Sequence record: ON081052
DNA from: Escherichia phage vB_EcoS_SCS31
Direction: 5' to 3' (one strand)
DNA: 46,054 nt
This document shows, piece by piece, positions 1-46,054 of this stretch. A program made the position numbers and the translations under genes. A model generated the notes under the pieces. That model saw only the letters and a program-made list of their open reading frames with translations. It did no database searches and was not told the origin of the DNA. The first letter of the stretch is position 1, and the number at the start of each line of letters is the position of its first letter.

Positions 1-9397: not shown

Positions 9398-9421
9398 AAC
9401 CCGCTTCGGCGGGTTTTTTAT
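9398..9421 (+). terminator. rho-independent terminator
   Basis: Hairpin ACCCGCTTCGGCGGGT + T-run. Confidence 0.6.
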
Positions 9422-9438
9422 TGCCTATCATCTCATCA

Positions 9439-9466
9439 TTGCGTGGTCTAAAAACTCGTGTATAAT
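9439..9466 (+). promoter_or_regulatory. sigma70-like promoter (TTGCGT-N16-TGTATAAT) upstream of capsid gene
   Basis: -35/-10 hexamers read directly. Confidence 0.45.
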
Positions 9467-9504
9467 GAACCCGTAGACACCTAAATGAAAAGGAACAATA
9501 AAGA

Positions 9505-10449
9505 ATGGCCATTAAATTTGATGCAGAACAAGCAAAAATCACCGCTCACCTCGAGCAAATGGGCGTAGAGAAAGCTGATGCCGCTGGTATCTGGACCGTT
9601 AAGCAGCTTACGGCTACTCTGAATCGCGCTTACGAAAAAGAATATGCGGACAACTCCGTTGTTAATATCTTCCCTGTAACCAATGAAATTCCTGGTCACG
9701 CGAAGTATTTCGAATATCCAGAATTTGATGGCGTTGGTATTGCTCAGATTATCGCTGATTACTCTGACGACCTGCCGCTGGTTGATGCTTTCATGACCGA
9801 GAAACAAGGCAAAGTTTTCCGTTTCGGTAACGCATTCCTGATTTCTACCGATGAAATTAAAGCTGGCGCCGCAACTGGTCAGTCTCTGTCAACTCGCAAA
9901 CAGGCTCTGGCTTTCGAAGCGCACGACAACCTGCTGGATAAACTGGTTTGGTCTGGTTCCACTCCTCACGGTATCGTAAGCGTATTCGATCAGCCTAACA
10001 TCAACAACGTTGTTGCAACGCCAAGCTGGAGCGAGCCGCTTAACGCAATCAATGACGTAACCGCGATGATTGATGCAGTTGAGACTTCAACTCAGGGTAT
10101 CCATCATGTGACTGATATTCTGCTTCCGGCATCCTCTCGTCGAGTAATGCAGCGCCTGGTTCCGAACACAACCCTGAGCTATGGTGAGTTGTTCACTCGT
10201 AACAACCCTGGCCTGACTATTCGTTTCCTGCAGTTCCTGGATAACTACGATGGCGCAGGTGGTAAAGCCGCTCTGGCGTTTGAGAAAAACCCGCTGAACA
10301 TGTCTATCGAGATTCCAGAAGCTACAAATGTACTTCCTGGTCAACCGAAAGATTTGCACTTTAAGTACCCGGTAACTTCTAAAGCGACAGGTTTGATTGT
10401 TTATCGTCCTCTTACGATGGCTGTAATCAAAGGAATCACCTTCGCGTAA
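9505..10449 (+). CDS. major capsid protein (putative)
   Basis: 314-aa ORF with strong RBS, flanked by terminators (high-expression context); position in head module. Confidence 0.7.
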   Translation: MAIKFDAEQAKITAHLEQMGVEKADAAGIWTVKQLTATLNRAYEKEYADNSVVNIFPVTNEIPGHAKYFEYPEFDGVGIAQIIADYSDDLPLVDAFMTEKQGKVFRFGNAFLISTDEIKAGAATGQSLSTRKQALAFEAHDNLLDKLVWSGSTPHGIVSVFDQPNINNVVATPSWSEPLNAINDVTAMIDAVETSTQGIHHVTDILLPASSRRVMQRLVPNTTLSYGELFTRNNPGLTIRFLQFLDNYDGAGGKAALAFEKNPLNMSIEIPEATNVLPGQPKDLHFKYPVTSKATGLIVYRPLTMAVIKGITFA

Positions 10450-10454
10450 TAAAT

Positions 10455-10478
10455 CGCCCTCTTCGGAGGGCTTTTTTA
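10455..10478 (+). terminator. rho-independent terminator
   Basis: Hairpin GCCCTCTTCGGAGGGC + T-run. Confidence 0.6.
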
Positions 10479-10541
10479 CGTCTGTACCAAATGGATTTGT
10501 TCGGTTATAATCACTCAATCAGATAAACAAAGGAGAAAAAA

Positions 10542-10787
10542 ATGATTCGTTTAGAACATACAGGCGCTTGCCTTATCGTTTACAAAGGTGAGAAATATTT
10601 ACCTGGCGACGCTTTCGAGGTTGATGTAATTTGTGACGGTCTTAAGCGCTTAATCGCAGAGGGTAAACTCACCATTGAAGGTGATGCTAAAGCAACAAAA
10701 CAGATCGCGCAAGAAGTTGTTAGCAAGAAAAAGCGCAAAGAACCGAAAACCATCTCCGAAGCTGAGACTGGTAACGAGTACAAATAA
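10542..10787 (+). CDS. hypothetical structural protein (81 aa)
   Basis: ORF track; strong RBS AAGGAGAAA; between two terminators. Confidence 0.3.
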   Translation: MIRLEHTGACLIVYKGEKYLPGDAFEVDVICDGLKRLIAEGKLTIEGDAKATKQIAQEVVSKKKRKEPKTISEAETGNEYK

Positions 10788-10792
10788 TAAAC

Positions 10793-10815
10793 AGGGCGCT
10801 TCGGCGTCCTTTATT
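10793..10815 (+). terminator. weak terminator-like hairpin
   Basis: GGGCGCTTCGGCGTCC + TTTATT. Confidence 0.35.
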
Positions 10816-11230
10816 GTATGGAGGTAACATGAATGATGCAATTTTGGCGTTTATGCGCTCGCTTGTTCCGGCGCTCAAGGCGGTGGATGACGAATCAATT
10901 AATGTATGGATTGATTTGGCGCGCCTCTACGTATGTGAGAGTAAGTTTGGAGCAGATGATGACAATGCGCTCGGGCTTTATGCGCTACACCTGATGCTCG
11001 CTGATGGCGCATTTAAGGGAGAGAATGAAGGACTGGAAACATACAGCCGTAGAATGGCAAGTTATTCACTGAGCGGTGAATTCTCTATCACCTATGATAA
11101 CCAATCAGCAATCCAGGGTGATTTATCATCTTCCTCCTGGGGTCGTATGTACAAAGCACTACTCCGCAAGAAAGGTGGCGGCTTTGGATTGATTACTTCC
11201 GCTGGTGGCGGTGGGTGCGGTTGCCGATGA
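10814..11230 (+). CDS. head-tail connector protein (putative)
   Basis: Position between capsid and major tail genes. Confidence 0.3.
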   Translation: MYGGNMNDAILAFMRSLVPALKAVDDESINVWIDLARLYVCESKFGADDDNALGLYALHLMLADGAFKGENEGLETYSRRMASYSLSGEFSITYDNQSAIQGDLSSSSWGRMYKALLRKKGGGFGLITSAGGGGCGCR

Positions 11231-11598
11231 ACTACAGCGAAATAGAATCAATTACTCGCGCTGGCATTAACTTCTTTAGTGATGCCAATGGCGTTTACGA
11301 GATGAGTACTGGCGCTGGATATGTTGAAATCGTTAACGGCGTTGAAGTAGAAGTGCCAGCGCAAACATTCCAGCTAAAAGGCTTGGTGCGAGAAATCAAG
11401 ACGCGCGATATTGATGGTGAGTTTATCCAGTTTGGCGATAAGCGCGGAATCTTCACAGCCCAGGTAGAAATCGAACAGGGTTATCAGATTAAAGTTGATG
11501 GTGAGACTTTTGTTGTTGTTGATCCTTGCCCTGTAAAGCCAACTGGTACGGTTGTTGGCTACAGGCCGATTCTTCGTAGGGTGGCTACTTATGGCTAG
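11215..11598 (+). CDS. head-tail joining protein (putative)
   Basis: Position; overlapping starts suggest translational coupling. Confidence 0.3.
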   Translation: MRLPMNYSEIESITRAGINFFSDANGVYEMSTGAGYVEIVNGVEVEVPAQTFQLKGLVREIKTRDIDGEFIQFGDKRGIFTAQVEIEQGYQIKVDGETFVVVDPCPVKPTGTVVGYRPILRRVATYG

Positions 11599-12028
11599 AA
11601 ATATTGGAAGCGTGGCTACTTTTGAGAAATCTATTGCTGACTGGATTAACAGAGCAGATAAGGGATTTGAAATTGTAGTCGCCAACACGGTTACCAAGAC
11701 AGCCAACGCAATTGTGGACTTATTCCCAGTTGACACTGGCAGGTTCAAAGCCAACTGGCAAATCACTGCAAACTCTCCAGCTCAGCAGTCAGTAATTGAC
11801 TACGATAAGACTCGGGACCAGACAAAAAGGGCACTCGCAAGACAGGCTAGAGCAGTGGCTAGAGCAAATGGAACGAAAGTTATTTACATAACAAACAGGC
11901 TTGACTACTCAATCCACCTTGAGTATGGCGGCTCAGGCCAAGCGCCAACTGGCATTTTAGGATTGTTGCAAGCAGGCTTGGTCAGATACTTCCAGGAAGC
12001 GGTAGAGGAGGCTAAACGTGCACTATGA
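11591..12028 (+). CDS. head-tail joining protein (putative)
   Basis: In-frame ATG 11591 overlapping upstream stop; position. Confidence 0.3.
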   Translation: MARNIGSVATFEKSIADWINRADKGFEIVVANTVTKTANAIVDLFPVDTGRFKANWQITANSPAQQSVIDYDKTRDQTKRALARQARAVARANGTKVIYITNRLDYSIHLEYGGSGQAPTGILGLLQAGLVRYFQEAVEEAKRAL

Positions 12029-12419
12029 ATTATCTATAGCTGCCAGAAAATATGTTAATGACTTGCTGGTTAACAACTTCCCTGTCAGGTATCCAGTATC
12101 TTGGGAAAACTGTTGCTTTACTCCTCCAGCAGATGGCTCTATCTGGCTAAAGTATGACTATATCGAGGTTGACACTGTGACCTACAGTCTTAGCAGAAAG
12201 TGCAAATACTATGTAGGCATGGTGCAGATTTCTGTTTTCTTCAGCCCCGGCACTGGCATTGATAAGCCGAGACAAATCGCTAATCAATTGGCAGAATCAA
12301 TCGTTGATGGTACAATGCTTGACAGCGGGACCATTTATGAGTCTGGAGTTGTTAACCCGGTTATCAAATCCAAGTCTGGGTGGTTTATCCCGGTTCATTT
12401 TTATGTTCGTCTAGACTAA
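12018..12419 (+). CDS. tail completion protein (putative)
   Basis: Position immediately upstream of major tail gene. Confidence 0.3.
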   Translation: MHYELSIAARKYVNDLLVNNFPVRYPVSWENCCFTPPADGSIWLKYDYIEVDTVTYSLSRKCKYYVGMVQISVFFSPGTGIDKPRQIANQLAESIVDGTMLDSGTIYESGVVNPVIKSKSGWFIPVHFYVRLD

Positions 12420-12428
12420 ATAAATGAA

Positions 12429-13091
12429 ATGTATATGGCTCATTTCATCAATGGCACGCAGGTCTTCGTAGAAGGCTCTCGCGGAGCTGCAATTGACGTA
12501 ACTGCAATTTCTAACGCAGCTACCCCTGTTTTAACTGTATCTAGCGCGTCTAGCTTGGCTAAGGGTGACTACCTTCTGTTTACTTCCTCAGCTTCCACTC
12601 TTCTGGCTGACAAACAAGTACGAGTAACTGAAGTTTCTGGCACTTCGGTAACGGTTGAAGGTATTGATACCTCCAGCACCACCAAGTTCCCAGCTGGCTT
12701 AACTGGTGAAGTTGTTAAAATTACTTCATGGTTCGAAGTTCCGTGTGTTCAGGACGTTTCTACTGACGGCGGCGAACAGCAGTTCGTTAACTTCCAGTGC
12801 CTTTCTGATGACCGTGAACAGCAGATTCCGACTTATAAATCTGCCGTAACAAACACATTTACCTTTGCTCATGAGTACACTAACCCGGTTTATCCGGTTC
12901 TGCGTAACTACGATGAGTCTGGCCAGGTTGTTGCAATTCGCCTGTTCGTACCTCGCGCTCAGGAAATGCGTTTGCAGTCAGGCACTATCGCTTTCAACGA
13001 CACCCCTACCATTGGTGTTAACGAAATTGAAACGGTATCAATCGCGGTGTCAATTCGTGGTAGACTGTCATCTGTGGCAGCTGAAGTTTAA
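12429..13091 (+). CDS. major tail protein (putative)
   Basis: 220-aa Ser/Thr/Val-rich ORF followed by strong terminator; lambda V position. Confidence 0.5.
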   Translation: MYMAHFINGTQVFVEGSRGAAIDVTAISNAATPVLTVSSASSLAKGDYLLFTSSASTLLADKQVRVTEVSGTSVTVEGIDTSSTTKFPAGLTGEVVKITSWFEVPCVQDVSTDGGEQQFVNFQCLSDDREQQIPTYKSAVTNTFTFAHEYTNPVYPVLRNYDESGQVVAIRLFVPRAQEMRLQSGTIAFNDTPTIGVNEIETVSIAVSIRGRLSSVAAEV

Positions 13092-13098
13092 GACACAA

Positions 13099-13121
13099 AC
13101 CCTCTTCGGAGGGTTTTTTTA
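13099..13121 (+). terminator. rho-independent terminator
   Basis: Hairpin AACCCTCTTCGGAGGGTT + T7. Confidence 0.65.
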
Positions 13122-13124
13122 TTG

Positions 13125-13172
13125 ATAGCACTTTTTGCTAAAGAATTAATATCAATCTTCTGTATAGTTAAC
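13125..13172 (+). promoter_or_regulatory. phage promoter, palindromic motif class
   Basis: ATAGCACTTTTTGCTAAA ... TGTATAGTTAAC ... CATCGAAACGAAA. Confidence 0.5.
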
Positions 13173-13200
13173 TCATCGAAACGAAATGAGAGATTAAGAA

Positions 13201-13467
13201 ATGAATAGTAAGTTAGAAGTATTATCCGCACTTCGCGGCCCTATTTGTGTAGCTGCGCTGGTTGCCTTTTATGCAGCAGTTCAGATTATCAACCCAACAA
13301 GAGCGGAAACAGCAAACTCTGACGCGGCAAAATACAATTCGGTTTTCTCTGAGCACAAGGCAATCTGCGAGAAGGCTTCTGGTAGCAAGATTGATCAGGT
13401 TCTGAAGTATGGCAAGGAAATCTGCGTAGATATCGCGCACGACATTGCAAAAGAAAACACTAAGTAA
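13201..13467 (+). CDS. hypothetical moron protein with N-terminal hydrophobic/signal-like segment (88 aa)
   Basis: Own promoter copy; N-terminus ALVAFYAAVQIINPTRAETA hydrophobic; inserted between major tail and chaperone genes. Confidence 0.4.
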   Translation: MNSKLEVLSALRGPICVAALVAFYAAVQIINPTRAETANSDAAKYNSVFSEHKAICEKASGSKIDQVLKYGKEICVDIAHDIAKENTK

Positions 13468-13503
13468 TAGAATAATCATACTCTAAAAAAGGGGATCAAC
13501 AAA

Positions 13504-13818
13504 ATGGCTAAATTCAAACTTTCACTGGCGGCACTTCCTGACTTTAAGCTGCCTGTAAAATTCAAGCTGGCTAACGACCAGGATGTAGAGGTTATCTTTA
13601 CAGTCAAGCATAAGAAAACATCTGAGTTGCAGGAATTGCTTAGCAAGGAGGATTTGAGCACCAAAGAGCTTATCATGGCAATTGCCTCTGATTGGGACTT
13701 GGAGGAGGAATACAACGAGGATAACGTTAATGAGTTCTCAGACCTTTTCCCTTCCTCAACAGTTGCGCTTACTACCGCTTATATGCAAGCACTGGCTGGT
13801 CAGCGAGTAAAAAACTAA
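13504..13818 (+). CDS. tail assembly chaperone (lambda G-like)
   Basis: 104-aa acidic ORF just upstream of tape measure gene; ends at slippery heptamer. Confidence 0.55.
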   Translation: MAKFKLSLAALPDFKLPVKFKLANDQDVEVIFTVKHKKTSELQELLSKEDLSTKELIMAIASDWDLEEEYNEDNVNEFSDLFPSSTVALTTAYMQALAGQRVKN

Positions 13819-14138
13819 AGAGGGCGGTGTATCTACAGTACCAGTCAGAGCCAACTGATGCAGAACTGGAAGCTATTGGGATGCGCCGCTCTGATTACGA
13901 AGACGAAGAGCCCGAGATTTTACACTTCGACGACAATATGATGAAGGCGTGGGACATTTATTGTTCAATGGCTACACAGTGGCGAGTCGGAGCTAACGGA
14001 GCTACAGGCCTAGATTACAACGTGCTAAATTTCCTCTTTAGAGTGTATAATGTTTCTGAAGAAGAATTGGTACTCAGCGATTTACGCATCCTTGAAGCTA
14101 AGGCTCTAGAGATGATGGATAACCTGAGAAAAAAATAA
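13504..14138 (+). CDS. tail assembly chaperone GT-like frameshift fusion product
   Basis: Joining 13504-13815 with the -1 frame through 14138; conserved strategy in lambda-like tail modules. Confidence 0.5.
13809..13815 (+). other. -1 programmed ribosomal frameshift slippery heptamer A_AAA_AAC
   Basis: Heptamer in zero frame of 13504-13818 (codons AAA AAC then TAA); -1 frame continues into ORF 13827-14138, which has no ATG of its own. Confidence 0.6.
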
Positions 14139-14158
14139 CCCGCTTCGGCGGGTTTTCT
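14138..14158 (+). terminator. terminator-like hairpin
   Basis: ACCCGCTTCGGCGGGT + TTTTCT. Confidence 0.45.
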
Positions 14159-14173
14159 ATTATGGAGGCTTAG

Positions 14174-17152
14174 ATGGCAACAAATGAATTAGCCGGAATC
14201 ACACTAGCCGTAGACGTATCGCAGGTAGACAGGGGTACGCAATCACTACAGAAGTTCAGACAGGCCAACCAACAGGCTGCTTCTGGGATTAGTGAGTTCG
14301 TCAATGCTGAGCAGGTAGCAAAGACCCAGGCCAGAGACACGGCTCGTGCACTGGCTGAACAGCAAGCATCTTTAGCTAAATTGCAAACGGCCATTGACCC
14401 AACTGCGGCAAAGTTCCGTAAGCTGCAAGACGCAGCTGTAGGACTGGACAAGGCTTTCGCGGCTGGAGTGGTTCCTGATGAGGAGTTCTTCCGGTTAGGT
14501 GAGGCACTTGAAACGCAGAACGCAAAACTTGCTCGTTCACGTGCTGCGCTAACTGAAGAGGGGAGGGCAGCTGCACAGGCTGCAAAGGATAAGGCAAAAG
14601 CAAAGGCTGAGGCGGATAGGTTTATCGCATCACTTGAGCGACAGGCTCAAGCAGCGACATTGACGCGAGAGGAGTACCTAAAGTTACAAGCGGCCCAGCT
14701 TGGCGTTAGTTCTCAGGCTGCACCCATAATTGACAGAATAGCCGACGCATCACAGAAGGCAAACACGCAGCTAATTGCTCAGAGCAAGGCTTTTCAGAAA
14801 TCAGGATTAAGCGCCGGGCAATACAAGAATGCCATATCTCAACTACCAGCGCAGATTACTGATATTGGCACGTCGCTTGCTGGCGGGATTCCGATTTGGC
14901 TTATTGCAATTCAGCAAGGTGGTCAAATTAAGGATGCTTTTGGTGGTATTGGCAACACCTTTAGATTCGCGCTTGCAGCCTTAAACCCATTCAATGTAGC
15001 TGTTGGTGTTTTGGGTGGGGCGCTTGTAGCTCTTGGTGTTGGTGCAGCTCAAGCTGAAAGTGAATTCAGAGCATTAAACTCTGCGATTGCATTCTCCAAC
15101 AATTCTACAATCGCATCAATCTCGCAGGTTAGAGAGTTGGTTAGCTCTGTTTCTGATGCTACAGGAGCCACTAGGGGGCTTGTAACTAGCATCGCAACAA
15201 GCCTTATTGAACAAGGAAACCTTACGCTAACGCAGATTGATAAGATTACTAAATCTACATCCAGATGGGCGCAGTTGACAGGTAAGGATGCGAAGGAGAT
15301 TACTGGTTACTATAATCAGATTGCGAGTGACCCAATACAGGGATTGGTTGATTTGGATAAGCGCTTTAACTTCCTCACTCAGGGGCAGTTGACGACAATT
15401 GAAAACCTTAGGAAGACAAAGGGAGAAGTTGAGGCTGTAACTGCTGCTATTGATATCTTTAGTAAGTCACAGGAAGCCAACCTTAACGACATTGCAGCTC
15501 AATTGACGCCGCTTGAATTGGCATGGAATGATTTAAGAAAGTACATTTCTGATATCTGGGATGCAATTAGTCGCAGAACGGTTGGGGCGCTGAACCTGTT
15601 TGTTGATGTAATCGCCGGAACGATTGAACAGATCAGAGTATTCATTAACCAGGGTGACGTGCTGATTGGTGAATTCGTAATTAGCGCAACCCAGGCATTG
15701 CAGAACATCCCTGGCCTTGATGGTGTTGGTGATGATGTTATCAAGGGTCAGCAGAAGATTATCGATGCTGCCAAGAAGCAAAACCTTGAGCTAGAGAAGT
15801 CTATCAAGGAGCGAGATGCCAGAATTAGAGAGGGAGAACTTGGTTACGTTACTCGCAGGGAAAATAAGAATACCAATGAGCAATCAGGGACTGATGAGGA
15901 ATTTGCAAAAAGGAAGAAGGCACTTCATGATGAACTTGACGCGATCAAGAAGAACAGGAAAGAGGAAAATGGGAGGGTTAAGGAGCAAAGGGATCTAACA
16001 ATAGGTTATGAATCTGGCGTGCTGGCACTTCAGGCTCAACTCAAGGTGCTTCAGGAAAACAAGGATATCGGCGTAGTAATAAGCAATGAGCGCAAGCAGT
16101 ATCTTCAGGAGGTTGCCAAATTCCAGATTCTTGAGCAAAGACAACGTGATGGCTCGATAAAAAAAGAGCAGGCAAGACTCCTCGTTGAAAAGGATAAGGT
16201 TCTTGAGTTAGCCAGACAGAAAGCTGAGTTAGGCGATCAGATTGCTTTGCAGGAACGTGCCAATAAGTTAGCTGAAGATAACCGCAAGAAGATTCTTCAG
16301 ATTAACAATGAGGCAAGTAACATCGACTTGGGCGCTGGGTTATCATCTCGTGAGCAGCAGAGACTTAAAGAGATACAGGCTCTCAAATCCAATCAGGAAA
16401 ACGCTGGTGGTTCTCTTGATGATGTAGATTTCCAGCAATTACTGGAAGCAAGAAAGCAATTCTACAAGGATGAGGATAATCTCAGAGCAAACTGGCAATC
16501 CGGCGTACCAATCACTCTTGCCGACTGGGCTGAGAAGCGCACGGACTGCATCCAGATCGCTGAAGATTTAACACAACCGTCATTTGAAGGCATTACCGAC
16601 CAGATTACAAACCTTGTAACCACTGGCGAAACAAACTTCAGGGAGTTTACTGTTAGCATACTGAAGCAGATTGCTAAGATTGCAACCCAACTTCTTATTG
16701 TTAAGGCTATTGAGTCTAGCTTAAGTAGCTTTGGCGGAACTGGAGGTAACGCTATTGGTTCAATTGCTTCAGGTCTTGGTTTCGCTGGTGGCGGTTACAC
16801 TGGTGATGGTGGAAAATATCAGCCAGCAGGAACAGTACACCGCGGTGAGTTTGTATTCACAAAAGAAGCGACTAGCAGAATCGGCGTGAAAAACCTTTAC
16901 GCGCTAATGAAGGGATACGCAAACGGCGGCGCTGTAGGTGGTCCATCTGGTTATGCAAATGGCGGTTTGGTTTCTGGTGGAACAGATGTTAATGTTAGCG
17001 GCATCACTGTTAACGTAAACTCTGGTGTAGGTAGCGATCCGGAACAAGCTAAAGCGTTGCAGAGCGGAGTCAAGGCTATCGTAGCCGAAGAGATCGCTCA
17101 GTCTTTCCAGCAGGGTGGCAGGGCGTATGCCTATTTGAGAGGTTTTAACTAA
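14174..17152 (+). CDS. tail tape measure protein
   Basis: 992 aa, long Ala/Gln/Lys-rich helical regions, Gly-rich C-terminus; follows chaperone genes. Confidence 0.85.
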   Translation: MATNELAGITLAVDVSQVDRGTQSLQKFRQANQQAASGISEFVNAEQVAKTQARDTARALAEQQASLAKLQTAIDPTAAKFRKLQDAAVGLDKAFAAGVVPDEEFFRLGEALETQNAKLARSRAALTEEGRAAAQAAKDKAKAKAEADRFIASLERQAQAATLTREEYLKLQAAQLGVSSQAAPIIDRIADASQKANTQLIAQSKAFQKSGLSAGQYKNAISQLPAQITDIGTSLAGGIPIWLIAIQQGGQIKDAFGGIGNTFRFALAALNPFNVAVGVLGGALVALGVGAAQAESEFRALNSAIAFSNNSTIASISQVRELVSSVSDATGATRGLVTSIATSLIEQGNLTLTQIDKITKSTSRWAQLTGKDAKEITGYYNQIASDPIQGLVDLDKRFNFLTQGQLTTIENLRKTKGEVEAVTAAIDIFSKSQEANLNDIAAQLTPLELAWNDLRKYISDIWDAISRRTVGALNLFVDVIAGTIEQIRVFINQGDVLIGEFVISATQALQNIPGLDGVGDDVIKGQQKIIDAAKKQNLELEKSIKERDARIREGELGYVTRRENKNTNEQSGTDEEFAKRKKALHDELDAIKKNRKEENGRVKEQRDLTIGYESGVLALQAQLKVLQENKDIGVVISNERKQYLQEVAKFQILEQRQRDGSIKKEQARLLVEKDKVLELARQKAELGDQIALQERANKLAEDNRKKILQINNEASNIDLGAGLSSREQQRLKEIQALKSNQENAGGSLDDVDFQQLLEARKQFYKDEDNLRANWQSGVPITLADWAEKRTDCIQIAEDLTQPSFEGITDQITNLVTTGETNFREFTVSILKQIAKIATQLLIVKAIESSLSSFGGTGGNAIGSIASGLGFAGGGYTGDGGKYQPAGTVHRGEFVFTKEATSRIGVKNLYALMKGYANGGAVGGPSGYANGGLVSGGTDVNVSGITVNVNSGVGSDPEQAKALQSGVKAIVAEEIAQSFQQGGRAYAYLRGFN

Positions 17153-17196
17153 TAGCACTAAATGGTAAAGCCAAAAGGATTTGGCTTGCTATAATC
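17151..17196 (+). promoter_or_regulatory. phage promoter, degenerate palindromic motif class (AATAGCACTAAATGGTAAAG ... TATAAT)
   Basis: Motif read directly upstream of HNH gene. Confidence 0.4.
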
Positions 17197-17223
17197 AACT
17201 CATTAAAAGCATGAGGTGATAAA

Positions 17224-17721
17224 ATGAACTGGAATGATATTTTTGAGTATAGAGATGGGGTTCTTTATTGGAAGATTTCAACAAGCAACAAATCAAGAAA
17301 AAAGATTGGTGATGTTGCGGGTAATCAAATGAATGATGGATACATAATGGTTCAGGCATTTGGCAAAAGAATGCTTGCTCATAGGGTTGTTTGGGAAATG
17401 CATAATGGCAGAATAACTAATGGCATGCATATAGACCATTTAAACCACATAAGGAATGACAACAGGATAGAAAACCTAAGACTGGTGTCAAGAACAGAAA
17501 ACAACAGGAATAAATCACTGTCAAAAGTAAACAAAACAGGTGTTTCAGGAGTTAGATTAAAAGATGGGCTATTTGAGGTTTCGATAGGTGGAGAAAAAAA
17601 CAAGACTTACATAGGAAGGTTCTACACACTGGATGAGGCTAGAGCAGCAAGGAAATGCGCAGAATTTGAACTTAATTACCACAATAATCATGGGGATTGC
17701 AATGGCGATAGACACATTTAA
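17224..17721 (+). CDS. HNH homing endonuclease
   Basis: HNH core HRVVWEMHNG...HIDHLNH...RIENLRLVSRTENNRNK; paralog of 39194-39688. Confidence 0.8.
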   Translation: MNWNDIFEYRDGVLYWKISTSNKSRKKIGDVAGNQMNDGYIMVQAFGKRMLAHRVVWEMHNGRITNGMHIDHLNHIRNDNRIENLRLVSRTENNRNKSLSKVNKTGVSGVRLKDGLFEVSIGGEKNKTYIGRFYTLDEARAARKCAEFELNYHNNHGDCNGDRHI

Positions 17722-18052
17722 TTACTGCACTCAAATCCAAAATGGAGGCGGCTCGTTCTCTAATACCAACAACGTGCGAATTGTTAGCTTTGGCAATGGT
17801 TTTGAGCAAAGAGGCACTGGTGGCTATAACACAAGCGTCAGAACATACTCAATGACATACACTAACAAGGACTGGCGCGATGTGATGGATTTCTGCTTAA
17901 ACCATATCATCACTCCATTCTTCTGGACTACACCGCAGGGCGATACTTCAATGTTTGTTATTCAGCAGGATAGCATTTCAGTTACGCCAATTAGCAGCGA
18001 AGTTCAGAATGTAAACATGCAATTCGTGGAAGTATTTAGCTCAATGCGTTAA
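17690..18052 (+). CDS. minor tail protein (lambda M-like, putative)
   Basis: Position after tape measure; track ORF 17633 overlaps HNH 3' end, start uncertain (17633/17690/17702). Confidence 0.4.
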   Translation: MGIAMAIDTFNYCTQIQNGGGSFSNTNNVRIVSFGNGFEQRGTGGYNTSVRTYSMTYTNKDWRDVMDFCLNHIITPFFWTTPQGDTSMFVIQQDSISVTPISSEVQNVNMQFVEVFSSMR

Positions 18053-18055
18053 ACT

Positions 18056-18077
18056 AGGCCCCTTAGGGGCTTTTTTA
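18056..18077 (+). terminator. rho-independent terminator
   Basis: AGGCCCCTTAGGGGCT + T6. Confidence 0.6.
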
Positions 18078-18089
18078 TTGGAGAACAAT

Positions 18090-18845
18090 ATGTTAAGTCC
18101 AAAGTTTGAAAATCAGTTACAAAGCCTTTTCCCTGGCGAGATTGTGACACTAATCCAGGTAGACGGAACATCGTTTGGCTCTAACGTTTATTCGTTCCAC
18201 AATGAGAACATTTCATACACACCTGAAGAAATCATGCTAGCCCAAATGAATGGCGAGCCACTACCAGAGAAAACCATCACCTTCCGTGGTGAAGAGTACG
18301 GCCCAAGACCATTTGGAATCTCTGGCATCAATATGACCTCTGACGGCAAGGCCAACAAAGTGACGCTAACAGTATCAAACGTAGACCAGCGCATTAGCGC
18401 ATTGATTCGCACTTACAATGGATTGGTCAAGGCTAAGGTTACTATCTGGATTACCACGCGTGATAACATTAATGAAGACGGAAGCATTGCTGATGGGGAC
18501 TATCGCCGATTCGTTTACTTCATTGAGCGACCAAAGCAAGTTGATTACAAAACCGCATCATTTGAGCTTAGTAGTCCGATGGATATGGATGGCATTTATA
18601 TTCCAGCGAGACTTGTTCAGTCCGTTTGCTATTGGTCGTCAAGGGGGTGGTATCGTAGCGGTAATGGTTGCGACTATGCTGGCAATCGTTATTTTGACAA
18701 GGATGACAATCCAGTGTCAGACCCTTCACTTGACTTCTGCGCCGGAACGGTAAATAGCTGTAAGATTAGGTTTGGTGAGAATAATCAGCTTTCATTTGGT
18801 GGGTGCGCAGCAGCGAGCCTTCAAGCTAAAGCTAATCAGAGTTAA
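18090..18845 (+). CDS. minor tail protein (lambda L-like, putative)
   Basis: Position; C-terminal cysteine cluster (CYWSS...C...C...C) consistent with Fe-S-binding gpL-like proteins; ATG 18090 with RBS GGAGA. Confidence 0.55.
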   Translation: MLSPKFENQLQSLFPGEIVTLIQVDGTSFGSNVYSFHNENISYTPEEIMLAQMNGEPLPEKTITFRGEEYGPRPFGISGINMTSDGKANKVTLTVSNVDQRISALIRTYNGLVKAKVTIWITTRDNINEDGSIADGDYRRFVYFIERPKQVDYKTASFELSSPMDMDGIYIPARLVQSVCYWSSRGWYRSGNGCDYAGNRYFDKDDNPVSDPSLDFCAGTVNSCKIRFGENNQLSFGGCAAASLQAKANQS

Positions 18846-18892
18846 ATAGCACGAATTGCTAAAGACGATTTAAAAAGATGGGGTATAGTTAC
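18846..18892 (+). promoter_or_regulatory. phage promoter, palindromic motif class
   Basis: ATAGCACGAATTGCTAAAG ... TATAGTTAC ... AATCGAAACGAGA. Confidence 0.5.
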
Positions 18893-18911
18893 CCAATCGA
18901 AACGAGAGGAG

Positions 18912-19274
18912 ATGAAAAAAATGTTCCAAATTAAATTTAACGGATACAAAAAAGACAAAGAAGAGTGCGCTGGTTTGTTTTTTGTTGGCCACAATTACCC
19001 CTGCAGTGTTGTTGACTCAAACAGATACTATCAGACGCAGGATGAGAATGGCAATATTGTAAAGTTTAAAAGTATTTTTCGTGATGCTTGTTACGACTTT
19101 TCAAGAATTGATACTCAGAGCAAGGTATTAGACGAGCATGATAACAAGATGAAATATCGAATGAATGGTGTTGATGTCACTAAGTCATTCTTTGATGATA
19201 AGCTACTGGAAGTTGAGATGCTTAAATCAAGAGATGTTTCAGTATTTATAGATTTTGAGGTTTATTTTGAATAA
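18912..19274 (+). CDS. hypothetical moron protein (120 aa)
   Basis: Own promoter copy; inserted between L-like and K-like tail genes. Confidence 0.4.
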   Translation: MKKMFQIKFNGYKKDKEECAGLFFVGHNYPCSVVDSNRYYQTQDENGNIVKFKSIFRDACYDFSRIDTQSKVLDEHDNKMKYRMNGVDVTKSFFDDKLLEVEMLKSRDVSVFIDFEVYFE

Positions 19275-19332
19275 ACAAAATTAGTGTTAAACTAGGTCAA
19301 TCGAAAGGTTGGCCTTTTTTATTGGAGATAAA

Positions 19333-20091
19333 ATGTTAACACCAAAAGTTAAACTGCAAATCTTCCAGCACGCAAAAGATGTTTACCCTCATGAGTGCTG
19401 TGGAGTTGTTACGCAGAAGGGTCGCGCTCAGAAATACCACAGAATCAAGAACGCCAGCAAAGACCCTGAAAATGAGTTTATCCTTGATTCAAATGAGTAT
19501 GCAGATTTTCTCTTTGAGTTGGCTCACAATGAATCTATTGTTTACGTAGTTCACTCCCACACAGGTGATGGAGCCACAACAAGGCCAAGCCCTGCGGATA
19601 TTTGCAGCTGCAATGAGTGCGAGATTCCTTACGTTATTGTAAGCATACCAGAGGGAGATATGAGAATCCTTGAACCATCAACCATGCCGCTGATTGGGAG
19701 ACCTTGGGGGCTTGGTAGCTTTGATTGCTGGGAGCTGGTTATGTCGTTTCACAAGAAATACGGAGTCAAACTGAATGACTACCGAGTTAATTACCCGTGG
19801 TGGGAGAAACGGTACAATGAAAATATCTATGACGATAATTGGATTAATGAAGGATTTGAGGTAGTAAAAACTTCAGATATTCCGATTGGCTCAATGATTA
19901 TGATGCAGGTCCAGAGTGAAGTCACAAACCACGCCGGAATCTACATTGGCAACAACAGATTCATTCATCACCTTTATGGTAAAATGAGTTCCGTTGATAT
20001 CTACTCCGATTACTGGCGCGAGCGCACTGTGCGAATAGTTCGCCATAAGGATTTACCAGAGGATGTAAGTTATGACCAAGAAACTGATTGA
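19333..20091 (+). CDS. tail tip protein (lambda K-like; MPN/JAB + NlpC/P60-like motifs)
   Basis: HECCGVV ... HSH motif resembling JAB/MPN; position; ATG 19333 with RBS GGAGA (track TTG start rejected). Confidence 0.6.
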   Translation: MLTPKVKLQIFQHAKDVYPHECCGVVTQKGRAQKYHRIKNASKDPENEFILDSNEYADFLFELAHNESIVYVVHSHTGDGATTRPSPADICSCNECEIPYVIVSIPEGDMRILEPSTMPLIGRPWGLGSFDCWELVMSFHKKYGVKLNDYRVNYPWWEKRYNENIYDDNWINEGFEVVKTSDIPIGSMIMMQVQSEVTNHAGIYIGNNRFIHHLYGKMSSVDIYSDYWRERTVRIVRHKDLPEDVSYDQETD

Positions 20092-20644
20092 CATTAAATT
20101 AGGCCTGTCCATAGGCCGTAAGTTTGGAAAGATTCACCAAATGGCGGTGGGTAGTGTGCCTGAGGCAATGCGAGCGCTTTGCTCTCAGATTCCTGCTTTC
20201 AAGGAGTTCATGAATAGCCATGTCGGTCAGAACACAAGATACGCTGTGTTCGTTGACGGAAAAAATGTGAACGAGCATCGAATCGCTGATTTTAGTGCCG
20301 TTCAGGAAATACGCATTTTACCAATCCCTCAGGGCCGCAAGTCCGGTGGGTTGTTTCAGACAATTTTAGGCGCCGCACTTATCACAGTTGGTATCATTTC
20401 TGGGCAGATTTATCTTGTTGGCGCTGGTGTGTCTTTAGCGGCGGGAGGTATTGCGCAACTACTTTCACCGCAAGCAACTGGATTAAAGACCCAGAACAAC
20501 CAAACTAGCAATAGGGCATCTTACGCATTCGGCTCGGCTGTAAACACAGTAGCCGCTGGTTATCCAGTTTGCCTACCTTATGGCTACCGAACTGTTGGGG
20601 GCTCTGTGTTTAGTGCAGGCAGCTACGCTGAAGACAATGCTTAA
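20072..20644 (+). CDS. tail assembly protein (lambda I-like, putative)
   Basis: 190 aa with C-terminal hydrophobic Gly/Ala-rich segment; position. Confidence 0.5.
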   Translation: MTKKLIDIKLGLSIGRKFGKIHQMAVGSVPEAMRALCSQIPAFKEFMNSHVGQNTRYAVFVDGKNVNEHRIADFSAVQEIRILPIPQGRKSGGLFQTILGAALITVGIISGQIYLVGAGVSLAAGGIAQLLSPQATGLKTQNNQTSNRASYAFGSAVNTVAAGYPVCLPYGYRTVGGSVFSAGSYAEDNA

Positions 20645-20650
20645 ATATCA

Positions 20651-20675
20651 TACCCGCCTAGTGCGGGTTTTTTAT
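20651..20675 (+). terminator. rho-independent terminator
   Basis: ACCCGCCTAGTGCGGGT + T6. Confidence 0.6.
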
Positions 20676-20685
20676 TTAGTGTAGA

Positions 20686-23600
20686 ATGGCACAAATGATC
20701 AAAACAAATATGAGGCTTTGTGATATGGCTGAAGATATTAAGATTTATGGTGCCAAAGGAGGCAGCCAGAAGCAGCATCAACCAGTTGAACAGGAAGACA
20801 ACCTGATTTCATTAAACAAGGTTAAGGTGTTGCTTGCTGTCGCTGACGGAGAGGTTGATTCAAACTTCTCAATGAAGGATTTATACCTTGCTGACGTTCC
20901 TGTGCAAAACCAAGACGGCAGCTACAACTATGAAGGTGTTCGCGCTGAGTTCCGTGCTGGTACGCAGTATCAGGATTATATCGCTGGCCTTGATGGTGCA
21001 AACTCAGAGATTCAGGCTTCCAGAGAAATCACGAACGATACCCCGTACATCATTGCGGTTAACAATACTCAGCTATCAGCTATTCGTGTAAAGCTATATT
21101 GGCCCAGACTGGTTAAGCAAGAAAGTAATGGCGATCTGAACGGAACTACATGCGAGTATGCGATTGACCTGTCTGTTAATGGTGGCGCTTACCAGGAATA
21201 CACTAGCGGAGTTGCTAATGGCAAGACCACTACAGGTTACGACCGCAGCATTCGCGTGAACCTTCCGGCTGAATTTGATAGCGCACTGGTTCGAATCCGT
21301 AAAATTACGCCAGATTCGACAAGTAGCACACTGGTTAACGGGATGCAGATCACAACCTATCAGGAAGTAATTGACGCTAAATTCCGCTATCCGCTTACAG
21401 CCCTGGTTTATGTTGAGTTTGGCTCTGACCTGTTCCCTAACGGCATCCCAACAATCTCCATCAAGAAGCGATGGAAGCTAATTCAGGTTCCGACAAACTA
21501 CAACCCGGAGGCAAGGACTTACAGCGGGACATGGAATGGACTGTTCAAGATGGCGTGGTCAAATAACCCAGCATGGGTTCTTTATGACTTGGTGACAAAC
21601 CGCAGATATGGTCTTGACCAGCGAGAGCTAGGTGTAGAGATTGATAAATGGGGCCTGTACGAAGCTGCGCAATTCTGCGACCAGATGGTTCCAGATGGTA
21701 ATGGTGGAATGGAGCCTCGTTATCTCTGCGACATGGTTGTGCAAAACAAAGTTGAGGCCTACACGCTAATTCGTGATATCTGTTCAATCTTCCGTGGCCT
21801 GACTTTCTATGACGGTGAAAAGATTGGCATCGTGGTTGATAAGCCTCGCAACCCATCTTACATATTCACCAATGATAACGTTGTAAACGGATTGTTCAGT
21901 CGCACCTTTGCCAGTGATAAAAGCCTCTACACTACTGCTAACGTCCAGTTTGATGATGTAGAAAACAACTATCAGCAGGATGTTGAGCCAGTTTTTGAAC
22001 TCGAGGCTACTCGCAGATTCGGATTTAATCCAGTCGACCTTACGGCAATTGGATGTACTCGCAGAAGTGAAGCAAACAGACGTGGAAGATGGCTCCTAAA
22101 AACCAACCTTAGAAGCGAAACTATCAGCTTCACTACCGGGTTGGAAGGCATGATTCCGATGATTGGTGAGGTAATTGCGGTCAATGATGCAGCATGGTCG
22201 AGCAACTATCAGTTAAACCTTTCCGGTCGTATTGAATCAGTCCAGGGATTGCAGGTTTTTACACCGTTTAAAGTTGACGCAGCTCCTGGTGACAGAATTC
22301 TTCTTAACAAGCCTGACGGAAGTCCAGAGGCAAGAACTATTGCCAGCGTTTCGGAAGATGGTAGAACAATCAACCTTAACACTGCTTTCAGTTTTGTGGC
22401 TCAGCCTGACACTGTGTTCGCAATTGATAAGGACAATCTCGCACTTCAGCAGTATGTGGTGACCGGGATTCAAAAAGCAGATTCTGACGGTTCGGATTCA
22501 TTCCAGTATACGATTACTGCTGTAGAGTATGACCCGAACAAGTATGATGAGATTGACTACGGCGTTAACATTGTTGACCGTCCTACTTCAATCGTGGAAC
22601 CTGATAGATTATCGCCACCAGAAAACCTGACCGTATCAAGCTATAGCAAGGTTGTTCAGGGTTTATCAGTTGAGACGATGGTAATTGGCTGGGACAAGTC
22701 GCCATACGCTAAAACATACAATGTTCAATGGAGAAAAGAAAATGGCAACTGGATTAACGTACCCAGAACAGCAAGTACAGAGGTTGATATCGAAGGTATT
22801 TACGCAGGAATCTATGACGTTAGGGTTCGCAGCGTATCAGATACTGAAAACGTGTCTTCCTGGTCTGACATTGTAACGGTATCGCTAACTGGCAAGATTG
22901 GTCGCCCTTCGGCACCTACAGTTATTACGGCGTCAACTGATGAAGTCTTTGGTATCCGTGTTAAATGGGGATTCCCTGAAGGCTCTGGCGATACTGCTTA
23001 CACTGAACTTCAGCAGGTTCCTGATAATGGTGACGGTACTTACAACCCTGATAACGCGAGATTGCTGACGCTGCTGCCATACCCAGCCTATGAATACTGG
23101 CATACGCCAATTCAGCCAGGTAAGGTAATTTGGTATCGCGCAAGATTGATCGACAGAATCGGAAATACCTCTGATTGGTCTGGTTTCGCTAGAGGTATGA
23201 GTACTGACGACGCCAACATTATCAACGATTACATCAAGGTTGATATTGAGGGTTCGGAAGGATTCAAATACCTCGAGCAGAATGCGATTCAGAAGAACCA
23301 GGACATTCAGAATCAGGCAGAATCAATTCTTGAGAACGCATTAGCTAATGACACTGATGTTCGTCGCATGACTAAGGAGAACGGCAAACGTAAGGCTGAA
23401 TATGTTCAGGCGGTTAATCTCATAGCCGATGAAACTCAGGCGCGAGTAGAGGCTCTCACAGCTCTTAAAGCGCAGATAGATGATGAAGTTGTAGCATCGA
23501 TTACAGAAGTTCAGACAGCGCTAGCCACCGAGACAGAAGCAAGGACTACTGCTGACACGGCTCTATCAGCAAGACTTGGTGAAAACGAGGCTGCTCTAAA

Positions 23601-24111
23601 CCAGAAGCTTGATGCTTTCTCCAATGCCACGTCGACTGGTGTACAGTACGGAATTAGTCTTGGCCTGAAATACAATGGGCAGACTTATTCATCCGGTATG
23701 AGCATGGAGCTTGTTGGCACTGGTGGTAATGTTCGTAGTCAATTCATTTTTGACGCAAATAGATTCGCAATTAGTAATGGGATTGGTTCTGGTTCCGGTC
23801 AGTGGCAGCTCCCCTTCGTTGTCGAGAACGGAAACGTAATCATCCAGAGTGCAGTAATCGGTGATGGCTCAATCAGTAACGCGAAGATTGGAAACTTCAT
23901 TCAATCGAATAACTACGTAGCAGGAACTACAGGCTGGAGGATTGATAAATCAGGAAGTGCAGAGCTAAGTAATGCCACGGTAAGGGGTAATCTTTACGCT
24001 AACAATGGTAACTTCGCTTTTAATGGAACCAATAACACGGTTCAGATTAACGGGAATGGAATCACGGTAAACCTACAAAATGGTGGTCGTGTTGTTGTAG
24101 GAGTGTGCTAA
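20686..24111 (+). CDS. central tail fibre / host specificity protein (lambda J-like)
   Basis: 1141 aa; last large gene of tail module; start may be the internal ATG near 20725 (RBS GAGG). Confidence 0.8.
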   Translation: MAQMIKTNMRLCDMAEDIKIYGAKGGSQKQHQPVEQEDNLISLNKVKVLLAVADGEVDSNFSMKDLYLADVPVQNQDGSYNYEGVRAEFRAGTQYQDYIAGLDGANSEIQASREITNDTPYIIAVNNTQLSAIRVKLYWPRLVKQESNGDLNGTTCEYAIDLSVNGGAYQEYTSGVANGKTTTGYDRSIRVNLPAEFDSALVRIRKITPDSTSSTLVNGMQITTYQEVIDAKFRYPLTALVYVEFGSDLFPNGIPTISIKKRWKLIQVPTNYNPEARTYSGTWNGLFKMAWSNNPAWVLYDLVTNRRYGLDQRELGVEIDKWGLYEAAQFCDQMVPDGNGGMEPRYLCDMVVQNKVEAYTLIRDICSIFRGLTFYDGEKIGIVVDKPRNPSYIFTNDNVVNGLFSRTFASDKSLYTTANVQFDDVENNYQQDVEPVFELEATRRFGFNPVDLTAIGCTRRSEANRRGRWLLKTNLRSETISFTTGLEGMIPMIGEVIAVNDAAWSSNYQLNLSGRIESVQGLQVFTPFKVDAAPGDRILLNKPDGSPEARTIASVSEDGRTINLNTAFSFVAQPDTVFAIDKDNLALQQYVVTGIQKADSDGSDSFQYTITAVEYDPNKYDEIDYGVNIVDRPTSIVEPDRLSPPENLTVSSYSKVVQGLSVETMVIGWDKSPYAKTYNVQWRKENGNWINVPRTASTEVDIEGIYAGIYDVRVRSVSDTENVSSWSDIVTVSLTGKIGRPSAPTVITASTDEVFGIRVKWGFPEGSGDTAYTELQQVPDNGDGTYNPDNARLLTLLPYPAYEYWHTPIQPGKVIWYRARLIDRIGNTSDWSGFARGMSTDDANIINDYIKVDIEGSEGFKYLEQNAIQKNQDIQNQAESILENALANDTDVRRMTKENGKRKAEYVQAVNLIADETQARVEALTALKAQIDDEVVASITEVQTALATETEARTTADTALSARLGENEAALNQKLDAFSNATSTGVQYGISLGLKYNGQTYSSGMSMELVGTGGNVRSQFIFDANRFAISNGIGSGSGQWQLPFVVENGNVIIQSAVIGDGSISNAKIGNFIQSNNYVAGTTGWRIDKSGSAELSNATVRGNLYANNGNFAFNGTNNTVQINGNGITVNLQNGGRVVVGVC

Positions 24112-24115
24112 TAAA

Positions 24116-24145
24116 TAAAGCCCCTGAATAGGGGCTTTTCTTTTA
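24116..24145. terminator. bidirectional terminator between convergent genes
   Basis: AAAGCCCCTGAATAGGGGCTTTTCTTTT. Confidence 0.6.
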
Positions 24146-25105
24146 GTACATGTTTGGTATGTATGGAACTGCCATTGATATGTTTGTATCTAAATGGAAA
24201 TGTGCGCCAGTCCGTGTTGAATAGTTTCCAATTACACTACCAAACCCAGACCTGACAGATCCATTAGACATTACGACCCCTTTGTATCTAAGGTTGTTAT
24301 ACCCGCCAGTTACTCGAGTCGTAGCTCCAGTCCTGAGTATCGGGAAGTATCCGCCACCTATCGACTGATATCCATTGCTTATTTGTATAAATCCACTAAG
24401 TACGAATGGTCGCCTAACGCTTGAAAAAACAATCTGACCAGAGCTATTTGACATTGTTAGTCCTGGTCCGGCTGGTGGGGGTTCATTTCTGAATATCACC
24501 AGCTGAACATAAGTACTTGCCGAAACATCATCTGTACCTCCGTAGGTTATATCCCTGCACCATATTGTTGATCCATCTGATTCAAGTGATACGTTTGGAT
24601 TATCCCACTTGCCGAATGGTATGCCGCTAACTGGTAGCGATGCCGCCCCGTTAACCTGTATGCCTCCAACCCATGCTGCTGACATTAGTCTCGAGTTGCT
24701 TGATATAGCAAGGAAATCAGTTGAGTTCTCAACGAGTATCCCTGGGCTTGATGAAGGTGATGCTGGTAGAATTTCAAAACAATTACCCGCAAAGTCAATT
24801 ATTCGACCATTGGCACCATTGAAGTTACTAAGTGTTATCCTGCCAACTCCGTCATTAACCTTTTGGAATCCGTTCATGTAATAAACTTCAGGTATAACAT
24901 CGTAAGCATCAACGTGGACTGCCTTCGTTGGTAGGCAGAAAGCCGTAGAGCCAGGAGACATTGTCAATCCAAAATCCCACGAACTTGCTGGGGTTGAAAG
25001 TCCATTGGTATTTATTGATCCAGTCACAGCAGGTGCCCTTAATCCTGCCGTTATTTCCATCGCTGGTCTTCCGTCATTGAGGTCAATCAATATACCCTGC
25101 GGCAT
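24143..25105 (-). CDS. beta-rich Gly/Ser/Asn-rich protein, possible receptor-binding/tail-associated protein (320 aa)
   Basis: ATG 25105 with RBS AAGGAG, start overlaps lipoprotein stop (TAATG coupling); composition only. Confidence 0.4.
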   Translation of the reverse strand: MPQGILIDLNDGRPAMEITAGLRAPAVTGSINTNGLSTPASSWDFGLTMSPGSTAFCLPTKAVHVDAYDVIPEVYYMNGFQKVNDGVGRITLSNFNGANGRIIDFAGNCFEILPASPSSSPGILVENSTDFLAISSNSRLMSAAWVGGIQVNGAASLPVSGIPFGKWDNPNVSLESDGSTIWCRDITYGGTDDVSASTYVQLVIFRNEPPPAGPGLTMSNSSGQIVFSSVRRPFVLSGFIQISNGYQSIGGGYFPILRTGATTRVTGGYNNLRYKGVVMSNGSVRSGFGSVIGNYSTRTGAHFHLDTNISMAVPYIPNMY

Positions 25106-25356
25106 TATTTCCACTCCTTGCTGCCATGATCTGCAATAGAGCCACCGTAACCGCCGCCAGCCTTGCTTTCAATTCCGGCGTAGCGAACATCAACCTCACC
25201 AGCCGGAACAACTACGCCACCTTTCCATTTAGCTACGCACACACCATTTGCTTGTGTTGCACACCAACCATCCGGGCGAGGACCAGATGAGCAACCTACC
25301 ATCATGATTGCTGCTGCGGCGATGATTGAAAGTTTGATTAATTTAGTCATTTTCAT
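25105..25356 (-). CDS. outer-membrane lipoprotein, Cor/Llp-like superinfection-exclusion candidate
   Basis: N-terminus [25 protein letters not shown]: signal peptide plus lipobox Cys; small size; adjacent to tail fibre region. Confidence 0.5.
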
Positions 25357-25384
25357 GTTCCTTAGAATGTGTGTTTCGTTTTGA

Positions 25385-25436
25385 TGGAGTAATCATATCT
25401 TAACTGTTAGGTTTGTCTTTAGCTATTCGTGCTATT
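25385..25436 (-). promoter_or_regulatory. phage promoter, palindromic motif class (minus strand)
   Basis: Reverse complement reads AATAGCACGAATAGCTAAAG ... TATGATTAC ... CATCAAAACGAAAC. Confidence 0.45.
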
Positions 25437-25679
25437 CAACCATCTGTTATATTTATCCCTCTCCTTGATTGCCTTTTCAAGTGACTTGAATCTTAAAAGT
25501 AGCGGCATACAGTCAACACCCATAATTAAGGATTCGTCGCAGCTATTTGCGCCAGTCAGCCAAAGAGAGAAGTATTGTTGATCGAGGCCGTAGTTCCTGT
25601 CTTTATTGACCCTAACGCTAACAACTTTAAATTTTAAACCAGCCAACTTAACCTTATCTATAAATTCTGACTTATTCAT
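25419..25679 (-). CDS. hypothetical small protein (start trimmed from track ORF)
   Basis: Track ORF N-terminus overlaps promoter copy at 25737; internal ATG 25679 with RBS GGAGCAA. Confidence 0.35.
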   Translation of the reverse strand: MNKSEFIDKVKLAGLKFKVVSVRVNKDRNYGLDQQYFSLWLTGANSCDESLIMGVDCMPLLLRFKSLEKAIKERDKYNRWLNSTNS

Positions 25680-25699
25680 CTTGTTGCTCCTTTTTAGTT

Positions 25700-25753
25700 T
25701 ACCTGGAAATGGTACATCACCCATGAGATTTGTCTTTAGCAATTAGTGCTATT
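25700..25753 (-). promoter_or_regulatory. phage promoter, palindromic motif class (minus strand)
   Basis: Reverse complement reads AATAGCACTAATTGCTAAAG. Confidence 0.45.
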
Positions 25754-26225
25754 GGTTACGCGTAACCGATGTAACTCGATGTATACCATATCCATCCGCG
25801 GGAAATCAGTTACGCCATATTGCGCACAGTTACGCTTTAGTTACACTAAAATATCTATATATATAAAGGGTTTAGATAATTATTATTATTATCTATATAT
25901 ATAGTGTAACTGCTGCAACTCATAATATTGGTATGTTGCGTTTGTTTTTCTATATGATGATTATCTTTGTTATCTGGCGTGGCTAAATGGATGTAGGGTG
26001 TGGTGCACCACATAAAAGATACCGTTACATTGGTTACATGTGAGTTACATTGAGGATTTATGCGGTCTGCGGTGGCTAAAAACGTAACAAAGGAGAGCCT
26101 ATACATGAAATTACGTCATTTGACGCGTAATCATAATTTATTAATCGGTGATATCTATTGGACTGCGCTGCCACCCTCTCATATGATCAACCCATCGAAA
26201 GCAAACAACCATAGAGAGACGCAAA

Positions 26226-26420
26226 ATGGCTTACTTCATCATTAAAGAGAAAAACAACGCACTATTCGGCGACTGCTACTTCGGAGGTGAGGCAGGTTAC
26301 ACTACAGATAAGAATGAGGCAGACCGATTTGAAACGAAGGAAGATGCCAAATCTGTCCTGACCGGATACTTCACAGAAGAAGATTTTAAATTGGTTAAGA
26401 TTGTTAAGGTTAAGGAGTGA
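26226..26420 (+). CDS. hypothetical protein (64 aa)
   Basis: ORF track. Confidence 0.35.
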   Translation: MAYFIIKEKNNALFGDCYFGGEAGYTTDKNEADRFETKEDAKSVLTGYFTEEDFKLVKIVKVKE

Positions 26421-26423
26421 ATC

Positions 26424-26621
26424 ATGAAGGCTTTTATAGACATAAATAAGTCACCATACAACGACGAACCGGATCCTGAGGTAAGAATAAGGATAAAATT
26501 TAAAACTGGAAGAGAGATAAACATAACAACAACATGCTCTGGTATATCAAAAGCGATAATGGGATGCAGTGAAATCCCTGTAGATGTATCACTTAGAAAT
26601 GTAGAGGTTAAAATAAAATGA
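26424..26621 (+). CDS. hypothetical protein (65 aa)
   Basis: ORF track; ATGA overlap with next gene. Confidence 0.35.
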   Translation: MKAFIDINKSPYNDEPDPEVRIRIKFKTGREINITTTCSGISKAIMGCSEIPVDVSLRNVEVKIK

Positions 26622-27583
26622 GCTTTAAAGTTTTTACTCGAGAAGAGCTAAGCAATGAGTCTTACCACTCCGAGACCGACCACATCTCAGGCTCCTCACT
26701 TGTCGAGATTATCCAGGGATCCCCAGCCAAGTGGAAGTTTAAGCAGCGCAACAATGATAGCAAGGCCCTTAAGTTTGGAACGCTGAGTCACAGTATGATC
26801 CTTGAAGGTGACATGTTTGATAAAGAATACCTTCGCGCAACCGACCTTGACGCGATTGAAGGCCTAATTACAAGCCAGACAGGATTATCAGCAGCACTCA
26901 AAAAGGTTGGCGTGGCTGGAACGTCTGGGAAGGCCTATAGCGAGCTTGTGGAGATGATGTATCGATATTCTGAGGACTGGCCTGTTAAGTGGCTAATTGA
27001 ACAGCAGGAGAGCGCGCAGGCGATTGCGGAGGGTAAGGAGCTAGTTAGCGCAGCAGACTATGACAAAGTGGTAGCGATGCGCGAGGTTCTTTGCAACATT
27101 CCGGCGTATAATGCGATTGTGAATAGCGAGACGGCGCAGAAAGAGCTATCAATCTTTGGTGAGATTCTCGGGGTTGGCGTGAAGATTCGAATTGACCACG
27201 TTGATGTTATTGATGGAGTAGTTCGGATCACAGATTATAAAACGACAGCGGACGCAAGCCCGGAAGGATTCGGCAAATCGGCATTCTCGCACGGATACCT
27301 TGCAAAAATGGCGCTTCAGCGAGATCTGTTTGTGAAGGCATTTAACGAGAAGCGAAAAGTTGTTGTTGGATTGCTGGCGCAGGAGAAAGTAGAACCATAC
27401 CTTCCAATGCTGTACACCCTAACTGACGAACAGCTACGAATTGGTCGTCTTCAGTATCTTGAAGCGCTTGCCACATACAAGAAGTGTAAAGAGCTAGATA
27501 TCTGGCCTGGTTACTCGAATGGCATTACGGAGCAAGAGCTGATTATTCCTGAGTGGGCTATTAAACAATATAGAGAGATATAA
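26618..27583 (+). CDS. PD-(D/E)XK-type exonuclease (RecE/Cas4-like, putative)
   Basis: Motif IDHVDVIDGVVRITDYKT resembles the D...D-x-K nuclease core; sits upstream of annealing protein and SSB. Confidence 0.55.
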   Translation: MSFKVFTREELSNESYHSETDHISGSSLVEIIQGSPAKWKFKQRNNDSKALKFGTLSHSMILEGDMFDKEYLRATDLDAIEGLITSQTGLSAALKKVGVAGTSGKAYSELVEMMYRYSEDWPVKWLIEQQESAQAIAEGKELVSAADYDKVVAMREVLCNIPAYNAIVNSETAQKELSIFGEILGVGVKIRIDHVDVIDGVVRITDYKTTADASPEGFGKSAFSHGYLAKMALQRDLFVKAFNEKRKVVVGLLAQEKVEPYLPMLYTLTDEQLRIGRLQYLEALATYKKCKELDIWPGYSNGITEQELIIPEWAIKQYREI

Positions 27584-27655
27584 AATGAACAAATCGCTAA
27601 AAAAACTGGGATGACTTAGGTATAGTTATCCAATCAACAACGAACGAGGTTAAAG

Positions 27656-28306
27656 ATGCAAATTTCAGAATCATGCAAATCAATTTTAAAAGCGCTACAC
27701 ACTGCAAAATCGCTATTTGCGAAGGCTGAAAAGTCCAAGCAGAACTCTCACCTTAAAAATAAGTACGCCACACTTGAAGACGTACTGGCGGCTGTTGAGC
27801 CAGGACTTGATGAGTGCGGGCTGGTGATGTTACAGAGCGTGCTTGATGATGATCAAACTAATCTGCTAAAGGTTGAGACAAAGCTATTTCACGCAGAATC
27901 TGGGGAGTGGGTTAGCTTCTTAATGATTGTCCCAATCAGCAAGAATGATGCTCAAGGTTACGGCTCAGCGCTTACATACGCTCGACGCTACGGAATCACA
28001 GCAGCTTTAGGTCTTAGCCAGACAGATGATGATGGAAATCTTGCAGCTAAGGGTGTTAAAGACTTCAAGCGAGAACTTGAGAAGTGCAGCACTATTGATG
28101 AGCTTCGCAATGTTTGGAAGGAAGCTAAGCAATCACTAGACGCTGCAGGATGGAAGGTTTTCGAGCCACACATCATAGAGCGCAAGGCAGAGATTGAATC
28201 AAATGCGATGACTGGCTTCAACCCAGCAACACCAAAGAAAGTAGCAGAAAAAAGTAGTCCTGAAGAAAAGATTGAAGTAGAATCACAACAAATCGACACA
28301 TTCTAA
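27656..28306 (+). CDS. single-strand annealing protein (ERF-like, putative)
   Basis: Position between exonuclease and SSB; size 216 aa. Confidence 0.45.
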   Translation: MQISESCKSILKALHTAKSLFAKAEKSKQNSHLKNKYATLEDVLAAVEPGLDECGLVMLQSVLDDDQTNLLKVETKLFHAESGEWVSFLMIVPISKNDAQGYGSALTYARRYGITAALGLSQTDDDGNLAAKGVKDFKRELEKCSTIDELRNVWKEAKQSLDAAGWKVFEPHIIERKAEIESNAMTGFNPATPKKVAEKSSPEEKIEVESQQIDTF

Positions 28307-28353
28307 ATTTAACTTGGCTGCGGCCCCAACATAAAACGAGAAGAGATAAAAAC

Positions 28354-28815
28354 ATGCATGTAATTACTGGTCAGATTCGCCGCGCTCCATTCACTAAAGA
28401 AGGTCGCAACGCTAACGGTAACTGGAAAATGTTCGCCATCGAGATGAGCGAATCATACAAGACTAAAGATGGCGAGCGTAAGTACAGTAATTACCGGATT
28501 ACGATGTTTGCCAGTGAGGCGCAGATTAGTTGGTATGATGAAGCATTTCAGGAAGGAAAAGTTATTTCTGTTAGTGGTGATTCATTGGCGGTTAATGAGC
28601 GTGAGCATAATGGAAAGGTTTATATTACGCTTGAGTTGCAGAATCCTCGATTGATGTTTAGCCAGCGCGGCAGTGAATTAGCTACACAGCAACAGCGCCA
28701 GCAGCATCAGCAACAGCAGCGGCAGCAACCACAGCATCAAAGCCAGTTTGAAGACGATATTCCGTTTGCTCCTATTGGTCTTCAGTACGGTATGTCAAAT
28801 ATTTATGTACTATAA
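28354..28815 (+). CDS. ssb: single-stranded DNA-binding protein
   Basis: Gln-rich linker and C-terminal acidic tail ending DDIPF-like (FEDDIPFAPIG), a hallmark of SSB. Confidence 0.65.
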   Translation: MHVITGQIRRAPFTKEGRNANGNWKMFAIEMSESYKTKDGERKYSNYRITMFASEAQISWYDEAFQEGKVISVSGDSLAVNEREHNGKVYITLELQNPRLMFSQRGSELATQQQRQQHQQQQRQQPQHQSQFEDDIPFAPIGLQYGMSNIYVL

Positions 28816-29215
28816 AGTCTGTTTCAAATGTGGTGGGCTTAAGCCCATCACGGAGTTCTATAAACATAAAGCCATGGCTGACGGACGTGTAAATAAGTGT
28901 AATGAATGCAATAATGTTGATGTTAAATCAAATAGAAAATCAAAAATAGAATATTACAGAGAGTACGATAGAGAAAGGGGCAATAGACAGAAGGATGGTT
29001 ACGTTAAGGAGTATAGATCAAGAAACCCCATAAAATATAATTGCCACACGATTTTAAATAACGCTATAAGGGATGGTAAGATCAATAAAAAACCTTGCGA
29101 GGTTTGCGGGAATGATAAGGCGGTAGCTCATCATGATGATTACTCAAAACCAATGGATGTAAGATGGCTATGCCAAGCTCACCATATGCAATGGCACGCA
29201 GAAAACGGAGAATGA
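28748..29215 (+). CDS. HNH endonuclease (putative; start probably internal)
   Basis: C-terminal CEVCG ... HHDDYSKP ... WLCQAHHMQWH zinc-finger/HNH motif. Confidence 0.55.
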   Translation: MKTIFRLLLLVFSTVCQIFMYYKVCFKCGGLKPITEFYKHKAMADGRVNKCNECNNVDVKSNRKSKIEYYREYDRERGNRQKDGYVKEYRSRNPIKYNCHTILNNAIRDGKINKKPCEVCGNDKAVAHHDDYSKPMDVRWLCQAHHMQWHAENGE

Positions 29216-29232
29216 TTAAACGGATAAAAGAT

Positions 29233-29257
29233 AAGGCCCCCTTCGGGGCCTTTTTTA
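29233..29257. terminator. bidirectional terminator
   Basis: AAGGCCCCCTTCGGGGCC + T6. Confidence 0.6.
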
Positions 29258-32074
29258 CGAAGCTGTATTTACCTGAAGATATGCACCATTAGTTGCACCA
29301 AACCATGCGTAAGCAGATCCGTAAGTTGTTGGGTTGTCATTTAAAATGAAATCACCCGCTCTAATTACGCACTTTGCTCCATATGTATCAGTGGGTCTTG
29401 CACTAAACCCATAGTCAACATATCTAAAACCAACCTTCGTTACGTTATCGTTAAGCGGGAAGATCCTTAAGAAGCTGGAATCTCTAAAGTCATTGTTCCT
29501 GAAAATTCCTCCTGTAAAGTTATCCATATCAAACATTGTTGTTAAACTTGAAGCAACAGTATTCATGAACTTGTTGCCTTCATATGTCGGAGCTACTACT
29601 TCATAGCCAACTCTTAGCTGAACAAATCCCCCATCAATAATATTGTCCTTGACTATTGGATATTGCCCGCCGATTGCTAAGCCACCAAACCCAGGTGTAA
29701 ATTTGCAACTATTATTACTAAATATAGTGCCAACCCACGCCTGATTTGTAAGGTATGGTGCCTTAGTGTCTGTCATGGTGTTCCCGGTGATAATCAATCC
29801 ATTCTTGGCCTGGATTCCCTCCTGGTAGCCCTGAATCGCTACGCCGCCACCAATCATAATGTTGCTGGATATAATAATGTTGCTCAACCCCTCATTAACA
29901 CCCCAATCACTTTCTGCATCATTTGTTATCAGTAAGTAGTGAGAAGAAGCCCTGCCAGTAGCGTCCGTAGTTATAATGCTTGTATTGCCTTTGCATATAA
30001 CATTGTTTGCCGCAAAAACCTCAACAAACATACCAGCACCTTCGTAGTAGTTATCCGTAACCGTTACGTTATTGCCAGCCGGGGTTATCCTTGACTGGAT
30101 AGATATTGGATAATAGAACTTGTTGGCGTGAGCGTAAGACCTTCGGCTTCCCTCGGATATTGCATAATCCTCCGCGAAAGTATGCCATGCCCTTCCTGAC
30201 TGTTTTGTTGTGTTTCCTATAAACTCTGAGTAGTCACAGTTTCTTGTGATTAAGCAGTAGTTAGCGTTGTATCTGAAGCTTGAATTTCTAAGAGATACGA
30301 ATGCATTAGGTAAGCCATTAAGAGCATCGGCATTAACAAAGGCCCTCGAGGCATTAACCTCCATACCCTCGATCACAACTGATGCGCATCCTTCAACCAT
30401 AAAACCAAACCAGTCTTCTCTTGGTTTATGCTCTGTATCCGTTGGTTGGATTGAGTAATCTGAAAAGTCAGTATTCCAGTTGAGTCCGCTAGCTTTAAAT
30501 GTGCAATATTTAAGCCCGAAAACAACCCTCTCGGGTGATGTGCTTCCAGAGATATCAATATCAACATCATTATTGGCAAAAATGTCAACAGTAAGTCCAT
30601 TGAGGAAGAATGCCGTTTGCCTTAACACTCTGTACTTATCATTGTACTGAACACCATCGGAGAATGAGACTTTCAGTCTTCCAGCGCTAATTCTTACCTT
30701 CCTGTTTGTATTGTGACCAAGGTTTATACATGCCATAACCGAGGCGTTTGATTCATTAACTCCAGACACATCATGACCAGCCCATTCGGTATGGATATCA
30801 TCAACACCTCCCGTAAACCTAACCCAGCAACCATTTTTACCTGGTGATGTCTCACCCGCTCCGCTAAGGAATCCTGGGAGCGTGGAATATGTACCATCAA
30901 ATGGAACTGTTGGGCTAAAGATGGTAACCCCATTGTGACTACTCTTGCTTACTGATGGATCCCAGTAAAACAAACCACCTCCAGAGTTTGCTCCAGAAAT
31001 ATAAGACCTGACATTTGCCAAGTTTCCATTCGTAGTTGGTTGCCGGATTAGTTCATAAATTGAATTAACTGAAGATAGCCCTAAATTACTCCTGGCAAGG
31101 CTTTTATCTTCAATATCAGAGAAATTCAATGATTTGTTGAAAGTCTCAGATTTTGAATAAACATCAAGTAAGCCCCTTACTCGCTGGGCGCTAGCTCCGC
31201 CAACCTGACTTCCTGATGCGACATAAAGCGCCTCTCTTGAATAGTAAGTTTTGCTTGGTGCCGTGCCAGTCTGAGTTAAATCAATCACCCTGTACGCATT
31301 ATCTGAGCCGGTAGATGCTGAAACTTGTATGTTCTTAACACCAGTAAGCCCCCTTGCTGACTTAACCTCAATCGTACAAAGTGTGCTATCGGAGTAGGTT
31401 GTATTTATCACCTCTGGAGCGTTGATCATTGCTGACTTTTGGCATAGGTATCTAGCCCCGGACTTGAAATCAAACGTATTCCAGTCAAGTTCTGTCAACT
31501 GAGGTGTATTCGAGCCACCAATACCAATATTGGCAAGAGTTACCAAAGTACCAGCGTCACCAGCATTATTAATTGCTGCAATTGTAGCGTCACGGGCAGC
31601 TGTTGTTGTGTTTCTTGCACTAACAGCAGTAGCAGCGCTATCTGCGGCGGCAATCTGGCTAGCTAAAGCATCCGCTGCTCCTTGCACTGACTGGCTTGCC
31701 AATTGCTCAAAGCGAGGCCAATCAAAAGAATCCTGACCAATGAAATCAATCAGGCTCTGAATGCTAGTTTCCCTACTCTGATAATAACGCAGAGTCTCTG
31801 CAACATTCTGAGCCAAACCCTGAACGGTAATCCCATCGTGAGCAAGGATCGCATAACCAGTTCCGGCAGGAACAGTTTCAGAGTTAGGGTTGTAAACATT
31901 CAATCTGGTATCGCTGATAATTTCTGAGATGGTGTAAATCTGTACTGGTTCAGTTTTAAATACGATGGTTGCACCAACTCTGATCAGTGTAAGTGGCATG
32001 CTCCATGTCGTCCCAACGCCAGTTACCTCGCCATTTGCAGCTAGTGAAGCTGTTCCAAGATCATAAATTGCCAT
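29255..32074 (-). CDS. tail fibre / tailspike-like protein, possible depolymerase (approx 939 aa)
   Basis: Ala-rich helical segment (AADSAATAVSARNTTTAARDATIAAINNAG) then long Gly/Asn/Thr-rich region suggestive of beta-helix; ATG 32074 with RBS GGAGAC. Confidence 0.65.
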   Translation of the reverse strand: MAIYDLGTASLAANGEVTGVGTTWSMPLTLIRVGATIVFKTEPVQIYTISEIISDTRLNVYNPNSETVPAGTGYAILAHDGITVQGLAQNVAETLRYYQSRETSIQSLIDFIGQDSFDWPRFEQLASQSVQGAADALASQIAAADSAATAVSARNTTTAARDATIAAINNAGDAGTLVTLANIGIGGSNTPQLTELDWNTFDFKSGARYLCQKSAMINAPEVINTTYSDSTLCTIEVKSARGLTGVKNIQVSASTGSDNAYRVIDLTQTGTAPSKTYYSREALYVASGSQVGGASAQRVRGLLDVYSKSETFNKSLNFSDIEDKSLARSNLGLSSVNSIYELIRQPTTNGNLANVRSYISGANSGGGLFYWDPSVSKSSHNGVTIFSPTVPFDGTYSTLPGFLSGAGETSPGKNGCWVRFTGGVDDIHTEWAGHDVSGVNESNASVMACINLGHNTNRKVRISAGRLKVSFSDGVQYNDKYRVLRQTAFFLNGLTVDIFANNDVDIDISGSTSPERVVFGLKYCTFKASGLNWNTDFSDYSIQPTDTEHKPREDWFGFMVEGCASVVIEGMEVNASRAFVNADALNGLPNAFVSLRNSSFRYNANYCLITRNCDYSEFIGNTTKQSGRAWHTFAEDYAISEGSRRSYAHANKFYYPISIQSRITPAGNNVTVTDNYYEGAGMFVEVFAANNVICKGNTSIITTDATGRASSHYLLITNDAESDWGVNEGLSNIIISSNIMIGGGVAIQGYQEGIQAKNGLIITGNTMTDTKAPYLTNQAWVGTIFSNNSCKFTPGFGGLAIGGQYPIVKDNIIDGGFVQLRVGYEVVAPTYEGNKFMNTVASSLTTMFDMDNFTGGIFRNNDFRDSSFLRIFPLNDNVTKVGFRYVDYGFSARPTDTYGAKCVIRAGDFILNDNPTTYGSAYAWFGATNGAYLQVNTAS

Positions 32075-32096
32075 TATGTAAAGTCTCCATTTGTAA

Positions 32097-32116
32097 AATA
32101 GCACGAATTGCTAAGT
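32097..32116. promoter_or_regulatory. palindromic motif copy (AAATAGCACGAATTGCTAAG), orientation ambiguous
   Basis: Lies between primase terminator and tailspike start on minus strand. Confidence 0.4.
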
Positions 32117-32139
32117 TGGATTGTAGCATCTTTCAGGCA

Positions 32140-32162
32140 TAAAAAAACCTCCCTAAGGAGGT
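32140..32162 (-). terminator. rho-independent terminator (minus strand)
   Basis: Hairpin CCTCCCTAAGGAGG with T-run on minus strand after primase stop. Confidence 0.55.
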
Positions 32163-33088
32163 TAGTTAGTCAATAAATCGCTTGCCTTGTATATTCGCTT
32201 CCTGATGCCGCTCTTGAATGAGTATTCATCATTTGGTATTACCACGTCAATGTTCCTGTCATCCGCAACGCAAAGCAACTCCCTGTCAAGACGAGTACAA
32301 GCGACCCTTAATTTGAAATCCTTTAGCGCGTAAGCAACCATTTCCATGTTGTAACTGGAGTGGCAAACAAGTACACAGCTGTTACCAGTAGCAAGATGAA
32401 CGTGAACACCATCAATCCAATTATCGGCAAGATAAGCATACTCACTATCCTTAAAGGCACCAATAACAGCAATAGACTGGCGAGTATAATCTTTTGCAGC
32501 ATAACCAACGCCTCCATCTTCATTGATAAACATTACATTGCACATATCATCTGATATGCCATCATTATAAGCCATAAAGCACGGTATTGCGTGTATTAGT
32601 TCGCCTGATCTTGTCCTGCCAACATCAAAACCAAACTCGCTATAGATACCCTCGTATATACTGAGTGGAGTTGATTCTACTCTTTCAGTCCTTTCCATTA
32701 TCTCTAAGCATCTTTCGTGGTCAATCTGAGCACCCATTTTGTAGAGTGATGTTCTTGATGATTGCTTGTTTGCTTTAGTTACAACCTCAACAGGAATTAG
32801 GTTCAACCACTCACCGAGAACGTCGATACATTCACTGAATGACTCCCCTCTCATCTTCTGTAACCACAGAATTCCATCGCCTGAGCCACACTGGTTGCAG
32901 ATAATGCCGCCATCACCTTCTTCGCTAACCTTGTTAGTCCAGCGGCCACGGTCGTTGCCGCCGCAATATATACATGGCTGATGCTTTTTGGTCTGGAAGA
33001 ATTTTGGGTCTGCGCCGCAAATCTGAACCATTGCGTCAGCCCATAAACCTTTCATCTTTTGTAGTACTTCTTTCTTATCGTGATTCAT
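32162..33088 (-). CDS. DNA primase (zinc-ribbon + TOPRIM-like, putative)
   Basis: CIYCGG ... CNQCGSGDG zinc-binding pairs near N-terminus; ATG 33088 with RBS GGAGGTG. Confidence 0.55.
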   Translation of the reverse strand: MNHDKKEVLQKMKGLWADAMVQICGADPKFFQTKKHQPCIYCGGNDRGRWTNKVSEEGDGGIICNQCGSGDGILWLQKMRGESFSECIDVLGEWLNLIPVEVVTKANKQSSRTSLYKMGAQIDHERCLEIMERTERVESTPLSIYEGIYSEFGFDVGRTRSGELIHAIPCFMAYNDGISDDMCNVMFINEDGGVGYAAKDYTRQSIAVIGAFKDSEYAYLADNWIDGVHVHLATGNSCVLVCHSSYNMEMVAYALKDFKLRVACTRLDRELLCVADDRNIDVVIPNDEYSFKSGIRKRIYKASDLLTN

Positions 33089-33143
33089 ATGCACCTCCAT
33101 AAACAATAAAGGCACCATACATAATGTAGAGTGCCAATGTTTA

Positions 33144-33650
33144 TCAAATCGTGCTTTTTTTCTCTGCTTCTCTCTTTTTCTTATTCTCTTCTTTAATCTT
33201 ACGCCATGATCTGGCAGGCGGCTTTGTTGCTAACTCCTCTTTCTTAACAACTCTAAGCATTTCTCGACGGTCACAACGCAATGTTAAAGGCTTACCATTA
33301 CTATCAAATCGAAGGTCTGGACGAATGAAGCTAGCTCGATAACCCTCGCCTGTACGCTTGTACTTACCGTGTAATTTCTGCGCACCTTTAGCTGAAATCA
33401 TTCCGCGTTTACACCATTCAGAAACTACTGCATGTGTCACATTAGCGGCTTTTGCTAGCTTCGATTTACCACCATAAAAATCAAGAACAATCTCTAGCCG
33501 CGCGCGTAGCCCGGCTCTTACTTCATCTTTTAAAACATAGTAGCCTGAAGGTCGTTTGCGTTCTTTCTTGTCTTCGGTGCGATGTGTTCCGTTATTACCG
33601 TTTAATGTTCGCTTGTCAACTGCACCAGTTGATGCCGCAATTCTCGTCAT
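33144..33650 (-). CDS. HTH DNA-binding protein (Cro/YdaS-like, putative regulator)
   Basis: Segment GGKSKLAKAANVTHAVVSEWCKRGMISAKGAQKL resembles a helix-turn-helix; basic Lys/Arg-rich C-terminus. Confidence 0.4.
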   Translation of the reverse strand: MTRIAASTGAVDKRTLNGNNGTHRTEDKKERKRPSGYYVLKDEVRAGLRARLEIVLDFYGGKSKLAKAANVTHAVVSEWCKRGMISAKGAQKLHGKYKRTGEGYRASFIRPDLRFDSNGKPLTLRCDRREMLRVVKKEELATKPPARSWRKIKEENKKKREAEKKSTI

Positions 33651-33750
33651 TATCAATCTCCAATAGCATTTTTTGTTAAAAGCCATTCTGATTTGATGGT
33701 AGTATTGTACTCAATTAAACGCTACAAGACAATTTTATAGGAATTTAGAT

Positions 33751-35745
33751 ATGCTTGCCGTAGAGAAGCTGGTTGCCAACTTCGATAAGAGAAGAATCAA
33801 ACAGATTCAGAAAGACTACTCATTTGGTGAGATAACACCTTACGAGTTTCAGTGCGTGACATTTGATGAAATCGGAAAGGCTATTGGTAAGTATGAGGCG
33901 CCATTTATAGCAGACCTTTCCGTATCTGCGGGTAAGACAATCATCTTGCCGATGATTGGAAAGCGCATGGAGCAATTAGGGTTGCCTTATATGGTTCTTT
34001 CTCGCCAGTCAGAGATAATCAGCCAGAATAGAGAGGAGCTTAGAAACTTCGGCATCCGTAATAGCGTCTATTGCGCTGGCCTTAACGTTAAATCAGTTTA
34101 CTACCCAACCATAGTGGCTAGCGAAGGTACGGCAGCTAACGGCTTATTTAAGGGGCTTGGTGACTACGTTCCGGCTGTTATAGCTATCGATGAGTGTCAT
34201 ATGGTTGATCACATGGATATCGTTGAGGCTGAAGAGAACGAAGAAACATTTGAGCAAATGAGCACAAAGAAAGGCGAGATGGTTTTTAAGGATGGTGAGT
34301 ATACTGGCTTAATAGGAACTGGTCGTTCGCAATACACACTAATCATTACTGAGATGAAACGTCGCTGCCGTGAGAAATACGGGCGGGAGCTTCGTATATT
34401 CGGCCTAACTGGCAGCCCGTATCGCAACAACGACCATATCGTCGTTAGTAACCCTAATATCCGTGGATTTTGGCGAAAGACGGTAATTCAGGTTCCAACC
34501 AATTACCTGGTTGATTTGGGATTTGTTGTGCCAACAGTTTACGGTGAAGTTGGTGATTTGGGTTATGACCTTGCTGAGTTTATGCCTGACGGAAGCGATG
34601 GTGTGAAAGACTTTGGCAAAAAAGAAATGAATGAAATGGAAGAGAAAATCCACCAAAGCCAATCCATGACTCAAAAGATTATGCAGTTCGCAGCCAATTT
34701 CATGGAGACTCGCAACTCTGCGCTTGTGACATGCTCCGGTAAACGTCACTGCGAGGAAGCAGCAGCGGCGCTTCCTGAGGGCGTGACTTGGGCTATAGTA
34801 ACTGACTCTACAGGTGAGAAAAAGCGACGTGAGATTCTAGCTGACGCTTCAGATGGTAAGTATAAGTTCATCTTTCAGATTGGCTGTCTCACAACCGGAG
34901 TAAATGTCCCGCCGTGGGATACGTCAATAATTCTTCGCAAGGTTGGTAGTATCACGCTCCTTATTCAGTTACTTGGTCGTGGAATGCGAATCCTCAAGAA
35001 GAAACACAAGGAAATGGGCATGGTTAAAGATGATCACGTGGTTCTAGACTTCGCAGGAACCCTTGATGATATGGCAGAATTATACTTTGACCCAATCATA
35101 GAAGAGGTTCAGGACCAGAAATTTAAGTCTACTCATGATGCTTGTGATAAGCCAAGAGTGTGCCCGGAGTGTTCTTACGAAAACTCCTCATTTTCAGGTC
35201 GCTGTAATAATGTGATTGCCGGTAAGCGATGCGAGCACTTCTTCAAGTTTAATATTTGTGAAGATGTAGAAGACCCACAGACAAAGGTTATATTAAAGAA
35301 GGGGTGTGGCGAGAAGAACGACATTGCTGCCAAAAACTGTAGATGTTGTGGTGAGATGTTAATTGACCCTAATGCAAAACTTTCCGGCAAGATGTACCGT
35401 CAGGGGGATTGGTTGCGAGTTTACGGATTTGGCATTGGTTTAACAAAGAATCAAACTGGCATAGTTGCCCGTTACGAAATCATGGCGCATAGTGGTCAGA
35501 AGTTCATTGCATATGAAACATTCTTTCCAGAAAGTGACCATCGAGTTTGCTCTGTTAAGTGGAAAGCATTTTGCCAGACTCACATACAGAACAAAACAGA
35601 GGCTTTTAGGATTGGTCGCTTGCGTAATGCGAAAATGATAATGACAAATGCCAGCCAGTTCCGTGAGCCAATGCGAGTGACTCATAGAAGAAATCAGAAA
35701 GGCCGGGATATTATAGCTAATAAATCTTTTACTATGGAGGATTGA
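33751..35745 (+). CDS. SF2 DEAD/DEAH-box helicase with C-terminal Cys-rich zinc-ribbon region
   Basis: DECH motif (AIDECHM), helicase-like segments, multiple CxxC pairs near C-terminus. Confidence 0.75.
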   Translation: MLAVEKLVANFDKRRIKQIQKDYSFGEITPYEFQCVTFDEIGKAIGKYEAPFIADLSVSAGKTIILPMIGKRMEQLGLPYMVLSRQSEIISQNREELRNFGIRNSVYCAGLNVKSVYYPTIVASEGTAANGLFKGLGDYVPAVIAIDECHMVDHMDIVEAEENEETFEQMSTKKGEMVFKDGEYTGLIGTGRSQYTLIITEMKRRCREKYGRELRIFGLTGSPYRNNDHIVVSNPNIRGFWRKTVIQVPTNYLVDLGFVVPTVYGEVGDLGYDLAEFMPDGSDGVKDFGKKEMNEMEEKIHQSQSMTQKIMQFAANFMETRNSALVTCSGKRHCEEAAAALPEGVTWAIVTDSTGEKKRREILADASDGKYKFIFQIGCLTTGVNVPPWDTSIILRKVGSITLLIQLLGRGMRILKKKHKEMGMVKDDHVVLDFAGTLDDMAELYFDPIIEEVQDQKFKSTHDACDKPRVCPECSYENSSFSGRCNNVIAGKRCEHFFKFNICEDVEDPQTKVILKKGCGEKNDIAAKNCRCCGEMLIDPNAKLSGKMYRQGDWLRVYGFGIGLTKNQTGIVARYEIMAHSGQKFIAYETFFPESDHRVCSVKWKAFCQTHIQNKTEAFRIGRLRNAKMIMTNASQFREPMRVTHRRNQKGRDIIANKSFTMED

Positions 35746-35746
35746 A

Positions 35747-36166
35747 ATGAAGATTACAGATAAAGAAGATTACATTGAGTTTTACCCGGGTGCTGTAAAA
35801 TCATGTCCAAAGGAGGATGACGAACAAATCTTTTGCTCTGATTGGGTTAAGTACCATTATCCGCAGATTGTTTACTGGCACACGATTAATGAAAATAAGA
35901 AGACCATAGGGCAAGCAAGAAAAGACCAGGCGAAAGGACTCCTTAAGGGCGTATCAGACTGCTTATTCCTGATACCTGAATCAATGCGAGGCAAATACCC
36001 TTTTGGAGCCATAGAGCTAAAGAGGGCAGGAAAAACTCAAGCAAGCCCTGTCAGCGATGAACAAAAGGTTTTCTTAAAAAGCGTAAGGGAATCAGGCGGT
36101 TTCTCTGCTGTAGCCTACGGTCGCGAAGGTTTTCTTGCAGCATTCAAAGAAATGATTTCAAAATAG
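35747..36166 (+). CDS. VRR-NUC-like nuclease (putative)
   Basis: SDCLFLIPE...GAIELKRAGK resembles D...E-x-K nuclease motif; stop overlaps promoter copy. Confidence 0.45.
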   Translation: MKITDKEDYIEFYPGAVKSCPKEDDEQIFCSDWVKYHYPQIVYWHTINENKKTIGQARKDQAKGLLKGVSDCLFLIPESMRGKYPFGAIELKRAGKTQASPVSDEQKVFLKSVRESGGFSAVAYGREGFLAAFKEMISK

Positions 36167-36209
36167 CACGAATTGCTAAAGAAGATTTTAAAGGATGGGG
36201 TATAGTTAC
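36163..36209 (+). promoter_or_regulatory. phage promoter, palindromic motif class
   Basis: AATAGCACGAATTGCTAAAG ... TATAGTTAC ... CATCGAAACGAAACG. Confidence 0.5.
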
Positions 36210-36242
36210 TCCATCGAAACGAAACGCAGAGAGAGAAACAAA

Positions 36243-36440
36243 ATGGCTACTATCTATACAGGAATCAACTACGAGTCACGCAAAACTGGTTACATCTACG
36301 AGCTAGTCGTTACTGAAGATGGTTACATTCTCGAGGATATCGACGACTCAAATTACGCATTCGAAGTTACCCCAACATACAAAGATGATTTAGAAACTGT
36401 TAAAAACGCATTTGGCGAAAAATTTGATGAGGTATCATAA
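36243..36440 (+). CDS. hypothetical protein
   Basis: ATG 36243 downstream of conserved leader. Confidence 0.3.
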   Translation: MATIYTGINYESRKTGYIYELVVTEDGYILEDIDDSNYAFEVTPTYKDDLETVKNAFGEKFDEVS

Positions 36441-36597
36441 TGAGAGAGGCAATCGTAAACTGGAAAACCGGAGAAGATTCAAAGTTCTTCTTCAATACAT
36501 TCTCACAATATATTGACAAGTTTGTTTTCGTGATTGATGGTGGATGTGAGGTTGTTGTTCCAATTAATCTGGTTGATGTATTGGAGGTATCAGAATA

Positions 36598-36819
36598 ATG
36601 GCAATTTTTACATTTGAGAATCAATGGGAAGTATTTAAATTAATGGCAGTCCAGGAGCTAAAGAAATCTGGGTATAACAAAAACCCATGGGACTTAGTAT
36701 TTTGTCTTGACATGAGCTTTGAAGAAGACTACCTGAATACCGACATCGAAACATGGCGCGACCGCATGGTTGCTGATATCGAAGAAATGAAGAAAGATTG
36801 CCATGAGGATTTCTTATGA
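36598..36819 (+). CDS. hypothetical protein (73 aa)
   Basis: ORF track. Confidence 0.3.
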   Translation: MAIFTFENQWEVFKLMAVQELKKSGYNKNPWDLVFCLDMSFEEDYLNTDIETWRDRMVADIEEMKKDCHEDFL

Positions 36820-37016
36820 TTAATAATAGACCGTTCGTTGTTACGTTTAAGCCAAGAAACAACACCCCACGGATGGATATTGATGAGTACCTTCTGAAAC
36901 GAGGAAATAGCTATTTTGTTCTTGAAATTTCAGCAGACTCAGATAGGTATATAGTAAAAAACGATGCTGGTATTGTTGTTAGTGTTTCAAAATTGGATGT
37001 GGAGATTGTGAGATGA
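36816..37016 (+). CDS. hypothetical protein (66 aa)
   Basis: ORF track; ATGA overlap. Confidence 0.3.
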   Translation: MINNRPFVVTFKPRNNTPRMDIDEYLLKRGNSYFVLEISADSDRYIVKNDAGIVVSVSKLDVEIVR

Positions 37017-37207
37017 TTAATGCAACTTGTGTAAAAGCAAATGGTTCCTTTACTCTACTTGAAGATTACGAAATTATCTTTAATTCAGATGGTGCAATAA
37101 CAGTATTAAGCGATGATGGATGCTATTGGTTCGTTAGTTATCAAGGTGATGGGTATTACGGGTGTAGAGATTCTAATGGAAAAGAAGTTAGCTTCTTAGT
37201 AGAATAG
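37013..37207 (+). CDS. hypothetical protein (64 aa)
   Basis: ORF track; overlapping start. Confidence 0.3.
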   Translation: MINATCVKANGSFTLLEDYEIIFNSDGAITVLSDDGCYWFVSYQGDGYYGCRDSNGKEVSFLVE

Positions 37208-37250
37208 CATTTTTTGTTAAAACTAAAATCCACGGATGGATTATATTAAA
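37203..37250 (+). promoter_or_regulatory. phage promoter, palindromic motif class (TTGTTAAAA subtype)
   Basis: AATAGCATTTTTTGTTAAAA with small hairpin before -10. Confidence 0.45.
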
Positions 37251-37399
37251 CACATCAACAGCGCAGAGGTTTGAGATATGAAAATCGTAGACAAAGAGAT
37301 GTTCGAAATTGCACAGACTTATGCAAATGACGCAGTTAAAACTGGATCTGAATATTGCTGGGTGTGCGCTAAAGAATACCTGAAAATGGCTTACGGGTT

Positions 37400-37648
37400 A
37401 TGATAGTTGAAACCGGACGCGCCGCTGTATGGGCACATTGCGGAGAGGCGGGATTGCAAGATGATATTAAACAGATATCTCGCTTTTTTGATATCAAAGA
37501 TATTAGCGTTGTGTTTAATGGTAAATTCTCTTACATGGATGATCGACCAAGGAAATACGTAAGAGTTAAGCCGGGTGTGAGAATTGATGTTAACGAGTTC
37601 CTTAAATCTGAGGGATTCAAGTTTAAGATAACGAAGCATAAGGATTGA
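37400..37648 (+). CDS. hypothetical protein (82 aa)
   Basis: ORF track; same strand as surrounding operon. Confidence 0.25.
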   Translation: MIVETGRAAVWAHCGEAGLQDDIKQISRFFDIKDISVVFNGKFSYMDDRPRKYVRVKPGVRIDVNEFLKSEGFKFKITKHKD

Positions 37649-37902
37649 GTATGTTGGGTTTAGATTTTCAGCCAGAGCATTACGATTTAGTGTATGGGCA
37701 AAGTGGTGCGAAGTTTAGAGCGATACCGATTGCTGACTGGTTTCCTCCTGACTATGTGGATGTTAATGCGAAGACGAAGGATGGCAAATGGGTACAGATT
37801 TACTATTCTCCAGCGTGCGGAAATTTGTGCATGACAGACCTGGACCAGAAATTAGCAATTAGTGCTGATTTAATCGATTACTGGCTGAAAGAGGTTGTAT
37901 GA
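37645..37902 (+). CDS. hypothetical protein (85 aa)
   Basis: ORF track. Confidence 0.3.
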   Translation: MSMLGLDFQPEHYDLVYGQSGAKFRAIPIADWFPPDYVDVNAKTKDGKWVQIYYSPACGNLCMTDLDQKLAISADLIDYWLKEVV

Positions 37903-37985
37903 AGAGCCTGCCACTAGTAGCATTAGTCCAACTATTTAGCTTTACTATCTTATACTTTATCGTGATGAACTAAGGAACTTAAATA

Positions 37986-39122
37986 ATGGCAGTAGCAAAG
38001 ATTACCAACGATCAGTTAGCAGAAGAATTAAAAAACGGCCTGACTAACAAGGCGATCGCAGAGAAGTATGGCATGAACATTCGCAACGTTGAGCTTCGTC
38101 GCAGCAAGTTAGCTAAGCAGGGTGATTGGCATGGTAATGAAGGTATCAAGAAGCTAGTTCCGGACGGCTACTTGGTAAAAGGCACCTCAACAATGATTGA
38201 TGCGGATGGGAACGAGAAAATCAGATGGGTTAAGACTTCAATAGATAATGAGCGCCTTGAGGTTTTAATGGAGCAAGCTAGAGAAGCATTCTGCTCTGAT
38301 TTGCCAAAGGCTATCCCATCTGAATCACCGAATGTTAACTTTGATGATAACACGCTTGCGATGTATCCAGTTTTTGATTTGCACATTGGGGCGATGGCTC
38401 ACAAACATGAGTGTGGCGAAAACTACGATACAGCAACAGCAGAGAAGGTTATGAATGGTTTCTTTGACTACGCTGTAGATAAGGCTCCGAACTCAAAGAA
38501 TGCTGTACTTGGTATTGGTGGCGATTTCCTACATTACGATTCCCTGGAGGCTAAAACCCCGGCCTCAGGCCATATCTTAGACTCTGACAGTCGTTACGCT
38601 AAGATTGTTTATGTCGCAATCCGTTCAGTGCGACGTGCAATCTTTCGAATGATGGAGAAGCATCAAGTTATTGATATTAAGGTGATAAGTGGAAATCACG
38701 ACGAGGCAGGGATGGTTTGGCTTCGCGCTGCGCTTGCTGCATTTTATGAAGACGAACCGCGCGTAAACGTTGATGTTAGCCCAGCCGCAATGATGATGAC
38801 CAACTTTGGAACGACTCTTATTGGATACACCCACGGGCATCAAATGCGCAAAGCCGATACTCGACTAACTGTTATGGCAACTGATTTTCGTAAGTTATTT
38901 GGTCAAAGTGAGTATGTTTACACACATAGTGGCCACTGGCATTCGCAGAAGATTACAGAAACAAACTTGGGAATTGATGAGGTTCATGGGCAGCTTGGAA
39001 GTCCTGACGCGTACTCCGCAAATGGCGGCTGGCGCTCTCAACGTCAAGCGGCAGTTATTGTCTACCACAAAGAATTCGGTGAAGTTGGCCGATTCATTTG
39101 TCGCCCTAAAATGTTTAGCTAA
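37986..39122 (+). CDS. calcineurin-like metallophosphoesterase with N-terminal HTH-like segment
   Basis: Phosphoesterase signatures GIGGDFLHYD, ISGNHDE, YTHGH; N-terminal ITNDQLAEELKNGLTNKAIAEKYGMNIRNVELRR resembles an HTH. Confidence 0.55.
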   Translation: MAVAKITNDQLAEELKNGLTNKAIAEKYGMNIRNVELRRSKLAKQGDWHGNEGIKKLVPDGYLVKGTSTMIDADGNEKIRWVKTSIDNERLEVLMEQAREAFCSDLPKAIPSESPNVNFDDNTLAMYPVFDLHIGAMAHKHECGENYDTATAEKVMNGFFDYAVDKAPNSKNAVLGIGGDFLHYDSLEAKTPASGHILDSDSRYAKIVYVAIRSVRRAIFRMMEKHQVIDIKVISGNHDEAGMVWLRAALAAFYEDEPRVNVDVSPAAMMMTNFGTTLIGYTHGHQMRKADTRLTVMATDFRKLFGQSEYVYTHSGHWHSQKITETNLGIDEVHGQLGSPDAYSANGGWRSQRQAAVIVYHKEFGEVGRFICRPKMFS

Positions 39123-39170
39123 TAGCACATTTTGTTAAAACAGTAGCCGCGAAAGCGGCTATTATTGTTT
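39121..39170 (+). promoter_or_regulatory. phage promoter, palindromic motif class (TTGTTAAAA subtype)
   Basis: AATAGCACATTTTGTTAAAA followed by hairpin TAGCCGCGAAAGCGGCTA. Confidence 0.45.
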
Positions 39171-39193
39171 TATACAAACGAGAGGGGATTTAA

Positions 39194-39688
39194 ATGAATT
39201 GGAATGATTTTCTTGAGTATAGAGATGGCAGGCTTTACTGGACTGACCCGCATTCAACAAAACTCAAGCCAGGTGATGAGGCTGGTAGCAGGCATCATAG
39301 GGGTTATTGGTACATTCGCAGATATGACAAAACAATGTCAAGGCACCGAATCGTATGGGAGATGCACAACGGACCAATACCAGAAGGCATGGAGATAGAT
39401 CATATAAATCACGTCCCTGGAGATGACAGGATTGAAAACCTAAGAATGGTCACAAGAAGGCAAAACAATCAAAACAAAAAATTAGATGGAAGAAATACAA
39501 GCGGACACGTCGGGGTAAGCTGGAGCAAGAAGACAAACAAATGGAGAGCAATGATAGGCATAAAGGGAGAGGACGGAAAGAGGAAAACTTTATACGTTTA
39601 CTATGGTGATTCTTTCGATGACGCAGTGTCAGCAAGAAAGAGAGCTGAAGTTGAGTACTCATTTCACGAAAATCACGGAAGAAGCTAG
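39194..39688 (+). CDS. HNH homing endonuclease
   Basis: HRIVWEMHNGPIPEGMEIDHINH ... RIENLRMVTRRQNNQNK; N-terminus nearly identical to 17224 product. Confidence 0.8.
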   Translation: MNWNDFLEYRDGRLYWTDPHSTKLKPGDEAGSRHHRGYWYIRRYDKTMSRHRIVWEMHNGPIPEGMEIDHINHVPGDDRIENLRMVTRRQNNQNKKLDGRNTSGHVGVSWSKKTNKWRAMIGIKGEDGKRKTLYVYYGDSFDDAVSARKRAEVEYSFHENHGRS

Positions 39689-39689
39689 A

Positions 39690-39738
39690 AATAGCACTTT
39701 TTGCCTAAAGCATGCCGTATAAATGCGGCATAATTACC
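39690..39738 (+). promoter_or_regulatory. phage promoter, palindromic motif class
   Basis: AATAGCACTTTTTGCCTAAAG, hairpin GCCGTATAAATGCGGC, CATAATTAC, CATCGAAACGAGA. Confidence 0.45.
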
Positions 39739-39764
39739 ACATCGAAACGAGATGAGGAATTGTA

Positions 39765-40238
39765 ATGATTTACGTATTTGATATCGATGGAACTATAGCT
39801 AATAATGAACATAGAAGTCACCTCTTGCCATACAGTGACCTTCACTTGACTTCAAGTTGGAAGGATTACAATAAAGCCTGTTCTGGAGACTCACCAATAA
39901 TCCCAATGATAAACATGATGAACAAACTTGCGGAATTATGTCAGGTTTACATTATGACCTCCAGAAGTGATGAAGTTGAATGGAGAACACTTGAGTGGCT
40001 TCAGGATAATGAGGTTGAGTATGATTCGATATACATGAGAAGTCGACATGACAACCGAAAAGATTACAAAATAAAAGAGGAATGGCTTAATGAAATCAGT
40101 GGTGGCGATAAAAGCAATGTGGTTATTTTTGAAGATAACCCACAAGTAATTAAGCACCTAAGGAGTTGCGGATACACCGTTATGGCCGTATGTGAATATG
40201 AAGAACTACCTAAAGATTGCGAATCTCACGGAGAATGA
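39765..40238 (+). CDS. HAD-superfamily phosphatase / nucleotidase (putative)
   Basis: N-terminal FDIDGTIA (DxDGT) motif typical of HAD phosphatases. Confidence 0.5.
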   Translation: MIYVFDIDGTIANNEHRSHLLPYSDLHLTSSWKDYNKACSGDSPIIPMINMMNKLAELCQVYIMTSRSDEVEWRTLEWLQDNEVEYDSIYMRSRHDNRKDYKIKEEWLNEISGGDKSNVVIFEDNPQVIKHLRSCGYTVMAVCEYEELPKDCESHGE

Positions 40239-40795
40239 AAATGACTAAATTATTTATCCTTAATGGCCCCGCTGGAGTTGGTAAGGATACTATAGCGGAT
40301 ATCATGGTTGAGACTGGTGTCGCCAAAGAAAAGGTATCATTCAAGTCACCAATGTTTAACGTTGCTAGAGGTATTCTTTCAATAGATGAATTCGATTGGT
40401 TTATTGAAAACTACAACAATCGCGACGAGAAGGAGAAACATCAGAAAATTCTAGGTGGAAAAAGCATTCGAGAGTTCATGATCTGGATTAGCGAGTCTGT
40501 AATGAAGCCAGTCTTTGGTGATGATGTTTTTGGTAAAAGGCTCGCCCAGTCACTTAGTGATGGTTGCTACATTTGCGCTGACGGTGGATTTGCTAGCGAG
40601 ATTAAGCCACTGATCGACGCTGGTGTTGAGGTCACGTTAATCAGATTGCATAGGGCGGGGCACACATTTGATGGCGATAGTCGCTCATACATTCACGGGG
40701 TGTGCGCAAGAGAAATTGATGTTCGTGTTGTTGGTGGTGATATTGATGGAACATCAGCATTGGTAAGGCACGTAATAAATAGCACTAATTGCTAA
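40235..40795 (+). CDS. P-loop kinase, dNMP-kinase-like (putative)
   Basis: Walker A GPAGVGKDT near N-terminus; stop lies in promoter copy. Confidence 0.55.
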   Translation: MKMTKLFILNGPAGVGKDTIADIMVETGVAKEKVSFKSPMFNVARGILSIDEFDWFIENYNNRDEKEKHQKILGGKSIREFMIWISESVMKPVFGDDVFGKRLAQSLSDGCYICADGGFASEIKPLIDAGVEVTLIRLHRAGHTFDGDSRSYIHGVCAREIDVRVVGGDIDGTSALVRHVINSTNC

Positions 40796-40826
40796 AGATA
40801 ATAATAAAAACTGAGTTATCATTAAC
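40778..40826 (+). promoter_or_regulatory. phage promoter, palindromic motif class
   Basis: AATAGCACTAATTGCTAAAG ... GTTATCATTAAC ... CATCGAAACGAGA. Confidence 0.45.
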
Positions 40827-40863
40827 ACATCGAAACGAGATGAAACAAACGAGGAAACACAAG

Positions 40864-41040
40864 ATGACTAAAATGATTTATTGCACCAAGAACAACTCCA
40901 AGACGCTTCCATTTACAGTTAACCAGCCGTACAATGCAGAGTATCAGGGTGACGGATATTACAAGATTTACGGAGACGATATGACGTGGATTTTAGCACC
41001 GATTGATGGTTCGCTTGTTGAATTTATTATCGCAGAATAG
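40864..41040 (+). CDS. hypothetical small protein
   Basis: ATG 40864 after conserved leader. Confidence 0.3.
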   Translation: MTKMIYCTKNNSKTLPFTVNQPYNAEYQGDGYYKIYGDDMTWILAPIDGSLVEFIIAE

Positions 41041-41169
41041 CGCATCTAAAACATAGCTTTACAAGTGGGGGCCTTTTGGCTCCCTTTTTTTTGCTTCTTT
41101 TCCGAACAGGGCTACTGTATCATGTTTACACTAACTTAAACATTGACAAATAGACAAATGGAGGATCAC

Positions 41170-41385
41170 ATGAGGGAAGTAATCAACGCCGCTACGGCGT
41201 CAACTGGAGGGGCAGCGGTAACTGGAGCGGCAACTGGTCAGATGACTATAGCAATAATCAGCCTTATCGCTTTAATCATTTTTGGTGCGTGGGGTGCTTA
41301 CTGGAAGTTTAAGGATAGCCAGGCGATTCGGCGCGCTCTTGAATCAGGAGACTTAAAAACAGCAATCAAGATAAGGAGTAAGTAA
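41170..41385 (+). CDS. holin (putative)
   Basis: Small protein with hydrophobic segment MTIAIISLIALIIFGAWGAYW and charged C-terminus; directly upstream of endolysin. Confidence 0.45.
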   Translation: MREVINAATASTGGAAVTGAATGQMTIAIISLIALIIFGAWGAYWKFKDSQAIRRALESGDLKTAIKIRSK

Positions 41386-41871
41386 ATGAAGCAGAAGCTG
41401 CTAATTAGCGCGGCTACGGCTACGGCAATATACATCGCAGCACCGCTTATTGAGCTCGTAGAGGGTGTGGAAAACAAGCCTTACATGGACATTGCTGGAA
41501 TCCCTACTGTTTGCTCTGGCGTTACTGGCCCTGACGTTGTTTGGGGTAAGACCTACAGCAACAGGGAATGCCGGAACTTACTGGAGAAGCACATTCAGAT
41601 TCATGCCAGGCATGTTCAGAATGCAGTTACCTACCCAATCGCACCTCAGACAAGAGCGGCTTTAATCAGCTTTAGCTACAACGTTGGTGGAAATGCGATG
41701 AGGAATTCAACGGCAGTTCGACTTATTAATCAGGGTAAAGTTGAGCAGGGTTGCAATGCTCTCGGGATGTGGAATAAGGCTCGGGTTAACGGAAAGCTAA
41801 AGGTAGTTAAAGGCCTGGTTAACAGGAGAAACGAGGAGATTAAGTTATGCTTAAGTGGATTGCAGCGTTAG
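41386..41871 (+). CDS. SAR endolysin (lysozyme-like)
   Basis: N-terminal weakly hydrophobic signal-anchor-release-like segment, then E...D...T lysozyme-like region (ELVEGVENKPYMDIAGIPTVCSGVTG). Confidence 0.7.
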   Translation: MKQKLLISAATATAIYIAAPLIELVEGVENKPYMDIAGIPTVCSGVTGPDVVWGKTYSNRECRNLLEKHIQIHARHVQNAVTYPIAPQTRAALISFSYNVGGNAMRNSTAVRLINQGKVEQGCNALGMWNKARVNGKLKVVKGLVNRRNEEIKLCLSGLQR

Positions 41872-42236
41872 TAATGTGCATGGCTTTATCTGGATGCTCA
41901 GCAACTGAAGTCCTGACCGGATTGATTGGAAGTAAACCAGATGTCACTGCGCAGGTTGGAGCGGCTAACAATAAAGTCGGCGTTGGTGCTTCCGTTAGTA
42001 GCGACTCCAGCAATTCCAGTGAAGCCACTGTAAGGGATTCTAAGGTTGGGAGCCTGGATAGCTCAAGCAGAAAAAAGACCTCCGACAATTCAATTAAGGC
42101 ATCAACAATCACTGCCGAAAAGATTGAGATTACAAACAATGAATCATCATCACTACCGTGGATTGGTACTGGCGTTATGTTCTGCCTGGTTCTTATTCTT
42201 CTGGCAATTATCTTAAGACGTAAAAAAGCCCCTTAA
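41847..42236 (+). CDS. unimolecular spanin (T1 gp11-like)
   Basis: N-terminal lipoprotein signal with lipobox LSGC and a C-terminal transmembrane segment (VMFCLVLILLAIIL) in one 129-aa protein. Confidence 0.6.
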   Translation: MLKWIAALVMCMALSGCSATEVLTGLIGSKPDVTAQVGAANNKVGVGASVSSDSSNSSEATVRDSKVGSLDSSSRKKTSDNSIKASTITAEKIEITNNESSSLPWIGTGVMFCLVLILLAIILRRKKAP

Positions 42237-42252
42237 TAGGGGCTATATTTTT
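42222..42252. terminator. bidirectional terminator between lysis genes and minus-strand genes
   Basis: AAAAAAGCCCCTTAATAGGGGCTATATTTTT. Confidence 0.55.
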
Positions 42253-42586
42253 AGCTAAATAACTCGTCGTCAGTCATGTTTCCTATGTTCATCATTTCCT
42301 TTATGTACTTACTATCATAACCGTTCAGTGCTTCGAAGTTAAACTCAAAAGGCCTCTTCAAACTCCCTCTACTAACAAACTCACCACACTTACCATCAAT
42401 ATATCCTGAGCTTAACATCTTTGCGCAGAACTCCTTTGAAGCTGCACTGCAAAACTTCCGATGTGGCAAACCTGCCGCCTTGCTAAACCTCTCTGAATCT
42501 TTGTGCTTGTATATGAATCGCGCCAAATGCTGGCGCGTAAAATAACTGTAGGACTCGCAAAATCTGTATAAATCAAGAAGAAACAT
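42251..42586 (-). CDS. hypothetical protein (111 aa)
   Basis: ORF track; downstream of 42590-44173 on minus strand. Confidence 0.3.
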   Translation of the reverse strand: MFLLDLYRFCESYSYFTRQHLARFIYKHKDSERFSKAAGLPHRKFCSAASKEFCAKMLSSGYIDGKCGEFVSRGSLKRPFEFNFEALNGYDSKYIKEMMNIGNMTDDELFS

Positions 42587-42589
42587 AAA

Positions 42590-44173
42590 TCACCCCATTA
42601 CACGTGGATTAACATAAACACGGTCATCAATCATGCAAACGTAGTTACGTTCTTCAAGCATTGGGATTAAGTGGTCCTTAATCTTCGTCATTACACCGGC
42701 CTGAGATTCGAATGGCTTAACCTTTCTTGCTGACTCATACAGCGCGCGAAGGCTAACAAAACCTTTACCAGCCTTACCCATTTTCAAAGCCAGGTCGATA
42801 AGTTTATTCATCTCTGCGTTATCACCAGCATGACCTGCGGCATTAGCAGAAGATAAATATGTTTTGCTTAACTCGTTAAACATTAATACCGCCTCCTGCA
42901 TGGTTTCTAATTCAATCTCACGAGACTTTTTAGGATTGCCACCTTCTTCAGATACCCAATTGCGAACAGTATGAATAACCGAAGCTATACGGATTGCCTG
43001 CTTGTCAAATTTACCAAGTGCGCCTCGTAACATAGTGTGACTGTATTTACCTCCATCACGTAAGTGCGGTTCCATATCCTGGCGAGCACGGTTTAGATAA
43101 CGCATGGCTGAATCACTAATAGTTAGCTTAACATCCACCTCACTCATGATGTTGTGAATAAGTTTAAAGTAAGTCGCCTTAAGCGCTCCATCAATAGGTT
43201 CATAAGTTGAGCGACCTTCATCATCAACAAAAACACGTTCACCTAAGAATGATTTCTCACGAACAAGCAAAAAACGCTCTGATACACCGATACCGCGAGC
43301 ACCAGCATTCATGATTGCGTTGATTGTCTCATCTTGTGCAATTACAGAGATGCAACCCAGCGCAGTAAAAGACATGTTGTTTTCAGCGTTAGCACGAGCA
43401 ATAGAAACATCGCCAGAGTCCCATGCCTTAAGAACCAATTCACTGTTTGTCTTTTTGCTCCCGTCGCCATAAGTCATGCCTAATAATGAGTTTACAGAAG
43501 TTGCTTCATCAGATATTACAGCAAAGTTACCTTGACGGAAGTTAATTCGCGCAAGACCTTCTGGAGTTGTATCAGATACCGGAAAAACAACATCGCATAA
43601 CTTCTCTAACTTCTCCTCAAGATTCTCTTTATCCTCAAATAATCTCGCCATTTCAGAAGGTGATTGCTCCTGCTTCATTTCTTTAGCGAGAGAAGATAGT
43701 TTTGCCATAATCTTTTTTCGTTCACGCTTACGTTCCTCGTTGATTCTGTCTCGTTCAGCAATCATTGGCGCAGTTGCCAGGCTGTTAATTGCTGATTTAC
43801 CAGTTGAAGGAGGTTGGCTTGTAACAACATAAAGCGCGGTTGGCTGAGTTGTTCCGTGATACTCAACGGTAAAACGACCCAGCATTGCAGAAGATACGCA
43901 GCCTAAAAAGTGCATATAGGCAGAAGATGATGGGAACTGTACTGATCGGGCGATGTTGGCTGACAGCTTGCCTACCACATCAAAATCATTCCCGAGGCTT
44001 ATTACAGGATATTTATCATTGCAATTCTCAACCTCTACTGGGTCCTTCCAGAATGACTGAGCATATCGCATACCGTTCGCTTTAATTGCCACACGAAGCG
44101 GGGAGATGCCTTGCTGCTGCGCAATAGCCATAACCTGGTCAACACTCAACTTACTGGATTCGAACTCAAACAT
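42590..44173 (-). CDS. P-loop NTPase-like large early protein, function unresolved
   Basis: Walker A-like PPSTGKS and Walker B-like AVISDEATS; ATG 44173 with RBS GGAG. Confidence 0.4.
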   Translation of the reverse strand: MFEFESSKLSVDQVMAIAQQQGISPLRVAIKANGMRYAQSFWKDPVEVENCNDKYPVISLGNDFDVVGKLSANIARSVQFPSSSAYMHFLGCVSSAMLGRFTVEYHGTTQPTALYVVTSQPPSTGKSAINSLATAPMIAERDRINEERKRERKKIMAKLSSLAKEMKQEQSPSEMARLFEDKENLEEKLEKLCDVVFPVSDTTPEGLARINFRQGNFAVISDEATSVNSLLGMTYGDGSKKTNSELVLKAWDSGDVSIARANAENNMSFTALGCISVIAQDETINAIMNAGARGIGVSERFLLVREKSFLGERVFVDDEGRSTYEPIDGALKATYFKLIHNIMSEVDVKLTISDSAMRYLNRARQDMEPHLRDGGKYSHTMLRGALGKFDKQAIRIASVIHTVRNWVSEEGGNPKKSREIELETMQEAVLMFNELSKTYLSSANAAGHAGDNAEMNKLIDLALKMGKAGKGFVSLRALYESARKVKPFESQAGVMTKIKDHLIPMLEERNYVCMIDDRVYVNPRVMG

Positions 44174-44244
44174 CTTAATGCTCCATCTCGTTAATGTGCG
44201 GGTATTATATAACACCCGCTCAGTATGTCTTTATCTTTTAGTGC

Positions 44245-44598
44245 TTATTTGTATTGCGCCTCGAATTTGTAAGTCTCGCAGAGCGTCTTGAAGCCAACTT
44301 CCTCATCTCGGTAAAGCTGCCAGGCATTGCCTTCTTTGTCATAGATGTAACCAGCATTTTGGCCCAGGCCAGCGTGCATGTTTACCTGATATCTCTTTCC
44401 TTCCGCGAACACTTTAGAGACGCCACTCTTATGGTTAACCTTTGTGCAATACAGAGTCTTGGTCTTGATGTATTTGCCGCGCTCTGTAAGGTTCTTCCAT
44501 TTTCCATTAACCTTGATTTGCTCTACACCATCTTTAACGCGAGCCTTGAACAAATCGTTATCGCTTGAAACCCAGTGTTTTGTAATCGTAGTAGTCAT
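44245..44598 (-). CDS. hypothetical protein
   Basis: ATG 44598 with RBS GAGAGGG. Confidence 0.3.
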   Translation of the reverse strand: MTTTITKHWVSSDNDLFKARVKDGVEQIKVNGKWKNLTERGKYIKTKTLYCTKVNHKSGVSKVFAEGKRYQVNMHAGLGQNAGYIYDKEGNAWQLYRDEEVGFKTLCETYKFEAQYK

Positions 44599-44777
44599 TT
44601 TAAGCCCTCTCTTTCGTTTTCCACATAAATTTGTTTGGTACTGATTTGCGAACGATTCGCACAACAATCTTATCTGTCTTTTGCACTAAGCCGTAAATCT
44701 TGCCGTCAAGTGATGAGCGGTATACTGCCTCTTCCATCTCGTCGTAAAAGTTGTCGAACATTTCTCATCTCCCGTCT

Positions 44778-44832
44778 CGATGGAAAGATAATGCCGTATC
44801 TCACATAAATGCTTTTAGCAATTCGTGCTATT
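44778..44832 (-). promoter_or_regulatory. phage promoter, palindromic motif class (minus strand)
   Basis: Reverse complement reads AATAGCACGAATTGCTAAAAG ... CATTATC ... ATCGAGACGGGAGATG. Confidence 0.45.
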
Positions 44833-44975
44833 GCGCGCCTTTTGTATCGCCTTAAGCATAATCTCATGACTCTCAAGCAAGTCCTCGCGGAACCAGTCGC
44901 CGCAAGGCCAGCCCTTTCCGCTGTATGCGCTGATGACCTCGAGATCGAAATAATTTATCTCAGATGGTAGTAGCA

Positions 44976-45218
44976 TCATTTCACCTCATCAAAAGTTGCA
45001 ATCCCAGGAATAAACATTCCAACCTTCCAGCCTGCAATGGCAATCCATCCAGAATCGTGCTTGTGCGGTCGATCAGCGCCTTTAATTAACCACTCGTTCG
45101 GGATTGTCTTGCCGTTAATGATTAGAGGCTCAGCGTCGTATACAGAGCCTTTTACGAATGGTGTTAAGGCTTTCTTGTCAGTGCTATTGATAACGTTAGT
45201 GCAGATTATTTTAGTCAT
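44976..45218 (-). CDS. hypothetical early protein (80 aa)
   Basis: ORF track. Confidence 0.3.
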   Translation of the reverse strand: MTKIICTNVINSTDKKALTPFVKGSVYDAEPLIINGKTIPNEWLIKGADRPHKHDSGWIAIAGWKVGMFIPGIATFDEVK

Positions 45219-45402
45219 TTACAACCTCGTACTCACCTTTATAAACAGCGACCTCTTCATTCACATTGTTGACAATCACTGCTAAACAAAGAGCACCCAA
45301 ATATTTTACCACTTCGTACTCGCAGCCAAGCGTCAGACCATAGTCCTCACATGAACGTCCACTGCAATCTAAATCTTCGAATTTAACTAACTTAATTTTC
45401 AT
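45211..45402 (-). CDS. hypothetical early protein (63 aa)
   Basis: ORF track. Confidence 0.3.
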   Translation of the reverse strand: MKIKLVKFEDLDCSGRSCEDYGLTLGCEYEVVKYLGALCLAVIVNNVNEEVAVYKGEYEVVND

Positions 45403-45959
45403 ATCTCAATCCTCAAATAAATGGCAAGCATTCGACGCAGCCAAGCCCATCACAGCACATGAATTCATCTTCTGACTGGAACTGCTTTGCTAAATCAATG
45501 TCTAGCCTTCCGCGCAACACAAGGTCGGTGTAATCTTCATTAAGCCCAATCAGTGCGCACTCGTTACGTAACTCATCTTTATTCTTTTTCATTTATCCTG
45601 GCCTTTTAAATTATGACGCTCTCTCAGAACTTCAACCCATTCTTGCGCGTCATTCTCTCTCATGAAGAAACTTAACTTTGGGTACTTGTGAAACCCTTTA
45701 AGTTCAACTATCCAATGGCCACCTTCGTAACTATAACTAACTTTCTTCTCTGTCATTTTGTTACCTTTTGAGTTTTTTTTGTTATCGACATCTCTTCAAC
45801 GTACTCGCTACAACTCGGGATTTTACTCCCGGCCCGGCATCCTAACAAAAGGACCCGCTCGGCGCTTTGGTGGGTGAGGTAACGCTTCCTCACATTGCGC
45901 GGTATCATTTACCCTTTTTAGTCCCTTTCGGGAGTGACTCAGAGTCTGCTACCGTGTCG

Positions 45960-46015
45960 ATGAAATGAAGTATACGCACATCGATTCAATATGTCTTTAG
46001 CAAAAAGTGCTATTT
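45960..46015 (-). promoter_or_regulatory. phage promoter, palindromic motif class (minus strand), heading a long leader
   Basis: Reverse complement reads AAATAGCACTTTTTGCTAAAG. Confidence 0.4.
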
Positions 46016-46054
46016 ATCAGATTACCCAGAACCACTGGTATCATAAAGGCATTA

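Follow-up and report, generated by a model that had tools for sequence, protein, structure and literature searches.

A strongly constrained 178-nt RNA domain predicted in the leader of a minus-strand operon of Escherichia phage vB_EcoS_ACG-M12

Introduction

Stem-loops at the 5' terminus stabilise Escherichia coli mRNAs, the 5' UTR of ompA being one example. Phages of the T1 family carry 21-nt direct repeats, which were described in phage TLS with the consensus aaATAGCACnnnTTGnTAAAA and noted also in T1, Rtp and Rogue1; in TLS, a start codon follows approximately 76 nt beyond a typical repeat, and the role of the repeat was given as unknown (PMC11447400). In the literature searched on T1-like phages, no report of a non-coding RNA was found.

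The window analysed here, i.e., the whole stretch of 46,054 bp, is a complete genome and a 100% match to that of Escherichia phage vB_EcoS_ACG-M12 (Drexlerviridae). The leader that follows one copy of the repeat on the minus strand of this genome is a previously undescribed and strongly constrained RNA domain of 178 nt, which comprises five arms and a helix, P1, that closes the structure. Both this description and the position of the domain, right where a transcript from a repeat-type promoter would begin, are well supported.

Results

The window contained 13 copies of the repeat, compared with 0.02 expected by chance, and all were co-oriented with genes. The core of the repeat is palindromic (TAGCA-N5-TGCTA) and the same architecture was common to 13/13 copies, namely the repeat, approximately 22 nt and then a TATAGT-like box. 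The initial annotation had placed a promoter copy at 45997-46015; the repeat itself was confirmed at the neighbouring positions listed in Table 1, while the promoter is one that we infer, with the repeat as its presumed upstream element. In relatives, the -10 box of the leader was either TATACT or TACTAT, always 6-7 nt before CATCGA, and the distance from this box to the 5' strand of P1 was 6-7 nt in all lineages. The transcription start predicted from this arrangement is at approximately 45962/45961, and the RNA domain begins essentially at that point. The operon had been termed early in the initial annotation, a putative assignment given that tail genes are likewise preceded by copies of this repeat. 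A candidate internal sigma-70 promoter, TTGTTA-17-TAAAAT (45848..45820), was rejected as a chance-level match in which the last T of the -10 was replaced in 6/18 sequences.

Table 1. Repeat, predicted promoter element, RNA helices and reading frames of the ACG-M12 leader region
Feature	Coordinates	Strand	Remarks
T1-family direct repeat, AATAGCACnnnnTTGCTAAA / AATAGCACTTTTTGCTAAA	46014..45996	minus	Matches TLS consensus aaATAGCACnnnTTGnTAAAA
-10-like hexamer, TATACT	45969..45974	minus	22 nt after TTGCTA of the repeat
Structured RNA domain, 178 nt, P1 5' strand to P1 3' strand	45961..45784	minus	Covariance model R1
P1, 5' strand AUCGACA	45955..45961	minus	Pairs with UGUCGAU, 45784-45790; closes the domain
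Arm P2/P2a/P2b	45901..45953	minus	Compensatory changes
P2	45950-45953 with 45901-45904	minus	
P2a	45941-45945 with 45911-45915	minus	
P2b hairpin	45930-45933 with 45922-45925	minus	GAAA tetraloop cap, 45926-45929
Arm P3/P3a	45862..45900	minus	RNAalifold prediction
P3, GCGC/GCGC	45897-45900 with 45862-45865	minus	
P3a hairpin, GUGAGG-AAGCGUUA-CCUCAC	45888-45893 with 45874-45879	minus	Followed by linker CCACCAAA
Arm P4, CGGGUCCU / AGGAU-G-CCG, loop UUUGUU	45835..45857	minus	Two compensatory pairs
Arm P5, GGCCGGG / CCCG-A-GUU, loop NNNAAAAN	45812..45834	minus	Folding prediction only
Arm P6, UAGCG-AGUA-CGUUG	45797..45810	minus	Predicted; weak support
A-rich unstructured linker	45757..45783	minus	gp02 RBS AAAGG, 45764-45768; unpaired in minimum-free-energy fold
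gp02, 55 aa, first genuine ORF	45589..45756	minus	Synonymous changes and conserved core
Annotated CDS gp01 (D861_gp01), 51 aa	45753..45908	minus	Overlaps the RNA; judged a mis-annotation

The repeat of the leader is 258 nt away from the gp02 ATG, as opposed to 71-89 nt from a start codon for the other 12 copies, and the difference is due to the 178-nt RNA that intervenes. The distance from the predicted transcription start to the gp02 ATG (45756) is approximately 206 nt. The leader of about 220 nt that had been proposed ahead of the first ORF is therefore upheld only if the annotated gp01, the spurious ATG of which is 106 nt from the repeat, is discounted, as the comparative data justify; its GC-rich character was evident from a GC content of approximately 50%, compared with approximately 43-44% for the genome.

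According to GenBank, gp01 is a protein-coding gene, and its ORF is indeed open in ACG-M12 and ECH1, with a stop that overlaps the gp02 start as ATGA. Many relatives likewise keep the frame open from an internal GTG onwards, as a consequence of nucleotide conservation. In contrast, G8, T145P1 and the IMM-001 lineage have ATA or ACG in place of the gp01 ATG, and L207 lacks the internal GTG. Indels of 1-2 nt in the A-run at the 3' end of gp01 cause the ORF to stop, fuse to gp02 or change frame depending on lineage, and the ends of the ORF differ in every lineage. Variable columns were distributed 5/8/9 among the three codon positions, which indicates no codon-position bias, and most substitutions in the gp01 frame of the aligned sequences were radical (E to L, L to P, S to F). 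No PHROG or Pfam family was found for gp01 and no credible Shine-Dalgarno sequence precedes it. On these comparative grounds, gp01 is judged not to be a gene; the GenBank reading has next to no probability and the gp01/D861_gp01 entry should be removed. The annotators of ECH1 and G8 did not call gp01.

Comparative support for the fold was obtained from an alignment of 23 loci that comprised 18 distinct sequences and 918 pair cells. Pairing was conserved in relatives, in that standard pairs formed in 98.5% of the 918 cells in these 18 sequences, as opposed to 36-44% when partners were slid, and 0/500 shuffles reached either the observed pairing percentage or the covariation score. Covariance model R1 scored 245 bits in ACG-M12 and 215-243 bits in the 22 other loci. 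The length of 178 nt was fixed, a single 1-nt loop indel being the only exception among 19 sequences, and identity of the RNA to that of ACG-M12 was 88-99% across relatives. By comparison, the identity of gp02 was as low as 72% at the nucleotide level (IMM-001) and 52% at the amino acid level (L211).

Changes on both sides of a helix occurred in 7 pairs, of which 6 are credible compensatory pairs located in P1, P2, P2b (two) and P4 (two). Thus, C-G was replaced by A-U at alignment columns 9/177 of P1 in 4 distinct sequences, A-U by G-C in P2 and C-G by U-A at two positions in P2b. In P4, the changes were from U-A to C-G at columns 112/125 and from C-G to U-A at columns 113/124, with two mismatched cells. 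P3, the pairing of which is a model prediction, was invariant in the alignment, while P3a changed from G-C to G-U in 3 sequences and contained 3 mismatched cells. The assignment of P5 depends on folding, since its stem is invariant, and that of P6 is weak since its sole variation was from C-G to U-G in 2 sequences. These findings include the compensatory substitutions expected of a structured RNA and argue for such a structure, with P3, P5 and P6 either invariant or weakly probed. Two of the hairpins had been noted in the initial annotation. The TCCC-TTTC-GGGA hairpin reported near 45925 is present at 45922-45933 as P2b; the GTGAGG/CCTCAC hairpin is likewise real as P3a, although its strands were found about 10 nt from the interval of 45864-45884 that had been given (Table 1).

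The minimum-free-energy fold of -59.8 kcal/mol was only mildly unusual (z = -2.56), and thermodynamics alone proves little because the fold of the opposite strand is just as favourable (z = -2.68). This equivalence of strands, together with the fact that compensatory changes would also preserve hairpins in single-stranded DNA, bears on the reading that the region acts as DNA, e.g., as a signal for primosome assembly or single-strand initiation or as an origin-associated structure near the iteron-like region at 130-400. In addition, GTTAC/GTAAC repeats (ten-fold enriched) and an AT-rich tract are found on the other side of the record junction, at a distance of approximately 200-500 bp, and a DUF3987 helicase is encoded in the operon. 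However, the predicted structure contains 7 G-U pairs, switches between U-A and U-G occurred in P2a, P2b, P4 and P6, and both features favour the transcribed sense, for which pairing was 99.0% as opposed to 87.9% for the antisense. The boundaries of the element coincide with the predicted start and the canonical leader, and the element is absent from related phages with the same replication genes. The asymmetry between strands and the transcript-defined boundaries argue against a single-strand initiation site, and a function at the DNA level is considered very improbable. The wobble-pair asymmetry and the promoter-like architecture suggest instead that the region is transcribed on the minus strand.

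The element comes first in an operon of 3.7 kb and immediately follows the presumed promoter, which would suit a signal to RNA polymerase for processive antitermination, comparable to lambda nut/boxB, HK022 put or RfaH ops. P2b (UCCC-GAAA-GGGA) resembles boxB and is preceded by ACUCUGA, and CGGTAGC at 45948-45954 matches the core of ops (GGCGGTAGnnTG). The match to ops was limited to this core, i.e., to 7/12 positions, and the core is changed to CGGTGCT in the lineage of IMM-001, L209 and L210, with compensating changes in the RNA partners. The boxA-like ACUCU is engaged in the P2a helix, which covaries and shows wobble switches (U-A/U-G), the putative boxB is capped by a tetraloop where a pentaloop is expected, and no N-like protein was identified. 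The operon contains no terminator-like site to override, and put and nut are much smaller than the element. Antitermination is thus regarded as extremely unlikely.

Loops and junctions were near-invariant, including AAGCGUUA, CCACCAAA, UUUU, AAAA and AAGAGA. In the P4 loop, the UUUU run was invariant while its neighbours varied; in the P5 loop, the AAAA run was invariant, and its flanks varied freely and held the only indel of the alignment. A location in the 5' UTR and a multi-way junction closed by P1, with covarying or invariant stems and near-invariant junctions and loops, are features of an aptamer, and the GAAA tetraloop and the invariant UUUU and AAAA loops, which could kiss, resemble those of large aptamers such as that of the lysine riboswitch. 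The domain could accordingly be modelled as a novel riboswitch, in which the P1-closed junction would sense a host metabolite or signal and control gp02 and the operon. An expression platform was not seen, there being neither a terminator or anti-terminator nor a conserved alternative pairing of the RBS, and the linker and RBS differ between lineages. Moreover, no Rfam riboswitch model was matched at E <= 10 and the taxonomic range is very narrow. A riboswitch is thus very unlikely.

The linker between the RNA and gp02 was 19-28 nt as extracted, and its length and sequence as well as the RBS differed among relatives. No conserved pairing of the RNA with the gp02 RBS and no RBS-sequestering platform were found; pairing of CCUUUUG in the P4 loop with CAAAAGG at the RBS was considered and rejected, as it is not kept in the lineages of IMM-001, L209, L210 and L211. 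No terminator-like site was present in the interval that separates gp02 from the RNA, nor elsewhere in the minus-strand operon ahead of position 42244. The RNA was directly upstream of a gp02 homologue in 23/23 loci, a count that is biased in that homologues of gp02, which were 52-94% identical, served to retrieve every metagenomic locus other than L211. No PHROG or Pfam family was found for gp02, and its AlphaFold2 model, a beta3-alpha fold with a pLDDT of 84, had no significant Foldseek match in PDB or BFVD.

The RNA was absent from most of the Drexlerviridae examined, whose leaders are short. In MM01, Rogue1 and BEK6, for example, the same repeat is approximately 45-50 nt from the first ORF and the RNA is absent. 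In L211, the sequence after P1 matched the latter part of the canonical leader, AACGAGAGG. The conclusion that the RNA and gp02 behave as a cassette set into the canonical short leader (ATCGAAACGAGAGG...ATG) of the other 12 repeat copies is well supported. The initial proposal of a long, structured, non-coding leader ahead of the first real minus-strand ORF is borne out by conservation, by compensatory changes, by the failure of gp01 and by the short leaders elsewhere.

Exact and degenerate pattern scans gave only chance matches in IMG/VR and none in GTDB genomes, while those of JGI metagenomes identified one true homologue of the RNA, that in L211. A blastn search of E. coli genomes and plasmids gave no match to the RNA. 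When the window was scanned with Rfam 15, only tRNA-Arg at 3487-3558 passed the gathering threshold, and no family was found for the leader either at this threshold or in E-value mode, in which CRISPR-DR17 (21.8/42, plus strand), c4-a1b1 (15.7/46.7) and HIV_PBS (17.3/61) appeared as noise. Several other classes were considered and rejected. A tRNA- or tmRNA-like element was not found in the region by ARAGORN, which detected only the tRNA at 3487-3561. A CRISPR repeat mimic was dismissed since the DR17 match was below threshold and on the opposite strand and no blastn match occurred in E. coli genomes, and a type III toxin-antitoxin RNA since the element is single-copy, lacks tandem repeats and a terminator, and precedes a gp02 of 55 aa without a family.

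The distribution and closed fold of the RNA also bear on the possibility that it acts in trans. Thus, a stable non-coding RNA of approximately 180 nt may be cut from the 5' UTR, e.g., by RNase E in the A-rich linker, and may form a complex with gp02. Such an RNA would bind or decoy a host factor, either for takeover or against RNA-targeting or RNA-sensing defence. A fold whose two ends meet in P1, with a linker behind it that is A-rich, unstructured and variable, suits excision, and constraint above that of the neighbouring protein is expected for an RNA that fits an invariant partner. The absence of an expression platform and the occurrence of the element as an accessory cassette, missing from most Drexlerviridae and first after the promoter, are also in accord with this possibility. 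On the other hand, there is no terminator to set the 3' end and no similarity to a host RNA, tRNA, CRISPR repeat or known decoy, and complementarity to the phage genome (10-11-mers) was equal to that expected from shuffled sequences, which indicates no antisense targets. Action in trans is therefore regarded as a tentative alternative, with a probability well short of even.

Discussion

The reading that we favour, to which we assign about an even chance, is that the 178-nt domain and gp02 form a cassette in which the RNA acts in cis as a stabilising, partner-binding leader. As no terminator was found after the RNA, a single transcript would span it, gp02 and the rest of the operon. Pairing of the first nucleotides of the transcript in P1 would shield the 5' end from RppH/RNase E 5'-end-dependent decay, and the near-invariant loops and junctions may form a tertiary fold that is recognised by a specific partner, most probably a protein. 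A leader of this kind would determine the level at which the accessory gene gp02 and the rest of the operon are expressed. The size and near-invariance of the domain exceed what 5'-end protection needs, and its essential function is therefore probably something else; a direct effect in cis on translation has no visible mechanism, given the variable linker and the lack of conserved pairing between the RNA and the RBS.

A rather unlikely extension is that the RNA represents a new functional class in virulent coliphages, being either ligand-sensing, catalytic or the RNA half of a gp02 module that acts against host defence or seizes a host RNA-binding machine. If so, its near-invariance would reflect the fit to an invariant host target.

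Whichever of these roles applies, the fixed length of the RNA and its conservation above that of the adjacent gene imply a precise molecular partner, and accessory cassettes placed first behind a promoter typically function in host takeover or counter-defence. If transcribed, the domain would be a well-defined structured RNA without known relatives in T1-like E. coli phages, which are easily handled. The leader copy of the T1-family repeat is, in addition, a natural outlier for testing what this repeat does.

Comparison with known systems

The ACG-M12 copy points in the direction of transcription, as do repeats of the TLS type, and precedes a -10-like box and a conserved leader; the spacing of approximately 76 nt is not seen for this copy (258 nt). 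Stabilisers of the ompA type are similar to the ACG-M12 RNA in their long 5' UTR, predicted pairing of the first nucleotides and unstructured RBS region. In contrast with the six-helix domain of 178 nt and its near-invariant loops, however, they are simple hairpins with little sequence constraint.

The lysine riboswitch (RF00168) shares with the ACG-M12 RNA a P1-closed junction of approximately 180 nt in a 5' UTR, covarying stems and possible loop-loop contacts, but the latter RNA has no Rfam match, no expression platform and a very narrow distribution. Lambda nut and HK022 put are also promoter-proximal structured RNAs of phage operons with a GNRA-type hairpin. The P1/P7 c4 and P4 CI RNAs, which are released by processing from the 5' portion of operon transcripts, resemble the ACG-M12 element in that they are structured, first in the operon and co-transcribed with downstream genes, and a hairpin in ACG-M12 with CCACCA after it loosely recalls RNase P substrates. 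These RNAs confer immunity in temperate phages, whereas the ACG-M12 genome contains no complementary targets beyond chance, and c4-a1b1 (RF03163, a C4-target family of the C4 clan) scored only 15.7 bits in ACG-M12 against a cut-off of 46.7.

The closest parallel in position was found in Rtp, a phage of the Braunvirinae, in which the same slot after the leftward repeat-promoter is occupied by a non-coding, structured element with one compensatory change. This element, which in the present analysis was found to be common to Seuratvirus and Vequintavirinae coliphages, is approximately 95 nt, has a different fold and showed no homology to the ACG-M12 RNA by covariance model. The two share a sub-motif of 17-19 nt, UGAGUMACUCCCGAANAGGG, which is marginal in that it only equals the best of 200 shuffles. 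The presence of an unrelated structured element in the Rtp slot suggests that promoter-proximal RNA cassettes recur and, if the ACG-M12 RNA does belong to a new class, such cassettes would be a wider, unrecognised feature of coliphage operons.

Genomic context of the leader

The window was a 100% match to the complete 46,054-bp genome of Escherichia phage vB_EcoS_ACG-M12 (NC_019404/JN986845; Drexlerviridae, Braunvirinae, Guelphvirus), and base 46054 was treated as adjoining base 1 because the T145P1 and G8 records carry the homologous region internally. The RNA site is an intergenic region between divergent operons. The minus-strand operon runs from gp01 to gp10 and ends at a bidirectional terminator. 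This is an intrinsic-terminator-like hairpin, AGCCCCTTAATAGGGGCT, flanked by a T-run on either side and situated between gp10 and the spanin gene that converges on it. The plus-strand operon begins with gp78, a gene for which the homologues from related loci contain the Pfam domain DUF7174; the operon is preceded by a plain sigma-70-like sequence (TTGTCT-17-TATAGT), and a repeat scan of the window found no copy of the T1-family repeat before it. To judge from these motifs, the two operons may use different promoter classes. Eight GTTAC/GTAAC pentamers, four of them within GGTTACA, occur in 320 nt of a region contiguous with base 46054 across the record ends (about 25 per kb as opposed to 2.4 per kb genome-wide), and are found on either side of an AT-rich tract, (TTA)n/(TA)n, at about 249-272. 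This iteron-like stretch, located between the divergent operons, is a candidate for a replication origin or for regulator binding.

Locations of features in the ACG-M12 genome and in comparison loci
Feature	Location	Strand	Remark
178-nt RNA domain	45961..45784	minus	
gp01 (annotated)	45753..45908	minus	first annotated CDS of minus-strand operon
gp02	45589..45756	minus	second annotated CDS of minus-strand operon
T1-family repeat copies	1305, 2115, 13124, 18845, 25735, 33662, 36162, 37203, 39121, 39690, 40778, 44814, 45996		
Bidirectional terminator	42227-42244		
GTTAC/GTAAC-rich region	130-400		
Sigma-70-like sequence	457-485		
gp78 ATG	528	plus	
gp76 (annotated)	1329-1460		in-frame ATG at 1380
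gp39 (annotated)	25419-25724		in-frame ATG at 25679
gp29	33144..33650		annotated transcriptional regulator
Rtp-type element	L009 776-870	minus	Rtp, NC_007603 about 45975-46069
Rtp-type element	L212 1201-1295		WildeMaa
Rtp-type element	L213 1201-1288		UPEC06

The T1-family repeat

The promoter copy that the initial annotation had placed at 45997-46015 is a genuine repeat, TTTAGCAAAAAGTGCTATT, at 45996-46014 and is one of 13 copies in the window at three or fewer mismatches (0.02 expected), its promoter role being presumed. All 13 are oriented like the surrounding genes and share a layout which, in gene direction, consists of AATAGCACnnnnTTGCTAAA (core TAGCA-N5-TGCTA), a spacer of about 22 nt, a TATAGT-like -10 box, CATCGAAACGAGA, an RBS and ATG. 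This is the 21-nt direct repeat described for phage TLS, which lies about 76 nt from start codons and is also found in T1, Rtp and Rogue1 (PMC11447400). The distance from repeat to start was 258 nt for the 46014 copy (to the gp02 ATG) and 71-89 nt for the other 12 ACG-M12 copies, two of these being measured to in-frame starts judged better placed than those annotated. In gp76 and gp39 the annotated start lies within the repeat/promoter layout or immediately behind it; for each gene, an in-frame ATG with a good RBS and with canonical spacing (about 75 nt) appears to be the real start. The palindrome centre of the repeat precedes the inferred start by about 42 nt, the binding position of a class-II activator. 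Copies are found in front of small "early" genes and of tail genes alike, and gp29 is a candidate repeat binder.

Structure and covariation of the RNA

Between the 46014 repeat copy, a promoter-like element, and gp02 lies a 178-nt fold that is conserved, covarying, strand-asymmetric and non-coding. As first noted, the leader is GC-rich (about 50% compared with about 43-44% for the genome). The single-sequence fold stood out modestly (z = -2.56), and that of the opposite strand was as stable (z = -2.68), so that thermodynamics alone settles nothing. In the RNAalifold prediction, helix P1 (AUCGACA/UGUCGAU) closes a domain of five arms. Both hairpins seen initially exist, TCCC/GGGA near 45925 as described (45922-45933) and GTGAGG/CCTCAC at 45874-45893, about 10 nt from the position first assigned to it. 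Conservation of pairing in relatives, initially proposed as a check, was strong: standard pairs occupied 98.5% of 918 pair cells in 18 distinct sequences as opposed to 36-44% with slid partners, and in 500 shuffles neither the pairing percentage nor the covariation score of the real alignment was reached. Double changes that credibly compensate each other were noted in P1 (C-G to A-U), in P2 (A-U to G-C) and at two positions each in P2b and P4, and U-A/U-G or C-G/U-G switches in P2a, P2b, P3a, P4 and P6. P3, the P5 core and most of P6 were invariant in the 18 sequences, pairing there being predicted; the nominal P5 closing pair proved not to be real in this alignment.

Pairing was 99.0% on the transcribed sense versus 87.9% on the other strand because the predicted structure is rich in G-U pairs, a comparison biased by derivation of the structure on the sense strand; U-A/U-G switches also favoured the transcribed sense. 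Invariance of UUUU in the P4 loop and AAAA in the P5 loop, amid neighbouring loop bases that vary, would fit a loop-loop contact or recognition by a protein.

Evaluation of known classes and coding potential

As a gene, gp01 was rejected. In the alignment of relatives its ATG is turned into ATA or ACG, its 3' A-run carries 1-2-nt indels, the ORF stops, fuses to gp02 or switches frame depending on lineage, and the 22 variable columns are split 5/8/9 over codon positions 1/2/3; no family was found in PHROG or Pfam. Unlike gp01, gp02 shows a conserved core and synonymous changes. It had no family match in PHROG or Pfam, and its predicted model, a beta3-alpha fold (pLDDT 84), had no significant neighbour in structural searches.

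The Rfam scan suggested initially gave no family at gathering thresholds and only noise in E-value mode. No tRNA, tmRNA or tandem repeats were detected in the RNA region; the element is single copy in the genome, had no match in E. coli genomes or plasmids, and its complementarity to the phage genome was at chance level. No terminator was found after the RNA or within the minus-strand operon, and no RNA-RBS pairing was conserved among lineages, leaving neither a classical riboswitch expression platform nor a rationale for antitermination. An ops-like CGGTAGC was dismissed since its bases covary as an RNA helix and one lineage has lost the ops core; a nut-like hairpin is present, but the relevant bases likewise covary as RNA helices. 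An internal sigma-70-like match was at chance level, and its key -10 T is lost in 6 of the 18 sequences.

Distribution and cassette behaviour

By blastn, the region was present only in the close relatives ECH1, four Veterinaerplatzvirus T145P1 genomes, G8 and IMM-001. Further loci were fetched through gp02 homologues (two protein searches and contig look-ups) and one metagenome pattern match, L211, and a covariance model of the RNA placed it directly upstream of a gp02 homologue in every one (215-245 bits). The range is narrow yet not rare, as one gp02 cluster by itself is present in 81 contigs. Domain length was 178 nt throughout except for a single 1-nt loop insertion in locus L219, while the RNA-gp02 linker was 19-28 nt in the lineages measured, its sequence and the RBS also varying. 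RNA identity to ACG-M12 was 88-99% in a set in which gp02 falls to 72% nucleotide identity; in the metagenome locus, gp02 is down to 52% amino-acid identity and the RNA is still 90% identical.

In MM01, Rogue1 and BEK6 (Drexlerviridae), the same repeat lies about 45-50 nt from the first ORF, and the covariance model, with filters off, found no match. The metagenome leader starts with ATCGAAACG and continues after P1 with AACGAGAGG, sequences that match the first and second halves of the canonical leader at other repeat copies, and the gene after its gp02-homologue region resembles the first gene of Rogue1. This arrangement suggests joint insertion of the RNA and gp02 into a short leader of the canonical type, and this leader now provides P1. 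Genes behind gp02 homologues vary by lineage (L215-L218 and the metagenome locus) and include ORFs of 58, 88 or 92 aa, an HNH endonuclease and a Rogue1 gp74 homologue. Since the RNA and gp02 keep their promoter-adjacent place, a variable accessory region sits behind a fixed cassette.

A -10 box (TATACT or TACTAT) occurs 6-7 nt before CATCGA in all RNA-bearing lineages, and the P1 5' strand therefore represents essentially the predicted first transcribed nucleotides. Transcription would start at about 45962, the RNA would be co-transcribed with gp02, P1 would sequester the transcript 5' end and a specific partner would recognise the conserved loops. We give roughly even odds to such a cis-acting, stabilising, partner-binding leader. 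The main rival, a processed trans-acting ncRNA or RNP, is possible though rather unlikely, and a riboswitch, a DNA-level element, antitermination and a coding gene all trail behind these two readings. Constraint on the RNA clearly exceeds the needs of 5'-end protection, so its true function is probably something else.

Comparison with Rtp and other coliphages

The RNA, described neither in Rfam nor in the literature searched, is a new family of a familiar general kind, namely structured elements located within phage leaders. Upstream of rtp75, Rtp contains two repeat copies in about 400 nt of non-coding DNA, and a piece of about 95 nt of this leader is 85-88% identical in unrelated Seuratvirus and Vequintavirinae coliphages, where it occupies stretches with no or doubtful small annotated ORFs (in WildeMaa, between divergent genes). 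This element had no Rfam match and folds into hairpins, with a compensatory change from CCGG/CCGG to CCAG/CUGG. A sub-motif, UGAGUMACUCCCGAANAGGG (17-19 nt), is common to ACG-M12 P2a/P2b (45922-45945) and the Rtp-type elements; its alignment score is no higher than that of the best among 200 shuffles, and it may reflect chance or a common recognition hairpin. The Rtp element is structured and occupies the same slot as the ACG-M12 RNA, but the covariance model shows no homology between them. With a second structured element in this slot, RNA cassettes close to promoters may be a recurrent feature of coliphages.
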